The notes below the pieces were generated by a model. That model searched no databases. It worked only from the letters and a program-made list of their open reading frames with translations, and was not told the DNA's origin. Made by a program: the position numbers and the translations under genes. From Blastocatellia bacterium (GTDB lineage Bacteria; Acidobacteriota; Blastocatellia; UBA7656; JADIYM01), in the NCBI GenBank assembly GCA_021463145.1, contig JAJTWZ010000013.1:5864-69863 (forward strand): DNA of 64,000 nucleotides, written 5' to 3'. Positions 1 through 64,000 of this stretch are shown piece after piece; within the stretch, counting starts at the first letter, position 1; each line of letters starts with the position of its first letter.

Positions 1-1257
1 GTTGCCCGTCGCATCGAGAGAAACGACTCCCGTTGAGAGTCCGGCCAGCACGGTTTCGATATACTCGCGCCGCTCGTCGAGTGAAGCGTTCGACGATTCG
101 AGCTCTACGGCCGCTTCGATCAGCCGGCGGCGGCTTTCGGCAAGCTGCGCCGACATCGAGTTGAATGAATCGACGAGCGTCGCAAGCTCGCCTTCCGCCG
201 TGAACTCGATTCGATGGGTGAGGTTTCCACCAGCGACCTCGTGTGTGGCCTGGACGAGTGCCTGAATGGGTGCCGTTACGCTGCGGGATACGTTGATTGC
301 AATCCATACTGTCGCGAACAACAGGAGCGCCGTCACGAGCGAGAGCGCTGCGACATATCGCCTCCGAATGCTGTACTGATCCGCCACCAGGGCTTCGGAT
401 TGCGCGAGCTGGTCGTCGATCGTCGCAAACTGAGCAGCAAGCTCGGGCGGAAACCGCCGAACGACGATCAGACCGCGTGGGACTGCGCTTTTCGCGCCGA
501 CGGGAACGCCGACGATCATGAAGATCACGGTCTGGTCGGTCGTCGTCTTCGACTGTCCCTGATAGAACCTGCCGGCATCGACGGCCGAGCGCGCCCCTTC
601 GAGCTCGGCGGCGAAGATCTTCTCCAGCTCGCCGTCAGGTCCGTCAACGCGCACCAGGGCACGCCCTCCTTCCCTGAGCTCGACAGTCGAAAGTCGCAGG
701 CCGCGCGCCTCGCGCCGCAGGTGGTCCGCCACCATTGCCTCGTCGAATGCCTGGCCGCTGGCGAGTCCCTCGGTACGGCCAATCCGGCGCGCCGTAGCTT
801 TCAGGTCTCGCATGTCGTGCTCGACGTATTCTCGGAGCACGGCACGCGCACTGTCGATTACCCGCTCCGTGGGCTGCAGGAAGACGCGCAGTGTCGTATC
901 GATCAGCCAGAACGAGAAGACGAACAGCATCACCGTCGGCAGCAGGGTGAGCGCGATCGATCCAACCACCATCCGCGTCGTGAACCTGGAGCCGAGGCGC
1001 CCCTCCCGCCGCTCGCGATAGAGCTTCACGAGGTAGCGCGCCAGCACCAACGCAAGGGTCAGCAGTGCAATCAGATTGACCGTGGAGAGGGCGATAAGGA
1101 GGATCGAATCCTGGGGCGCTTCGAGCCTGAGCAGCGACCGTACGGAAAACTCGCCACGGACGAACCAGGCCAGCACTAGCACGATCAGGGCCACCGATAC
1201 GACGGCGATCTGCCGCAACCGACGGTGGCGGCGGTGGGTCGAGGAATCGAGGTTCAC
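1..1257 (-). CDS. Sensor histidine kinase, N-terminal part (TM segments, periplasmic loop, HAMP; NtrY-like). The 3' end runs off the window.
   Basis: Absent from the ORF track because it has no stop codon in the window. My translation of the reverse strand starts at GTG (complement of 1255-1257): VNLDSSTHRRHRRLRQIAVVSVALIVLVLAWF ... LSLVTALLLFATVWIAINVSRSVTAPIQALVQATHEVAGGNLTHRIEFTAEGELATLVDSFNSMSAQLAESRRRL. This reads as TM helices plus a HAMP linker, and the frame stays open to position 1. Listed ORF 214..1179 (+) is its antisense shadow. Confidence 0.7.
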   Translation of the reverse strand, partial: MNLDSSTHRRHRRLRQIAVVSVALIVLVLAWFVRGEFSVRSLLRLEAPQDSILLIALSTVNLIALLTLALVLARYLVKLYRERREGRLGSRFTTRMVVGSIALTLLPTVMLFVFSFWLIDTTLRVFLQPTERVIDSARAVLREYVEHDMRDLKATARRIGRTEGLASGQAFDEAMVADHLRREARGLRLSTVELREGGRALVRVDGPDGELEKIFAAELEGARSAVDAGRFYQGQSKTTTDQTVIFMIVGVPVGAKSAVPRGLIVVRRFPPELAAQFATIDDQLAQSEALVADQYSIRRRYVAALSLVTALLLFATVWIAINVSRSVTAPIQALVQATHEVAGGNLTHRIEFTAEGELATLVDSFNSMSAQLAESRRRLIEAAVELESSNASLDERREYIETVLAGLSTGVVSLDATGN

Positions 1258-1397
1258 AAAGGACCGCCTCCGGCGCGATTGTACCATTCGGGCCGAACAT
1301 GGCCTTCGGGGACTCGACTGGCGACGCCGAAATGCGAACTGTATACTCTGGGGCTTTTCAGCGACATTCTCACGAGACGGATCGGACACTTCAAATC

Positions 1398-1916
1398 ATG
1401 AGCGAAGACCAAGAGCCAGTCGTTCGAGTTCGAGACCGGAGAAAGTTCAATCCAGACGGGTCTCCGCGAACACCCGATCGTGACGACTCCGACGATGCTC
1501 CGCGTGTCGCAGAACCGCAGGCTGCGCCGTCGCCCGTGGCCGCCACGCCCGAGACCCCTTCCGCAGCAGTCGCTCCAGACGAGACGGCAGCCGGGCCAGC
1601 CGAGGGGGCGACGGACGAGGAGCCCTCTGGTCCCCAGCACGACGGTCACGGACGTCCCCGTGACGCGAGCGTGTTCAGCGATCTGGTGGTTCAGCTGGCA
1701 ACCCAGGCTGCGATGTATCTGGGGATGGTGACCGACCCACTCGGCCCCCAGTACCCTGCGGACCTTCGCGCGGCGCGCCAGATGATCGACATAATCGCCA
1801 TGCTCAAGGATAAGACGAAGGGCAATCTTACGCCGGACGAAAGCGTGATCCTCGAGCGCATCCTCACGGACTTGAGGATGAAGTACGTTTCGATGTCGTC
1901 GCCGCCGCGGCAATGA
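1398..1916 (+). CDS. DUF1844-like protein
   Basis: The C-terminal block VFSDLVVQLATQAAMYLGMVTDPLGPQYPADLRAARQMIDIIAMLKDKTKGNLTPDESVILERILTDLRMKYV matches the DUF1844 pattern as I remember it. The N-terminal half is acidic and Pro-rich. I prefer the internal ATG at 1398 (MSEDQEP) over the listed 1299. ATGA overlap with the next gene. Confidence 0.65.
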   Translation: MSEDQEPVVRVRDRRKFNPDGSPRTPDRDDSDDAPRVAEPQAAPSPVAATPETPSAAVAPDETAAGPAEGATDEEPSGPQHDGHGRPRDASVFSDLVVQLATQAAMYLGMVTDPLGPQYPADLRAARQMIDIIAMLKDKTKGNLTPDESVILERILTDLRMKYVSMSSPPRQ

Positions 1917-2692
1917 GCGACTCTGGCCCGGTCACGCTGACATTTCTCGGGACCGGCACTTCCACGGGCGTTCCGGCAGTAGGGTGCGCCTGTGACGTTT
2001 GCCGATCGGACGACCCTCGGGACGTAAGGTTGCGCGCCTCGATCCTGCTTCAATACGACGGCAGGAACGTCGTCATCGACACGGGCACCGACTTTCGGCA
2101 GCAGGCGCTGCGCGTTCGCCTCATGAGGCTCGATGCAGTGCTCATCACGCACGCGCACGCGGATCACATCTTTGGACTCGACGACATCAGGCCATTCAAT
2201 TTCAAGACTCGCCGTCCGACTCCCGTCTTTGCTGACGAGCGCACCTGGAATGGTTTGCGGCGTGTGTTCGACTATGCATTCAGCCCAACCGCCTACGGCG
2301 GCGTCCCGAACATCGAACCGCACGTGATCGACGGCCCATTCGAGGTGTTCGGGCGGAAATTCGTACCGCTCGAGGTCGTTCACGGACGAATGCCTGTGGC
2401 AGCATTCCGGTTCGGCCAGGGTGCGTACGTTACCGATTGTAACGAGATTCCTGACGATACGGTCGACGGCCTGCGTGGCCTCGACGTGCTCGTCCTCGAT
2501 GGCCTGCGTTTCGCGGCCCACGGCACGCACATGACTATCCCTAAGGCGCTCGCCTACATCGAGCGCATCCGGCCGAAGCGAGCTTTCCTCACGCACATGA
2601 ACCATGAAGTTCACCATCGGACAGTGAACGCCGAGCTTCCGGACGGCGTCGAGCTCGCCTATGACGGATTGGTGCTGGAGATTGACGGATGA
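1913..2692 (+). CDS. MBL-fold metallo-hydrolase (PhnP-like phosphodiesterase family)
   Basis: LTFLGTGTSTGVP, the Cys pair CACDVC and the metal motif ITHAHADHIFGLDD. 4-nt overlaps with both neighbouring genes. Confidence 0.8.
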   Translation: MSDSGPVTLTFLGTGTSTGVPAVGCACDVCRSDDPRDVRLRASILLQYDGRNVVIDTGTDFRQQALRVRLMRLDAVLITHAHADHIFGLDDIRPFNFKTRRPTPVFADERTWNGLRRVFDYAFSPTAYGGVPNIEPHVIDGPFEVFGRKFVPLEVVHGRMPVAAFRFGQGAYVTDCNEIPDDTVDGLRGLDVLVLDGLRFAAHGTHMTIPKALAYIERIRPKRAFLTHMNHEVHHRTVNAELPDGVELAYDGLVLEIDG

Positions 2693-3645
2693 TCGTGGTG
2701 CGTTCCATCCAGGACCCTGCGATAACGCGGCCTTCGACCGTGACGATCGGCGTTTTCGACGGGCTCCATCTGGGTCATCAGTTCATCATGCGGACCGTTG
2801 TGGAGAGGGCCGGTCTGAATTCGACTGTGCCGACGGTCGTGACGTTCGATCCGCATCCCCGTTCGATCCTCTATCCCGAGTCGGCTCCGCCGCTCCTTCA
2901 GACGTTCGAGCAGCGCATCGAGGGCATGGCGTTTCTGGGAATACGGCAGGTGCTCGTGATCCCCTTCACTCTCGAGATCGCGTCCATGTCCGCCGGCGAG
3001 TTCGTCGAGCGCTACCTCGTCGAAACTCTCGACGCCAGGGCAATCTACCTCGGCCGCGGCTTCGCCTTCGGGCGAAGACGAAGCGGGAACATAGACGTCC
3101 TGCGGGGGATGACCTCACGATTCGGATTCGACGCCGACGAAGTGGGAGAGGTCGAGTTGCGCGGTACTCGAATGAGCTCGACGGCGATCCGCCGGACGCT
3201 GCAGCTCGGGAGGGTCAACCACGCCCGCCGGATGCTCGGACGTCCGTACGGACTCGAAGGTACCGTAGTTGAAGGACGGCGACTTGGAGGACCGGTGCTC
3301 CGGTTTCCCACTGCGAACATCGAGCCGGTGAACCGCGTGCTTCCTGCCAGGGGTGTTTATGTCACCGCCACCCTCGCGGACGAGGTCTGGTACCGAAGCG
3401 CTACGAACATCGGCGTGCGTCCGACCGTCTCCGATGACGGGGGTGTCACGGTCGAGACCCACCTGCTCGACGTGGAAAAGATGCTCTACGGCAAACGGAT
3501 TCGCGTCCGGTTTCTGCACCGTCTACGCTCGGAGCTCGAATTCGCATCGCTCGACGCGCTGCGCTCGCAGATCGCCCGCGATGCGGACCGGGCGCGACGG
3601 TATTTCCAGCATCCAATCGTGCGCCGCAATCTCGAGGTCGTGTGA
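2689..3645 (+). CDS. ribF: Bifunctional riboflavin kinase / FAD synthetase
   Basis: N-terminal FMN adenylyltransferase motif (TIGVFDGLHLGHQ) and C-terminal riboflavin kinase domain (GRRLGGPVLRFPTANI ... YGKRIRVRFLHRLR). Typical length of 318 aa. Confidence 0.9.
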   Translation: MIVVRSIQDPAITRPSTVTIGVFDGLHLGHQFIMRTVVERAGLNSTVPTVVTFDPHPRSILYPESAPPLLQTFEQRIEGMAFLGIRQVLVIPFTLEIASMSAGEFVERYLVETLDARAIYLGRGFAFGRRRSGNIDVLRGMTSRFGFDADEVGEVELRGTRMSSTAIRRTLQLGRVNHARRMLGRPYGLEGTVVEGRRLGGPVLRFPTANIEPVNRVLPARGVYVTATLADEVWYRSATNIGVRPTVSDDGGVTVETHLLDVEKMLYGKRIRVRFLHRLRSELEFASLDALRSQIARDADRARRYFQHPIVRRNLEVV

Positions 3646-3706
3646 CGACTGGCAGCACCACCGTTCAGAATCCAGATCTGGATCCTGTCCGTGTCGATCT
3701 GTTCTC

Positions 3707-4210
3707 CTACTTCTCCTGGAATGTCCGCGCAATCCGATCAGTTTCGTTCCGTATCGGCGCAAGGCTCGCGCGCTCGCCGGTGAACTGTAAGATCCACACC
3801 GACGAATCACGACCTGCCAGGTAATAGTTGCGGCCCATCATTGCCGCTCCGCCCCTGGAGAAGTCGAACTGGACCAGATAGCCCGACATCGTGCCTCCGG
3901 CGAAACGTTCCGACGTGCCTGCCACATAGCCGGGCAGGAATCGGTGGCTGCCTTCGCTGTCGCGCGCCACAACTGCATCCATCGACTCACCCGGCTGGAG
4001 TCTTACGCGCTTGATCTTCAACAGGCCGTTACGCCGGTCGCCGTTGACGTACTCGACCCGGTCAATCTTGGCGCCGTCCGTAAAAGCGGCCTTCTCCCAT
4101 CCGGACGGAAGCGAAAGCGTGTAGTCCGAAACGGCCTGGGCAGCCGTCATCGTCGCAGCGGCTGCGACAAACGTAATCGCGACAATCCATCGTCCGAAAG
4201 TCCCGGTCAT
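3707..4210 (-). CDS. Exported hypothetical protein
   Basis: Signal-peptide-like N-terminus (MTGTFGRWIVAITFVAAAATMTAAQA) followed by protein-like composition. I do not recognise the family. Confidence 0.55.
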   Translation of the reverse strand: MTGTFGRWIVAITFVAAAATMTAAQAVSDYTLSLPSGWEKAAFTDGAKIDRVEYVNGDRRNGLLKIKRVRLQPGESMDAVVARDSEGSHRFLPGYVAGTSERFAGGTMSGYLVQFDFSRGGAAMMGRNYYLAGRDSSVWILQFTGERASLAPIRNETDRIARTFQEK

Positions 4211-4214
4211 GACG

Positions 4215-4979
4215 TCACCCCTTTCTCATCAAGCCTGCAAGCCCGATTCTGATGCCGGCGGCATCGAAAACGTCCGCCTGCGCCGCCACCAATTTATCGA
4301 TCCCGGCCCCAGCCAGTTCCATCATTGCCGCCATCTGTTCTTTCGAGAACGGTCCCGACTCGGCCGTACCCTGCACTTCGACGAACAATCCTGCTCCGGT
4401 CTTGACGATGTTCATGTCGACGTCGGCCTTCGAATCTTCTGCGTACTCCAGGTCAAGCAACACGTTTCCACCGACGATTCCAACACTGACAGCCGCCACG
4501 TGGTCGGACAGCGGAAGAACGGAGAGTTTCCCTTCGTCTTGCAAACGCTTGAGCGCCAGCGCGAGTGCCACGAATCCTCCGGTCACGGCCGCGGTTCGCG
4601 TACCGCCGTCGGCCTGGATCACGTCGCAGTCGACGGTGATCGTGCGTTCGCCGAGCTTGTTCATCGCGGCTACGGCTCGAAGGCTTCGGCCTATGAGCCG
4701 CTGGATCTCCTGCGTCCGGCCGGAAGGTCCACCCTTTGACGACTCGCGCGCAGTTCGCTGATCGGTAGCCCGCGGCAGCATCGAGTATTCGGCGGTTACC
4801 CAGCCGCGATTCGTATTTCGCAGAAACAAAGGCACGCGGTCTTCAACCGAAGCCGTGCAGATGACCTTCGTCTCGCCCATCTCCATCAGGCACGATCCCT
4901 CGGCGTACCTGTTGTAGTTCGGGGTAATTCGAACAGGGCGCAACTCGTCGCCGGCTCGTCCAACACGTCGTTTCGGCAT
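4215..4979 (-). CDS. rph: Ribonuclease PH
   Basis: [36 protein letters not shown] ... [13 protein letters not shown] ... [16 protein letters not shown] ... [18 protein letters not shown] are RNase PH hallmarks. Confidence 0.9.
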
Positions 4980-4996
4980 CGGGGGCTCTCTCCTCC

Positions 4997-5821
4997 CTAC
5001 AGTTCGACAGTTTCAAATCGCTCGAGCGCAGCACCCAGGAACAACTCGGCGACACGCCGGAATCGCCCGGCAGCATCCGTGACGAAAAACTGATCTTCGC
5101 ACGGCTCCAATGAGGTTCGTAGCTGCTCGCTCGCCGCTAGAAGAATCGCCGCTTCCTCGGCCACTGCATCTCCCGAATCGATGAGCACCACATCCGGCCC
5201 GACGACGTCGGCAATTACGTCGCGAAGGATCGGATAGTGGGTGCAGCCGAGAACGAGCGTATCGACGCGTCCACCGCGAAACGGTTCGAGGTAGCGGTCC
5301 GCGATCAGCCGCGTGGCGGCTTCGTGCTCCGCCCATCCTTCTTCGGCAAGGGCCACGAACAGCGGACAGGCCTGTGAAACGACTTCCGCCGACGGATTGA
5401 ATCCCGCGATCGCCTTCGCGTACGCACCGCTCGAAACGGTAGCCTCGGTGCCGATGACTCCGATCCTGCCTGACTTCGAGGCCCGGACCGCCTGCTTTGC
5501 GCCGGGCTGGATGACGCCAAGCGTGGGCATCGACGGGTACATTGCGCGCAACGTGCCGTGCGCAACCGCCGACGCGGTGTTGCACGCGATGACGAGCATC
5601 TTGATGTTGAGCGATTCGAGGAACGAAGCAGTCTGGATGGCGTAACGCTCGACGGTGGCCGGCGAACGGGTACCGTAAGGCAGCCGCGCCGTGTCGCCCA
5701 GATAGATGATCTGCTCGTTCGGCAGGCGCCGTCTAAGAGACTTGACGACAGTCAAGCCCCCAACGCCCGAATCGAACACCCCTATCGGCGACTCTTTCAT
5801 CCGCAAGGCCAAACTAGTCAT
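4997..5821 (-). CDS. murI: Glutamate racemase
   Basis: [23 protein letters not shown] and LVLGCTHYP contain the two catalytic Cys motifs. Confidence 0.9.
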
Positions 5822-5900
5822 CTCCGAGATTCAATGTGTCTACGCCGACACGACACGGGGCGGATCAGGGCTTTCGCCCGGGTCCGCCCCGGTTTCCGAA

Positions 5901-6255
5901 TGGAGGTGGCCAGAATTGAACTGGCGTCCGAAGGTCTTCAGCGAGTGCATCTACGTGCGTGTTCGCTTCACTTTTTGCTTCGCCCGCTCGACCGTGGAAG
6001 CGACAAGCATCGAGACGGGCTAGACCGGTTTGGGTTTCGCGACCTGGGCCTCCGATCGGTGGGCCCTCACGCTAGCCTGCTGAAGTGACGTTCATTCCCG
6101 GCACACAGGCGATGACGAGGTGAACGTGACGGTTTCTTAGGCCGCCAGAGCGAACTGCTGGTTGGCAGTTGTTGGTTTCCATACTTTTACGCGGTGCATG
6201 GTCCGCGGCACGCAACAAACGCCTCCGTATACCTCCGTCGAAACCTGACACCCCC
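5901..6255 (-). ncRNA. ssrA: tmRNA (SsrA), one-piece form
   Basis: The reverse strand reads 5'-GGGGGTGTCAGGTTTCGACGGAGG ... and ends ... GGACGCCAGTTCAATTCTGGCCACCTCCA-3'. The 7-bp acceptor stem includes a G3:U pair (the alanine identity element) and the T-arm is GCCAG-TTCAATT-CTGGC. The internal tag frame GCC AAC CAG CAG TTC GCT CTG GCG GCC TAA (complement of 6137-6166) encodes ANQQFALAA. CCA is not encoded. Confidence 0.85.
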
Positions 6256-6274
6256 TCGAATCGATCAACGGCTC

Positions 6275-6304
6275 AGTCTAGCGGCCGCAGATGGAATGCG
6301 TCAA
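6275..6304 (-). promoter_or_regulatory. Candidate sigma-70 promoter for ssrA
   Basis: Reverse strand reads TTGACG - 18 nt - TAGACT and ends 19 nt upstream of the mature tmRNA 5' end. Pattern match only. Confidence 0.35.
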
Positions 6305-6443
6305 ACTCCCGGGTCGCAAGGCCGTCGTCCGATGAGTCCAGTGTCCGAAGTGTTGCATCCCTTCGCCAATGCGTCCGTCGGCATCCGTCGGGACGAATCG
6401 GGAGCCGGTTGAACGGCCCAGCGCCTTGTGGTCAAATCGGCTC

Positions 6444-7211
6444 GTGAACTTGCCGAATGCGTTGACGCTCACGCGCATCTTCCTTGTACCGTTGATCGTC
6501 GCCGTCCTGCTCACGAAGCTTCCGAGCCAGTGGTCCGGAGTTCCGCAGCAGGTCCTCGGCGTCGGCCTCTTCCTGGTCGCCAGCGTTACGGACTGGCTCG
6601 ACGGCTATCTGGCCCGGCTGCGCGGCCAGGTGTCCACGCTCGGCATTCTTCTCGATCCCATTGCAGACAAACTGCTCATATCGGCCGCGTTCGTCACGCT
6701 TGTCGAAGCGCGACTTGCTCCGGCCTGGGCCGTCGCCATCATCATCGGACGAGAGTTCGCCGTGTCGGGGCTGCGATCGATCGCCGCAGCCGAGGGATTC
6801 GCCATCTCGGCGTCGCGCATGGGCAAGTTCAAGATGCTTACGCAGGTCGTCGCCATCACCCTGCTGATTCTTGGAAGCCGGACTACCGTCTCGGGCGACG
6901 CCGTCGCCATTGCGCCGCCCTTCGACATTGCGCAACCGTTCAGCACGATGTCGGCTGCCTTTGACGCCTTGGCTGGCCTGTCGGCATCGAGTTACTCACT
7001 GACTGTCGAGACCGCGCGCATCCTTACCTTCAGCCTCGGCCGGCTGATGCTCTGGATTGTCGTGATATCGGCGCTCTGGTCGATGGTGGACTACTTCCGC
7101 AGGTTCTACGGCAAGATTCGCGACCACATCGAAGTGCGCGAGCGGAGGTCGAAAAGAATTCGAGTACTTCGGCGGCGCCGTCCGCGCGGCACCGCAGGCT
7201 CGCGAGTCTGA
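6444..7211 (+). CDS. pgsA: CDP-diacylglycerol--glycerol-3-phosphate 3-phosphatidyltransferase with an extended C-terminal region
   Basis: CDP-alcohol phosphatidyltransferase motif DWLDGYLARLRGQVSTLGILLDPIADKLL. The N-terminus VNLPNALTLTRIFLVPL aligns with the usual PgsA start, so I prefer GTG 6444 over the listed ATG 6369. Confidence 0.8.
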   Translation: MNLPNALTLTRIFLVPLIVAVLLTKLPSQWSGVPQQVLGVGLFLVASVTDWLDGYLARLRGQVSTLGILLDPIADKLLISAAFVTLVEARLAPAWAVAIIIGREFAVSGLRSIAAAEGFAISASRMGKFKMLTQVVAITLLILGSRTTVSGDAVAIAPPFDIAQPFSTMSAAFDALAGLSASSYSLTVETARILTFSLGRLMLWIVVISALWSMVDYFRRFYGKIRDHIEVRERRSKRIRVLRRRRPRGTAGSRV

Positions 7212-7218
7212 ACTACCG

Positions 7219-8304
7219 CTACTGCGGCAACCCTTCAGCGGATCCGACTTCGGCCGTTATGGTGTATTCCTTGCCGTCACGAATGAAAGTAATCTCGACC
7301 CTGGATCCCGGGGCTTTTCGCGTCACGATTCTGTTGAACTGCGCCTTGTTGGCAACTGGCGTCTGATCGACGGCAACGACGAAGTCGCCCTGCCGGATAC
7401 CCGCTTTCGCGGCCGGAGTCCCACGTTCGACCTTGTTTACGACGATTCCCGAGCGATCCGGCGGAAGGTTCATGCGCTTCCGCATCGGCGCGTTCGTATC
7501 GAACGAGTCGATGCCCAACGACCCTCGGGTTACCCTTCCCTTCGTCGTGAGGTCGGGCACGATCTCGCGAACTATATTCGCGGGAATGGCGAAACTGAGG
7601 CCGGACCACTTCTCCAGAATCAGAGTGTTGATGCCGACGACTTCCCCTCGCGCATTCACGAGCGGTCCGCCGGAGTTTCCCGGGTTGATTGCCGCATCCG
7701 TCTGAAGAAAGTCGTCGAACTGTCCACCAAACCCGACACGTCCCTTACCGCTGATGATCCCCAACGTGACCGTATGGTCCAGGCCTAACGGGTTCCCGAT
7801 TGCAATGACCCATTCGCCCACCTTCAAGTCATCCGAGTTTCCCCATTTCGCTTCAGGAAGGGGAGTCGTCCCGGGATCCACAGACAGGACAGCGATGTCC
7901 GTCGCACGATCGAATCCCTTGACGCTGGCCAGCAGTGAGCGGCCATCGGGCAGGAAGACCGTGATGGACGTCGCGAGTTTCGGAGGCCCGGCGTCGGTAC
8001 GCGACAGCTCGAGTGTGTTTTCCTCACCCGGCGCGATAACGTGGAAGTTCGTCACGATCAGCCCATTGCGATCGATGATGATGCCGCTGCCCCGGCCACG
8101 CTCGGCGTCGCTCGCAACGTCGATGCTCACGACCGACTTGTCGACGGACTGGACGATCTTCGGTACGTCGAGCACGAGCACAGGGCCGTCAGACGATGTT
8201 TGCGCAGCGCGCGCACCCGTGGTCATCGCGACAGAGATCAATACCGCTGCAGCGACCGCGATCACCGCTCGCCCGTGCTTCGGCCAGCCATTACTTGTTG
8301 CCAT
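7219..8304 (-). CDS. HtrA/DegP-family serine protease with a C-terminal PDZ domain
   Basis: Trypsin-like motifs TNFHVI, DIAVL and GNSGGPLVN, followed by a PDZ segment (GIVVNKVERGTPAAKAGIRQGDFVVAVD). The signal peptide begins at MATSNGWPKHGRAVIAVAAAVLISVAMTTGARA, so I prefer ATG 8304. Listed start is 8472 and 8328 is another option. Confidence 0.85.
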   Translation of the reverse strand: MATSNGWPKHGRAVIAVAAAVLISVAMTTGARAAQTSSDGPVLVLDVPKIVQSVDKSVVSIDVASDAERGRGSGIIIDRNGLIVTNFHVIAPGEENTLELSRTDAGPPKLATSITVFLPDGRSLLASVKGFDRATDIAVLSVDPGTTPLPEAKWGNSDDLKVGEWVIAIGNPLGLDHTVTLGIISGKGRVGFGGQFDDFLQTDAAINPGNSGGPLVNARGEVVGINTLILEKWSGLSFAIPANIVREIVPDLTTKGRVTRGSLGIDSFDTNAPMRKRMNLPPDRSGIVVNKVERGTPAAKAGIRQGDFVVAVDQTPVANKAQFNRIVTRKAPGSRVEITFIRDGKEYTITAEVGSAEGLPQ

Positions 8305-8506
8305 CGTCCACCCTTTGCGACGCTGCATTCTCGTCCTGTCCCGGGGCACGAAGCCGCCGGCCTCGAATGTTACGGGCGGGCCCGACTCGTGGTTTCTTCC
8401 CACTTCGGACCATTTCGGCGAAGAGCTCGGCGTCGTAGTCGCATTCGCGCGACATCTCTTCGCGGATCGCATGCAGCTCTTCGAGGAATCTTGGTTTCCT
8501 ATACAT
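8291..8506 (-). CDS. Small ORF downstream of the PIN-like gene (possible cognate partner)
   Basis: ATG overlaps the PIN gene stop by 8 nt (ATGTATAG). The first ~37 aa look protein-like (MYRKPRFLEELHAIREEMSRECDYDAELFAEMVRSGK). The C-terminal half is Arg-rich and overlaps the htrA start by 14 nt. Confidence 0.35.
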   Translation of the reverse strand: MYRKPRFLEELHAIREEMSRECDYDAELFAEMVRSGKKPRVGPARNIRGRRLRAPGQDENAASQRVDDGNK

Positions 8507-8987
8507 CCGGGCTGACCAGGAATTCGGGCGTGACGATGGTCGGCACGAAGAACCCGGCAGCCGTGTTGAAGAGCCTTACCCTAGCCTGGCGATGCACGTT
8601 GGCGAGGTACCCGAAGTTCCACGTTACGAGAAAGTCTAGCTTGTGGTACGAAGCGAGCGCAACGTGGAGCGCATCCGCCACGTACTTGCGCTGAAAGATG
8701 CCGCGAGTGATGTATCCCTCGGCGAGAATGGCGGCTTCGTCAGCGATCTCCACACGCGGAAGATGTTCTACGAGGCGGAGATAGGATGCCCGTCGCGATT
8801 CGGGCATGCGCTCGAGCTCTCGTTGAACCAGCAGCGAAACAAATGGCTCGAACAGCGCCAGTTCGTGCTCCCACCATCGGATCGTGAGGTCGCGACGAAA
8901 CGGCTCGTCGTTGTCGAGATAGGCGCCAATTACGGACGTCTCGAGATATATCGACTTTCGCGACGTTCGTGATGGCGCTCGATTCAC
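8499..8987 (-). CDS. PIN-domain-like protein (VapC-like)
   Basis: IYLETSVIGAYL at the N-terminus, QRELE in the middle, and ADALHVALASYHKLDFLVTWNFGYLAN near the C-terminus place acidic residues as in a PIN fold. The GTG start overlaps the upstream stop (GTGA). Confidence 0.6.
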   Translation of the reverse strand: MNRAPSRTSRKSIYLETSVIGAYLDNDEPFRRDLTIRWWEHELALFEPFVSLLVQRELERMPESRRASYLRLVEHLPRVEIADEAAILAEGYITRGIFQRKYVADALHVALASYHKLDFLVTWNFGYLANVHRQARVRLFNTAAGFFVPTIVTPEFLVSPDV

Positions 8988-10576
8988 GTTTCGTCTCCCG
9001 GAGGAGGGGGGGCCGGATCAGAGTCAGTCTGCATCCGGCTGTTCGGTCTGAATACGACGACCGATCTGATGAAATCGAACTCGACGCGGAAAAACCGGAG
9101 CAGGTCGCTGCCGACGATGCCGCTTTGCTCGAAGCCCGCGGTCTCGTTCACGGGGTCAAGATCGAGCACTATCGCTCGAACGAAGTCATGGCCGCGCTCG
9201 CTGCCCGTCAGTTGAAGCCTGTCGAGCACCACGACGGGCACATTATCGGTGACACCGCCGGCCCCGACAACGCGAACCGCCACGCCCTTGTGCTGCTTGC
9301 TCTCCAGATTGTAGCGGCCGAAAGCCTTCGAAGAGACGACGGTAGAAGACGCCCCCGTATCGACTATGAAGTTGAGTGGCACCGGCGCGCCGATATCCGT
9401 GCTCACGCTCATCATCCCGCCGCTCGTCATTCGATACGGAACCTCGAAGTCGCCGGGGCCAAGTGGTACGGCAGGCTCGGATTGTGGGCGGAACTCGAGC
9501 ACGCCCTTCTCGTAGTCGACCGCGATCCGGAAATGCGACATGACGGAGAGTCCGATGTAGCCGTCGATCTTTCCCCGCGTCGTCGAGTCATGGATCTTTC
9601 GGATGTAGGTCGGAACGCTGTCCATCGCCATCTGGCCCATCTCGAGCCGATCGAGCACCCCATAAACGATTTCGAACCGGCCTGTGCCACTGACCCCTCG
9701 GGAAGTACCGCCTTCGGCCACACGCCGGAGCTTAAGCTTGCTGGCGACCTCCTCGGATACGACCACGAATCCGGCGCCGGAATCGATGACGAATCGGAAC
9801 GGTCCCTTGCCGTTGATCTTTACATCGACAGCCGGCAATCGGGAGTCGGTAAGCGATATTGGCACGTCGACGCTCTTCGCGCCGTGTACGGCGTAGAGGT
9901 TCCGGCCGTTGAGTCTTCGGTAGAGTGAAACGAGACCGCGAATTCGCGACCGGCGATCGCCGTCGAGATCGACCGCTACGTCGAGAAACCTCTCATATGC
10001 CTCTGCCGCTTCCTCATAGCGCTCCAGGCGGGACGCGCACTGCCCCTGAAGATAGAGAAAATCGGGCTCGCGAGGACTTCTGGCTACCGCTTCACGGGCT
10101 CGCCTCAGGCTCTCGGCAAGATTCCCGACATACAGATCGAGTTCGGCCTTGCCGGCAATCGCGAGCACCTCGTTGCGGTCCGTTCGTAACGCCGCTTCGA
10201 AAGACCCCAGAGCCTCTTGCAGGAATCCGACGCGCATCAACGCAACGCCGACAAGTGCGTTCGCGCGAGCATTGTCGGGCGTCTTCCTCAATACCTTCAC
10301 CGATTGCTGCACCGACGACCCGTACTTGCGCATTTTCAGGTATGCCCAGGCGAGCCCAAGCTGGGCCGGCACGGAGTCGGGGGCGCTGGTAACGGCCCGT
10401 TCCAGTCGCAGCACAGCGTCGTCATAGCGCCCACCGCGAAGGGCTTTCAAGCCGTTCTCGACATCCTCGGTTGGATCTACCGGAGTCGTCTGATTGTCAT
10501 TCGCCAGGACCGGAATTGCCGAGATCCACAGCGTAAACATTGCTGCGAGCACGAAGGGGGTACGTGTCAGTCGCAT
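8984..10576 (-). CDS. Exported TPR-repeat protein with two retropepsin-like aspartic protease domains
   Basis: Signal peptide MRLTRTPFVLAAMFTLWISAIPVLA and TPR-like repeats over residues ~40-200. Two aspartyl-protease-type motifs are present: FRFVIDSGAGFVVVS (Asp265, nt 9782-9784) and LNFIVDTGASSTVVS (Asp406, nt 9359-9361). Confidence 0.75.
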   Translation of the reverse strand: MRLTRTPFVLAAMFTLWISAIPVLANDNQTTPVDPTEDVENGLKALRGGRYDDAVLRLERAVTSAPDSVPAQLGLAWAYLKMRKYGSSVQQSVKVLRKTPDNARANALVGVALMRVGFLQEALGSFEAALRTDRNEVLAIAGKAELDLYVGNLAESLRRAREAVARSPREPDFLYLQGQCASRLERYEEAAEAYERFLDVAVDLDGDRRSRIRGLVSLYRRLNGRNLYAVHGAKSVDVPISLTDSRLPAVDVKINGKGPFRFVIDSGAGFVVVSEEVASKLKLRRVAEGGTSRGVSGTGRFEIVYGVLDRLEMGQMAMDSVPTYIRKIHDSTTRGKIDGYIGLSVMSHFRIAVDYEKGVLEFRPQSEPAVPLGPGDFEVPYRMTSGGMMSVSTDIGAPVPLNFIVDTGASSTVVSSKAFGRYNLESKQHKGVAVRVVGAGGVTDNVPVVVLDRLQLTGSERGHDFVRAIVLDLDPVNETAGFEQSGIVGSDLLRFFRVEFDFIRSVVVFRPNSRMQTDSDPAPPPPGDET

Positions 10577-10714
10577 TAGGCGCCTCCTGATTCAGGTGCC
10601 TGACGGGGTCGCGAATGGGTTGTTGTGCGCCAGGCGAACCGAATAACGTTCGAGTCCTGTTCACGCTTACAGTTCAATTACCCCCAATCGTATCGGCACG
10701 AACGGGGCGCGCCT

Positions 10715-11830
10715 TCAGCCTTCGATCGCGTCTTCCGACCGGCGGCCGAGAAAATGCTCCGGTGCGGCTTCGATACAGAGCTTGAAGTATGGCTCGGCAA
10801 CCTGATAGAGGCCGGTCATCTGGGCGCACGTTGCAAGCCCCCACAACGCTTCCAGGCTTTCGGCATCGATGCCAAGGGCGTGCTGATAGTGAACGCGCGC
10901 CTCCGAATAGCGGCCAAACTGTCTCATCATGTCGCCAAGCAGGCACTCGGATTCGGCAGCGAACCTGCTCGAAACACACTGTTTCGGTACTTGGGCGGCC
11001 GCCGCCAAGGCTTCCTTCTCGTTCGAGAAGTGCGCTTGAACAAGCGCGTGGCAAGCCGTCACTACCGAGCGAAGCCCAGGGTAGTGCGCGAGCACCAGCG
11101 CCTTTGTCAGAGCCTGGTCCGCCTCGACCGGTTCCGGCCGCTCCTGGTCCAGAAGAGCCCGCGCGAGTATCAGAAGGGTGAGCGCGAGCGAGTCTTCGTT
11201 CTTGAAACGATCCAGCAGACGGGTCGTCTCCGCGATCGCCTGCCGGAAGTTTCCACGCAGATACTGCAGCCGTGCGTGACCCAGCGCGACGTCGTCGGCA
11301 AGCTCGGCACTGTGTGTAGGATCGTACGCAGCAGCAAGCGAGCGCTCGGCCTCCTCGAACCGGAGTCTTGCAAGGGCAATATCGGCAATCGCCAGCTCAC
11401 GACGCCCCCTTCCTTCAGCCGAGCACGATGCCGGCGCGATCTGCCCCGCCGTTTCGTTCGCTCCATCGAAGTTCCCCGACAGCGCCTGAACTCGAACGAG
11501 TTCTACAAGTGCTTCAGAGCGCAGTTGCGGGCCTGGAGCGCGTTCCGCCGCTTCCCGGCAAACACGCTCGGCGGCATCGTAATCCTCCTCTCCCGCGAGC
11601 GATCGAGCGAGGCGCAATCGCAGTTCGAGGCACTCGACCGCATCGCCTTCAACCGAGAGGGCCGACACTGCCAGGTCCTTCGCGATATCGTAGCGTCCTT
11701 CGTCCAGTAGGCGGTCAATCTCGGGCGTCACCCCGTCTGGACGTGACCGCCGCGCGACCCACCAGGCAAGCGCGAGCCCGCAGAGCGCGACGGCGATGAC
11801 GATCGCGACTATGAAGACAATTCCGGACAT
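10715..11830 (-). CDS. Membrane-anchored TPR-repeat protein
   Basis: N-terminal TM helix (IVFIVAIVIAVALCGLALAWWV) followed by repeated Ala/Leu/Arg-rich TPR-like helices. Confidence 0.7.
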   Translation of the reverse strand: MSGIVFIVAIVIAVALCGLALAWWVARRSRPDGVTPEIDRLLDEGRYDIAKDLAVSALSVEGDAVECLELRLRLARSLAGEEDYDAAERVCREAAERAPGPQLRSEALVELVRVQALSGNFDGANETAGQIAPASCSAEGRGRRELAIADIALARLRFEEAERSLAAAYDPTHSAELADDVALGHARLQYLRGNFRQAIAETTRLLDRFKNEDSLALTLLILARALLDQERPEPVEADQALTKALVLAHYPGLRSVVTACHALVQAHFSNEKEALAAAAQVPKQCVSSRFAAESECLLGDMMRQFGRYSEARVHYQHALGIDAESLEALWGLATCAQMTGLYQVAEPYFKLCIEAAPEHFLGRRSEDAIEG

Positions 11831-11904
11831 GATTCAGTCTCGCTCGCCCCAGGCGGCAAAGATACGACTGCAGGAGTGCAAGCCTCCGATCAACCCGCCA
11901 CGAA

Positions 11905-12741
11905 TCAGCTGCCGAGCGTGAACCAGAACTTCGTTTGATCTACGCGCACCTCGTCGCCGGATGAGAGTTGATGGGTGCGCACCCTGACTCCGTTCACGAA
12001 CGTTCCGTTTCCACTGTTGAGATCGTTGACAACCCAGGCTCCATTCACGCATTGGAACTCGGCGTGGCTACGCGATGTTCCCGGCGTCGGTATAACGATC
12101 TCGCAATCCGGATGGCGGCCTACCCGCATTTGCACTCGTACGAGCTGAATCACCGAACCGTCGTGCGCCCGCAGCTTGGCCGGGACGATGTGGGCAGCAT
12201 GACCCACCGGAACGTTCGGAGCCGTTGCAAATGGATCGACGGTCGACATCGGAATCGAGCTGACGTTTGGCGTCGTCGTGTAGCTCTCGGGTCCAAGAGT
12301 GGAGGCAAGCGGATCCCCGGCAACGACCGGCGGTGCGTTCGAAATTCCGGGCTGCACCGGCGGGAAAGGATCGGCAGGTAGCGGCGCAGGCACCTCGGGT
12401 GCGAACCCGGCTGGCTCGGGTATCGGCGGAGACGGCTCGGGCGCCAGAGCCGGTGGCTCGGGCACCTCTGGCAGCGGCGGCTCCGAGAAGACCTCAGGCG
12501 GGGCGTCCTCGGCCGGCGCTGGCGAGCTCCACGCTGGCGCAGGTTCGACCGGCGAGCCAGACCAATCCTGATGCTGAGGAGCTGGCGGGGGAGCGCCGAA
12601 TGACTCAGGCCCACCTGGCGCCGGGAGCGCCGCAGCCTTCGATTTACTTTTCCTGACGACGAAGAAAATTAGTCCGCCGCCAATGACCAACAGAAGGATT
12701 ACGAAGGCGGCAACGATCAGGGCAATTCCTGTCATGCTCAT
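11905..12741 (-). CDS. Membrane-anchored FHA-domain protein with a Pro-rich linker
   Basis: N-terminal TM helix, a ~150-aa Pro-rich spacer, and a C-terminal FHA signature RVGRHPDCEIVIPTPGTSRSHAEF ... DLNSGNGTFVNG. Confidence 0.8.
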   Translation of the reverse strand: MSMTGIALIVAAFVILLLVIGGGLIFFVVRKSKSKAAALPAPGGPESFGAPPPAPQHQDWSGSPVEPAPAWSSPAPAEDAPPEVFSEPPLPEVPEPPALAPEPSPPIPEPAGFAPEVPAPLPADPFPPVQPGISNAPPVVAGDPLASTLGPESYTTTPNVSSIPMSTVDPFATAPNVPVGHAAHIVPAKLRAHDGSVIQLVRVQMRVGRHPDCEIVIPTPGTSRSHAEFQCVNGAWVVNDLNSGNGTFVNGVRVRTHQLSSGDEVRVDQTKFWFTLGS

Positions 12742-12939
12742 AGGCGATTCGCTTCCACGGGTCCGCTATCAAAAACGGAAATTGATCGCAGGAACGTTGT
12801 GGTGATACCACAGAGACGACTCCTATGTCGATCCCCGGCAATTGCTTAGCGTCACGAGGCCCGGACGAATTGCAGTGCCCAGGCGGATCGTGGTAAAGCT
12901 CCAGACGTCGGATCCGGCCGGGAGAACCCTGGACATTCC

Positions 12940-13446
12940 ATGAAAGTTGCGGTGGTTTCGAGTTGCGTCGTCGCGTTGCTTGCCCTTTGCTTGCCAGAGG
13001 GAGCGCGCGGCGCTTGCGTACTTGCGGCCGGCCAGGATGGGCCGGCAATGCTCGACGCGAAGCTCGAGTACCGTATGCGAGTCGCCCGCGCCGACGCCGA
13101 GCACGAAAAGCTTCACGACGCCGCGGACGAGATCGCCAGTTTGTGTGAATCCCTTTCGGAGCGAGTGAAGCGAGGCGAGCTGCTGACGGCTTCGGACGCC
13201 AAGCTGCTCGATCGGGTCAAGCGTCTCGCCAGGAAGATCCGGGCCGATCTCGGCGGGGGCGGCGAGGTCGTTCTCGAAGAGAAACCAACGAGCGTCCGTG
13301 ACGCAGTCCTGGCCCTAGGGGCGCGCGGTGCCGAGTTCGCCGATGTGTTTTCGCGATCCTCGCGATTCGTCGTCGATGCGCGAGTCATTACTCTGGCCGG
13401 TGAGATCCTGGTGCTCGTCGACATTCTCAAACCCCACGCACGATGA
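12940..13446 (+). CDS. Exported hypothetical protein
   Basis: Signal-like N-terminus MKVAVVSSCVVALLALCL and a helical, charged body. ATGA overlap with the VWA gene. Confidence 0.5.
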   Translation: MKVAVVSSCVVALLALCLPEGARGACVLAAGQDGPAMLDAKLEYRMRVARADAEHEKLHDAADEIASLCESLSERVKRGELLTASDAKLLDRVKRLARKIRADLGGGGEVVLEEKPTSVRDAVLALGARGAEFADVFSRSSRFVVDARVITLAGEILVLVDILKPHAR

Positions 13447-14384
13447 GCAGCATTCCTGGAGTTGCAACCCGGTTTTTCGCAGCATCGCTTCTCTGCCTGT
13501 TTTTCACTGGATTTACGCGGACCGGCGCGGCCGCTCAGGATCCGGATGAGCCCGCCGTCGTTCTCAACACCGAAGTAGTCCTCGTCAACGTTGCGGCAAC
13601 CCGTAGCGATGGCTTCGCAACCGGTTTGACGATCGCCGACTTCGCCATCACCGAAAACGGCACCCCGCAGACGATCGAGTACTTCGGGGCCGAGACGACT
13701 CCGTTCGCTGCCGTGGTACTCCTCGACGTGAGCGGAAGCATGGCCTTCAAGTTCCGGCTGGCCCGCGTAGCCGCAGCACGCTTCATGGACCGTGCCCGGC
13801 CGGAGGACCGTGTCTGTGTCGTCCTTTTCGGCTCCGATGTCCGCCGGGTTCAGGATTTCACGCCGGGCAGACGCGACCTGGATGACGGTCTGTGGGACGA
13901 AAGCCCGAAGGGCATCACCAGGATGTACGACGGCATCGTCGAGGCTTCGAAGTACCTCGCGGCGCGACCCGAACAGCGTCGAGCTATATTGCTTCTCAGC
14001 GATGGCGCCGACTACGGCAGCCGCCTAGGCTACGACGACGCTATCGACGCGGCGAATGCGGCAGGTGTGACGGTGTTCGGAATCGACCTGGCGCCGATAA
14101 GTGCCGAGCCATCCATGTCGAGGATGGAGGAGCATCGGGCTCGCGGCGTCCTGACTGGCCTTGCCAACAAGACCGGCGGTCGATTCTTCGGCACGAAGTC
14201 CACGGGATCTGGCCTCAACGAGGCCTTTGAGCAGATCGTCGACGAGCTTGGGCACCAGTACACGCTCGGATATTCGCCTACGAACCTGAAACGCGACGGC
14301 ACCTGGCGCGCTATCGCGGTGACGAGTCCGCGGCCAGGGCTGAAACTGCGTGCTCGAAGCGGCTACCGCGCGCCATCGCAATAG
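13443..14384 (+). CDS. VWA-domain protein (acidobacterial VWFA-related type)
   Basis: Signal peptide, then an N-terminal beta domain (VVLVNVAATRSDGFATGLTIADFAITENGTPQTIEYF), then VWA with MIDAS-like VVLLDVSGSM. This architecture is as I remember TIGR03436. Confidence 0.8.
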   Translation: MSSIPGVATRFFAASLLCLFFTGFTRTGAAAQDPDEPAVVLNTEVVLVNVAATRSDGFATGLTIADFAITENGTPQTIEYFGAETTPFAAVVLLDVSGSMAFKFRLARVAAARFMDRARPEDRVCVVLFGSDVRRVQDFTPGRRDLDDGLWDESPKGITRMYDGIVEASKYLAARPEQRRAILLLSDGADYGSRLGYDDAIDAANAAGVTVFGIDLAPISAEPSMSRMEEHRARGVLTGLANKTGGRFFGTKSTGSGLNEAFEQIVDELGHQYTLGYSPTNLKRDGTWRAIAVTSPRPGLKLRARSGYRAPSQ

Positions 14385-14406
14385 CCGCCAACCCAGGACC
14401 GATCGA

Positions 14407-15570
14407 TCAGACGTCCGACTGTGGACCGAGTTGACCGGTCGTGACGGAAGCGCCCGCGGCTTCCGAGAGCCCGGCCTGGAAGTGCTCGCCGTACTCTTCC
14501 GCAAGCGGGCCGACGAGCGCACCCCCTGCTTCCTTCGCGTAGATCATCTTTCCGGTCTCGGGATCCCGATCCACTATGACGAGGTCTCCGGTCTCGACCT
14601 GGTCGGTGGCCACGAGATTCGATAGCGCGTAGACGAGGAAACGCTCGATCGCGCGCTTCAGGTGGCGTGCTCCGTACTTGAAGTCGATGCCCTCGTCGAG
14701 CAGCAACTGCTTGGCCGAATCCGAGCACTGAAATACGAACTTGGCGCCTGCCGACTGCATTATCCGCTTCTGCACCTGGCCAAGCTCGAGGTCGAGAATA
14801 GCGCGCAGATGCGCCTCGCGCAGCGACCGGAACACGACGACCTTGTCGATCCGATTCATGAACTCCGGCGAGAACTTTCGCCGAGCCGCCTCGAGAGCCG
14901 TGCGATAGATCTTCTGGTCTACGTCGCTTTCGCCGAGCGCACCACCGGCCGCCGGGGCAAATCCGATCGATCCGGTGATCAACTCGCTCATTTCCTTCGC
15001 CCCGAGGTTCGAGGTCATGAAGATGAGCGTGCGAGAGAAATCGACCTTTCGATTGTCTCCAAGAGTCAGTGTCGCCTTGTCCAGAATGCCGAGCAGCAAC
15101 TGCCACAGCGCGTCCGACGCTTTCTCGATCTCGTCGAACAGGATGAACGTAAGGCGATCCTGCTCGGTGTGATATCGATCCAGATTCTCCTGTGTGAGCA
15201 TCGGCGACGTTTCGCGATGACCGAGATATCCAGGAGGGGAACCGATGAGCTTCGCGATTTCGTGCGAATGCTGGAACTCGGCGCAGTCGATTTTCACGAC
15301 AGCGTTCGTGTCGCCAAACAAGACTTCAGCCCCGGCCTCGACGACTCGCGTCTTTCCCGACCCAGTCGGGCCAAGGAAGAGGAACGTGCCGATGGGACGA
15401 CCGGGATTCTGCATCCCGGCAAGGTAGATCTGATAGAGCCCCGAGATCCGGCGAACCGCACGTTCCTGACCGACGATTCGATGCGAAAGGCGCTCTTCGA
15501 ACTCCTGGGCTCGGGCGCTCTTTCGGTCCGGATCGAGAAGAATGCGCTTACGATCGTTCGCTTGTGCCAC
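14407..15570 (-). CDS. Stand-alone Clp/Hsp100 D2-type AAA+ ATPase
   Basis: IVGQERAVRRIS, Walker A GPTGSGKT, pore-loop-like GSPPGYLGH, Walker B ILFDEIEKA, sensor-1 FMTSN, PEFMNRIDKVVVF and sensor-2 GARHLKR. There is no N-domain, D1 ring or middle domain. Confidence 0.8.
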   Translation of the reverse strand: MAQANDRKRILLDPDRKSARAQEFEERLSHRIVGQERAVRRISGLYQIYLAGMQNPGRPIGTFLFLGPTGSGKTRVVEAGAEVLFGDTNAVVKIDCAEFQHSHEIAKLIGSPPGYLGHRETSPMLTQENLDRYHTEQDRLTFILFDEIEKASDALWQLLLGILDKATLTLGDNRKVDFSRTLIFMTSNLGAKEMSELITGSIGFAPAAGGALGESDVDQKIYRTALEAARRKFSPEFMNRIDKVVVFRSLREAHLRAILDLELGQVQKRIMQSAGAKFVFQCSDSAKQLLLDEGIDFKYGARHLKRAIERFLVYALSNLVATDQVETGDLVIVDRDPETGKMIYAKEAGGALVGPLAEEYGEHFQAGLSEAAGASVTTGQLGPQSDV

Positions 15571-15814
15571 GGTGATTCTCCTCCCTGGCGAGCCTGCTGC
15601 CCCGCCGCGTCGTGCTCACTCGCCGTCTGATGACGGCGTCGGCGAGCGCGTTGGACAGCGGAGGCCAAATCCCCGCATCGCGCTCATGAGGAACTACGGA
15701 TCAGAAGCAACATTCGGCCTCGTCGAAAGGCTGCCACTTTCTAGTGCACGGTCCGGGGCTTGTCAAGCGAGCGGTCATGCACTCGGCGACGAACCGTCGC
15801 CGAACGCACATCCG

Positions 15815-15861
15815 GGCAGCAGAAGGCGCGCGGCGACCTCCCATTGAGATCGCCGCGCGCC
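15815..15861 (-). terminator. Candidate intrinsic terminator after rplS
   Basis: Perfect 12-bp GC stem (15825-15836 pairs with 15850-15861), followed on the minus strand by TTCTGCTGCC. It lies 31 nt downstream of the rplS stop. Confidence 0.45.
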
Positions 15862-15892
15862 CTGGATCCCGACCGCGAATTCGCGGACGCGA

Positions 15893-16282
15893 CTACTCGG
15901 CCGCTGCCTTCGCCGCCTTCTTGTTCTTGTCGAGCCGCGTATCGCGCTCGCGGATGCGCGCCGCCTTACCGCGCAGGTTGCGCAGGTAGTAGAGCTTCGC
16001 CCGGCGGACGCGGCCACGCTTCACGACGTCGATGTGGTCGACGATCGTCGCGTGCAGCGGGAAGATGCGCTCGACGCCGATACCGAAGCTCGTCTTCCGG
16101 ACCGTGATCGTCTCGCGTATGCCGCCGTGCTTTCGCGCGATCACCACACCTTCGAACGCCTGGAGACGTTCCTTGTCGCCTTCCTTGATGCGAACGTGCA
16201 CGCGGATCGTGTCACCCGGATCGAAGGATGGAATGCCGGAACGGAGTCCCGCGTTTTCAATGCTCTGCATGATCGTATTCAT
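15893..16282 (-). CDS. rplS: 50S ribosomal protein L19
   Basis: [46 protein letters not shown] ... [15 protein letters not shown]. Confidence 0.95.
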
Positions 16283-16294
16283 TGTCTGTTCACC

Positions 16295-17041
16295 TTACTT
16301 CGCCGTCGCTTTCAATTCTTCGAGAAATCGTTTGTCGTCTTCGCCGAGGTCCACACCCTCGAGGAGGTCGGGACGCCGCTGCCACGTTCTCGCAAGCGCC
16401 TGCCGGCGCCGCCAGGTCGCGATCTCGGCGTGATTTCCACCGAGCAACACGTCCGGGACCGCAATACCGCGAAATTCCGCCGGCCGTGTGTAATGTGGAC
16501 AATCGAGCAGGCCACCGTGTCCCGAGAACGAATCCTCCGATGCGGAGTGTTCGCAGCCAAGCGATCCGGGCAGCAACCTCACGACGGCGTCGACGACGAC
16601 GCACGCGGCGAGTTCGCCACCCGAGAGCACCACGTCCCCGATCGAGAGCTCCTCGTCGACGACCGCCGTTACAACACGTTCGTCCACACCCTCGTATCGT
16701 CCGCACAACAGAACGACCTGGTCGAATGAGGCGAGGCGCTCTGCCTCGCGTTGATCAAAGAGCCTGCCCTGCGGCGTCGTCAGGACGACTACCGCACGCC
16801 CCCGCTCGGGGGGCAACCGGAGCGACTCGACAGCAGCGACGAGTGGCTCGGGTTTGAGCACCATGCCGGCGCCGCCGCCGAATGGCCGGTCATCGACGAC
16901 GTGGTGGCGGTCCGACGTCCAGGAACGGAGGTCGTGCACGCCGACGCCGACGATGCCCGCGTCCTTCGCGCGACGGATAATCCCGTGCTCGAACGGACCC
17001 GAAAAAAACTCTGGAAAGATCGTGACGATGTCGAATCGCAT
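16295..17041 (-). CDS. trmD: tRNA (guanine37-N1)-methyltransferase
   Basis: [13 protein letters not shown] ... [12 protein letters not shown] ... [13 protein letters not shown] ... [15 protein letters not shown] prefer the internal ATG at 17041 (MRFDIV) over the listed 17071. Confidence 0.9.
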
Positions 17042-17074
17042 GCGCGTGGACGGCACCGGTGGCCGAACCACCGG

Positions 17075-17620
17075 CTAGAGATCCAACAGTCCTTCAGGAG
17101 GATCGATTACGATGCGCCGCGCATCGACGTCGACCTCAATGCAAATCGCTTCCACGAACGGGACGAGGGCTTCGGCCCGGCCCTCCCGCGCGATCGAGAG
17201 AAGCTCCCCCGCGCCGGTGTGCAGGATGCTCCCGACCGTCCCGACGGCACTTCCGTCGGTCAATTCCACAGAACATCCCACGAGATCGAACTCGTAGAAG
17301 ACGTCCTCTTCCTGGATGGCAAAGACCTCGGACTCGGGAATCACGACGTCCGCGCCGGCGAGCGGCAACGCGTCGTTCATAGTCTCGACCCCTTCAAACT
17401 TGAGCAGTACGCGTCCCTTGTGAAAACGGAAGCGCTCGAGAACCGCCTCGCGGCTCGTCGCGCCACGGCGCAGCGTCACGCCGGACAGTTCGTCGAAGCG
17501 CTCGGGAAAGTCCGTAAGGATCTCTGCCGTCACTTCGCCGCGGATGCCCCACGCGCGCGTGATGTGCGCGACGACCACTCCCGTGTTCACGTTTTCAGCC
17601 AATGCCATTACCGAGCTCAT
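17075..17620 (-). CDS. rimM: 16S rRNA processing protein RimM
   Basis: Position in the conserved ffh-rpsP-rimM-trmD-rplS cluster, with RimM-like GIRGEV ... FYEFDLVGC ... GAGELL motifs. Confidence 0.85.
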
Positions 17621-17865
17621 TCGAGAATCTCGAGGACGAAGCGCTTCTTCAACTTCATACCGGCCGCGCCGAGGATCGTCCGGACAGCGCGCGCCGTTCT
17701 TCCCTGCTTTCCAATCACCTTGCCGAGATCAGCCGGCGACACCCGCAACTCGAGCACCGTGGTCTGTTGTCCCTCGACCTCGGTGACCGTCACTTCGTCA
17801 GGAAAATCGACCAGGGCCTTCGCGACGATCTCGACCAGTTCTCGCATTGATCCGCCATCTTCCAT
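17617..17865 (-). CDS. KH-domain RNA-binding protein (YlqC/UPF0109)
   Basis: [16 protein letters not shown] ... [20 protein letters not shown] contains the GxxG KH motif. Conserved position between rpsP and rimM. GAGG lies 7 nt upstream of the ATG. Confidence 0.85.
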
Positions 17866-18006
17866 GGGCCACCTCTCAGTCGTCGAGCATCCTCAGATCC
17901 GGTTGAACACGAGCGAAATCCGCGGTCCGGACGACCCGCGGCAATTGGCGAACCCTGCCCCGCCGAAACGCCGATCGTGCGATGCGGCGCCCCGCCGGCG
18001 TCGATC

Positions 18007-18258
18007 CTAGGTCGCGGCCGCCGCGCGGCGTTGCGTCCGAAGACAACGGCGAACGGAATCCGTAGGCTGGGCTCCCATCTTCACCCAGTGGTCATACCGT
18101 TCCTCGTCGATCTTGATCACGGGCGGAGCCGCGATCGGATCGTAATGTCCGACAATCTCGACGAAGCGGCCGTCGCGCTTGGCGTCGCGCTCGGTCACCA
18201 CGATGCGGTAGAACGGGCGCTTCTTCGCACCCAGTCGCGTCAATCGAATCGAAAGCAA
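18007..18258 (-). CDS. rpsP: 30S ribosomal protein S16
   Basis: MLSIRLTRLGAKKRPFYRIVVTERDAKRDGRFVEIVGHYDP. Confidence 0.95.
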   Translation of the reverse strand: MLSIRLTRLGAKKRPFYRIVVTERDAKRDGRFVEIVGHYDPIAAPPVIKIDEERYDHWVKMGAQPTDSVRRCLRTQRRAAAAT

Positions 18259-18276
18259 GCCATCACCTCCAGGAGC

Positions 18277-19689
18277 CTATTTTCGGCTCTTCTTTTTCTT
18301 CTTCACGTTCCGTTTCGGCTTCATCGAGCCGAGCGCGCCGGCCATCCGGCCACCCATCATCCCTCCGAGCGCGCCGAAGCCGCCCGACGTCACCATACGC
18401 ATCATGCGGCGCATGTCCTCGTATTCGCGAAGCATTTCGTTGACCTCCTGAACGGAAGTCCCGCTGCCGCGCGCGATCCGCTTGCGGCGGCTACCATCGA
18501 GCACCTTGTGGTTCCGGCGCTCGAGCGGCGTCATCGAGCCGATGATCGCTTCGGTTTTCTTGAACTTGCGCTCCATTTCGCCCGTGATCTCGGGCGTCAT
18601 TCGCATCCCGCCGAACAGGCCAGTGGGGAGCATTCCCAGGATGCTATCGAGCGAGCCAATCTTCTTCACCTGTTTGAGCTGGTCGCGGAAGTCCTCGAGC
18701 GTGAACTTGTCCTCGGTCAGCTTCTTCTGCAGCCGAAGCGCTTCCTTCTCGTCGACCTCGGACTGCACCTTCTCGACGAGCGAGAGCACGTCGCCCATTC
18801 CGAGAATGCGTTGCGCGATGCGGTCCGGATAAAACGGCTCGAGCGCGTCGTACTTCTCGCCCACGCCAATGAACTTGATCGGCTGGCCGGTGACTTCCTT
18901 GATCGAGAGCGCCGCGCCGCCGCGGGCATCGCCGTCCATCTTGGTGAGGATGACGCCCGTGACGCCAATCCGCTCGTGGAACTGCTTCGCGCTGTTGACC
19001 GCATCCTGGCCGGTCATCGCGTCGGCGACGAATAGCACTTCGACAGGATTCGTCGCAGCCTTGATCTGCTCGAGCTCGACCATGAGCGACTCGTCGATGT
19101 GGAGCCGCCCGGCCGTATCGATCATCAGCGTGTCGAACCCCGTAAGCTCGGCTTCCCTTACGGCGAGGGCGACGATCTGTTGCGGGTCGTCGACGCCTTC
19201 CGGGTGGAAAACCCGGCGGCCGATGGCCTGTCCGATCACTTTCAGCTGGTCGCGCGCTGCGGGGCGGTAGACGTCGACGGAGACGAGTAGAGGGTTACGG
19301 CGTTCGTTCGCCGCGAGCCACTTCGAGAGCTTACCGGTCGAGGTCGTCTTGCCCGAGCCCTGGAGGCCGACCATCATGATGACGTTCGGCCCTTTCTTGT
19401 TAGGGAAGAGAATCTTCGACGAGGTGCCTCCGAGCATCTCGGTCATCTCGTCGTAGACGACCTTGTAAAGGACTTGCTCGGGCTTGAGCGATCCGACGAC
19501 CTCCGTCCCGAGCGCCTTCTCTCGCGTCCGATCGATGAACTGCTTTACGACCTGGTAGTTGACGTCCGCCTCGAGCAACGCGATGCGCACGCTCCGCAGG
19601 GCGGCGTCAATGTTCTCCTCCGTCAGGCGGCTCTCGCCCCTGAGTCCCTTGAGAACGTCACGCAGTTTGTCGGAAAGCGATTCGAACAT
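18277..19689 (-). CDS. ffh: Signal recognition particle protein
   Basis: NG domain (GLQGSGKTTSTGKL, DTAGRL, TKMDGDARGGAALS) and a Met-rich M domain with a basic tail. Confidence 0.95.
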   Translation of the reverse strand: MFESLSDKLRDVLKGLRGESRLTEENIDAALRSVRIALLEADVNYQVVKQFIDRTREKALGTEVVGSLKPEQVLYKVVYDEMTEMLGGTSSKILFPNKKGPNVIMMVGLQGSGKTTSTGKLSKWLAANERRNPLLVSVDVYRPAARDQLKVIGQAIGRRVFHPEGVDDPQQIVALAVREAELTGFDTLMIDTAGRLHIDESLMVELEQIKAATNPVEVLFVADAMTGQDAVNSAKQFHERIGVTGVILTKMDGDARGGAALSIKEVTGQPIKFIGVGEKYDALEPFYPDRIAQRILGMGDVLSLVEKVQSEVDEKEALRLQKKLTEDKFTLEDFRDQLKQVKKIGSLDSILGMLPTGLFGGMRMTPEITGEMERKFKKTEAIIGSMTPLERRNHKVLDGSRRKRIARGSGTSVQEVNEMLREYEDMRRMMRMVTSGGFGALGGMMGGRMAGALGSMKPKRNVKKKKKSRK

Positions 19690-20162
19690 AGATCTACCGG
19701 CCGCCCGTCAGGCGGAAAATGCAAATGAGCACGATACAGATCGGCTTATGGGGTGTCAACGCATGCGCCGAGGCTCTGCTTTCGCGGAAGAGGACCGGTC
19801 CTCGATCGCTTCACGACCCATTCCCCGGATTTGAGCCAGTTGGGGATCGCCGCCGCAGGCGCTGGTTGTGAGGCGAAAGGTTGAGTGGTAGTGACCTCAG
19901 GTTTCCAATGAAGGAACCTCATTTGTCCACCGCGAAGCCTGGAAAGAACCGGCAAGTCGGCAGATTCGACATAGTCTCGGGCTAGGACGGCCCCCACGTG
20001 GGTTTCTCCGGGTCGAATGGCACGCCGGAGCTGGACCGGCACTGGGCAGCCAGGTCCCGGAACTCCCCGTGAACGCGAAAACAGGCGACGAGGAAGTGTC
20101 AGCGGGCTTGCGCGCCGCCGGCCAGGGTGGGGGGCAGTTGACAGGCAGGCGTTCAGCGGCAG

Positions 20163-20210
20163 CAAAAACGGACGCCAGCGAATACGATCGTCGATTGTAG
20201 TCGCTGGCGT
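20163..20210 (-). terminator. Intrinsic terminator after the 20229..21257 gene
   Basis: Perfect 10-bp inverted repeat ACGCCAGCGA/TCGCTGGCGT (20172-20181 and 20201-20210), followed on the minus strand by CCGTTTTTGC. Confidence 0.6.
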
Positions 20211-20228
20211 AACCTGATTCTGCCGCTT

Positions 20229-21257
20229 CTAGCCTACTGCCGCTTTGAGCTCGTTGATCTTGGAGCGAACACGAGCAGAAAAGCCGCTGACCTCGGACGG
20301 GCTCGCACCGGCTGCGCGGAACGCATCCTGGATCTGCTTATCGGTAAGCTGGCCAATGATTCCCGCGAACCATCGCGCGTGCTCCAGCGGGACCGACTTC
20401 AGGATGTTGCCGCCCTTGCCGGAGTATTCGAGGTTGAGCCGGCCACCCGACACGCCCTTCAGGAAAGACTGCTTCTGAAAGGCGTCCAGGTCCCACTTCG
20501 AATGCGAGAACACCCCGCCCATCTTTCCAAAGGTACCGCCCCAGTCGGCGACGATGTACCACTCGTCTACGCCCGACTTGTCGGCGTTCCACATCCCGAG
20601 AACGTTGTTGTTATCGACCTTGGCGTCCCAGTTGTTCATGAGAACGGCCAGGATTGCGAGTCCCGAAAGCTCCTGCTTCCCTACGAACGGGTTCTGATCC
20701 CAGGACCAGGGCGTCTTCCGGCGGGCAACGTCGTCAGGGCGACGCTCGAACATCGCTGCTGTGAAAGAGCCGTTCGGACCGATGAACTTCTTGGCACGGC
20801 CCAGACCGGTAACGCCGTTGACGGTGCCCGAAGCGACATAGTGACTTTCCTCCACCATGTAGCCACAGGCCCAGGCGAATCGGCTGCCGGCGATCTCGGC
20901 GTGGACCTCTTCATCGAACTTCATGTTCCAGGTAACGCCGTTGGCATCCTGAACTCTGATCTTCGGATTGGTCCCCGAAACGTCTTCCTTGACGAAAGTA
21001 AAAGGAGCTTTGGGCATGCTTTCCGGGCTGCCGATTCCGTGAATGAGGTCGAGCGACGCGATATCCCCTCGGTCGGCCCACATTATCGGCGTTCCAGTCG
21101 TCGTAGGCGCGTTCGACGGGCCCGAGCCCTTCTTCGATTTCTTGTCCTTCGACTTCTGCGCCGCAACCGCGGACGGCGCCGGGACGGCGACGACGCACGC
21201 GAGAATGAGCGCTATGAAGGCGGTCCAACGACCCGCCTTTGGTGCAAGAGCTGACAT
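20229..21257 (-). CDS. Exported hypothetical protein with kinase-like motifs
   Basis: Signal peptide (WTAFIALILACVVAVPAPSAVAA), Lys-rich linker, then a globular domain containing LMNNWDAKVDNNN and IVADWGGTFG. Confidence 0.6.
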   Translation of the reverse strand: MSALAPKAGRWTAFIALILACVVAVPAPSAVAAQKSKDKKSKKGSGPSNAPTTTGTPIMWADRGDIASLDLIHGIGSPESMPKAPFTFVKEDVSGTNPKIRVQDANGVTWNMKFDEEVHAEIAGSRFAWACGYMVEESHYVASGTVNGVTGLGRAKKFIGPNGSFTAAMFERRPDDVARRKTPWSWDQNPFVGKQELSGLAILAVLMNNWDAKVDNNNVLGMWNADKSGVDEWYIVADWGGTFGKMGGVFSHSKWDLDAFQKQSFLKGVSGGRLNLEYSGKGGNILKSVPLEHARWFAGIIGQLTDKQIQDAFRAAGASPSEVSGFSARVRSKINELKAAVG

Positions 21258-21618
21258 ATTGACCTGTCTCCTTTGTGGAACGCGAACCGGATCGGTTCGC
21301 CGTCGAGGTGGCCGGAACGAGTCAGTCTCATCCCGACACGTGAAACTTCAGGGAGTCTGCGCTCCGGAATGCCGAAATGCAACTGCCATGTACGGGCCGT
21401 GAATCCGACGCCGCCCGCGGGAGTGGAGTTGCCACCGGGACTCGAACAGCGGAGACAGCGACGACACGTCGGGCCGAGCGCGCCCTGTCATACCGGCCGC
21501 AAGCGCAGCTAACACGACTATCGAGTAGCCAGCGGGTGCCTCTCCTTTCATCGCAGGTTAGAATGATCGGACACTCAGCGGGAACCCTTCCGCGAACATT
21601 CCAGGGGACCGATATCCA

Positions 21619-22536
21619 ATGCATCGAATTCTTCGCCTTGCTGCCCTCTTCATCGCCACTTCACTGCTCGCGACCATCGGGCTCGCTCAGCAACCGGCAT
21701 CCGAACACAATCCCGCTAACTCCGCGCCCGAGGTCAGATTCGCCGTCATCGGAGACCAGGGTACCGGACTGGACCCTCAACTCGAGGTTGCCCGGCAGAT
21801 GGTCGCCGAACACGATCGCTCGCCTTTTTCGTTCGTGCTCACGCTTGGCGACAACCTTTACGGAGGTAACTGGGAGAAGCGTCACAAACTCGTCTTCGAA
21901 GCGCCCTACAAGCCGCTTCTCGACCGTGGCGTCGTCTTCTATGCGACTCTCGGGAATCACGACGTGAAGAGCACCGCGGAACAGATGAGGTATCCGCTTT
22001 TCAACATGAACGGAGACTCGAAGTACTCGGTCAAACCGGCTGGCGAACTCGTCGAGTTTTTCACGTTCGACTCGACGCCGCTCTCCGAGCGCAAGGACGC
22101 GTCACAACTCCAGTGGCTGGACGAGAAGCTTTCGCAGTCAAAGGCCGACTGGAAGATCCTCTTCTGTCATCATCCGCCGTACTCGCCCGGAAAGCGGCAC
22201 GGAGACGACAAGATTCTCGTCGACAAACTCGTGCCCATTCTCAGGAAGAACGGCGTTCGTATCGTCATGACGGGTCACGAGCACTTCTTCGCCGCCCTGA
22301 AGCCGATCGACGGCATCAACTACATCATCTCCGGATCCGCCGGGAAGATTCACAAGGGCGGACTGAACCCGAAAGACGCCAGACTCGAGTTCGGGGACGA
22401 TACGAACCATCACTTCCTTTCGGTGAAATTGACTGCGGAGACATTCGAATACTCAGCAATCGCTGGCTCCGGGGCCGTGATTTTCCGGGGCACCATTCCG
22501 CGAACTCAATCGGCGGCCGCGGGCGGAACACGCTGA
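21619..22536 (+). CDS. Exported calcineurin-like metallophosphoesterase
   Basis: Signal peptide plus the metallophosphoesterase motifs AVIGDQG, LGDNLY, GNHD, CHHPPYS and GHEHFF. Confidence 0.8.
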   Translation: MHRILRLAALFIATSLLATIGLAQQPASEHNPANSAPEVRFAVIGDQGTGLDPQLEVARQMVAEHDRSPFSFVLTLGDNLYGGNWEKRHKLVFEAPYKPLLDRGVVFYATLGNHDVKSTAEQMRYPLFNMNGDSKYSVKPAGELVEFFTFDSTPLSERKDASQLQWLDEKLSQSKADWKILFCHHPPYSPGKRHGDDKILVDKLVPILRKNGVRIVMTGHEHFFAALKPIDGINYIISGSAGKIHKGGLNPKDARLEFGDDTNHHFLSVKLTAETFEYSAIAGSGAVIFRGTIPRTQSAAAGGTR

Positions 22537-25328
22537 TAGGCAGCATCTGCAGGCCGGTACGAGCGATGGAGCCATAGAGGCCGGCGCAGTTCGCCCTGCG
22601 CCGGTACCGCTTTCGCCATCCATTCGCGGTAGACGGCCTCGGAGAGCCTGAGATCGACGTAGATCTCTCCTTCAAGCACTCCCGGGGCCGGCTCGATGCG
22701 CACCCGCTGATGCCAACAGTGCTGACCGCTGACTGGATCGGGATGAACCGGGAACGTCAGATTCTGATGAACGCCCGTATCGCCCCACCAGATGCGCTTC
22801 GAATCCGCATCGTGACTGTCGAAAGCATCTGCGCCGCCGAGTTTCGTCACCTTGCGCGTGCCGCCGGGCCCTTCATCGATCCGGACGAGCGATGCCCCCC
22901 ACTTGTCGTTGCCCGGAGCGTCCGGACTCGCGTTGTCGCGCCGCCATCGACCCATGTGGTGCGAGCACGCCACAATTCCCGGCCGGATTCCCTCGGTCAC
23001 CCACGCCTTCAGCACGAAATATCCGATGTCGGTCGAGACCTTCACCAGGTCGCCCGTTTTCAGGCCGAAGCGTTTAGCGTCGAGCGGGTTCAACCAGAGC
23101 GGATTCGTATGCGCGATCTCGACGAGCCATTTTGCGTTGTTCGACCGCGTGTGGATCATCACGGGAAGCCGGAACGTCGGAATCAGCACGAACTCGTTCC
23201 GGCCCGGTTGAATTACCGAGTGGTGCACGTGGCTGCGAATGTAGGTCGGCGCTGCGAACTGCGGCCAGCCCCATTCGGCAAGCGTCGCCGAATAGATTTC
23301 GAGCCTGCGTGAAGGTGTTGGGAAGCCGACGACGGCTTCTCCGTCCACCTCGAGCCCGATCGCCCGGCCTGATGCGCTCCGGACGATGGAGGTCTGAGGA
23401 TCGATGGTCGAACCCGCCAGATCGGTCGCGGACACAGGGCGGCCGTGCTGCTGCGCCTGGTAGACGTCGCGCGTGACCTCGAAAACTCCATACCGCCGCA
23501 TGTAACCGAGTGGATCGAGACCTTCCTCGGCGGCCTTTTCAGGCAATCCCGGCACGGAATTCTCGAACATCCACCGGTAGTACTCGTCGATGTCGATCCG
23601 TTCGCCTTCGCGATACGGCGATTCGAAGTACTTGCGGATTCCCAGCGACCCGTCGGGATCGATTCTCCACGACAGTTCGTTCCAGAACTCGCCGTCGTCC
23701 CAGACCTCGCCCGGGTTGGCGTCCCGCGAATCGGTGGACGGAAGGCCGAGGCGCTCGCGCGCGACGCGAAGGACCGGCTGGCGCAGTCCAACCCACGTGC
23801 CAGCGTGCGTCTCCTGGCTCTGGTTGTCGTGCCGTTCGGGACCGTGTCCGAGCGGCAGCACGTAGTCCGCCCACCAGGCCGTTTCGCTCCAGGTAGGAGT
23901 AAGCGCGACATGACAACCGACTTTCGACTCGTCGCGAAGCACCTCGATCCATGTGAAGCCGTCCGGGTTCGTCCAGACCGGGTTGTAGACCCGCGTGAAG
24001 TACACGTCGAGTTTGTGCCCGCGTTCGCGCATGAGATGCGGCGTCAGAAAGCTCATCTCGTGGTGCGCGAGAGGAAAGTCTTCCGGCCAGGTGAGCGTGT
24101 TCCAGACGTTCTGGGGCGGCGGCTTCTTGAACGGCTCCGGCGTGAACTTGTGGAAGACGTTCGGCGATACCCCGCCGACGCTTCCGACGCTTCCCGTAAG
24201 GACGTTGAGAAAGAAAAGCGCCCTGGCAACCATCCACCCGCCTTCGTTACCGGCCGCGGCGGATCTCCAGACGTGCGTCGACAATGCCGTGCCGGCATTG
24301 GCAACGTGTTCGGCGACGGTGCGAATCGTCTCGGCGTCGACACGACTTTCGGCTTCGGCGAACTCGGGCGTGTACTCCGCGTATGCCTCGCGCAGCGCCT
24401 CGAGGAACGAGTCGAAGGTTACTGGCAGATCAGGGCGAACCGCAGCCAGGTATTCCTTCCAATTCACCCACTGCCGGAGGAACTCACGGTCGATCCGGCC
24501 GGTGTCGAGAAGGATTTTCGCTATCGCCAGTAGTATTGCCGCTTCCGAGCCGGGCCAGGGCGACAACCAATGATCCGCCGATGACGCGGTGTTCGAGAGT
24601 CGCACGTCAAGTACGACGAGCTTGGCTCCTTTCTGCTTGCCCTCGACGATCCGCTGGGCGTGCGGATTGAAGTAGTGGCCCGTTTCGAGATGCGACGAGA
24701 TCAGCAGGATGCAGCGCGCGTTCGCGAAGTCGGCCGATGGCCGATCGTCGCCCATCCAGAATGCATACCCCGTTCGCGCAGCCGACGAGCAGACGTTCGT
24801 GTGACTGTTGTGGCCATCGATTCCCCAGGACTGGATGACGCGCGGCATGTACCCGTCCTCGCCGGGCCGGCCGACGTGATACATCACTTCGTTGTGGCGG
24901 TTTTCCTGTATCGCCCTCCGAATACGGCCGGCAATGTCGTCGAGTGCTTCGTCCCACGAGACCTGAGTCCATCTTCCTTCACCTCTGGCACCCGCGCGCT
25001 TCAGGGGATGGTAGATGCGATCCGGGGACTTCAGCTGGTTGATGGTCGCGGGTCCCTTGGCGCAATTGCGTCCGCGGCTGCCCGGGTGAACCGGATTCCC
25101 CTCGAACTTCCGGATCTCGAGAGTGTCCTTGTCCACGTAGGCCAGAAGGCCGCACGCCGCTTCGCAGTTGAAGCAGAGCGTGGGCACGAGCATGTAGCGC
25201 TTTTCGATGCGGCGCGGCCACGACTTCGAGTCGTATTCCACCCAGTCGTCCCACCTGTCGGGAGTGGGGTATGTCGCGTTCGGCCCCGTCGCGGCCCTAA
25301 CGAATGGTTTCGAGCTTTCTGAGCTCAT
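22506..25328 (-). CDS. Molybdopterin (bis-MGD) oxidoreductase catalytic subunit, no Tat signal
   Basis: FS0 cluster motif CFNCEAACG...(29)...C (Cys52/55/59/89) and the candidate Mo-ligand region HTNVCSSAART. 940 aa. The N-terminus lacks a twin-arginine signal with a hydrophobic core. Confidence 0.85.
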   Translation of the reverse strand: MSSESSKPFVRAATGPNATYPTPDRWDDWVEYDSKSWPRRIEKRYMLVPTLCFNCEAACGLLAYVDKDTLEIRKFEGNPVHPGSRGRNCAKGPATINQLKSPDRIYHPLKRAGARGEGRWTQVSWDEALDDIAGRIRRAIQENRHNEVMYHVGRPGEDGYMPRVIQSWGIDGHNSHTNVCSSAARTGYAFWMGDDRPSADFANARCILLISSHLETGHYFNPHAQRIVEGKQKGAKLVVLDVRLSNTASSADHWLSPWPGSEAAILLAIAKILLDTGRIDREFLRQWVNWKEYLAAVRPDLPVTFDSFLEALREAYAEYTPEFAEAESRVDAETIRTVAEHVANAGTALSTHVWRSAAAGNEGGWMVARALFFLNVLTGSVGSVGGVSPNVFHKFTPEPFKKPPPQNVWNTLTWPEDFPLAHHEMSFLTPHLMRERGHKLDVYFTRVYNPVWTNPDGFTWIEVLRDESKVGCHVALTPTWSETAWWADYVLPLGHGPERHDNQSQETHAGTWVGLRQPVLRVARERLGLPSTDSRDANPGEVWDDGEFWNELSWRIDPDGSLGIRKYFESPYREGERIDIDEYYRWMFENSVPGLPEKAAEEGLDPLGYMRRYGVFEVTRDVYQAQQHGRPVSATDLAGSTIDPQTSIVRSASGRAIGLEVDGEAVVGFPTPSRRLEIYSATLAEWGWPQFAAPTYIRSHVHHSVIQPGRNEFVLIPTFRLPVMIHTRSNNAKWLVEIAHTNPLWLNPLDAKRFGLKTGDLVKVSTDIGYFVLKAWVTEGIRPGIVACSHHMGRWRRDNASPDAPGNDKWGASLVRIDEGPGGTRKVTKLGGADAFDSHDADSKRIWWGDTGVHQNLTFPVHPDPVSGQHCWHQRVRIEPAPGVLEGEIYVDLRLSEAVYREWMAKAVPAQGELRRPLWLHRSYRPADAAYQRVPPAAAD

Positions 25329-25385
25329 CTGACTCCTATGATTCGGGAAACTGAACGCCAGGTATCTATAACAAATGCCGATGCT

Positions 25386-26924
25386 TCAGCTGAGCGGCAC
25401 CGACTGTCCGGCAAACACCCACAAGTACTCCCATACGTAAAGACCCACGAGCGCAATCGCCGCCGCAAGGGCCCACGCGATACCCGACGATCCAACAAGC
25501 AGGAGCGCCAGGGGCACGATCACTCCGGCGACGACGACACCCACCCAGAACTCGGACGCATACTTTCCACGCAGGACGGTCTGGGTCGCGCGCGCGACGT
25601 GTGACGACCGGTGGGGCATGAAAAGCTCGGCGGCGATAAAGACAGCGTGAACCAGCAGGGAAAGGAAGAAGGTATTCCCAAGCCAGCCGATGTCTCCGGC
25701 CGATGCCACGCCGGAACCCGAACCATCGAAGGCCGCGACGACCATTGCAAGCGCCGCACTGCCTGCAAGCACCGCCTGCACGATCAGATGAGGCGCTGCC
25801 AGCGGCGTCGACCAGAGCTCGCGCCCGGTTGCCTGCGCGAGCAAGAAGGCGGTGTAGCAGGCCGCAAGCGAAGCCGCTACGATCATCGGCCAGCTCATCC
25901 ACCAGAGCACCGAATCGGGAAGCCACGGCGCGGCAACTCCCGCGACGCCCCAGATCGCCGCGAGCACCCCGAATGCCGTGAGAATCACGGCGCCGCGCAC
26001 GAGCCACGACCTCCACTGAGGGCGGGTGAGAATCGTGTAGAACTTCTTCGGATGCTCGAGGTCTATGACGAGCAGAATCAGCGTCACGATCAGAAATAGA
26101 ATCGCCAGGATCGGCGCCGCGAGCCGAACGATTGTCGAGCCAGTAAACTGTCCGGCAAGAAGCGCGAGGGCCGCCACGAGCAACGCTCCGGCCGAAAGCG
26201 ACTTCGTCCACATGTACAGCGCTACGTCGACGCCCCACGGGATCACTCGGGCAGTGTCGTACGCGAGAAGGGTCGACGCGATGTTGCCGGCGCCCCGGCC
26301 GACCGTCTCGTCGTCTCGCTGCGAAGCCCACATGAATATCCCGCCGTCGGGTCTCTCGGCCGCTTCCGGACGGAGGGTCACGTGACTTCCGCCGATGTAA
26401 AAGAGTTTCGGATTCGTGCCGAGTTCCGGCTTTCGAACTTGCGCTCCCTCTCGTGCGATTCGTCGAGAGACGACGCTCTCCGGATCGTCGAGGTCGCCGA
26501 TGATGATGGCTTCCTCGGGGCAAACCACTACGCAGGCCGGCTGAAGGTCGAGTTCGAGCCGGTGAGCGCAGAAATGACACTTCGCAGCCGAATGCGTCTC
26601 CGGATCGATATAGATTGCGTCGTAGGGACAGGCCGCCATGCACGCACGGCAGCCGATACACGCTTCCTGGTCGAACTCCACGAGAAGGTCCGGGCGCTGG
26701 TACATCGCAGCCGTCGGACAGATGTAGACGCACGGAGGGAACTCGCACTGATTGCAGCGAGTCACCTGGAAGTGCCGGCGCACGTTCGGAAAGACGCCGG
26801 TCTCGACGTACTTGACGCGTGTACGATCGACGCCTATCGGCACTTCGTTCTCGGACTTGCACGCGGTGGAGCAGGCGTGGCAGCCGATGCATCGAGTGTT
26901 GTCGATGATCTTCGCGAGTTTCAT
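25386..26924 (-). CDS. Fusion of a four-cluster 4Fe-4S ferredoxin (PsrB/DmsB-like) and an NrfD/PsrC-like membrane subunit
   Basis: The N-terminal ~190 aa carry CIGCHACSTAC, CNQCEFPPC, CIGCRACMAACP and CHFC...C..VCP. The remainder is polytopic, with repeated hydrophobic helices up to the C-terminus. Confidence 0.8.
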   Translation of the reverse strand: MKLAKIIDNTRCIGCHACSTACKSENEVPIGVDRTRVKYVETGVFPNVRRHFQVTRCNQCEFPPCVYICPTAAMYQRPDLLVEFDQEACIGCRACMAACPYDAIYIDPETHSAAKCHFCAHRLELDLQPACVVVCPEEAIIIGDLDDPESVVSRRIAREGAQVRKPELGTNPKLFYIGGSHVTLRPEAAERPDGGIFMWASQRDDETVGRGAGNIASTLLAYDTARVIPWGVDVALYMWTKSLSAGALLVAALALLAGQFTGSTIVRLAAPILAILFLIVTLILLVIDLEHPKKFYTILTRPQWRSWLVRGAVILTAFGVLAAIWGVAGVAAPWLPDSVLWWMSWPMIVAASLAACYTAFLLAQATGRELWSTPLAAPHLIVQAVLAGSAALAMVVAAFDGSGSGVASAGDIGWLGNTFFLSLLVHAVFIAAELFMPHRSSHVARATQTVLRGKYASEFWVGVVVAGVIVPLALLLVGSSGIAWALAAAIALVGLYVWEYLWVFAGQSVPLS

Positions 26925-26988
26925 ATGGGGAGGACGGGGTCGCGACTGGCGCAGATAATCACATTCGTTCGGCTGTTGTCACCTGCGA

Positions 26989-27792
26989 TTACCGCGCGCG
27001 CTCCAACACCTTCGCTTCGTCCCAGAACGCGTCCATTTCGTCGAGTGAGGCATCCTTGGTAGTGCGGCCTGACTGCTCCAACCGAAGCTCGACGTGCGAG
27101 AACCTGCGGCGGAAGCTCCTGTTCGACCGCTTGAGCGCAGTCTCCGGATCCACGCCCAGCTTCCGGGCCACGTTCACGGCGGCAAACAGCACGTCGCCTA
27201 CTTCGGACTCGATGCGTTCACGGTCGCGCGGGTCGGAAACTGTCTCGGCGCGAAGCTCGCCGATCTCCTCGTCTAGCTTCGCGAAGACCGGCTCGACCGA
27301 CGGCCAGTCGAAGCCGACGCGCGACGCTCGATCCGTCAGGCTGAAGGCCTCGAGCAGCGCCGGCAGGTGTCCGCTGACGCCGTCGAGGAGCCCCTTGGGA
27401 GACTCCACGCCTGCCTCGGCCCTCTCCTTGCGTTTCAGGTCGTCCCAGTTCTTCAGGACTTCTTCTGCCGTTGCAATTTCGGCGTCGCCGAAGACGTGGG
27501 GGTGCCGCCGCACCATTTTCGTGTGAATGGCGGTGATCACATCTTCGATGTCGAAGTCACCTGTGTCCGCGGCAATCCTGGCAGCGAATACCACCTGGAA
27601 GAGCACGTCGCCGAGCTCGCAGGCAAGTTCGTGGGCCGTGCCTTCGTCGATTGCTTCCACGACCTCGTAGGCTTCCTCGACGATCATGGGACGCAGGGTC
27701 TCGAGTGACTGCTCACGATCCCACGGGCACCCGCCAGGCGCGCGTAGCCGCGCGACCAGGGAGACGAGATCTTCAAACCTCTTCTTGTCCAT
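26989..27792 (-). CDS. mazG: Nucleoside triphosphate pyrophosphohydrolase MazG (tandem MazG domains)
   Basis: MDKKRFEDLVSLVARLRAPGGCPWDREQSLETLRPMIVEEAYEVVEAI ... ELGDVLFQVVF ... second EIGELRAE ... EVGDVLFAAVN. The true ATG is the complement of 27790-27792. The listed 403-aa ORF has a spurious Arg-rich extension. Confidence 0.85.
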   Translation of the reverse strand: MDKKRFEDLVSLVARLRAPGGCPWDREQSLETLRPMIVEEAYEVVEAIDEGTAHELACELGDVLFQVVFAARIAADTGDFDIEDVITAIHTKMVRRHPHVFGDAEIATAEEVLKNWDDLKRKERAEAGVESPKGLLDGVSGHLPALLEAFSLTDRASRVGFDWPSVEPVFAKLDEEIGELRAETVSDPRDRERIESEVGDVLFAAVNVARKLGVDPETALKRSNRSFRRRFSHVELRLEQSGRTTKDASLDEMDAFWDEAKVLERAR

Positions 27793-28204
27793 GCGGCCGA
27801 GTATACAGATGCAGGTCCCCGAGCCGGGACGCAGCCAGAAGCAGGAGCAGCACGCAGGTGCCCAGGCTGACGCCAAGTCCGATATGGAAAGGTGTCGGCT
27901 CGTATGCAAATCGGACGCTGTGCTCGCCAGCGGTAAGGTGAACTGCCCGAAAGAGTCCGTTTGCCCTGACGACCTGGGCAGGCGCACCGTCGACCGTCGC
28001 CGTCCAGTAAGGATCCCAGGAGTCGTGAACGACGAGATACCCGTCCGGCGATGGAACCGACGCGCGGACCTCGAGAGAAGTCGTTCCATCCTCCACGATC
28101 GACGCTCCGACCCCGGTATCGGTCCCGCTGGCGGATCCGGATGGAGCCGGCGCGTTCGAGCATCCGTGGTTCGACCAGATAACACACAGTCGAGCGCCAC
28201 CCAA
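27773..28204 (-). pseudogene. Orphan C-terminal module of a YfhO-like GT-C membrane protein (truncated remnant or small anchored protein)
   Basis: APAPSGSASGTDTGVGASIVEDGTTSLEVRASVPSPDGYLVVHDSWDPYWTATVDGAPAQVVRANGLFRAVHLTAGEHSVRFAYEPTPFHIGLGVSLGTCVLLLLL parallels the last ~120 aa of the 41445..43889 product almost position by position. Only a TTG start is available and the frame is open upstream to 28291. The whole polytopic N-terminal part is absent. Confidence 0.4.
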
Positions 28205-28237
28205 GATGTCTATCGGGTCGCTGCTATACTTCGGCCC

Positions 28238-29545
28238 GTGAAGCTTCCCCGTCGCATATCGATTTTCGTCCTGGCGTGGACACTCGTCCTTTCAACGTTC
28301 GCCCTGGCCGGCGACGGCAAGCCGGCTGCAGTTTCGAATGCATCGGCAGCACGAATTGCCACGTTCGAGACGGTCTGGAAGATCGTCAACGAGAAGTTCT
28401 ACGATCCGGCATTCAACGGAGTCGATTGGCAGGAAGTCCGAACCCGATACGCTCCGCGCGTGGCGGCGATCGCAACCGACGCCGAGCTCTATCCCCTGCT
28501 CAACTCGATGCTCGGCGAGCTCAAGGTGTCGCACCTCGCGGTGATGCCTCCTCAGGCCGTGACGGACGCCGCGCTCGATACCACCGGATCGCAATGGGGT
28601 GGCGATGCCGGAATGACGGTTCGGCTCGTCGAGGGACGGCCCGTGGTGACATCGGTCGCCGAAGGCGGACCGGCTAGTGCGGCCGGAATTCGCCCGGGCT
28701 TCGTGCTGACCCGAATCGGACGCACGACTCTCGGGGAGGTAGTGGCACGCATCGAGCAGTCTTCAAGGTCCGAGACCTTCAAGAGGCTGGCGGTAAGGCG
28801 CTCGATTGCGGCCATGCTGGGCGGCATTCCGGGTTCGGCCGTTGACGTGGCGTTCCTCGGTGCCGATGACGCACCCGGAACCACGACCGTCATCAGGGCG
28901 GATTCCCCTGGCAAACCGGCCCGGTTTGGAGAAATGCCGTCCGTCCTTGTGACCTTCGAGTCACGAACGTTGCCCGGAAACGTCGGCTACATCCGGTTCA
29001 ACTTCTTCATGCCGGTGTTGATGGGGGAGATTCGACGAGAGCTCGAATGCTTCAGGGACGCCCCGGCAATTATCATCGACCTTCGAGACAACCCCGGCGG
29101 GATCGGTCAGATGGCGCCCGGCATCGCGTCCCTGCTCGTCGGCGAGAGTACCAGTCTCGGCAGGATGAGACTGCGGCGCGGTGAGATACGATTCGTGACG
29201 TATAGACAGCCTTGGCACTTCCGCGGCAAGGTCGTCCTGCTGACGGACGAAGGCAGCGCAAGCACGTCCGAGATCCTCGCCGGCTCGTTGCAGGAACTCG
29301 GCCGGGCCACCGTGGTGGGCGAGCGCACACTGGGCGCCGTCCTTCCTTCGGTTATCGAAAAACTGCCGAATGGCGCGGTGCTTCAGTACGCGGTGGCCGA
29401 CTTCAAGACGCCCGGCGGAGTTCTTCTGGAAGGTCGCGGCGTGACGCCCGACATAGTCAAGGTAGGTTCGCGAGCGGACTACCTGTCGGGTTCGGATCCG
29501 GTGCTCGACGCGGCGCTGGAATCGATCGCTAAGCAGAAACCCTGA
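28238..29545 (+). CDS. S41-family (C-terminal processing / tricorn-core-like) peptidase with PDZ
   Basis: A GTG start at 28238 gives the signal peptide VKLPRRISIFVLAWTLVLSTFALA. PDZ-like segment GMTVRLVEGRPVVTSVAEGGPASAAGIRPGFVL, and S41 motifs IIDLRDNPGG and LTDEGSASTSE. Confidence 0.8.
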   Translation: MKLPRRISIFVLAWTLVLSTFALAGDGKPAAVSNASAARIATFETVWKIVNEKFYDPAFNGVDWQEVRTRYAPRVAAIATDAELYPLLNSMLGELKVSHLAVMPPQAVTDAALDTTGSQWGGDAGMTVRLVEGRPVVTSVAEGGPASAAGIRPGFVLTRIGRTTLGEVVARIEQSSRSETFKRLAVRRSIAAMLGGIPGSAVDVAFLGADDAPGTTTVIRADSPGKPARFGEMPSVLVTFESRTLPGNVGYIRFNFFMPVLMGEIRRELECFRDAPAIIIDLRDNPGGIGQMAPGIASLLVGESTSLGRMRLRRGEIRFVTYRQPWHFRGKVVLLTDEGSASTSEILAGSLQELGRATVVGERTLGAVLPSVIEKLPNGAVLQYAVADFKTPGGVLLEGRGVTPDIVKVGSRADYLSGSDPVLDAALESIAKQKP

Positions 29546-29562
29546 GTTGCAAGGAGTCCCCG

Positions 29563-30321
29563 ATGCGCCGCCCCGTAATCTTTCTCCTGATCGTCGCGGC
29601 ACTGTTCGCGCCGACGGCACCCGCATTCGCCCAGTCCAAGCCAGCAAGGGCCCGCGCGAAGAGCCCAACGGCCGCGAAAATCCTCGACGCGTACGTCGAT
29701 GCGATCGGCGGCCGCAAGGCTATCGAGAAGCACAAGTCGATGACGATGTCGGGAACGCTGGATGTTGTGAGCCTCGGACTCAAGGGCACGGTCGACATAG
29801 TCTCGAAGGAACCGAACAAGATATCGGTGACCACGACAGTCGATGGACTTGGAACGACACGGCAGGCATTCGACGGAAAATCCGGATGGACCTCCGACCC
29901 GATCTCGGGACTCAGGGACATGGATGCCCGCGAGATCGCACTCGTCGAGCGTTCGCTGTTTTCGGCGGATGTGCGGTGGCGGGAAGTCTGGAAGTCCGCA
30001 GAGCTTGTCGAGACGAAGAGGCTGAACGAACGAACGGTGCACGTGGTCCGGCTCGTGCCATTGTCGGAAGCAAGTGCGCCTACGACGAACTACTACGACG
30101 CCGAGAATGGACTGCTTCTGAGAACCGAGATGGTCATTGAAACGGCCGCGGCCACGATGCCCGTCACGACTGACTTTACGGACTACCAGAAGGTTGGCGG
30201 GGTGCTGATCGCGATGCGGATGGAACAGTTGCTTCCGACGGCTACACTCGTGACCCAGTTCACCGAAGTGAAGTTCGACGTGGCGATAAACGACTCCGTC
30301 TTCGCCAAACCGGCGAACTGA
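29563..30321 (+). CDS. Exported hypothetical protein (LolA-like lipoprotein-sorting fold suspected)
   Basis: Signal peptide MRRPVIFLLIVAALFAPTAPAFA. The beta-rich body with KILDAYVDAIGG...K resembles the family annotated as outer-membrane lipoprotein-sorting protein, from memory only. Confidence 0.5.
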   Translation: MRRPVIFLLIVAALFAPTAPAFAQSKPARARAKSPTAAKILDAYVDAIGGRKAIEKHKSMTMSGTLDVVSLGLKGTVDIVSKEPNKISVTTTVDGLGTTRQAFDGKSGWTSDPISGLRDMDAREIALVERSLFSADVRWREVWKSAELVETKRLNERTVHVVRLVPLSEASAPTTNYYDAENGLLLRTEMVIETAAATMPVTTDFTDYQKVGGVLIAMRMEQLLPTATLVTQFTEVKFDVAINDSVFAKPAN

Positions 30322-30348
30322 AGCGAAGACAAGAGCGACCACACGCGA

Positions 30349-32376
30349 ATGGCCGATTCCTTCGAGGATGTCTTCGGCGCCGACGGACTCGTGGCGCGGG
30401 CTCACCCAGGCTTCGAGTATCGGGAGGGCCAGGTCGCCATGGCGCGAGAGGTCGCGTCAGTTTTCGAGAAGGGCGGGATTGCAATCATCGAGGCCGGAAC
30501 CGGGACGGGAAAGACGCTGGCATACCTCGTGCCGGCAATCGCCAACCCGAATCGCGTGATCGTCTCGACGGCAACGAAGAGTCTCCAGGAACAGCTCTAC
30601 CTCAAGGACATTCCTTTTCTGGAGTCATTGTTTCCGGGCCGGGTGCGCTCGGCCTGCATGAAGGGCCGCAACAACTACGTTTGCCTCCACCGGCTCAGGG
30701 AGGCGCAAAACCAGCCAATCCTCGGCGGGCTCGAAGAAGTGGACCACTTCGAGTACGTTCGAGAATGGGCCGATCGTACTGAGACGGGAGATCGTGCAGA
30801 GCTGACCGGCCTTCCGGAGGACCTTCCGTTCTGGCCTTCGATAGATGCCCGCAGCGACACGTGCCTTGGGCAGAAGTGCCCCGACTTCGACGCGTGCTTC
30901 ATCACGCGAATGCGCCAGCGGGCCGAGGATGCGCAGATAGTCATCGTCAATCACCATCTCTTCTTCGCCGACCTCGCGCTGCGTCAGGACGACTATGGGC
31001 AGGTGATTCCGGACTACTCGGCCGTGGTTTTCGACGAATCCCACGAGCTCGAACAGACCGCGGCCGGCCACTTTGGTACTTCTGTCTCGAATTTTCGAAT
31101 CAACGACTTCATCACCGATCTCCAGCGGACGCTGGTACTGGATGCCGACGTCATTGCCGACCTCATGAAAACGGCCGATCGGCTGACGCGGAGGTCCGAC
31201 AGGTTCTGGCTCGCATTCGGAGGCACACAACATCGGAGGGGCAGAGCGGACGACGACCAACGCGTTCAAATCACGAGCGAATTGTTCATCGAGCGGACGG
31301 CCGAGGGCGAATTGCAGCCCTCGAAGCTTGGCGAGGCGTACCTCCAGATGTGCGACTCCCTGGACCGTATCGCTGCCACGCTCGACAACCTGCGCGATCC
31401 CCCTCCCGAAGCCACGTCGCTTCGACGCCGGGCACACACGATCAGGCTCGACCTGGACTTCTGCGTGTCGGCCGACGATCCGAACTTCGTCTACTGGTCG
31501 GAACGGAGGGGCCGAGGCACATTCCTGCACGCGACGCCGATCGACGTCTCGGACCTGCTGTCGGAGCGGCTCTTCGAGAACGTCGAAGCGGCAGTGCTGA
31601 CGTCGGCGACGCTCGCGACGCAAGGGAGTTTCGATTTCATCCGGCGGCGGCTCGGAATCGCGCAGGCCGCCGAACTCACGATAGATTCCCACTTCGACTA
31701 CGGCAGACAGGCACTCGTGTATTTGCCGGCGTCGATGCCTGACCCGCGCGATCCGGCCTTTCTCGAAGCGGCGGCCAGCGAAATCGTAAGTCTCGTCGAG
31801 GCGACACGCGGCAGGGCATTCGTGCTTTTTACGAGCTTGCAGCAGATGCGGGCGGCGCACGCGTTGGTTTCGGGCCGGGTCGACTATCCGACTCTTCTTC
31901 AGGGCGAAGGATCGAAGGCGGGCATCATCGAACGGTTCCGCCAGACGCCCGGCGCAGTGCTCTTCGCCACGTCGAGTTTCTGGCAAGGAATCGACGTTCA
32001 AGGCGAGGCTCTATCGTCCGTCATCATCGTGAAGCTACCGTTCGCGGTTCCCAGCGATCCGGTCGTGGCCGCGCGCGGCCGTGCTATAGAGGAAAGAGGC
32101 GGAAGCGCTTTCTTCGATTACCAGGTCCCTGAAGCCGTCATCGCACTGAAGCAGGGGGTTGGGCGGCTGATTCGTAGTTCGTCCGATCTGGGCGTCCTCT
32201 CGATCCTTGATCCCAGGCTTCGAACCAAGGGCTACGGCCGCTCCTTCCTGCAGAGCCTGCCACCGTGTCCCGTGACAACGAGAATCGCCGACATAAAGCG
32301 TGTTCTGGCGCTCGACGACACTTCGAAACTGGTGGCATCCGGTGAGATCGTTGACCCCTCCCAGCGCGGCGACTAG
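30349..32376 (+). CDS. DinG/XPD-family ATP-dependent DNA helicase with an Fe-S domain
   Basis: Walker A AGTGTGKT, DEAH-type VFDESHEL, four-Cys cluster (C..C in ACMKGRNNYVC, then CLGQKCPDFDAC), and C-terminal helicase motifs FATSSFWQGIDV and QGVGRLIR. Confidence 0.85.
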   Translation: MADSFEDVFGADGLVARAHPGFEYREGQVAMAREVASVFEKGGIAIIEAGTGTGKTLAYLVPAIANPNRVIVSTATKSLQEQLYLKDIPFLESLFPGRVRSACMKGRNNYVCLHRLREAQNQPILGGLEEVDHFEYVREWADRTETGDRAELTGLPEDLPFWPSIDARSDTCLGQKCPDFDACFITRMRQRAEDAQIVIVNHHLFFADLALRQDDYGQVIPDYSAVVFDESHELEQTAAGHFGTSVSNFRINDFITDLQRTLVLDADVIADLMKTADRLTRRSDRFWLAFGGTQHRRGRADDDQRVQITSELFIERTAEGELQPSKLGEAYLQMCDSLDRIAATLDNLRDPPPEATSLRRRAHTIRLDLDFCVSADDPNFVYWSERRGRGTFLHATPIDVSDLLSERLFENVEAAVLTSATLATQGSFDFIRRRLGIAQAAELTIDSHFDYGRQALVYLPASMPDPRDPAFLEAAASEIVSLVEATRGRAFVLFTSLQQMRAAHALVSGRVDYPTLLQGEGSKAGIIERFRQTPGAVLFATSSFWQGIDVQGEALSSVIIVKLPFAVPSDPVVAARGRAIEERGGSAFFDYQVPEAVIALKQGVGRLIRSSSDLGVLSILDPRLRTKGYGRSFLQSLPPCPVTTRIADIKRVLALDDTSKLVASGEIVDPSQRGD

Positions 32377-32482
32377 ACTTGAGACAGGCCCTATTCCTGC
32401 ACGAAGGCAACGGCCGGCGTTTGAAGTCGAATCAGACGGTTTCCGCTCCAGACTATTGATTGGCTCCGGAGGAGTTTCATCG

Positions 32483-33703
32483 ATGCGCTTTTCTGTACGC
32501 AGTCTCGTCGTCGCAAACATCGTCGTCATCCTGTCTTTGATCGCAGCGCCTTCAGCCAGGGCGCAGGCTCCGGTTCCGCTCGAAGGCAACGTGCTCAGCG
32601 CCGTTGACAAGAAGCCGATCGAGGGCGCCGCGGTAGACATTTACCGGACGGATATTCGCGGTAAGTTCATGACGAGGACCGACGCCAAGGGCCACTTCGC
32701 CTACAACGTGCCTCAGCAGGGTGTGTTCACTATCGTCGTTTCCGCTCCAGGCTACGCTCCGGGCTATAGGCCGAACATTAGACTCGCGATGTCAATGCCC
32801 AGAATTGATATTGCACTCGACCGTGGCAATGGCTTGCGGCCTTCCAGCGACGAGGTAGAACGCTTCATATCATCCGGCGGCCTGGAAGACCCGGCTGCTG
32901 CGGCCGCGCGGGCCAAGGAAGAGGCCGAGTACGCCAAGGCACTTGAAATCAAGAATCAGTTCGATGCCCGGAAGGTACGATTCGACGCGGGCGTAGTCGC
33001 AATGGGCGCTCAGGATTACCCGCTGGCCATTACCGAGTTCTCGGAGGCGATCAATGGCCTCGAGGATGCGAAACCCGAGGACTTTGGCGAACTGATCGGC
33101 GTTGGCGGAGCCAACCTGGCCGAAGCGCACTACCAGCTTGGCGTCGCGCTTTACAATCAGTCCGCCAAGGAAAACGACAAGTCAAAGCGCGAAGCGGCCA
33201 AGGATCACCTTTCGAAGGGCGCAAAGGCCATCGCGCTGGCCATCAAGTTCCGTCCGGCCGGAGAATCCGTCTACGCCATCCAGGGAAAGACCCTGGCTTT
33301 GCTGGTAGACAAATTCGGCGAGACGGACCAGGCCGAGACCGGGGCGAACGCTTTCCTGAAAGCCGCCGAAAAGGAACTGGACTCGAAGCGCAAGAATGAG
33401 CTGATCGTCCAGGCCGGCGATGTCTATCGGAATGGTTTTCTGACCGAACAGGCTGTTTCGACCTACAAGATAGCCCTGGCATCCGATCCTGGAATCGTCT
33501 CCGCGTACTACGGGATCGGGTTGGCGTGCATGGGCACCACCGAAAGCGATGACGCAAAACGAAGGGAGATCTGGCAAACCGCTGCGGACTATCTGAAGGT
33601 GTTTGCCGACAAGGCCGCCGGCGATCCCAAGGCGGCCGAGGTCAAGGGACTCCTCGACATGCTTTCCAAGGACTTCAAGATCAAGCCCAGGCCGCTCAAG
33701 TAG
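32483..33703 (+). CDS. Exported protein: carboxypeptidase-regulatory-like domain plus TPR-like helical repeats
   Basis: ATG 32483 is preceded by GGAGG. Signal peptide MRFSVRSLVVANIVVILSLIAAPSARA, then GNVLSAVDKKPIEGAAVDIY...TDAKGHFAYNVPQQGVFTIVVSAPGY (CarboxypepD_reg-like), then helical repeats. Confidence 0.65.
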   Translation: MRFSVRSLVVANIVVILSLIAAPSARAQAPVPLEGNVLSAVDKKPIEGAAVDIYRTDIRGKFMTRTDAKGHFAYNVPQQGVFTIVVSAPGYAPGYRPNIRLAMSMPRIDIALDRGNGLRPSSDEVERFISSGGLEDPAAAAARAKEEAEYAKALEIKNQFDARKVRFDAGVVAMGAQDYPLAITEFSEAINGLEDAKPEDFGELIGVGGANLAEAHYQLGVALYNQSAKENDKSKREAAKDHLSKGAKAIALAIKFRPAGESVYAIQGKTLALLVDKFGETDQAETGANAFLKAAEKELDSKRKNELIVQAGDVYRNGFLTEQAVSTYKIALASDPGIVSAYYGIGLACMGTTESDDAKRREIWQTAADYLKVFADKAAGDPKAAEVKGLLDMLSKDFKIKPRPLK

Positions 33704-33734
33704 GTTGAGGTTTTCGGGCCCGGTAACGTGGCTG

Positions 33735-33773
33735 AACGTCACCGGTCGCAGTCAGCGATCGGTGACGTTTTCC
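33735..33773 (+). terminator. Intrinsic terminator after the 32483..33703 gene
   Basis: Perfect 10-bp inverted repeat AACGTCACCG/CGGTGACGTT (33735-33744 and 33760-33769) running into TTTT. Confidence 0.5.
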
Positions 33774-33834
33774 ACAGGCGGCGCGTGACGTTATCGCAAA
33801 GTGTTTGCGAGACTTGGGCCGTCTGACGGCCTCC

Positions 33835-33863
33835 TTGACACCTTCCACCTCACGCCGTACAGT
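33835..33863 (+). promoter_or_regulatory. Candidate sigma-70 promoter for pilB
   Basis: TTGACA (33835-33840), 17-nt spacer, TACAGT (33858-33863). It ends ~43 nt upstream of the pilB ATG. Confidence 0.5.
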
Positions 33864-33905
33864 ACGAAGCGTTCCGCGTCTTACCAATCTCAGGAGATCT
33901 CGTTG

Positions 33906-35690
33906 ATGTCAGCGAAACTCGGGGAGACCCTTCTCAGGGAGAATCTCATCACCCCGCAGCAGCTGAAGGATGCTCTCGATTACCAGCGCTCGAATGGGGG
34001 CCGACTCGGTTCCACGCTGGTCAAGCTTGACATCCTCAGCGACGAACAGATCACCGCGGTGCTCAGCCGGCAGTACGGCGTGCCTTCGGTGAACCTCGAT
34101 CTGTTCGAGGTCGACGAGACCGCTATAAAGCTGATTCAACAGGACGTTGCCAAGAAGTACATGGTGCTTCCGCTTTCGCGAGTGGGGCCGACCCTCACGT
34201 TGGCGATGGTGGACCCGACCAATGTCCTCGCTATCGACGACATCAAGTTCATGACCGGGTTGCAGGTCGAGCCGGTCATCGTGTCGGAATTCGCCCTCGC
34301 CGATGCGATCGAGCGCTACTACGGGATGACGCGGGAACTGGAACTAGCCAAGTTCCTGGACGAAATGTCATCTAGCGTGAGCTCTTCGGCGGAGCCGGCC
34401 CAGCAGTCGAAGTCCAACGGCTACGACAACCTCGGGTTTTCACTCGACGATCAGGATCTCGAGCTTCTCCAGGAAACCGAGGAGATCGACCTGGAGAACG
34501 TCGAGCGGATGGCCGAGGACGCGCCGGTCGTCAAACTCGTCAACGTGATCCTTGTGGACGCTTTGCGCCGTGGCGCTTCCGACATTCACGTCGAGCCGTA
34601 CGAGAAGGAGTTCCGGATCCGGTTCCGGCTGGACGGCATTCTCTACAACATCATGACTCCGCCATTGAAGATGCGAGACGCACTCACGTCGCGCATGAAG
34701 ATCATGGCGAAGCTCGACATTGCCGAAAAGCGGCTTCCGCAGGACGGCCGAATCAAGATCCGTGTACGCCTGGACGGTCGCGGACGTGAGCTGGATTTCC
34801 GCGTTTCGACGCTTCCGACGATCTTCGGAGAGAAGATCGTGCTTCGGCTGCTCGACAAGGAAAAGCTTCAGCTCGACATGACCAAGCTTGGATTCGAGGA
34901 GTTTTCACTCGAGCGATTCAAGCGCAACATCAACAAGCCGTACGGGATGGTGCTGGTCACGGGGCCGACGGGTTCCGGCAAGACATCGACGCTTTATTCG
35001 GCGCTCCAGGCACTGAACACTCCCGAGACGAACATCATCACTGCCGAGGATCCGGTCGAATTCAACCTCTCTGGCATCAACCAGGTCCAGATGAAGGAGC
35101 AGATCGGCCTCAATTTCGCCGCTGCACTGCGCTCCTTTCTCAGGCAGGATCCGAACATCGTTCTGGTGGGCGAGATTCGCGATTTCGAGACGGCTGAGAT
35201 TGCCGTCAAGGCAGCGCTCACGGGCCACCTCGTGCTCTCCACGCTGCACACGAACGACGCTCCGTCGACCATCAGCCGTCTGATGAACATGGGTATCGAG
35301 CCGTTCCTCGTTGCGACGTCGGTGAACCTGATTCAGGCACAGAGACTGGTGCGCCGAATCTGCAAGGACTGCAAGGCCGAGATCAAGCTGCCGAAAGAGG
35401 CTCTCGTGGACGTTGGCTTCTCCGCTGCTGAGGTCGCGGAGCTCAAAGTCTTCAAGGGATCGGGTTGTACGGCGTGCAACGGCACCGGATACAAGGGCCG
35501 AGTCGGACTCTACGAGGTCATGGAGATTACGGACGAGCTCCGCGAGCTGATTCTCGTCGGTGCGTCGGCGCTCGAACTGCGGAAGAAGGCGATCGAGGAG
35601 GGCATGCTCACCCTGCGCGCTAGCGGGCTCGAAAAGATTCGCCTTGGAACGACGACTATCGAAGAGATTGTTCGCGAAACGGTCAAGTAG
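33906..35690 (+). CDS. pilB: Type IV pilus assembly ATPase PilB (GspE family)
   Basis: The internal ATG 33906 (preceded by AGGAG) gives MSAKLGETLLRENLITPQQLKDAL, an N-terminal GSPII_E_N domain. Walker A GPTGSGKT, VGEIRD, LVLSTLHTNDA, and a tetra-Cys motif CKDC...CTAC. Confidence 0.9.
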   Translation: MSAKLGETLLRENLITPQQLKDALDYQRSNGGRLGSTLVKLDILSDEQITAVLSRQYGVPSVNLDLFEVDETAIKLIQQDVAKKYMVLPLSRVGPTLTLAMVDPTNVLAIDDIKFMTGLQVEPVIVSEFALADAIERYYGMTRELELAKFLDEMSSSVSSSAEPAQQSKSNGYDNLGFSLDDQDLELLQETEEIDLENVERMAEDAPVVKLVNVILVDALRRGASDIHVEPYEKEFRIRFRLDGILYNIMTPPLKMRDALTSRMKIMAKLDIAEKRLPQDGRIKIRVRLDGRGRELDFRVSTLPTIFGEKIVLRLLDKEKLQLDMTKLGFEEFSLERFKRNINKPYGMVLVTGPTGSGKTSTLYSALQALNTPETNIITAEDPVEFNLSGINQVQMKEQIGLNFAAALRSFLRQDPNIVLVGEIRDFETAEIAVKAALTGHLVLSTLHTNDAPSTISRLMNMGIEPFLVATSVNLIQAQRLVRRICKDCKAEIKLPKEALVDVGFSAAEVAELKVFKGSGCTACNGTGYKGRVGLYEVMEITDELRELILVGASALELRKKAIEEGMLTLRASGLEKIRLGTTTIEEIVRETVK

Positions 35691-35827
35691 AAGTAGTCAC
35701 GGCCGGGTTTCCGGCCGCCCTCGGATGGCGCCCCAGTTTCACTTGCACGACGAGCACCTTGAAATGCCTGCGGAGGCGTGAAGGGTCATCATTCCCGGTT
35801 TGGGCGTGATGAAACGGGAGAAGCACG

Positions 35828-37009
35828 ATGTCAGACATCACCCTTAGCGAGTTGCTGAAAAAAATGATCGAGCTTGGCGGCTCGGATCTCCACATAACTA
35901 CGAATTCGCCGCCACAGGTGCGCGTCGACGGCATCCTGAGATCTCTCGACTATCCCGAACTCACACCTGCCGAGACCAAACAGCTTGCATACTCGGTCCT
36001 TACCGACGCCCAGAAGCACCGCTTCGAGGAGACCCTCGAGCTCGACTTCTCGTTTGGAATCAAGGGTTTGTCGCGCTTTCGCGCCAATATATTCAATCAG
36101 CGCGGAGCAGTCGGAGCCGTGTTCCGGTCAATTCCTTACGAGATCCGATCGTTCGACCAGCTTGGACTTCCGGGCGTCGTCGAAGGACTTTGTGCGAAAC
36201 CTCGAGGTCTCATTCTCGTGACAGGCCCGACGGGCTCGGGCAAGTCCACTACGCTTGCGGCCATGGTCGACAAAGTGAACAGGGACCGGCACGAGCACAT
36301 CATTACGATCGAAGACCCGATCGAGTATCTGCATCCGCACAAGAATTGTCTCGTCAACCAGCGCGAGGTGCACTCCGATACGCACAGCTTCTCGAACGCG
36401 CTGCGCGCTGCTCTTCGCCAGGATCCCGATGTCGTCCTGATTGGTGAGCTTCGCGACCTGGATACGACCGAGACGGCGCTGCGCATCGCCGAGACGGGCC
36501 ACCTTACTTTCGGCACACTTCACACGAACAGCGCATACTCGACCATCAACCGCGTCATCGACATCTTCCCTGCCCACCAGCAGGCGCAGATTCGTGCTCA
36601 GCTCTCGCTTGTGCTCGAAGGCATTCTCTGCCAGTCGTTGCTGCCGAAAGCCAACGGCACCGGACGTTGCATGGCGATGGAAGTGCTGGTGCCGAATCCG
36701 GCCATCCGCAACCTGATTCGTGAGGACAAGGTCCACCAGATTTACTCGATGATGCAGACCGGTCAGGAGAAGTTCGGGATGCAGACATTCAACCAGTCGC
36801 TCGCGACTCTCTTCTTCAAGAAGCTGATCACGCTCGAACTGGCACTGCAACGGTCTTCGAACCCTGACGAGTTGCAGGAGCTCATCAACCGCGGCGCAGG
36901 AATCGTCGAAGGCGGCGGTACCCGCCGCCCGGGAATGCCCCCCCCCCGCCCGGCAGGTCCGGTGCCCCCCGGAGCCAGGCCGCCAGTCGGTGGCCGACCA
37001 GTCCGATAG
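35828..37009 (+). CDS. pilT: Twitching-motility retraction ATPase PilT with a Pro/Arg-rich C-terminal tail
   Basis: GGSDLHI, GPTGSGKSTT, IGELRD, TGHLTFGTLHTNSA and the PilT-specific AIRNLIRE. The final ~25 aa (GMPPPRPAGPVPPGARPPVGGRPVR) form an unusual extension. Confidence 0.9.
   Translation: MSDITLSELLKKMIELGGSDLHITTNSPPQVRVDGILRSLDYPELTPAETKQLAYSVLTDAQKHRFEETLELDFSFGIKGLSRFRANIFNQRGAVGAVFRSIPYEIRSFDQLGLPGVVEGLCAKPRGLILVTGPTGSGKSTTLAAMVDKVNRDRHEHIITIEDPIEYLHPHKNCLVNQREVHSDTHSFSNALRAALRQDPDVVLIGELRDLDTTETALRIAETGHLTFGTLHTNSAYSTINRVIDIFPAHQQAQIRAQLSLVLEGILCQSLLPKANGTGRCMAMEVLVPNPAIRNLIREDKVHQIYSMMQTGQEKFGMQTFNQSLATLFFKKLITLELALQRSSNPDELQELINRGAGIVEGGGTRRPGMPPPRPAGPVPPGARPPVGGRPVR
36938..36947 (+). 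repeat. C10 homopolymer inside the pilT 3' tail
   Basis: Counted directly: ten consecutive C at 36938-36947, encoding PPP plus the first base of R. Confidence 0.9.
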
Positions 37010-37047
37010 CAGCAGGCGTCAAGCCAAACTGACAGGAGTTCGAGGGT

Positions 37048-38277
37048 ATGCCAACTTACGTTTTCAAGGGCCGTAATCGATTCAACGAGATCGTTGCAGG
37101 AGAACGCGTCGCCCCGGATCGGGCTGCACTCGAGTCAGCTCTCCGGCGTGAGCAGGTAATCCTTACGGCGGCGAAGGAGAAGGGCAAGGGGCTCGACTTC
37201 CAGATCGGCAAGCGCGAAAAGGTCAAGACGAAGGAACTTGCCATCTTCACGCGCCAGTTTTCCGTCATGCTCGACGCAGGCCTTCCGCTCGTGCAGTGCC
37301 TCGACATTCTGGGACAGCAGCAGGACAACCCATACTTCGCCAAGGTGATCAGCCGTACGAGAGAGGACGTTGAAGCGGGCTCGACTCTGGCAGACGCCAT
37401 GTCGCGCCATCCAAAGGTCTTCGAGCAACTCTTCGTGAACATGGTCGAAGCGGGCGAAACGGGCGGTATCCTCGACATCATTCTCCAGCGCCTCTCGACC
37501 TTCCTCGAGAAGATCGTGAAGCTGAAGTCGGACGTCAAATCGGCGCTCGTCTATCCGATAGCAGTCATCGCCATCTCGCTGGTCGTGATCTCGGTCATCA
37601 TGATTTTCGTCATTCCGTCCTTCAAGAGCATCTTCGAGACGCTGGTCGGACCGGGCGAGAGTCTTCCCTGGCTTACTGAGTTCGTCGTCGACGTGAGTTC
37701 GTTCATGGCGAGTTTCTGGTGGCTGATTGCGATCGTGCTGGGTCTGGGATTCTACGGCCTCCGTACCTATTACAAGACCCCCAAGGGCCGGAAGGTTCTC
37801 GATGGCATTTCGCTGAAGATACCGATCATCGGCGAAATCCTGCGAAAGATCGCCATTTCACGATTTTCGCGGACTCTTGGCACGTTGCTGTCATCGGGTG
37901 TTCCCATTCTGGAGTCTCTCGACATCACCGCAAGAACATCCGGCAACGTCGTCGTGGAGGAGGCCATCCTCAACGTTCGAAGCGCTATCGAGCAGGGCGA
38001 GACGTTCCTCGAACCACTCAAGGCCGCAAAGCTCTTTCCCCCGATGGTCTGTCAGATGATCGGTATCGGCGAGCAGACCGGCGCACTCGACGCTATGCTC
38101 AGCAAGATCGCCGACTTCTACGAGCAGGAAGTCGATGCGGCAATCGCTAACCTCCTGGCCATGCTCGAACCGGCGATGATCATGTTTCTGGGCGTGACGA
38201 TAGGTACGATCGTCATCGCAATGTATCTGCCGCTGTTCTCGCTCATTGCCAAACTGGCTTCGTCAGGCAAGAAGTAG
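37048..38277 (+). CDS. pilC: Type IV pilus inner-membrane platform protein PilC (GspF family)
   Basis: Two GspF repeats (FTRQFSVMLDAGLPL ... and FSRTLGTLLSSGVPIL ...) with three TM segments. Confidence 0.9.
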   Translation: MPTYVFKGRNRFNEIVAGERVAPDRAALESALRREQVILTAAKEKGKGLDFQIGKREKVKTKELAIFTRQFSVMLDAGLPLVQCLDILGQQQDNPYFAKVISRTREDVEAGSTLADAMSRHPKVFEQLFVNMVEAGETGGILDIILQRLSTFLEKIVKLKSDVKSALVYPIAVIAISLVVISVIMIFVIPSFKSIFETLVGPGESLPWLTEFVVDVSSFMASFWWLIAIVLGLGFYGLRTYYKTPKGRKVLDGISLKIPIIGEILRKIAISRFSRTLGTLLSSGVPILESLDITARTSGNVVVEEAILNVRSAIEQGETFLEPLKAAKLFPPMVCQMIGIGEQTGALDAMLSKIADFYEQEVDAAIANLLAMLEPAMIMFLGVTIGTIVIAMYLPLFSLIAKLASSGKK

Positions 38278-38315
38278 CGGCGAATCGATCGCCGGCTGCG
38301 CCCGAACCCACCCGT

Positions 38316-38350
38316 GAGGGGAGCCGAATCCGGCTCCCCTCCTTTACGTT
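38316..38350 (+). terminator. Intrinsic terminator after pilC
   Basis: 11-bp stem GAGGGGAGCCG/CGGCTCCCCTC (38316-38326 and 38331-38341), followed by CTTTACGTT. Confidence 0.5.
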
Positions 38351-38368
38351 GGAACGTCGAGGGGTCCG

Positions 38369-40039
38369 TTGGACGAACTGCGCCGCAAGAGGCTGAACCG
38401 GCTGGTCTTCCTTCGTGCCGCACTCGTGGGCGCACTGGTCGTCCTCACGCTCCTGCTCGGGAGGGCGTCGCCTTACATCTGGCCGGTCTCGGTGCTCGCG
38501 ATCATCGTCTCCGGACTTTCGATCATCTACGCGATCGCGCTTCGGACGTCCATTCCAGCACGCGTGCTCGTCCCGATCCAGATCGGCAATGACGTACTGC
38601 TTGTCACCTGGCTCGTCTATCGAACCGGCGACATCGAATCGCCATTCTCGGCTCTCTACCTCATCGTCGTCTTTGCGTCGAGTCTGCTGTCGACGCGCAT
38701 TGGCATCGTGGCTATAACCACGATGTCCGTAGTCCTGGCATCGGCCATCGGCGGCGCCGTCCTCTCCGGAGTGCTGCCACGAGCGGACGGCACTCTCTAT
38801 GCTGACGAGGCTATCCCGGACCTTCAGTTGAGTTTTGCCTACACGCTGGTCGCGACCATTGCCGTTGCTGCTCTGTCGTCGCATCTCGCCGCCCGTCAGC
38901 GCCAGAGCGAATCGCAACTGGCCGCAACCGCCAGGAGCCTTGCGGCGCTCCGCGCCTTCAACGAAAGAGTCATCGAGTCCATGCGCAGTGGTCTCATCAC
39001 GGCTGATCTGGACGGAAGGATCGCTTCCACCAACAGGGCGGCCGAAGAGATCACTGGCCGATCCAAGAATGCGTTGATCGGCTCGAACCTGTCCGAACTG
39101 TTCGGGCCGGAGCCGATGACGGTGCTCGACGACGCGGATGGAGAACGCAAGGACTCGGTGCTTCGATCGCAGGTTGCCTTCGTCCGGCCCGACCAAGCCG
39201 TCGTCCACGTTGGATACAACGTCACTCCACTGACACTCGAGGACGGCGTCGTTCACGGCGTCGTGCTGATCTTCCAGGACCTCACCGAGGTCTTCGAACT
39301 CGAGCAGGAGGTGCGCCGAAGCGAGAAGCTTGCCGCTCTCGGCACCATGGCTGCGGGGCTGGCGCACGAAATCCGCAATCCCCTCGCCTCCATGCGGGGG
39401 TCGGTGCAGGTGCTTGCAAGCGAAGTCGATCTCGACGACAGTCAGGCGCGGTTGATGAACATCATTCAGCGCGAGTCCGACAGGCTGAATCGTACCGTAA
39501 CGGATTTTCTTTCGTACGCCAGACCGGCGCCTTTCAGTCCGTCGGCATTCGACCTGCGACAGTCTCTGGTGGAAGCAGTCACGCTGCTCCGTAACTCCCC
39601 GGAGGTCGGCGAGAAGCACCGAATCGTCGAATTCTATCCGGAAGGCGGCGCCCCGTTCGTGGGCGACGCCAACCAGATCCGTCAGATCTTCTGGAATCTC
39701 TCCAGGAACGGGCTGAAGGCGATGCCGGATGGCGGCGCTCTCACCGTGAGGCTCGAGGAAGTATCGCCGTCAGGCTACCGGCTAACTATCCAGGACGAGG
39801 GCGTCGGTATCGAGCCCGAGCATCTCGCCCGCCTCTTCGAACCGTTTTCGAGCACGGCGCGCGGTGGAACGGGACTTGGAATGGCCATCGTGTATCAACT
39901 GGTCATGGATCACGGCGGGCGAATCGCCGTAGACAGCCGTGCCGGGCACGGCACCAGCGTCGTCGTTTCGCTGCCCAGGAACCATAGGCTGCCCGAGTCG
40001 TCAGCCGATCCTTCTTCGGCGTTCCTGTCCCGGACCTGA
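38369..40039 (+). CDS. pilS: PilS-like sensor histidine kinase (polytopic N-terminus, PAS, HisKA, HATPase)
   Basis: About six TM helices, a PAS segment (ERVIESMRSGLITADLDGRIASTNRAAEEITG), H-box LAHEIRNPL and a G-box GTGLGMAIV. TTG start at 38369 with GAGGGG upstream. Confidence 0.75.
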   Translation: MDELRRKRLNRLVFLRAALVGALVVLTLLLGRASPYIWPVSVLAIIVSGLSIIYAIALRTSIPARVLVPIQIGNDVLLVTWLVYRTGDIESPFSALYLIVVFASSLLSTRIGIVAITTMSVVLASAIGGAVLSGVLPRADGTLYADEAIPDLQLSFAYTLVATIAVAALSSHLAARQRQSESQLAATARSLAALRAFNERVIESMRSGLITADLDGRIASTNRAAEEITGRSKNALIGSNLSELFGPEPMTVLDDADGERKDSVLRSQVAFVRPDQAVVHVGYNVTPLTLEDGVVHGVVLIFQDLTEVFELEQEVRRSEKLAALGTMAAGLAHEIRNPLASMRGSVQVLASEVDLDDSQARLMNIIQRESDRLNRTVTDFLSYARPAPFSPSAFDLRQSLVEAVTLLRNSPEVGEKHRIVEFYPEGGAPFVGDANQIRQIFWNLSRNGLKAMPDGGALTVRLEEVSPSGYRLTIQDEGVGIEPEHLARLFEPFSSTARGGTGLGMAIVYQLVMDHGGRIAVDSRAGHGTSVVVSLPRNHRLPESSADPSSAFLSRT

Positions 40040-40071
40040 TGGCCGCTTCCTTCATGGTATCTTCTGCCGCT

Positions 40072-41448
40072 ATGCACCGGTTGTTGATCGTCGACGACGA
40101 GCAGAGCATGCGAGAGTTGCTCGAGCACGTAATGACGCGCGACGGTTACGCCGTCGAAACCGCCGAGAACGGACTCCAGGCGGTCAACCTGATGAAGGAG
40201 CGTTCGTTCGATCTCGTGATCTCGGACATCCAGATGCCGGACATGACCGGAATCGAACTGCTCGAACACGTTCGAAATTCGTCGCCCGAGACCGTAGTCA
40301 TAATGATCACGGCCTTTGCCACGGTCGACACCGCCCGCCAGGCGTTCAAACTCGGAGCCGAAGACTTCATCATCAAGGACAGCGGGTTCGATGTCGAAGA
40401 ACTCAAGGTCATCGTCAGGAAGGCGATCGAGAAGACGCAACTCCGGCAACGCGTCGAGATGCTCCAGAAGGAGCTGAAGCGCCGTTCGTCGTTCGAGAAC
40501 ATCATTGGACGCTCGGCCAGGATGCAGGCGCTCTTCGGCGTAATCGAGACCGTATCGCAGACGAACTCGACTGTTCTCATCACCGGCGAATCCGGTACCG
40601 GAAAAGAACTCGTCGCTCGGGCGCTCTACAGCCACGGGACGAGATCCAACGCGCCTTTCGTGTCGGTCAATTGCGGAGCCTTCACCGAGACCCTGCTCGA
40701 AAGCGAACTGTTCGGATACATGAAAGGTTCGTTCACCGGCGCTGCGGCGAACAAGAAGGGGATCTTCGAGGCGGCCTCCGGGGGAACGGTCTTCCTCGAC
40801 GAGATTGGTGAAATGTCGCAAGCGATGCAGGTGAAGCTGCTTCGCGTCCTGCAGGAGCGAGTTGTCCGGCGGGTCGGTGGGACCGATGAGCTCCCTGTCG
40901 ACGTCCGTGTCATTGCAGCAACGAACCGCGATCTCGAGGAAGAGGTGGCCAAGAGCGCGTTCCGTCAGGATCTCTATTACCGTATTTCTGTGATTCCAGT
41001 AGAGTTACCGCCGCTTCGAGAGCGTGTCGAGGACATACCGGACCTCGTCGACCATTTCCTCGAGAAACTGGCGAAAGACTCCGGGCGGCCAAAACTGACG
41101 TGCTCACCGGAAGCGCTGCGACTTCTGGAGGCTTACGATTGGCCTGGGAATGTGCGCGAGCTCGAGAACACGATCGAGCGTGCCCACGCATTCGAGTCGA
41201 CGGATACGATCGGTCCCGAGCGCCTTCCGCAGAGAGTCCTTCACTATTCTCCGCGCGAAGCGGCAAACGTCGTCATTCCCGACGATGGCATCGACCTCGA
41301 ACGCTACCTCGCGGAGCTCGAGAAGAACTATCTGCGAGAGGCGCTTCAACGAACGAACTTCAACCAAACGCGCTCGGCGGAACTGCTGCGGATGCCCGTC
41401 CGCAGCTTCCGCCACCTCATGGGCAAGTATCGGCTGAGGGATCGGTGA
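40072..41448 (+). CDS. pilR: Sigma-54-dependent response regulator PilR (NtrC family)
   Basis: Receiver domain (LLIVDDE ... DLVISDIQMPDMTG), AAA+ domain with GESGTGKE and the GAFTGA-type loop GSFTGA, and a C-terminal HTH. The internal ATG 40072 (MHRLLIVDD) is preferred over the listed 40039. Confidence 0.85.
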   Translation: MHRLLIVDDEQSMRELLEHVMTRDGYAVETAENGLQAVNLMKERSFDLVISDIQMPDMTGIELLEHVRNSSPETVVIMITAFATVDTARQAFKLGAEDFIIKDSGFDVEELKVIVRKAIEKTQLRQRVEMLQKELKRRSSFENIIGRSARMQALFGVIETVSQTNSTVLITGESGTGKELVARALYSHGTRSNAPFVSVNCGAFTETLLESELFGYMKGSFTGAAANKKGIFEAASGGTVFLDEIGEMSQAMQVKLLRVLQERVVRRVGGTDELPVDVRVIAATNRDLEEEVAKSAFRQDLYYRISVIPVELPPLRERVEDIPDLVDHFLEKLAKDSGRPKLTCSPEALRLLEAYDWPGNVRELENTIERAHAFESTDTIGPERLPQRVLHYSPREAANVVIPDDGIDLERYLAELEKNYLREALQRTNFNQTRSAELLRMPVRSFRHLMGKYRLRDR

Positions 41449-43889
41449 CGGTCGAACGCGGGGCCGTGGCGGGCTCGACGTCGCGATGGAGTCGGATTCC
41501 GTCCCGATACCGCTGGGGTTCGATTGCCGTCCTCGTCGCCAGCCTGCCGGTCCTCAAGGGGCTGACGACATCATCCGTCTTCTGCCTGCGGGATCTGTCG
41601 TTCTATTTCTGGCCCGAGCATCTCTGGATCCGCGACGCGATGATGAGCGGGACTTTCCCTTTCTGGGACCCGTACGTCGGTTTCGGCCAGGTCGCGCTCG
41701 CGGACCCCGTGCGGCACATGCTGTACCCGCCGATGATGCTCTTGAGGCTCGTCCCTTCGGCGGCGCTCGGCTTCAATATAGCCGTCGCTCTGCCGTATCC
41801 GGTCGCGGCCGCCGGGCTCTACCTGTTTCTGCGTCGACGCGTGAGCGATCGCGCGGCGGCGCTCGGAGCTGCGGCCTTCGCGGTCTCTGGCCCGATGCTG
41901 AGCACCGCGAACATGCTGAACTTCTCGTGGTCGGTCGCGACGATCCCGTGGGCACTGTTCGCGGTCGATCGCCTCGTCGAGCGGCCAACGGCGCGCCGGT
42001 TCGCGGTCGCCGCGGCGACGTACGCGATGTTTCTCCTCGCCTGTGAGGGAACGACTATCGTAGGCGGCGCGGTGTTGACGGCCGCATACGGGTTGTTCCG
42101 TGCTGCTCCTGGCACTCGCGTTCGGAACGGCGTGCGAATAGTCGCCTCGGGGTTCTGCGGCATCGCGCTCGCCGGAGTGCTATTCGTTCCGTTTCTGAAG
42201 ACGGCCGCGAACTCGCCTCGAGCAGAAGGCATCGACCCGAGAGTTCCGGCCTTCTGGTCCTTGCATCCGTTGAACCTCTCGCAGGCCGTTTCCATCGGCG
42301 TCCTGGGCGATCCTATAGGCGAGACCGGCGATCGGGGCTGGATCCGCGACCTGAACGGCTATCCCGAGCCCTTCATATACTCAGTCTTCGTCGGTGTCAC
42401 GGTTCTTGTTCTTGCAGCGCTAGGGATCGGTGGCGCGCGACAGCGCTGGGAAGCGTGGTTCTGGACAGCGGCGGCGGCCGCGACGCTGCTCATCGCGTTC
42501 GGTCGCTTCGTGCCGGTATACGGCGCTCTCAGGACCGTCCTGCCGATCGTCGATGCGCTCCGGTTTCCAGTAAAGTTCGTCGTGCTAACGGCACTCGCCG
42601 TGTCCGTTCTAGCCGCGTTCGGATTGGACTCACTCGAGCTGCAGTCAGACGCGGCAGACGATGGCGTCGAGCCACGATGGCTGCTGCCGTTGCTTGGGGT
42701 GATTGCGGCCTGCGTGGCCGTCGGTATTCTGACGATTGCGGCCCTGGTCACGGGAATTGCCTCTCCGGCGCTGCTTGGATTCTCGAGGTGGATGGGCGTC
42801 GCCGATCCGCAGGCGGCCAGTGCCTTCCTTGGCCCATCTATCTCGAGGTCGCTGCCGCCGGTACTCATTGTTTCCACGGCGTGCGCGGCAGCGCTCTGGA
42901 TGTCGACGCGCCGGGCATCGCTGCGTCGGTACGGTCTCGCGATCGTCTTCGTCTTGGCGGTCGCCGATCCGCTGGCGTCGAGTTGGGATCTTTTTCCGAT
43001 GGCGCACGTCGAGAATCTCGGCGATCCACCCTGGGCTGCGAAGGTCCGGGAGCGAGGCGAAAGGCTCTACGTCGGAGGACGGCTCCAGTTCGTCATCGAC
43101 GAGTCGCCCGATGCCGACAACGTGGTCTTCGCAGCTGGTCTCCCGCTAACGACGAATTCCAAGATGGAGAGCATCGCCTGTGTTTCCAGATATATGGCGA
43201 CATTTCCCTCCCCGTGGCGCGTCCGGGATGCCTTCTCGTTCGACAATGCAATGCTCTGGCCCCGTGAATACTGGCAGGCACGAGACCGGTTCCGGCACGC
43301 AACGCGAGACGAGCGCATCCGCTTCCTTCGGCGGGCCGGCGTTGGTTCTTTTCTTGTCTCCTGGGAGGAATTTCCGGACGCCAGGGTCGTTCATGAGGAC
43401 ACCCTGTTTCGTCCCCTCGCTCTCTGGCAGTGCGATTCCCCGTCGCCACGTGTATCGGTGACGACGAACTGGGCAGTCGAACCGGACATAGCCAGTGCCG
43501 TGAGCAAGACCTTCGAGCCGGGTTCGACCACGCTCGTTTCGACGGCGCCGGTGCCATCTGGACTTCCCGGGACATCGTCGGCGGATGCATGCGAGATCCT
43601 TGAGGAGAGCGAGTCACGCGTTTTCATCGAAGCGTCCTCGATTTCGAACGGAGGGTTTCTTGTTCTGCGCGACTCGTTCGCTGCGGGCTGGAGCGCAACG
43701 GTTGACGGTCAACCTGCGGACATTGTGCGGGTGGACGGACTATTCCGCGGAGTCCGGCTCGCGGCCGGCTCGCATCGGGTCGAGTTTCGATACGAGCCTC
43801 CGGGCCTCGTGGCGGGTTTCGCCGTGTCGGCGTTTTCGGCCATCGGACTCGGCGTGCTGGCGCTAATCCGTCCTCGCCCGGAACAGTGA
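41445..43889 (+). CDS. YfhO-family polytopic membrane protein (GT-C fold glycosyltransferase candidate)
   Basis: The GTG at 41445 overlaps the pilR TGA (GTGA). FYFWPEHLWIRDAMMSGTFPFWDPYVGFG near the N-terminus, more than 10 hydrophobic helices, an extracytoplasmic C-terminal domain (GFLVLRDSFAAGWSATVDGQPADIVRVDGLFRGVRLAAGSHRVEFRYEP) and a final TM. The part of the listed ORF upstream of 41445 overlaps pilR and is spurious. Confidence 0.7.
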   Translation: MTVERGAVAGSTSRWSRIPSRYRWGSIAVLVASLPVLKGLTTSSVFCLRDLSFYFWPEHLWIRDAMMSGTFPFWDPYVGFGQVALADPVRHMLYPPMMLLRLVPSAALGFNIAVALPYPVAAAGLYLFLRRRVSDRAAALGAAAFAVSGPMLSTANMLNFSWSVATIPWALFAVDRLVERPTARRFAVAAATYAMFLLACEGTTIVGGAVLTAAYGLFRAAPGTRVRNGVRIVASGFCGIALAGVLFVPFLKTAANSPRAEGIDPRVPAFWSLHPLNLSQAVSIGVLGDPIGETGDRGWIRDLNGYPEPFIYSVFVGVTVLVLAALGIGGARQRWEAWFWTAAAAATLLIAFGRFVPVYGALRTVLPIVDALRFPVKFVVLTALAVSVLAAFGLDSLELQSDAADDGVEPRWLLPLLGVIAACVAVGILTIAALVTGIASPALLGFSRWMGVADPQAASAFLGPSISRSLPPVLIVSTACAAALWMSTRRASLRRYGLAIVFVLAVADPLASSWDLFPMAHVENLGDPPWAAKVRERGERLYVGGRLQFVIDESPDADNVVFAAGLPLTTNSKMESIACVSRYMATFPSPWRVRDAFSFDNAMLWPREYWQARDRFRHATRDERIRFLRRAGVGSFLVSWEEFPDARVVHEDTLFRPLALWQCDSPSPRVSVTTNWAVEPDIASAVSKTFEPGSTTLVSTAPVPSGLPGTSSADACEILEESESRVFIEASSISNGGFLVLRDSFAAGWSATVDGQPADIVRVDGLFRGVRLAAGSHRVEFRYEPPGLVAGFAVSAFSAIGLGVLALIRPRPEQ

Positions 43890-43894
43890 TTGCA
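43879..43894 (+). promoter_or_regulatory. Weak candidate sigma-54 (-24/-12) element upstream of the first pilin
   Basis: CGGAAC-AGTGA-TTGCA keeps the GG-N10-GC spacing. It ends 82 nt upstream of ATG 43976 and overlaps the yfhO-like stop codon. Confidence 0.3.
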
Positions 43895-43975
43895 TTGCAG
43901 CGTGTGACTTCAGTCTCGAACAACGTCCGATGGCGAAGCCAAACGTCCCAAGTTCACACTGCGAGGCACCCCAAA

Positions 43976-44410
43976 ATGCGGAAGAATCAAGGCGGATTCT
44001 CTCTCGTCGAGCTTCTGATCGTGGTCGCGGTCATCGGCATAATCGCGGCTATTGCAATCCCGAGTCTCATCCAGGCACAGCGACGGTCGAAGGAAGCGTC
44101 TGCGGTCGCCTGCCTTCGGGCATACACGTCGGCCCAGTACTCGTTCAACGCGACTCGTGGCGGGTATGAGCGGTACGGCACCACCGCCGAGCTTGCGTTG
44201 GGATACATGGATACGGCTTTCCTCACAACTGGAATCCGTAACACCTACCAGTTCACGTTTGCGCTAAGCGGCCCGTTGACCGAGTTTACGGCCAACGCCG
44301 ATCCTCAGGTCGTCGATCCGACTGTAGCCCACTACTTCGTAGACACGTCTGGCATCATTCGGTCGAATCTCGGCTCTCCGGCAGACGTGAACAGCCTTCC
44401 GATTGGCTAG
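43976..44410 (+). CDS. Type IV pilin (prepilin with class III signal)
   Basis: MRKNQGG/FSLVELLIVVAVIGIIAAIAIPSL has Gly-1, Phe+1 and Glu+5. The internal ATG 43976 is preceded by GAGG. Confidence 0.85.
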   Translation: MRKNQGGFSLVELLIVVAVIGIIAAIAIPSLIQAQRRSKEASAVACLRAYTSAQYSFNATRGGYERYGTTAELALGYMDTAFLTTGIRNTYQFTFALSGPLTEFTANADPQVVDPTVAHYFVDTSGIIRSNLGSPADVNSLPIG

Positions 44411-44548
44411 ACTGCGCTTACAAATTCTGTCACTTCCGAATGCCACGGAATGTCAAATGTTCATTGCCAACGTGCCAGCGACAACCCAGTCTCGAAGCTG
44501 CAACCGATATTTCGGCTGAATTTCTTCAGTTTCGCAGAATCCCTGCTC

Positions 44549-44564
44549 TGGCACGATGCTTGCT
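44549..44564 (+). promoter_or_regulatory. Sigma-54 promoter (-24/-12) for the second pilin
   Basis: TGGCAC-GATGC-TTGCT is an exact match to the TGGCAC-N5-TTGCW consensus. It ends 87 nt upstream of ATG 44651, and a PilR-type activator is encoded 3 kb upstream. Confidence 0.7.
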
Positions 44565-44650
44565 TACCAGTCTCGCAGCAGGCTGCTCCGCTTGAAGGAG
44601 CACTTGTTTCCAAAGTTTTCACTCTCGTCAACCGTAAAGGAGTCCGGCAC

Positions 44651-45079
44651 ATGAAGAACCAGAAAGGTTTCTCGCTTATCGAGCTGCTGATCGTCGTTGC
44701 GATCATCGGCATCATCGCGGCCATCGCTATTCCCAGCCTGATCCGCGCCCGCGCGGCGGCCAACCAGTCGGCGGCCATTGGCACGCTTCGTTCAATCGGC
44801 TCGGCCGAGGCCACTTACATGGCTGGCAGCCGGAATGTTCCTGGCGAGCTTGCGGATCTCATCGCTGGCAACCACATCGACACGACACTGACGGATGGCG
44901 CCACGCGCAACAGCTACCTGCTTGGCCAGGATGTCGCGGACCCGCTTTGGCTCTTCACGGCGGCGCCGAACGGCCTCACTTCTGGGGACAATTCGTACGG
45001 AATCAGTCAGGATTTCGTGGTCCGCGAATTGCCCGGCACGACGCCTCCGGGAAATCTCGCCGGCACGCCGATCGGCTAG
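44651..45079 (+). CDS. Type IV pilin (prepilin with class III signal)
   Basis: MKNQKG/FSLIELLIVVAIIGIIAAIAIPSLIRARAAANQSAAIGTLRSIGSAEATY. AAAGGAG lies upstream of ATG 44651. Confidence 0.85.
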   Translation: MKNQKGFSLIELLIVVAIIGIIAAIAIPSLIRARAAANQSAAIGTLRSIGSAEATYMAGSRNVPGELADLIAGNHIDTTLTDGATRNSYLLGQDVADPLWLFTAAPNGLTSGDNSYGISQDFVVRELPGTTPPGNLAGTPIG

Positions 45080-45103
45080 TCCGTATCGCATAGGCGGTTC
45101 TAT

Positions 45104-45144
45104 AGGGCGCGCAGGCAAAGCCTGCGCGCCCTTTCTGCTTTGTC
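45104..45144 (+). terminator. Bidirectional intrinsic terminator between convergent pilin and glyco-operon genes
   Basis: Perfect 13-bp stem AGGGCGCGCAGGC-AAA-GCCTGCGCGCCCT (45104-45132), followed by TTCTGCTTTGTC. Confidence 0.7.
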
Positions 45145-45179
45145 GGAAAGGTTTCCGAGAAAAGGCGGGTGGCGACAAC

Positions 45180-45854
45180 CTACTTCGCTGGCTGCAGCCT
45201 GTGCAGGAGCTCGTTCGCCTTGTTGCGCGCGATGAGCGGAAGGGCTGCATCGTCGGCAACCTTCCGGAGCAGCGGCACGAGAGCTACGGCATCTGCGATA
45301 CGGCCCAGCTTGAGCTCGCGCGCGATCGTCGTGAGAACCGCCGGCGTTTCGAGCGGCTGGTGAATCATCGCCACCTCGAGTTCCGCCACATACACCTCGC
45401 GATTGGCGATGCCTCGCAGCAGCCGACCCAATGCATCGGCTTCCCGATTCCTTGTGAAGTTGAAGACGACCTCTCGTTGTGCGCCAGCTTGCCTTACCGC
45501 GATTCGCGTCTCGCCAAGGTTCGAATGGTCTTCCTTCGTCTGGTAGACCTCCGACGAGTGCACGAAGTTCAACATTCTGAGAAGACCGCGAATCTCCCCC
45601 ACGCCTTTCTCGCTCACGGCGATGTCCCGCGACATCGGTTTCGCCACGTCTCGCCTGGACCACAAGAGCTTTCCGCGCCCAGTGCCGTCGACCGACAACT
45701 CGATGAGCGAGATGTCGAAACTGGCGTTGTGGAAGCGATAGCGGACGTGCAGGTCGCTCTCGACGACAGCCGAGGCACCCGGTGGACATCCGGCCGACTG
45801 TCCGGGTTCGGGAATGCGCGTCAGGATGAAGGCCAATGCGAACTGCTCGATCAC
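45180..45854 (-). CDS. Hypothetical protein, last gene of the glyco-operon
   Basis: The GTG start (complement of 45852-45854) overlaps the upstream TAG by 1 nt (TAGTG), with GAGGAG 10 nt upstream. Composition is protein-like. The listed start at 45974 would overlap the upstream gene by 120 nt. Confidence 0.5.
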   Translation of the reverse strand: MIEQFALAFILTRIPEPGQSAGCPPGASAVVESDLHVRYRFHNASFDISLIELSVDGTGRGKLLWSRRDVAKPMSRDIAVSEKGVGEIRGLLRMLNFVHSSEVYQTKEDHSNLGETRIAVRQAGAQREVVFNFTRNREADALGRLLRGIANREVYVAELEVAMIHQPLETPAVLTTIARELKLGRIADAVALVPLLRKVADDAALPLIARNKANELLHRLQPAK

Positions 45855-47656
45855 TATGCTCGAATCTCCTCGGCCGCGGAATCCCGCGGCGGCGCTGACG
45901 TCGTCGAGTTTGCAGAGCGAGACATTCCGCGGTCGCGGCGGAACGTGAACCCACATGCTGCAAGGAGCAGGCACGCAAACGCACTGATCCCCAAGCCGAC
46001 GCGCGACGGGCCGGTAATTCGCTGGCCTATGTGGACTTCGGTCCGGCCCGGCGGGACCCGAACGCCGAGCATTCCTCCGATGGACGTCGTCTCGAGCCGT
46101 TGCCCATCACCCGTCGTCGCAGTGAAGAAGTCGTATGCGAAGACCGGTACGCGCAGCATCCCCTCCGCAGACGCGGCGACGTCAATCCGGAACTCGGGTC
46201 CCGTTCGCGTCCAGCCGACAACGGTCGCATCCGTACCGCCCACGATCGCCGGAGCCTGGTAGACGACGGGATCGAGACCGTGCTGCTGAAACGCCACGAT
46301 ATCGATCTCGCGCGGCACGTACTCGCCGAGCACCGTGTAGCCGCGGTCGCCGTGCACGAACAGCGACGCTGGCGTGAGGAGGAAAGCGTCGGTCCAATGC
46401 GCTTCCGATTGCGGCGTCGTCTGGAACGAAGGAACGAGTAGCACGACAAGCACTGACGCAGCGGCAAACACCGGCACCGGCCACGAGCGACCGCGCGCAA
46501 GACGCGATATGGCCACGGCACAAAGAATCGGGGCGAAGAACGCGGTCAGCGTCAGCAACCGCCAGGGAAACTGGATGAAAGCGAACTGCTTCGGCAGCAC
46601 GACGAGAAAAAATGCCGGAAAAATCATGAACAGGATGCTCGCGACGTACGCCAGCAGCGTCGAGAGTCCGAGTACGGCGAGCACCGGCGACCGGCGCGCG
46701 CGCGTGCGCCACCGGAGCCTGCTCGTCGCAAACAGCGCGAGTGGGAGCAGCAGAAGCTGTCCGATACCAAGCTCATAACTCATCCCGTCAAGGTATCCCG
46801 GACCGCTCGACTCGCCGAACCAATATTTCGGGTGTGAATAGAGAAACTGCCAGGGAAGGACGCGATGGTCCGCAACGTGGGTGGCACTCGTCCACATGAA
46901 CTCGGCATCGCCCACCCACACGGTCGGGATGTAGTACTGCTGCGGTAGAAGGAACCACATGCCGAGCAGGATCCCGAGCGCGACCGAGACCGCAGGAACG
47001 ATCCCCGTACGCCACCCACGGACCGCCACCCCGAAGAGTGTGAAGACGCCACAGTAGGACAGGAAATACACGGCCGTGATGTTGTGCGTTAGCAAGAGCG
47101 CGGCAATGCAGACCGGCAAGTACCAGACGAACCGCCGCTGACGGAACGCGTGCCACAAGCCAAGCAGAATCAACGGATACCAGACGAACGTCCACGCCTC
47201 GGCGAGTGCGGCGCGCACATAGATGTCGACGAATCGATACGGCATCGAGACGTAGAGCAGCGACGCCCCGACAGCGATCCACCGGCATCGGAAGATTCCA
47301 GCCGTCAGGACGTACATCGCGACGCCGGACAACAGCGCGGAGAGGAAGAACGACAGGTTGACCGCGAATACCACGTTGCCGAAGAGCAGGGCGAGACCGG
47401 CACTCACGAAGAGCGTCAGCGGCGGATAGAAGCGCGGAAACGCAAAGCCGGCGCCGAAGCACGCATCCGGAAACGACTGAGGAAAGCGTCCGGCGTGCAG
47501 TTCGACCGCCACCTGCTGAGTACGGGCAAAGACGTAGATGCCTTCGTGACTCGTGAATGCAACCGGCTCGAGCAGCGCGCTGAAGAGCCAGGTAACGGCG
47601 ACCGCAACGACGAGCAGACCGATCAGGTGTTGCGACCAGGTCGTCCGACTGGCCAC
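45854..47656 (-). CDS. Polytopic GT-C-like membrane protein (resembles the family annotated as membrane PTPS-related / YfhO-like)
   Basis: More than 10 TM helices, then an extracytoplasmic domain (LRVPVFAYDFFTATTGDGQRLETTSIGGMLGVRVPPGRTEVHIGQR) and a terminal TM. This is the same layout as the 41445..43889 product. The GTG start directly follows the SDR stop (TAGGTG). Confidence 0.65.
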   Translation of the reverse strand: MASRTTWSQHLIGLLVVAVAVTWLFSALLEPVAFTSHEGIYVFARTQQVAVELHAGRFPQSFPDACFGAGFAFPRFYPPLTLFVSAGLALLFGNVVFAVNLSFFLSALLSGVAMYVLTAGIFRCRWIAVGASLLYVSMPYRFVDIYVRAALAEAWTFVWYPLILLGLWHAFRQRRFVWYLPVCIAALLLTHNITAVYFLSYCGVFTLFGVAVRGWRTGIVPAVSVALGILLGMWFLLPQQYYIPTVWVGDAEFMWTSATHVADHRVLPWQFLYSHPKYWFGESSGPGYLDGMSYELGIGQLLLLPLALFATSRLRWRTRARRSPVLAVLGLSTLLAYVASILFMIFPAFFLVVLPKQFAFIQFPWRLLTLTAFFAPILCAVAISRLARGRSWPVPVFAAASVLVVLLVPSFQTTPQSEAHWTDAFLLTPASLFVHGDRGYTVLGEYVPREIDIVAFQQHGLDPVVYQAPAIVGGTDATVVGWTRTGPEFRIDVAASAEGMLRVPVFAYDFFTATTGDGQRLETTSIGGMLGVRVPPGRTEVHIGQRITGPSRVGLGISAFACLLLAACGFTFRRDRGMSRSANSTTSAPPRDSAAEEIRA

Positions 47657-48439
47657 CTAGGTCACCGAACCGCCGTCGATCATGATGATCTCGCCGTTCA
47701 TGTAGGAATTCCTGTCGCAGCACAGAAAGGCGGCAAACTCGGCGAGCTCCTCTGCGTGTCCGAGCCGTCCACTCGAACTCCACGCCGTGTAGATCTCCAG
47801 AAACTTGTCCGGCAGCGTGTTTCCGAGATCCGTATCGAAGATGCCCGCCGCAATCGCGTTCACGGCGATGCCGAACTGACCCGCTTCGCGCGACAGACAC
47901 TTCGTGAACCCGAGCACCGCGGCCTTCGACGTCGCGTAGTGCACGCTAGTCGGCAGCGCACGCACCGCGCCGATCGACGTGATGTTGAGGATCTTTCCTT
48001 CACGTCGGCGCAGCATCTGCTTGTAGACCGGCTTCGTGATGTTGAAGAGCCCGTTCACGTTGACGTCCATGACTTCGGACCAGGCCTTTTCCGTCATCGT
48101 CGCAAAGCTGTCGGCGCGATTGATCGCCGCATTGTTGACTAGTACGTCGACCCGCCCGAACGCCTCGAGTACTTCGCGGATCATCCTGTTGCATCCTGGA
48201 CGGTCCGTAACCGACACCCTGAACGCAAGCGCGCGCCGGCCCGCATTCTCGATCGCCGCGACCACTTCTGCCGCCTGGTCCTCGCTCGAATTATAGTTGA
48301 ACGCGACATCCGCGCCTTCTCGCGCAAATACTTCGCACAAGGCGCGGCCGATCCCTCGCGAACCGCCACTGACGAAGGCGACCTTGTTTTCGAGTAACAC
48401 GTTGTCTTTGGATGATGAAGTGCCGCAACTATCCGGCAA
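47657..48439 (-). CDS. SDR-family oxidoreductase (FabG-like)
   Basis: VSGGSRGIGRA, NNAA and the catalytic Y..SK (VHYATSKAAV). Start uncertain: TTG 48439 (11-nt overlap with the upstream gene) or GTG 48400. Confidence 0.85.
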   Translation of the reverse strand: MPDSCGTSSSKDNVLLENKVAFVSGGSRGIGRALCEVFAREGADVAFNYNSSEDQAAEVVAAIENAGRRALAFRVSVTDRPGCNRMIREVLEAFGRVDVLVNNAAINRADSFATMTEKAWSEVMDVNVNGLFNITKPVYKQMLRRREGKILNITSIGAVRALPTSVHYATSKAAVLGFTKCLSREAGQFGIAVNAIAAGIFDTDLGNTLPDKFLEIYTAWSSSGRLGHAEELAEFAAFLCCDRNSYMNGEIIMIDGGSVT

Positions 48440-49628
48440 GGGGTGAGGAGACCGGCTTCACGCCGGCCAACGGAATCCCGGCCGGCACCAGGCGCTCGAT
48501 CTCGGAGATTATTCGCTTCGTGGCATCCGGAATCCCGAGAGATCCCGCAGCCGCGCGAAGCCCCTGGTAGGCCGACTCGTCTCGAACGAGCCGTTCGATT
48601 GCAGGAACGACGTCACGCGCCGAATTGACCATGACGGCCGCACCCTTGCGCTCCAGCATCTGGGCGGTCCGCTCCTCCTGCGGCATAGGCGGTGTAACGG
48701 CGTCGCCGATGATCGGGAGCCGGCAGGCAAGAGCTTCGAACGTCGTAAGCCCACCGAGCTTCGAGACCATCACGTTCGAAGCGCCCATCAGGCCGTGCAT
48801 TTCGTCGGTGTATCCGACGACACGAACCGGAAACCCGGCAGACCTGGCCCGTTCTTCTGCATGCCTGCGGAGCCCTTCGTTTTTTCCAGCGACGAAAATC
48901 GCCTGCACAGGCAATGTCGCCTTCACGAGCGACTCGAACAGTTCCGGAATATTCCCGCCACCGATCCAGCCCGCATTTACGAGGATCGTGAACCGGTCGG
49001 GCTCGAGCCCAAGACCGGAAAGCACCCTCGACCGAGTCTCGGGCTCGTGCCGGATCGACTCGAAACACGGATGGATCGGCATTCCGCATACGCGAATTCG
49101 CTCCGGAGACACACCGTATGACTCGAGCTCGCGCTGAGCATCCTCGTGAGCCACGACATAGAGCTTCACGCCATCGTCAGCCCAGCCTCGCCACGAGTTG
49201 CCGAACGGATCGGTCACCACAGTAACGAGCGGTATGGACTCCGTCAGGTCGAGCTCCTTGAGCAGACGCGCGAAAAACGCCTGCATCATCGGATGAACGG
49301 AAACGATGACGTTCGGCCCGAACTTGCCGACGAGTTGACGCCCGTGGTGCTTTCCGAAACGGTACACGACATCCCAGCGATCCGGCCTGAAACGGTTGAT
49401 TGCCCAGTGGTAGTACTTCACGTACTGCTGCCGATTCCGCAGCAGGTAGTTGTAGAGCGAACCCAGGCGTTGCGAGATCGCACTGTTCTCTTCCATCGCC
49501 TTGGCGATGTGGACGAGATACGTGGCGCTCGATGCCGCGACGGACAGGCCGGCTTCGAGTGCGCGAGCGGCGCTCGTGTGGCCGCCCCCGGTATCGGACG
49601 TCAGAATGAGAACTTTCTTTTCGGTCAT
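48429..49628 (-). CDS. GT28-type glycosyltransferase (MGDG synthase / UgtP-like)
   Basis: KKVLILTSDTGGGHTSAARALE matches the MGDG-synthase N-domain and the C-terminal half is GT-B (SKLGGLTTFEALACRLPII). I prefer the internal ATG 49628 (MTEKKVL) over the listed 49688. Confidence 0.8.
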   Translation of the reverse strand: MTEKKVLILTSDTGGGHTSAARALEAGLSVAASSATYLVHIAKAMEENSAISQRLGSLYNYLLRNRQQYVKYYHWAINRFRPDRWDVVYRFGKHHGRQLVGKFGPNVIVSVHPMMQAFFARLLKELDLTESIPLVTVVTDPFGNSWRGWADDGVKLYVVAHEDAQRELESYGVSPERIRVCGMPIHPCFESIRHEPETRSRVLSGLGLEPDRFTILVNAGWIGGGNIPELFESLVKATLPVQAIFVAGKNEGLRRHAEERARSAGFPVRVVGYTDEMHGLMGASNVMVSKLGGLTTFEALACRLPIIGDAVTPPMPQEERTAQMLERKGAAVMVNSARDVVPAIERLVRDESAYQGLRAAAGSLGIPDATKRIISEIERLVPAGIPLAGVKPVSSPLAG

Positions 49629-49749
49629 CGAGGCGTAACGGACAGGGTTCAGCCTGGTCAGTATAGAGTCCGAAATGACAAAAGCCAACGGCGCCGCCGG
49701 ACATTCCGAGTCCGGCGGCGCCGTTCAATCGACCAAGGAAGCAACACAG

Positions 49750-51426
49750 TTACGAACTACTCACCGTTCCGTCGAGAAAGGCCTTGAGTTTGACACTGCG
49801 TGACGGGTGCCGGAGCTTCGCAAGCGCTTTTGCCTCGATCTGCCGGATGCGCTCGCGCGTGACGGCGAAGTGGCGTCCAACTTCCTCGAGGGTGTGCTCT
49901 TCTCCCGAACCATCCAGCCCGAATCGCATCCGGATGATGTCGGCCTCGCGCTGCGACAACGTTGCTAGAACGTCGTCGGTCAACTCGCGCAGGTTGTTGG
50001 TGATCGCCGATTCCGCCGGACTGGTCGTGCGCCGGTCCTCGATAAAGCTCGCGATTGTCGTCTCGCCGTCATCGCCAACCGGCGTTTCGAGCGAGATCGG
50101 CTGCTGGGCGATCTTCAACGCCTTTCGCACCTTCCAGGGCTGCATGTCGAGACGGTGCGAGAGCTCGTCGTTAGACGGCTCACGCCCCAATTCCTGCACC
50201 ATAAGTCGCTGAGTGCGAAGAATCTTGTTGATCACCTCGACCATGTGCACCGGCACCCGGATCGTGCGTCCCTGATCGGCGATCGCTCGAGTCACGGCCT
50301 GGCGAATCCACCATGTCGCATATGTCGAGAACTTGTAGCCGCGCCTCCAGTCGAATTTCTCGACCGCCCTCATCAGGCCGATGTTGCCTTCCTGAATCAG
50401 GTCGAGGAAGTGCAACCCGCGATTGATGTAGTTTTTCGCGATCGAGATGACGAGGCGAAGGTTGGCTTCGATCATCTCGGTCTTCGCGATCTCGACCTGA
50501 GTTTCGGCAACGACGAGACTCTGCATCGCCCGTTTGAGGTCGACTACCGTCGTGCAGTACTGCCGTTCGAGTTCGCGCAACTCACGGCGCGCAGTGCGCT
50601 GGCGCTTCTTGAGTTCGTCGATGTTCTTCCGCCGTCGCGTCAATGCAACGTCGATGGCCGCGATCTCCTGCTCGAGTGAGCGCGCGCGTCCACCAACCGA
50701 ACGGAGCCTGTCGACGAAACGACGCCTCATGTCGAGCGAGAACGGGAGGTGGCGAATCATCTGGGAGAGCTCGATGAGGAGTTCCGCCCGGCGTCGGCGC
50801 ATCTTCTTGATCCTGGGTGAACGCTTCGGCTCAGCCACGAGTCTCTCGTAATGCCGGCGCACCTTCCCGACCTGCCTGGCTATCTCCGCGAAAGCCGCGA
50901 TGGCCGCGTCGCGGTCGAGCCGGATCAATTCCGCCGGCTGACCCTCCTCCTCGGATTCCTCGGCGGACGCACCAAGAAGTTGCGAAACGGCGACCTGCCC
51001 GTCGCGCAACCTGGAATGCGCCTCCGCAATTACCTCGGCAGTGGTGAGCGATCTCGAAAGTATCTTCTCGACGCGATGCTTGCCGCGCTCGATACGCTTC
51101 GCGATGCGCACTTCGTCCTCCCGCTTCAACAGCGGGACCGTGCTCATCTCGCGAAGATAAAGGCGCATTGGATCGAGCGACTGATCCTTGCTCGGCTCGA
51201 GGTCGAGGTCGACCTCGTCGCTTTCGGCCTCTTCCTCGGCCGGGGCAGCTTCGACTTCGGCTTCCTCTTCTTCCTCGGGAGCGACATTGCGCCACTCCCG
51301 GTTGCTGACTTCGTCACTATCCAACTGGGCAACGATTCGATCGAGACCGCCGGCCTTAACGAGACCGTCAATGGTCTCCTCACCGGTGGCCGCCCAAGGA
51401 TCTGCGTCAAGTCCCTGCCGTACCAT
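49750..51426 (-). CDS. rpoD: Primary RNA polymerase sigma factor
   Basis: Acidic region 1, then region 2 ([12 protein letters not shown] ... [46 protein letters not shown]), region 3, and region 4.2 ([24 protein letters not shown]). Confidence 0.95.
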
Positions 51427-52087
51427 CTTCGAATCCCCCCTTGCGACGCGAATTCGATCTTCCGAACCACAGATCTTCTGACGGCCTGTCGCCGCCCATT
51501 CGCCCGCTTATTCCTCTATTGACCAATTAGTCCGCCCGCCAGCCGAGCAATTGCCATTCCAACGGTGTGTGCAGTTCTGCAATCGCCACCATTGCGTGCC
51601 GGTTCCCCGAATTTCCGCGGCGTCGCGCGGTCATCCCACCGCATTCGACGCGATCCGGGGAGTTCATCGGCCGATTCCGCCAGCCACGGCGGATCTCGAA
51701 AGATCATTCGTTCCAAGCGCCTACGATGTTTCAACTGCGCTGCAAGATGTCCTTTCGGATCGAGGATCTCGGGCCAACCGGCCGCCAATTGACGACGTGC
51801 CGGCATGAACGCCCCATCGGCCCGATTCCTGCACGCTCAAACGCCACGGTAACAAGAGTGCAATATCGACGAAGTCATTGGACCTACGTCGTGCTTTCAC
51901 CCGGTGGATGGTCACTCGAGCGGAAAATCGCTCTTGACCGGATTCCCATTCCAACGGTTTGACTACGTAACCGCGATTGCGGTTTCGACGATTCGAGAAC
52001 CGGAAGCGTCGGTTATCGTATCGTGACTCCGAACTGGGGCCCGGCCGGCGTCCGGTTGCCCACGAATCCATAAGAAACGAGGCTTTT

Positions 52088-53803
52088 GTGAATCAGCCAG
52101 TGCCGGAGAGAAGCCATTCGATCGCAGCCATCCTCCGGTCCCGGGACGTCGAGTTCTGGCTGCTTCTCGCCGGGGTTTTTCTCGTCGCATTTTATGGAGT
52201 CATCTATCCGAATGCCGGCCTCGTCCTGGAGAGCTTCCGGACGACGACCGGCTGGTCTGTCGAACCCTATGTGCACACGCTGGCGCAGCCCGCCACCCAG
52301 CGTGCAATCGTTGCGAGCCTGGTCCTGTCGGTTCTGACCGTAGCCGGATGCGCGATCGTCGGCGTTCCACTCGCGCTCCTCCTCGATCGCGTGGACGTGC
52401 CCGGACGGCGTTTCGTTGCCGCCATCGTTGCATCGCCGCTTCTGCTTCCTCCGCTCGTAGGAACGATTGCGTTCATCTTTCTCTTCAGCGAGAGCGGCAT
52501 CGTGACACGGGCGATCGTTCGGGCGTTCGCACTCGAAGGCGCTCCATATCGCCTGCGAGGCTTCTGGGCAGTACTGCTCTTTCACGTATACACGATCTAT
52601 CCGTATTTTTTCGTGTTCGTGAGTTCGGCACTGACGCGATCGGATCCCGCGCTCGAAGAGGCGGCCGGGACGCTCGGCGCTTCGCGATGGACTCGATTCC
52701 GCCGGATCGTCATTCCCTCGATAAGCGGAGCCCTGACCTCGGCAGCCATTCTTACCTTCATGACTTCGATGGCTTCGTTCTCGGCGCCGTACCTCTTTGG
52801 AGGCGACGCGCGAGTTCTTACGCAGCTGATCTATGAGGCGAAGATCAACAACGATCGTGGAGTCGCCGTCGTCATGACGGTGGTTCTGGCCCTGCTCTCG
52901 GCTGTCGCCCTGTTCGTATTCGCGCGTGCCGAGACGCGCGTGCCCACGGGAACCGGGTCGAAGGGAGTGACGCGACGTCGAGTTGCTCTGAACACGCCGC
53001 TTGCCAGATCGATTGCCGTCACCGTCTGCGCCGCCGTTGCCATCGTTCTGCTTCTGCCTCACGCAACGATCGCACTTCTGAGCGTTGCCCGCATCGGTTC
53101 GTGGACGACACAGGTACTGCCTCCCGAATACACCCTTGCGAATTACGCGAAGATCTTCAGTGGGCCGCGCTTCCTCGACCCTGTGCGAAACAGCGCCGTG
53201 ATGGCAGCCGTTTCGGCGTCTGCGGCACTCGTTTTCGGCGTCGCATCGGCATATCTGCTCACTCGATTCCGCTTTCGCTCGCGCGGCCTGCTGACGGTCG
53301 TCCTGCTCGTTCCGTGGTCGCTGCCGGGAACCGTCCTTGCTTTTCAGGTCGTAGAGGCCTTCTCGCGCCCGACCGTTCTTACCGCCGGCCAGACGCTCGC
53401 CGGAAGTTTCTGGCTGCTGCCCGCAATCTACTTCCTCCGAACGATGCCACTAGTGTTGCGCTCCGCGCAGGTGAATTTGCAGCAACTCGACTCGTCGCTC
53501 GAGGCCGCCGCGCGTTCGCTCGGCGCCAGTTGGCTTGCAACCATGCGACGGGTAGTCGTGCCGCTGATCGCGCCTGGAGCAATCGCAGGCGCATTGCTCG
53601 CTTTCGCACTCGGACTTGGGGAGTTCGTTGCCTCGATCGTCGCATACGTGCTCTCCAACCGACCGATCTCGATCCAGATCGAACAATCCATGCGACAGGG
53701 CGATCTCGGCACGGCCGCAGCCTACGGCACTATCCTCGTCGTGGCCGTCGGCGCCGCCCTCGCATGGATGCCTGCCACGACTAGACATAATGGACAAAAC
53801 TGA
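52088..53803 (+). CDS. Two-domain ABC transporter permease (FbpB/ThiP-like)
   Basis: About 12 TM helices in two repeats, each with an EAA-like loop (LEEAAGTLGASRWTRFRRIVIP and LEAAARSLGASWLATMRRVVVP). GTG 52088 is preferred over the listed 51977. Confidence 0.8.
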   Translation: MNQPVPERSHSIAAILRSRDVEFWLLLAGVFLVAFYGVIYPNAGLVLESFRTTTGWSVEPYVHTLAQPATQRAIVASLVLSVLTVAGCAIVGVPLALLLDRVDVPGRRFVAAIVASPLLLPPLVGTIAFIFLFSESGIVTRAIVRAFALEGAPYRLRGFWAVLLFHVYTIYPYFFVFVSSALTRSDPALEEAAGTLGASRWTRFRRIVIPSISGALTSAAILTFMTSMASFSAPYLFGGDARVLTQLIYEAKINNDRGVAVVMTVVLALLSAVALFVFARAETRVPTGTGSKGVTRRRVALNTPLARSIAVTVCAAVAIVLLLPHATIALLSVARIGSWTTQVLPPEYTLANYAKIFSGPRFLDPVRNSAVMAAVSASAALVFGVASAYLLTRFRFRSRGLLTVVLLVPWSLPGTVLAFQVVEAFSRPTVLTAGQTLAGSFWLLPAIYFLRTMPLVLRSAQVNLQQLDSSLEAAARSLGASWLATMRRVVVPLIAPGAIAGALLAFALGLGEFVASIVAYVLSNRPISIQIEQSMRQGDLGTAAAYGTILVVAVGAALAWMPATTRHNGQN

Positions 53804-53837
53804 CTGTCACGGGTCAGTCAGTTCATGTTCCTTGTTT
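53799..53837 (+). terminator. Intrinsic terminator after the permease gene
   Basis: 8-bp stem ACTGACTG/CAGTCAGT (53799-53806 and 53815-53822), followed by TCATGTTCCTTGTTT. It overlaps the TGA stop. Confidence 0.5.
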
Positions 53838-53871
53838 AGTGACCCTGAGAAACCTATTGAAAAAAAGGTTG

Positions 53872-53900
53872 TTGCAGGTTTTCCGCATAGGTGCTAGTCT
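53872..53900 (+). promoter_or_regulatory. Candidate sigma-70 promoter for the phosphohexomutase gene
   Basis: TTGCAG, 17-nt spacer, TAGTCT, in a locally AT-richer spacer. Pattern match only. Confidence 0.3.
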
Positions 53901-53966
53901 TGCGGCCAATTCGGCAAGGGCGCAGTTCTCACCCAAATAGTTCTCAGTTAGTCAGGGCGGAAGAGA

Positions 53967-55367
53967 ATGATCCGATTTGGAACATCCGGATGGCGGTCCA
54001 TCATTGCCGACGAGTTTACGGACGCGAATGTACGCGTGTGCGTGCACGCGATCGCGAATACCATCGTGACCGGGGGGCACGCCGACCGTCAGGTCATCGT
54101 CGGCAACGATACCCGATTCATGTCCGAGCGCTTCGTTCGACTTGCCGGCACAATCCTGGCCGAGCGCGGAATCCCATCCGAACTTTGCGACAGGCCGACG
54201 CCTACTCCCGTAATCGCATTCACCGTTGGCAGGAGACGGGCTGCGGGCGCGATCAACTTCACGGCAAGCCACAATCCACCCGAGTACCTCGGCCTGAAAT
54301 TCTCTTCCAGTGACGGCGCGCCCGCGCTTCCGGAAGTCACTAGCGCAATCGAGTGTGAGATTCGCCGGTTGCTCGCCGATGGCCTGCCCGCTCCGGTTAC
54401 CGCCCCGGCATCCAGCGTGGAGTTCGATCCTTCCGGCGACTACCTCGCCGATCTGGCGACCAAGGTCCAGTTCGACGTCATCGCGGCCTCAGGGCTTCGT
54501 GTTGCTTACGATCCGCTCTGGGGAACCGGCCGTGGCTACCTCGATCGGGCTCTTGTCTCTCACGGCGTCAAGGTGGAGACGCTGCACGACTGGCGCGACG
54601 TGTACTTTGGTGGACGCAGTCCCGAGCCCAACGAGACGAACTCTGCGGACCTCATCGCGGCCGTTCGCTCGGGCGAATTCGATCTCGGCCTTTCGACGGA
54701 CGGCGACGGCGACCGTTTCGGCATAATCGACAGCGACGGAACGTTCGTAGCCGCTAATGACATCATCGCTCTTCTCGTCGACTATCTGATCGAAACACGG
54801 GCCTGGGACGGCGATGTGGCTAGATCGGTAGCAACGTCGCATTTCGTCGATCGCGTTGCCGCAAAGCACGGCAGACGTGTCATCGAGACGCCTGTCGGCT
54901 TCAAGTTCATCGGAGAACTCATCAATGACGACAGGATAGTTCTGGGTGGAGAGGAGTCCGCTGGATTGTCGATTCGCGGGCACGTCCCGGAAAAGGACGG
55001 AATTCTCGCGTGTCTTCTGGTGGCCGAAGCCGTTGCGCGTCGAGGCGCATCCGTTGCCGAGATGCTGTCGGCCCTTCGGTCCGAACTCGGAACGCTGATC
55101 AACCGCCGAATCGGCGTGCGATTGTCGGAGGAACAAACGTCCCGCCTCAAGGAAAGGCTGGCGAGCGAAGATCCAACCGAGATCGGCGGTCGCAAGGTTC
55201 AGAGGGTCGATCGAACCGACGGAGCGAAGTTCATATTCGACGACGATGCCTGGGTGCTGATGCGCCCGTCCGGGACGGAGCCGCTCGTGCGCATCTACGC
55301 CGAAGCTCGGAACAATGACGAACTGGAGGTGCTGCTTGAATCGGGTCGCGAATTTGTCAACCGCTGA
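53967..55367 (+). CDS. Alpha-D-phosphohexomutase (phosphoglucomutase/phosphomannomutase family)
   Basis: MIRFGTSGWRS, active-site loop FTASHNPPEY, metal loop STDGDGDRFG and sugar loop GGEESAG. Confidence 0.85.
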   Translation: MIRFGTSGWRSIIADEFTDANVRVCVHAIANTIVTGGHADRQVIVGNDTRFMSERFVRLAGTILAERGIPSELCDRPTPTPVIAFTVGRRRAAGAINFTASHNPPEYLGLKFSSSDGAPALPEVTSAIECEIRRLLADGLPAPVTAPASSVEFDPSGDYLADLATKVQFDVIAASGLRVAYDPLWGTGRGYLDRALVSHGVKVETLHDWRDVYFGGRSPEPNETNSADLIAAVRSGEFDLGLSTDGDGDRFGIIDSDGTFVAANDIIALLVDYLIETRAWDGDVARSVATSHFVDRVAAKHGRRVIETPVGFKFIGELINDDRIVLGGEESAGLSIRGHVPEKDGILACLLVAEAVARRGASVAEMLSALRSELGTLINRRIGVRLSEEQTSRLKERLASEDPTEIGGRKVQRVDRTDGAKFIFDDDAWVLMRPSGTEPLVRIYAEARNNDELEVLLESGREFVNR

Positions 55368-55368
55368 A

Positions 55369-55707
55369 GTGCGTGTCCGCGTCGCCTCACGCCGACGCCT
55401 GCGCGAGGGTACTTCCTTTCGAATCGTGGACGGCGCGCTGGTGATGGTCCTTCTCGCCGCGTCGGCCATCTGCTTCTCGTATTACAGCCAGATGCGCGCG
55501 CAACTCGAGGCAGCACGCGCCGAGCACGCTCAGACTGCAGCGGAGGCAGCATCCCTGCAGGTAGAAAACCAGCGAATGGAGGTCGAGATCCAGGCTCTCC
55601 ACACCGACCCCGAGACCATCGAACGCGCTGCACGCCAACATCTGGGGATGGTCAGGCCCGGCGAGATCGTCGTGTCGGCAACACGAAACCACGGACGCCT
55701 TCAGTAG
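55369..55707 (+). CDS. ftsB: Septum formation initiator (FtsB/DivIC family)
   Basis: Single TM helix (ALVMVLLAASAICF), a coiled coil (LEAARAEHAQTAAEAASLQVENQRMEVEIQAL) and the conserved tail DPETIERAARQHLGMVRPGE. I prefer GTG 55369, just after the upstream stop. Confidence 0.7.
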   Translation: MRVRVASRRRLREGTSFRIVDGALVMVLLAASAICFSYYSQMRAQLEAARAEHAQTAAEAASLQVENQRMEVEIQALHTDPETIERAARQHLGMVRPGEIVVSATRNHGRLQ

Positions 55708-55740
55708 CTTGTTCGCAACCCGAATCTGAGCATTCGAAAA

Positions 55741-55780
55741 GGGCGCTGCGGAACGGCCGCAGCGCCCTTGGTGTCTCTTC
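55741..55780 (+). terminator. Intrinsic terminator after ftsB
   Basis: 11-bp stem GGGCGCTGCGG/CCGCAGCGCCC (55741-55751 and 55757-55767), followed by TTGGTGTCTCTTC. Confidence 0.5.
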
Positions 55781-55975
55781 AGGCGTCCGGGAGTTTTCCA
55801 GACGGATTTCTTGACAAAGGTTCCGGGGCCTTGGCAGACTTTCGGTTCCGCTTTCGGCGGAACAACTTCCCATTTCGGACATGTGGTTTCCAACGCGAAC
55901 TGGCCGGAGCCGCATCGGAGCACTGCAATTTCGCGTCACGTGGCCGACGCAACTTTAGGAGGACTTCGCATCGCT

Positions 55976-57154
55976 ATGAAGAAGGCATTGCCACTCGCAC
56001 TTGCCGTTGCCGTATTGGGCACCACCGTCTCTGCCAGCCCGATTCTTCCGCTGATCTCATCGAGCGCGACGATGCAGGCCGACGACCCCGAAGGTCCGGC
56101 AAACGAGGCGTACAAGACATGGAAGGCCGAAACGGATCCTGCGAAGAAGTTCGACTCCGGAAAGAACCTCGTCTCGCAGTTTTTTGGTTCCAAAGCCGCC
56201 GAAGCCGTTGCGTACGACGGTCTGTTTGCAACAGACAAGTCCGCCGACCAGAAACTCGGCATGGCGTATGGCTATATCGCGGCCTCGAACGCCAATGGTA
56301 ACGGTGGCCAGTATCTCGAGTACGCGTTCGGAATCGCTGGCTCGACCGAGAAGGACCCGAAGAAACTCCTGGAAAACGCACAACTCTACCTGCAGAAGTA
56401 TCCTACCGGCCGTTACGCTTCGCACATCTCCACCAAGGTCATTCCCGGCACACGCTACGCGGTATTCACGGCCTATTTGAAGGAGATGAAGTATCAGGAT
56501 GCGATCCAGATCGCGAACGAAGCGTTCGCATCGAACGAGAACGAGTTCCTCTATTCCTATCTCCTTACGGATGCGGCGATTCGCGATCTGATCTCAACCG
56601 GTGCCAAGTCGCAATTCGTCGGCAAAGCCGATGGTTGGGCCGAACGCGCCGCGAAGTACATCGAGAGCGGCCAGACGCCGGCGGGCGCCGATCCGGCGAA
56701 GTGGGCTGCCGACAAGCCGAGTTCGCTGGCGCTTCTCTACAAGGCCCAGGGAATCTCCAGGTACTACGCCACGGCCCAGTCTAATCCGGCTGATGTTGCC
56801 GCGTTCGAGCCTGCAAGGGCGCTCTTCAAGAAAGCGCTCGAGTCCGTCGAGAAGGATTCCGTCACTCATTTCTTCCTCGGCCAGCTATGCGACTCACAGA
56901 ACGCGATACTGCAAAAGCAGTACGACTCCCTTGCTGAGGACCAGAAGACGGCCGATGCGGGCAATGCTCTGATCGCAAAGATCAACGAGTCGATCGACTG
57001 CGTCATCAACCATTACGTTCACGTGACGGCCTATGCCGGAAAGAACCAGGCGCTCGCCGATACGGTCAAGACGCGACTCGCCGATCTCTGGAAGTACCGC
57101 CACGCTGACGCTCCGGACGCGTGGACAGACGAAGTGAAGAAGATCGTTCCGTAG
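55976..57154 (+). CDS. Exported helical hypothetical protein
   Basis: ATG 55976 is preceded by AGGAGG. Signal peptide MKKALPLALAVAVLGTTVSA and a helical, TPR-like body. Confidence 0.55.
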   Translation: MKKALPLALAVAVLGTTVSASPILPLISSSATMQADDPEGPANEAYKTWKAETDPAKKFDSGKNLVSQFFGSKAAEAVAYDGLFATDKSADQKLGMAYGYIAASNANGNGGQYLEYAFGIAGSTEKDPKKLLENAQLYLQKYPTGRYASHISTKVIPGTRYAVFTAYLKEMKYQDAIQIANEAFASNENEFLYSYLLTDAAIRDLISTGAKSQFVGKADGWAERAAKYIESGQTPAGADPAKWAADKPSSLALLYKAQGISRYYATAQSNPADVAAFEPARALFKKALESVEKDSVTHFFLGQLCDSQNAILQKQYDSLAEDQKTADAGNALIAKINESIDCVINHYVHVTAYAGKNQALADTVKTRLADLWKYRHADAPDAWTDEVKKIVP

Positions 57155-57282
57155 TCGAGAATGCCAAGGCATTTCGCTTGTGGAAGGCCGGCCCCGTGCC
57201 GGCCTTCCGTTTTTACAAACTAATTGCTCGAGTCGCGCGTGTGCTACCCTTCCGCACGATTCGCTCCGCAGGTTGCTCGACA

Positions 57283-58038
57283 GTGCCAGAAATTTCCGAA
57301 GAACGACGACAGTTGCTGGACAAACTGGAACGGCGCATCGGGTACGTCTTTGCCGATGAAAGATTACTCGATCGCTCGCTGACCCATCGTTCGTTTGCAC
57401 ACGAGCACGAGGCCGAAGGATATCGGCACAACGAATCGCTCGAACTGCTCGGGGACTCCGTGCTTGGCTTCCTGGTTTGCGAGTGGTTGCTCGAACGCTT
57501 TCCGGATGAAGGTGAAGGCCGGCTCTCGAAGATGAAAGCCTTCCTCGTCAGCGAGCGAACGCTCGACAACCTTGCACGCGACATCGAGCTTGGCCTCTAT
57601 CTGCGCCTCAACCGTGGAGAGGAGAAAACCGGCGGTCGAGAGAAGCGTACGATCCTGGTCGATACTTTCGAGGCGCTCGTCGCCGCGATGTACCTCGACG
57701 GTGGTGTCGATGTCACCCGACGGTTCCTTCGGACAGAGATGCACACGCTATTCGCCATAATGAACCCCGCGGACCTTACTGCCACCGACTACAAGTCGGC
57801 GCTGCAGGAGGCGCTGCAGGCGTCGGGACTCCGCGTGCCCGTTTATCAGATCTCGGACGTCATCGGCCCGGACCACCGTCGTACCTTCTGTGTCGACGTC
57901 GTCATCGGCGGTGACCAGTATGCGCGCGGCGAAGGTCAGTCGATCAAGCGAGCGGAGCAGGACGCGGCGAAACGCGCCATCGCGCGTTTGATGGACGAGA
58001 CGGTGTGCATAGACGACGAGCCTGCGGAGTCTGCCTGA
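57283..58038 (+). CDS. rnc: Ribonuclease III
   Basis: LLDRSLTHRSF, the signature NESLELLGDSVLG, FEALVAAMYLDGG and a C-terminal dsRBD (KSALQEALQ ... GEGQSIKRAEQDAAKRA). Start is GTG 57283 or GTG 57241. Confidence 0.85.
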   Translation: MPEISEERRQLLDKLERRIGYVFADERLLDRSLTHRSFAHEHEAEGYRHNESLELLGDSVLGFLVCEWLLERFPDEGEGRLSKMKAFLVSERTLDNLARDIELGLYLRLNRGEEKTGGREKRTILVDTFEALVAAMYLDGGVDVTRRFLRTEMHTLFAIMNPADLTATDYKSALQEALQASGLRVPVYQISDVIGPDHRRTFCVDVVIGGDQYARGEGQSIKRAEQDAAKRAIARLMDETVCIDDEPAESA

Positions 58039-59015
58039 TGAGCGATCGGCCCGACGATCCGGCTTCCAACGACGATCCGGAACTTCGGATCGCGCCCGTC
58101 GATGACGAATACGTCTCCACTCCCCGGCCCGTCCGGCCGGTACTCTTGCTGCCTCGCAGGCTTACGGAGCCTGCGGCAAATCAGACCCCGATAGAGCCAA
58201 TCGAACCCGTCGCAACCGACGTCCCGCTGGAGGTCGCGATCGAGGCGCCACGGGAAACTCCGGCTCCAGTCGAATCCGCGACCCCACGAGACTCGCGTTC
58301 GACGTCGCGGCTTTACTTCGAAGCAGTGATAGTTACGCTGGTATTCTGGCTTTTCGTACAGATTTTCGTCGCGCAGCCTGTGTCGGTCCCGACAGGGAGC
58401 ATGCTCAACACGATCCTCGTTGGCGACCACCTGGTCGTCAATCGTGTGATCTACGGAACTCCGGAATGGCTGCGTCCGATCCTCCCGTATCGTCCCATAC
58501 GAAGGGGCGACATCATCGTCTTCCGGCACCCTGCGGAACCCGAGACGCTTTACGTGAAGCGGGTAATTGCATTGCCCGGTGAGACGGTCGAGGTCTACGG
58601 CACACGGGTTTACGTCAACAGCGAAGAACTTGCCGAAAGCAAGATCGGAGCAAGCGATCCAGGCCAGGACCGGCCGCTGGTTCCCGACGGATCGCCGATC
58701 ACCGTGGATGGCGCAGAATATACGGTCTACTACAGCCTGATACGGGATGTCGGTTCGGAACTGGAGATTGGAAGCCTCGTGAGCGCCGGCGGCGGCAGCG
58801 TCGGCGTAGGCCGGCCGTTTACCGTTCCGCAGGGCCAGTACTACTGTCTGGGCGACAATCGCGATAACAGCCTCGACAGCCGCTTCTGGGGCACGGTACC
58901 GCGTGAGAACGTCATCGGCAGGGCCGTGCTCGTCTACTGGTCGTTCGGCACGGCAAACGACGGAACCGAAGGGAGACGGCCCCGCCTGGGCCGGATTGGA
59001 ACTCTGCTACAATGA
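58038..59015 (+). CDS. lepB: Signal peptidase I (copy 1)
   Basis: The ATG overlaps the rnc TGA (TGATG). TM helix, then VPTGSMLNTIL (catalytic Ser), RGDIIVFRHP, YVKRVIALPGE (catalytic Lys) and GDNRDNSLDSRFWG. Confidence 0.85.
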   Translation: MSDRPDDPASNDDPELRIAPVDDEYVSTPRPVRPVLLLPRRLTEPAANQTPIEPIEPVATDVPLEVAIEAPRETPAPVESATPRDSRSTSRLYFEAVIVTLVFWLFVQIFVAQPVSVPTGSMLNTILVGDHLVVNRVIYGTPEWLRPILPYRPIRRGDIIVFRHPAEPETLYVKRVIALPGETVEVYGTRVYVNSEELAESKIGASDPGQDRPLVPDGSPITVDGAEYTVYYSLIRDVGSELEIGSLVSAGGGSVGVGRPFTVPQGQYYCLGDNRDNSLDSRFWGTVPRENVIGRAVLVYWSFGTANDGTEGRRPRLGRIGTLLQ

Positions 59016-59070
59016 CGGCCGCTTTTTATATGTTCAGAAATCCAGGAGCCTGAGGCAATCCGTCCAGCCT

Positions 59071-59979
59071 ATGACCCAATCCGAATCCGATCGTCCCGTC
59101 GAAGTTCTCGAGTCCCAGACAGGCTCATCCGAAGTGGAAAGTGAGGAAAGGCCCGACCCGGCCGAAGGCCTGGAGGGTGAAGCCCCCGGCCGGCACCGGA
59201 AGTCGGTCGTGAGGGAGTACTTCGAATCCATCGTCGTGACGTTCATCATGGCGTTGTTCGCAATGACGTTCGTAATGATGGCGGTCAAGGTGCCGACAGG
59301 ATCGATGCTCAACACCATCCTCATCGAAGACCATCTGATGGTGAACAAGTTCCAACTCTCGTCTCACCCTTCGTGGCTCGAGTCCGTTCTTCCGTATCGG
59401 GATATCCGGCGCGGCGACATCATCGTATTCAAGTATCCGCCCAATCCAAGCGAGAATTACGTGAAGCGCGTGATCGGTCTTCCTGGCGATAGAGTGGAAG
59501 TCAGAGGGAGGCAGGTGTTCGTCAACGATGAGCTACTGAAGGAGAACTGGATAAAGGTAGTGCAACCGAAGGTCGCGGGCACTGACGGGATCGACGAGTC
59601 CACGAAGGACCTCGTTCCGGATGGTCCCGTCAATGCCGTCGCCGGCGCGAGTTGGACTGTCTCCTATTTCATAGAAAGGCGCGGCGACGACGGTGCTGGT
59701 GTGGATGAGTCAGGGTATCTCGAATATGACTACCACGGGACGACGGACGGGAAGTTCGTCGTGCCTGCGAACAGCTATTTCTGTCTCGGCGACAATCGCG
59801 ACAACAGTCAGGACAGCCGGTTCTGGGGAAGCGTTCCGCGCGAGAACGTCATCGGCCGAGCCATGTTCGTCTACTTTTCCATCAACGAGCACGAAAGGAC
59901 AATGAACGGGCCGCGTAGCCTGCTCGTCGACATCTTCAAGTACTCGAGATGGAGCCGCATTGGCACGATCGTCAGATAG
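59071..59979 (+). CDS. lepB: Signal peptidase I (copy 2)
   Basis: VPTGSMLNTIL, RGDIIVFKYP, YVKRVIGLPGD and GDNRDNSQDSRFWG. I prefer the internal ATG 59071. Confidence 0.85.
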   Translation: MTQSESDRPVEVLESQTGSSEVESEERPDPAEGLEGEAPGRHRKSVVREYFESIVVTFIMALFAMTFVMMAVKVPTGSMLNTILIEDHLMVNKFQLSSHPSWLESVLPYRDIRRGDIIVFKYPPNPSENYVKRVIGLPGDRVEVRGRQVFVNDELLKENWIKVVQPKVAGTDGIDESTKDLVPDGPVNAVAGASWTVSYFIERRGDDGAGVDESGYLEYDYHGTTDGKFVVPANSYFCLGDNRDNSQDSRFWGSVPRENVIGRAMFVYFSINEHERTMNGPRSLLVDIFKYSRWSRIGTIVR

Positions 59980-60043
59980 CTCAGGTCCGGGATGCCACTA
60001 CGGGGTTAGCTATCCACAGCCGCGCACCAGGCCCTTGTCGCCG

Positions 60044-61069
60044 TTACTCCTGCGAAATGAGGGCGTAGCCGATTAGCTTGTAGAGCATTCGCGCCGCGAC
60101 GTTTGCGTCCCACTCGTCACCGTCCGGCCCCGGCGCGACCTCGCAAAGGTCCATACCGACTATCCGCCGCCCGGAGTCGACGACAGCCGCGAGCAACGCG
60201 ACGGCTTCGGCAAACGATAACCCGCCCGGAACCGGCGTTCCCGTGTGCGGGCAGAGCGACGGATCCAGCCCATCGATGTCGATGGAAATGTAGACTTCAC
60301 GCGGCAGATCTCCGACGATAGCACGGGCAATGTGAACCCAGGGCACGCCTTCGAACCGCGCACGGTTTACCTCGTCTTCGTGATGCATCACTATCCGCCC
60401 GCCCGATTCGCGAGCGAACGCAAATTCTTCCTCCGATAGATCGCGAATTCCGACCTGGACCAGCTTTCCGACCTCCGGGACCTTTGTGGCCACGTTGTAC
60501 ATTATCGATGCGTGCGACCAGGTAAAGCCCTCGTACGCGACACGCAGGTCCGCGTGGGCGTCGATGTGAAGCACGCCCAGCCCGGGCCATACCTCGGCGT
60601 GAGCCTGGATCGCGCCGAAAGGTGTCGAGTGATCGCCACCGAGTGTCGCAACCAGCTTTCCTGCCCTGAGATGTTCGGTAACCGCGTTGCGCACTATCTC
60701 GTTGACGAGATCGCCGTATCGGTTGACCCGCTCCAGCTTTCGCTGGAGGCGCTCGTCGCCGTCAAGGGCGCCACCGCGCTTTATGATGGAACGGGCCGCC
60801 TTTCTCGCCTTCCGGTTGGCGCGCCGGATCTCGACCGAAGGATCGAGCATGCAGATTCCCGCTTCGTACGGTCTGCCAGTCGAAGCGTCGAAAAGGTCAA
60901 CCTGACGGCTCGCGGCGAGAATCGCCGCCGGGCCCTTCGACGTGCCGCCGCCATATGACGTCGTCGCCTCGAACGGCACCGGAACTACGACGACACGGCT
61001 ATCCTCGACGGTCGTCGAAAGTCCGAATATTCCCGAGTCGGGCGTTGCAGCGGCGGATGGATCGAACAT
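60044..61069 (-). CDS. Arginase-family ureohydrolase (agmatinase / formimidoylglutamase-like)
   Basis: Mn-binding motifs GGDHS, HIDAHADL and SIDIDGLDP. Confidence 0.8.
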   Translation of the reverse strand: MFDPSAAATPDSGIFGLSTTVEDSRVVVVPVPFEATTSYGGGTSKGPAAILAASRQVDLFDASTGRPYEAGICMLDPSVEIRRANRKARKAARSIIKRGGALDGDERLQRKLERVNRYGDLVNEIVRNAVTEHLRAGKLVATLGGDHSTPFGAIQAHAEVWPGLGVLHIDAHADLRVAYEGFTWSHASIMYNVATKVPEVGKLVQVGIRDLSEEEFAFARESGGRIVMHHEDEVNRARFEGVPWVHIARAIVGDLPREVYISIDIDGLDPSLCPHTGTPVPGGLSFAEAVALLAAVVDSGRRIVGMDLCEVAPGPDGDEWDANVAARMLYKLIGYALISQE

Positions 61070-61144
61070 GACCGAAATATCCAGCGACGGACCCGATGTG
61101 GGGCAAGGGCGCGAAACCCGCTCCGCGCCCTGCCTAGAGGCCTC

Positions 61145-62200
<1,056 letters not shown>

Positions 62201-62271
62201 TGTGCGTCGGGCCTCCTCTCCGAAAAGCAAGCGCAGTGTATATCCAGAGGTATGCCCGCGTCAGCAGGCAT

Positions 62272-63630
62272 TCATCCAGCGAAAGGTTCGGAGAGCGCAC
62301 GCTCGATTTCCCGAAGGCGCGCCCCGAGCCGCCGCTCGTCCAGTCTGGACTGCTCGTCCCCATATTTGTCGAATACCGGTTGGCCGCCCGCGATCGTCAG
62401 GATGACGTCGTCGGCCGTGCAGGACCACACGATCGCGGCCTCGACATCGTGCACCGGTTTCGCACGAAACCCGTCTAGCGAGATGGCGCAGATGTCCGCC
62501 CGCTTTCCCGGATCGAGAGTGCCAATCTCCAGGTCGAGACCTAGCGCCTCGGCGCCTCCGATGGTCGCCAGCTCCAGAGCTTGCCGTGCATCGAGAGCAG
62601 TCGCGTCCCGCTCTATTGCTCGCGCCAGTAACACCGCGCTCCGTGCTTCGTCCAGGACGTCGCCGAGATTGTTCGACGCGACGCTGTCAGTCCCTAGTCC
62701 GACACGAATGCCCCGGGCCCGCATCGCGCGCAGCGGCGCGATTCCGTGGCCGAGCTTTGCATTGGACTTGGGACAATGAACGACGGAAGCACCGCTCGAT
62801 TCAATTCGCTGATGGTCGGCCGGCGTTGTCTGCACGGCGTGAATCAACAGCGGCTTTACTTCGAGTACGCCGAGTGAGTCGAGCCACGCCACTGTCGAAA
62901 CACCCGGCGGCGCCCAGGAAATACCGCGCGTTCTGAACCGCTCGCCGAACGGTCCGGTACCGTCCAGAAGGAAGTCGCTTTCAGCTTGCGACTCGGCTGC
63001 GTGGATCGCCATTGGAATGCCACGATCTCTCGACAGATCCGTCACGCGCCGGAACAGATCCGCCGAGACCGTGAACGGTGCGTGCGGAGAGACGCCAATT
63101 CGGACCCGGGATCCGGCCGGCCGCGAATCTTCAAGGCTCTCCAGCTTCTCGACCAGGCCGCTGATGCTGCCGTCGACCTGCGCCGCGTCGGGTCCGAAAA
63201 CTTCCTGATACATCACTCCCGCCAGGCCTGCTTCGAGCATGGCGCGTGCCGACACACCCGAATCGCACGTGTCGGCGAGGCAGGTCACACCCGCCCGAAC
63301 CGCCTCGAGCGCACCGATTCGCGCGGAGTCGAGCAGGTCGTCGCGAGTCAGTCTCTCCAACTTCATCGTCGTAAGGCGCGTGATCCACGTTCGAAAATCC
63401 GCATCCTCGAGCAGTCCTCTCATCACAGTGAGCTCGAGGTGACTGTGCGCATTCACGAGTCCGGGAAGGATCGCCGCCACGCCAAGATCACGTACGGCTT
63501 CGTCCGATTCGAGCGCGGTAAGCTCCGCGGCGGGGCCCACAGAGACGATGCGATCGCCGGAGATACGCACAGCGCCGTCTTCGATGACTGGCCCGCGTAT
63601 GGGCAATACCCATCTTGCCTTCAGAAGCAC
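62272..63630 (-). CDS. Amidohydrolase-superfamily deaminase-like protein
   Basis: LPGLVNAHSHLE (HxH metal site), HAAE, HCP.SN and GTDS motifs typical of the MtaD / guanine deaminase-like subgroup. The substrate cannot be assigned. Confidence 0.75.
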   Translation of the reverse strand: MLLKARWVLPIRGPVIEDGAVRISGDRIVSVGPAAELTALESDEAVRDLGVAAILPGLVNAHSHLELTVMRGLLEDADFRTWITRLTTMKLERLTRDDLLDSARIGALEAVRAGVTCLADTCDSGVSARAMLEAGLAGVMYQEVFGPDAAQVDGSISGLVEKLESLEDSRPAGSRVRIGVSPHAPFTVSADLFRRVTDLSRDRGIPMAIHAAESQAESDFLLDGTGPFGERFRTRGISWAPPGVSTVAWLDSLGVLEVKPLLIHAVQTTPADHQRIESSGASVVHCPKSNAKLGHGIAPLRAMRARGIRVGLGTDSVASNNLGDVLDEARSAVLLARAIERDATALDARQALELATIGGAEALGLDLEIGTLDPGKRADICAISLDGFRAKPVHDVEAAIVWSCTADDVILTIAGGQPVFDKYGDEQSRLDERRLGARLREIERALSEPFAG

Positions 63631-63649
63631 TTGCTTCCCTTCCGGGCCG

Positions 63650-64000
63650 TCACTCGAGGAGCCCTTTGATCATTCGTCCGGCCTTGTAAATGGCAGTCTG
63701 TGAAAACGCGGCGTCGGAGCGCTGCTCGTTGACTGCCGCCCGTTCGTCATTACCGCTGGTCCTGTAGCAGTTCGCGGCAAGCCGAAACGCTTCGCCGGCC
63801 TCGCGATGCCGTCCGCGCTCCGAGAGGGCGCGGCCGAGTCCTTCGTGGTAAACGCCGTTGTGCGGTTGCGACGCAGCAGCCGCCCGAAAGCCTTCGATGG
63901 CGGAATCGATCTGTCCGGACGCCGCAAGGAGGCTTGCGAGTTCGAAATGCGCGTCGGCAAAGTTCGGCTTGAGCTGGACCGCGGCCGAGTACTCGCGCAC
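63650..64000 (-). CDS. TPR-repeat protein, C-terminal part (5' end probably beyond the window)
   Basis: TPR-like repeats (AVQLKPNFADAHFELASLLAASGQIDSAIEGFRAAAASQPHN ... ). The frame is open to the window edge. Confidence 0.5.
   Translation of the reverse strand: MREYSAAVQLKPNFADAHFELASLLAASGQIDSAIEGFRAAAASQPHNGVYHEGLGRALSERGRHREAGEAFRLAANCYRTSGNDERAAVNEQRSDAAFSQTAIYKAGRMIKGLLE

Follow-up and report, generated by a model that had tools for sequence, protein, structure and literature searches.

The window analysed here, a stretch of 64,000 nucleotides from a Blastocatellia bacterium, carries two adjacent genes on its reverse strand (Table 1). The upstream gene encodes a fusion of a ferredoxin subunit (B) with a membrane anchor (C), and the downstream gene encodes a catalytic subunit (A). 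The spacer between them is 57 nt long (25329-25385). An earlier reading, made from the letters alone, had claimed a 512-aa ferredoxin-NrfD fusion followed 57 nt on by a 940-aa FS0-bearing catalytic subunit, and the open reading frames are exactly as claimed. Both are maximal, each opening at the first start codon past an upstream stop, so a hidden leader is impossible on either protein. The A subunit is ∼60% identical across phyla, which rules out chance ORFs.

Upstream of the pair lies mazG, and a gap of 64 nt separates its stop codon from the start codon of BC; a convergent metallophosphoesterase gene follows downstream. None of these neighbours in the window is sulfur-related. The promoter-like site in the gap is weak evidence (1 found against 0.5 expected from shuffles) that transcription of BC-A may not depend on mazG.

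Table 1. Features of the BC-A locus. Positions are those of the window.
Feature	Positions	Strand	Description
BC fusion gene, 512 aa	25386..26924	(-)	4x[4Fe-4S] ferredoxin (PsrB/NrfC/TtrB-like) + 8-TM NrfD/PsrC-type anchor
Catalytic A subunit gene, 940 aa	22506..25328	(-)	Mo/W-bisPGD (DMSO reductase) superfamily, without Tat signal
B (ferredoxin) domain, residues 1 to ∼185	26370..26924	(-)	16 invariant Cys in four groups; no signal peptide
C (NrfD/PsrC-type anchor) domain, residues 227-508	25401..26246	(-)	Eight TM helices
FS0 [4Fe-4S] domain of A, residues 47-97	25038..25190	(-)	C52-x2-C55-x3-C59...C89
Cys180 codon, predicted Mo ligand, motif SHTNVCSSAAR	24789..24791	(-)	Alignment + conservation
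AGGAG ribosome-binding site	25333..25337	(-)	5 nt 5′ of A-gene ATG, inside spacer
Promoter-like site GTGACA, 16 nt spacer, TG-GATTAT	26955..26982	(-)	Between mazG stop and BC start

The BC protein matched two Pfam families, Fer4_11 (residues 52-144) and NrfD (residues 227-508), the latter scoring 93 bits where the cut-off is 25.8. Its cysteines fall into the groups C12/15/18/22, C57/60/65/69, C89/92/95/99 and C116/119/131/135, and all 16 are invariant in 40 homologues. The first group begins at residue 12, which leaves no space for a signal peptide. The NCBIfam models for TtrB, NrfC and ArrB cover the B domain over the model length minus the leaders, and a Foldseek alignment with PsrB (2vpw_B) gave 47% identity.

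The anchor belongs to the NrfD/PsrC family, whose eight-helix fold is made of two four-helix bundles and lacks a haem-binding motif; a hydropathy scan predicted eight TM helices. In the AF2 model of BC the membrane domain has a pLDDT of ∼90; the ferredoxin half (∼30) is not resolved, and the membrane domain alone was used. Foldseek matched it to ActC and to PsrC (2vpw_C), with a TM-score on the target of 0.70 for the latter. By analogy with PsrBC, the ferredoxin domain would dock on the anchor. Residues D288, H291, R301, Q303, R368, E433, H438, H442 and E499 of the anchor are invariant, and the side of the ferredoxin domain holds nearly all its invariant polar residues, as well as its Lys and Arg. 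A survey of BC homologues returned thousands of full-length fusions, typically at ∼50% identity.

The A subunit has the Pfam domains Molybdop_Fe4S4 (47-97), Molybdopterin and Molydop_binding, all above cut-offs, which together with a conserved ligand residue place it in the Mo/W-bisPGD (DMSO reductase) superfamily. The FS0 cysteines C52, C55, C59 and C89 are 100% conserved in 61 homologues, as is C180. Ahead of FS0 stands a hydrophilic N-terminal element, also conserved, with W26, W29, E31 and W37. C180 aligns with the region of the Mo-ligand Cys in ArrA 6cz7 (SHSSVCAEAHK) and in PsrA 2vpw. Some "A" ORFs of 1100-1475 aa from the ORF caller looked like BC-A triple fusions. By BLAST the extensions have no similarity to BC, which marks them as alternative-frame artefacts of high-GC DNA.

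Compared with PsrABC (Thermus thermophilus, PDB 2vpw/2vpz), PhsABC and ArrAB, the pair has the same Mo-bisPGD centre with Cys ligand, FS0, four [4Fe-4S] clusters and electron path; with Psr it also has the 8-TM anchor fold in common. In those enzymes, however, A is Tat-exported and faces the periplasm, and B and C are separate. The sequence match to them is confined to the N-terminal 340 residues (E ∼1e-37). NCBIfam equivalog scores of the A subunit are far under the cut-offs (PhsA 204 against 694, ArrA 122 against 1600, TtrA 104 against 1750) and A has no Tat leader, so the pair is not a member of the Psr, Phs, Arr or Ttr enzymes by either measure. General databases name the family "molybdopterin-dependent oxidoreductase". 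In IMG its members are called "anaerobic selenocysteine-containing dehydrogenase" and not SoeA.

To determine the orientation of the complex, we combined export signals with the charge distribution of the anchor. Neither BC nor A of the window has a Tat or Sec signal. A genuine twin-arginine leader was found in 0 of 121 A homologues; "RRYML" matches in five of them were rejected as Tat leaders, because they sit right on the FS0 motif. The sequence-only reading had claimed that A lacks a twin-arginine signal, and this is borne out by the maximal ORF and by the homologues. In the window protein, the anchor loops have 10 Lys and Arg on the ferredoxin side and 1 on the opposite side. The family means are 9.66 and 2.22, with an excess on the ferredoxin side in 124/124 homologues. 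These homologue values are loop counts made on the alignment, since naive TM prediction for each homologue gave inconsistent helix counts. By the positive-inside bias, the ferredoxin domain is placed in the cytoplasm.

The closest exported relatives display the opposite bias. They form an unnamed Tat-bearing sister clade (P0248-like; loci L124-L163) from marine and sediment metagenomes, whose gene context was taken from a metagenome scan. In a quick ML tree they share one 19-row clade with the window protein (SH-aLRT 99). Their B is 51-53% identical to the B domain and their A ∼48%, and an N-terminal "YPP..W..W.E" element is shared. Unlike in the window, B (212 aa) is not fused to C (∼300 aa), and A (∼1130 aa) carries a genuine twin-arginine leader. 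NCBIfam rejected an assignment of this clade as TtrA. The charge bias of its anchors is reversed in 30/30 (3.9 Lys and Arg on the ferredoxin side against 8.6), and none of the 30 has the polarity of the window anchor. A Tat-bearing Azoarcus relative is also reversed, with 2 against 10. The NrfD-type anchor is thus inverted relative to its exported relatives. From the maximal ORFs, the absence of leaders, the charge bias and the reversed sister clade, the prediction that the complex faces the cytoplasm is well supported.

That the complex is periplasmic after all, whether exported by an unrecognised pathway or as a hitch-hiker with another Tat substrate, is extremely unlikely. Canonical B subunits are often exported leaderless by hitch-hiking on A, and the B proteins of the sister clade also have no RR motifs. 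In the window, however, A is leaderless too, and the ferredoxin is covalently tied to an anchor whose bias points inside in every homologue and outside in the exported relatives. The proposal of a cytoplasm-facing enzyme on an NrfD-type anchor, made in the sequence-only reading, therefore agrees with our topology analysis, which predicts the ferredoxin domain inside and not outside the membrane. One of its arguments must be dropped. It had used the gene order as orientation evidence, but the outward-facing sister clade also has the order B-C-A. For the same reason its premise of an A-B-C order in CISM operons is too general.

At least 586 species genomes from ten or more phyla encode relatives of A at ∼60% identity. 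Carriers include haloarchaea (Natrinema), Thermomicrobium roseum and Rhodococcus jostii, and further ones are found in Chloroflexota, Gemmatimonadota, Nitrospinota, Actinomycetota and Planctomycetota. The family is present in ∼18% of sampled Acidobacteriota and in nearly half of sampled green sulfur bacteria. The fused layout without signals is therefore nothing new, but the standard one in a family that is very widespread.

Within the green sulfur bacterial phylum, A was found in 44 of 98 FMO-positive genomes and in 16 of 303 others. The FMO-positive homologues are 58-60% identical to A over the full length and 39-42% to BC, and in them B and C also form one polypeptide. All five green sulfur bacterial loci inspected have the order BC fusion > A > TauE. 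In the quick ML tree the window A falls in a 13-row Tat-less clade (SH-aLRT 95) together with green sulfur bacteria, Natrinema, T. roseum and R. jostii. The very long branch of a paralogue from the same genome (L082) makes its placement in this tree one to ignore. By identity and tree, the window pair and the two-gene complex of green sulfur bacteria are orthologues.

A passage of PMC5473276 mentions "2 genes encoding PSRLC3" in green sulfur bacteria, and one of PMC9324843 describes PSRLC3 as cytoplasmic and "inferred to be sulfite oxidase". These passages attribute the name, short for polysulfide-reductase-like complex 3, to Frigaard & Bryant 2008 and Gregersen et al. 2011 (cited in PMC9324843, PMC5473276). 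Soe-type genes are likewise reported in purple and green sulfur bacteria in a summary of Dahl 2013 (PMC8232776). From the FMO co-occurrence, the two-gene layout and PMC5473276, we infer that the green sulfur bacterial BC-A genes are the published PSRLC3. The window pair resembles PSRLC3 in its layout, a BC fusion with an A after it that has no Tat signal and belongs to the same clade, and in its predicted cytoplasmic orientation and predicted sulfite oxidation. It differs in its context: in green sulfur bacteria TauE and a DUF1634 gene follow, whereas the window pair stands alone between mazG and the phosphoesterase gene. The host there is an anoxygenic phototroph and here an aerobic-type heterotrophic acidobacterium. 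The catalytic subunit thus belongs to a clade that already has a name and for which orientation and substrate have been predicted, but our literature search found no report of an enzyme assay or biochemical characterisation for any PSRLC3-type family member.

To our knowledge, SoeABC is the only cytoplasmic sulfite dehydrogenase with genetic and biochemical support. It is the sulfite:quinone oxidoreductase of Allochromatium vinosum and Aquifex aeolicus (Dahl 2013 and Boughanemi 2020, via a passage of PMC8076601). In the same passage the enzyme consists of a Mo-bisPGD subunit that has FS0 but no Tat signal, a ferredoxin with four clusters, and an NrfD-like anchor; the anchor is predicted to be inverted and to have its quinone site on the N side. 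By this description (PMC8076601), SoeABC is like the window pair in its Tat-less A with FS0, its inverted anchor and its peripheral subunits on the N side, and its proposed role, the removal of sulfite made in the cytoplasm, is also the one proposed here. SoeABC is encoded by three separate genes in the order soeA-soeB-soeC, whereas here B and C are fused and stand ahead of A. A search for a SoeA identity gave no NCBIfam model match and generic names in ESM Atlas and clusters. Candidate SoeA plasmid matches in Variovorax and Mesorhizobium turned out to be unrelated enzymes.

To ask what the family acts on, we compared the neighbourhoods of 80 loci. Sulfur-linked neighbours were present in 29 and absent from 51. 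They comprised MBL/persulfide-dioxygenase-rhodanese proteins (at least 11), TauE/SafE (6), TusA (6), DsrE (5), cysteine dioxygenase (5), CsoR-type regulators (4) and rhodanese (4). On pRHL3 of R. jostii RHA1, where the pair is RHA1_RS43840 and RHA1_RS43835, the order is DsrE-TusA-BC-A-Mrp/NBP35, amid MBL hydrolases and ArsR regulators, and in T. roseum a CsoR-family regulator lies immediately upstream of the pair. Away from the pair, the genome of the window also encodes a homologue of cysteine dioxygenase and a single TauE. No recurrent formate, nitrogen or arsenic genes were seen among the neighbours of the 80 loci. T. roseum, R. jostii and Natrinema are aerobes, which fits a dehydrogenase feeding the quinone pool. 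By gene neighbourhood and literature inference, the neighbourhoods across phyla point to sulfite:quinone oxidoreduction as the most likely reaction. The substrate, which the sequence-only reading had left unknown, is narrowed by these neighbourhoods, which point to sulfite.

The opposite direction of catalysis, a cytoplasm-facing quinol-driven reduction of polysulfide or persulfide, thiosulfate or tetrathionate, is unlikely. The best NCBIfam and PDB matches of A (PhsA, PsrA and ArrA) are all reductases, and the closest Tat-bearing relatives resemble respiratory reductases with a TorD-type chaperone. The PhsA, ArrA and TtrA scores are nevertheless far under the equivalog cut-offs, and reduction of thiosulfate or polysulfide in the cytoplasm would release sulfide within the cell. 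Rhodanese, DsrE and TusA neighbours are compatible with a persulfide or thiosulfate substrate as well, but what recurs beside the pair are enzymes that produce sulfite (persulfide dioxygenase and cysteine dioxygenase) and a sulfite/sulfonate-type exporter. The presence of the family in obligate aerobes also speaks against a reductase.

Even less probable is a cytoplasmic dehydrogenase or reductase for a substrate without sulfur, such as formate, arsenite/arsenate, selenate or nitrate. Some NCBI records name homologues "formate dehydrogenase". In one planctomycete a NapA-like subunit with an FeS-NrfD fusion is reported beside narK and nirBD (PMC6995999), which indicates that BC fusions serve other chemistry as well. 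Against this, A scores low with the Fdh, Nas, Nap and Arr models, its Mo ligand is a Cys in a Psr/Arr-type motif, and genes for formate, nitrogen or arsenic do not recur in the 80 loci.

We therefore favour, at a probability of about 60%, the prediction that the pair encodes a PSRLC3-type complex iron-sulfur molybdoenzyme that faces the cytoplasm and oxidises sulfite to sulfate. Cytoplasmic sulfite would be oxidised at the Cys180-ligated Mo-bisPGD centre. It would probably come from cysteine dioxygenase, from persulfide dioxygenase/rhodanese or from DsrE/TusA-linked sulfur oxidation. Two electrons would travel by way of FS0 and then the four [4Fe-4S] clusters in the ferredoxin part of the fusion to the NrfD-type anchor, which is predicted by homology to bind quinone. 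The quinone is probably menaquinone in Acidobacteria, and the aerobic chain would reoxidise the quinol. Because protons would be released from the substrate and taken up by the quinone on the same side, the enzyme is probably not electrogenic by itself unless the NrfD domain conducts protons. In this heterotroph the predicted role is sulfite detoxification with recovery of the electrons.

A more tentative view, which we think doubtful, is that the family described here, fused and facing inward, and its Tat-bearing sister, unfused and facing outward, are a natural pair of closely related enzymes within which the NrfD-type anchor has been turned over in the membrane. The true substrate may also be another cytoplasmic sulfur species. 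If the two clades were to diverge in the direction of their reaction or in how protons are coupled as well, comparing them would directly test how NrfD anchors set their orientation and whether they move protons.

Few unnamed molybdoenzymes are as widespread and as conserved as this family. The value of the window lies in better annotation rather than in discovery, and the function bears on thousands of genomes. Should the family prove to act as a sulfite:quinone oxidoreductase, it would give soils and sediments a major pathway, for the most part unannotated, for detoxifying sulfite and oxidising sulfur.

The gene pair in the window is real and intact. BC encodes a fusion of a ferredoxin (B) to an NrfD/PsrC-type anchor (C), and A encodes the catalytic subunit. 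The two ORFs are separated by 57 nt, with AGGAG located 5 nt before the A-gene ATG. Because each ORF begins at the first start codon past an in-frame stop, a longer, leader-bearing form of either protein is ruled out. In BC, Pfam placed a Fer4_11 dicluster region at residues 52–144 and NrfD at residues 227–508 (93 bits). The first 180 residues match the NCBIfam TtrB, NrfC, ArrB and DsrO models from just past the models' own leaders. BC has 16 Cys in four groups, invariant among 40 homologues, and eight TM helices by hydropathy scan. A carries all three Pfam domains of Mo/W-bisPGD enzymes. Its FS0 residues C52, C55, C59 and C89 are 100% conserved in 61 homologues, as is Cys180, which aligns with the ligand-Cys region of ArrA (6cz7) and PsrA (2vpw). 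The sequence-only reading of the ORFs, spacer, fusion, Cys groups, FS0 motif and Tat-less A was thus correct in every detail. A 508-aa ORF in another frame spans nearly the whole BC gene. It was rejected as a gene and is a high-GC artefact; similar alternative-frame ORFs inflated the "A" ORFs of several related loci.

Coordinates of the genes and loci discussed
Feature	Location	Strand	Remark
BC gene, 512 aa	window 25386..26924	minus	ORF
A gene, 940 aa	window 22506..25328	minus	ORF
508-aa ORF	window 25366-26892	minus	other frame, rejected
Metallophosphoesterase ORF	window 21619-22536	plus	convergent, downstream
31-nt overlap of 3' ends, A gene and metallophosphoesterase	window 22506-22536
Mo-bisPGD-family match, locus L081	G000:C110:28973-30247		own genome
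230-aa protein	L018:1441-2133		Blastocatellia
Homologue of 230-aa protein	G000:C79:51687-52271		own genome
Mrp/NBP35-family ATPase	L089:9793-10962		R. jostii pRHL3
Mrp/NBP35-family ATPase	L117:9894-11054		Natrinema halophilum
Sister-clade example A	L135:5001-8402		B and C just upstream; clade loci L124-L163
B-C-A-TorD cluster, L090	pAZKH 59931-67822		Azoarcus sp. KH32C

A mazG-type pyrophosphohydrolase gene on the same strand stops 64 nt upstream of BC, and the gap holds a weak promoter-like site. Between the A gene and the metallophosphoesterase ORF, no convincing terminator was seen. Within the window, none of the genes next to the pair relates to sulfur, nitrogen or metals. Elsewhere, the genome encodes a cysteine dioxygenase homologue, one TauE and two SUOX-fold enzymes. 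The genome has seven Mo-bisPGD-family matches. One of the seven (L081) contains a single in-frame TGA; the gene may be broken, or it may encode a formate-dehydrogenase-type subunit with selenocysteine.

The orientation of the complex was read from the charges of the anchor loops. In the window BC, the loops on the ferredoxin side (TM2-3, TM4-5, TM6-7 and the C-terminus) carry 10 Lys+Arg, compared with 1 in the other loops. A set of 124 aligned fused homologues, some of them from green sulfur bacteria, T. roseum and R. jostii, averages 9.66 and 2.22, with the same polarity in 124/124. The bias is reversed (2 vs 10) in an Azoarcus plasmid enzyme with a genuine twin-arginine leader on A. Sister-clade anchors from metagenomes, whose A is Tat-bearing, average 3.9 vs 8.6, and none of the 30 has the window polarity. 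No real Tat leader was found among 121 A homologues; five "RRYML" pattern matches were rejected because they lie directly on the FS0 motif. Nearly all the invariant polar residues of the anchor (D288, H291, R301, Q303, R368, E433, H438, H442 and E499) map to loops or helix termini on the side of the ferredoxin domain. PsrC and ActC have their quinone site on this same side, beside the ferredoxin subunit. The predicted fold of the anchor domain is confident (pLDDT ~90) and matches ActC and PsrC (2vpw_C, TM-score 0.70 on target); the model was poor over its ferredoxin half, which was left out. From the charge bias, its reversal in Tat-bearing relatives, the Tat-less A homologues and the anchor residues and fold, we put the probability that the complex faces the cytoplasm at about 0.9. 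The same orientation had been proposed from the sequence alone, and both the topology and the Tat predictions bear it out.

The next relatives of A are a few representatives at 44–48% identity, followed by proteins at ~35%. P0248, a 1115-aa representative at 48% identity, carries a true Tat leader and stands for the sister clade. Scanning metagenomes with P0248 gave ~40 loci (L124-L165) at ≥49% identity, of which 34 were inspected. Most have a separate B of ~212 aa (51–53% identical to the window B domain), a separate C of ~300 aa (27–30% identical to the window C) and a Tat-bearing A of ~1130 aa, in the order B>C>A as in the window. Assignment of this clade to TtrA was rejected by NCBIfam. 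Gene order had been taken as pointing to a cytoplasmic enzyme, an argument that falls because the Tat-bearing clade has the opposite anchor bias and the same order. B>C>A goes back to the ancestor of the wider clade and does not indicate which way an enzyme faces. The window family is defined by an A that has lost its leader, a B fused to C and an inverted C. Another Tat-bearing B-C-A-TorD cluster, followed by a 370-aa 4Fe-4S protein, occurs on plasmids of Azoarcus (L090) and Sulfurovum mangrovi (L116). Its A is 36–38% identical to the window A; in Sulfurovum the A gene lacks an annotation and its match is split in two.

The family to which the window pair belongs is very widespread and already named, and the pair is an unexceptional member of it. 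BC and A each have thousands of full-length relatives. With one genome scanned per species, carriers numbered at least 586, in Acidobacteriota, Chloroflexota, Gemmatimonadota, Nitrospinota, Methylomirabilota/Rokubacteria, Binatia, Planctomycetota, Actinomycetota and Verrucomicrobiota. Cultured carriers include Thermomicrobium roseum (megaplasmid), Rhodococcus jostii RHA1 (pRHL3) and several haloarchaea (51–54% identity). Within Acidobacteriota, 54 of 301 sampled genomes and 42 of 187 genera carry it (53/300 genomes without G551, which is flagged unpublished and enters no other result). A BC fusion was called directly or closely upstream in 54 of 72 loci with an A gene; in most of the other 18, the upstream flank is missing or the fusion is masked by alternative-frame ORFs. 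Identity to the window is ~60% regardless of phylum. The sole close relative (86% in A), with the same flanking layout, is a MAG labelled "uncultured Clostridia bacterium" (L001, CAZQBW010000002.1; L010 is noted with it). Since the gene content of L001 looks acidobacterial, its label is probably a mis-assignment.

The family name comes from green sulfur bacteria. In the phylum holding locus L051, 60 of 401 sampled genomes have a homologue at ~60% identity. The FMO protein family (PF02327), which marks green sulfur bacteria, is present in 98 of the 401, and the homologue was found in 44/98 FMO-positive vs 16/303 FMO-negative genomes. All five FMO-positive loci inspected read BC fusion, A, a TauE/SafE-family transporter and a small ~140-aa protein, the last of which, scanned in one locus, matches DUF1634 weakly (24.5 bits against a cut-off of 27.5). 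Their BC is 39–42% identical to that of the window (517–530 aa in four, 600 aa as called in L113), and their A (951–958 aa) is 58–60% identical. This layout matches that of polysulfide-reductase-like complex 3 (PSRLC3), of which a Prosthecochloris genome has "2 genes encoding PSRLC3" (PMC5473276). By quick ML phylogeny, the window A groups with sequences of Natrinema, T. roseum, R. jostii and green sulfur bacteria in a Tat-less 13-row clade (SH-aLRT 95). The architecture that the sequence-only reading set apart from known complexes is not new, being that of PSRLC3.

The neighbours of 80 loci were clustered and then searched with named examples. Sulfur-linked neighbours were found in 29/80 loci, and in 23/55 of those ≥12 kb. 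They are MBL-fold proteins of the persulfide-dioxygenase type, in many cases with a fused rhodanese (at least 11 loci), TauE/SafE (6), TusA (6), DsrE (5), type I cysteine dioxygenase, mostly in Blastocatellia (5), tandem rhodanese (4) and CsoR-family regulators (4). In T. roseum a CsoR-family regulator lies directly upstream. R. jostii has DsrE-TusA-BC-A-Mrp/NBP35 amid MBL hydrolases, ArsR regulators and thioredoxin. Between the cysteine dioxygenase gene and BC, Blastocatellia loci L018, L010, L011, L015 and L016 encode a conserved protein of 230 aa that matched nothing in Pfam or NCBIfam; a homologue elsewhere in the window's genome is 29% identical. A NarJ/TorD-like chaperone follows A in 6–12 loci, depending on the method. 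Chloroflexota loci have it where R. jostii and N. halophilum carry an Mrp/NBP35-family ATPase. In this actinobacterium and this haloarchaeon the ATPase gene overlaps the A stop codon, an arrangement suggesting that the enzyme has its own Fe-S cluster carrier.

Cytoplasmic sulfite is common to persulfide dioxygenase, cysteine dioxygenase (via cysteine sulfinate) and DsrE/TusA-linked oxidation, and annotations of TauE-family proteins describe them as exporters of sulfite or sulfonate. Since the sulfur-linked neighbours converge on cytoplasmic sulfite, the most economical function is probably sulfite:quinone oxidoreduction, as in SoeABC. With reference to Frigaard & Bryant 2008 and Gregersen 2011, PMC9324843 gives PSRLC3 as "inferred to be sulfite oxidase". 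A review (PMC8232776) that summarises Dahl et al. 2013 states that purple and green sulfur bacteria both have Soe-type genes. PMC8076601 describes SoeABC as a complex that faces the cytoplasm and has an inverted anchor; the likeness in function and orientation is drawn from such descriptions rather than from sequence. IMG gives the family's proteins a COG name instead of SoeA, a hint that the family and SoeA are separate KEGG orthologues. Our literature search found no report of an assay on any family member. The question worth an experiment is the substrate of the family rather than the window locus.
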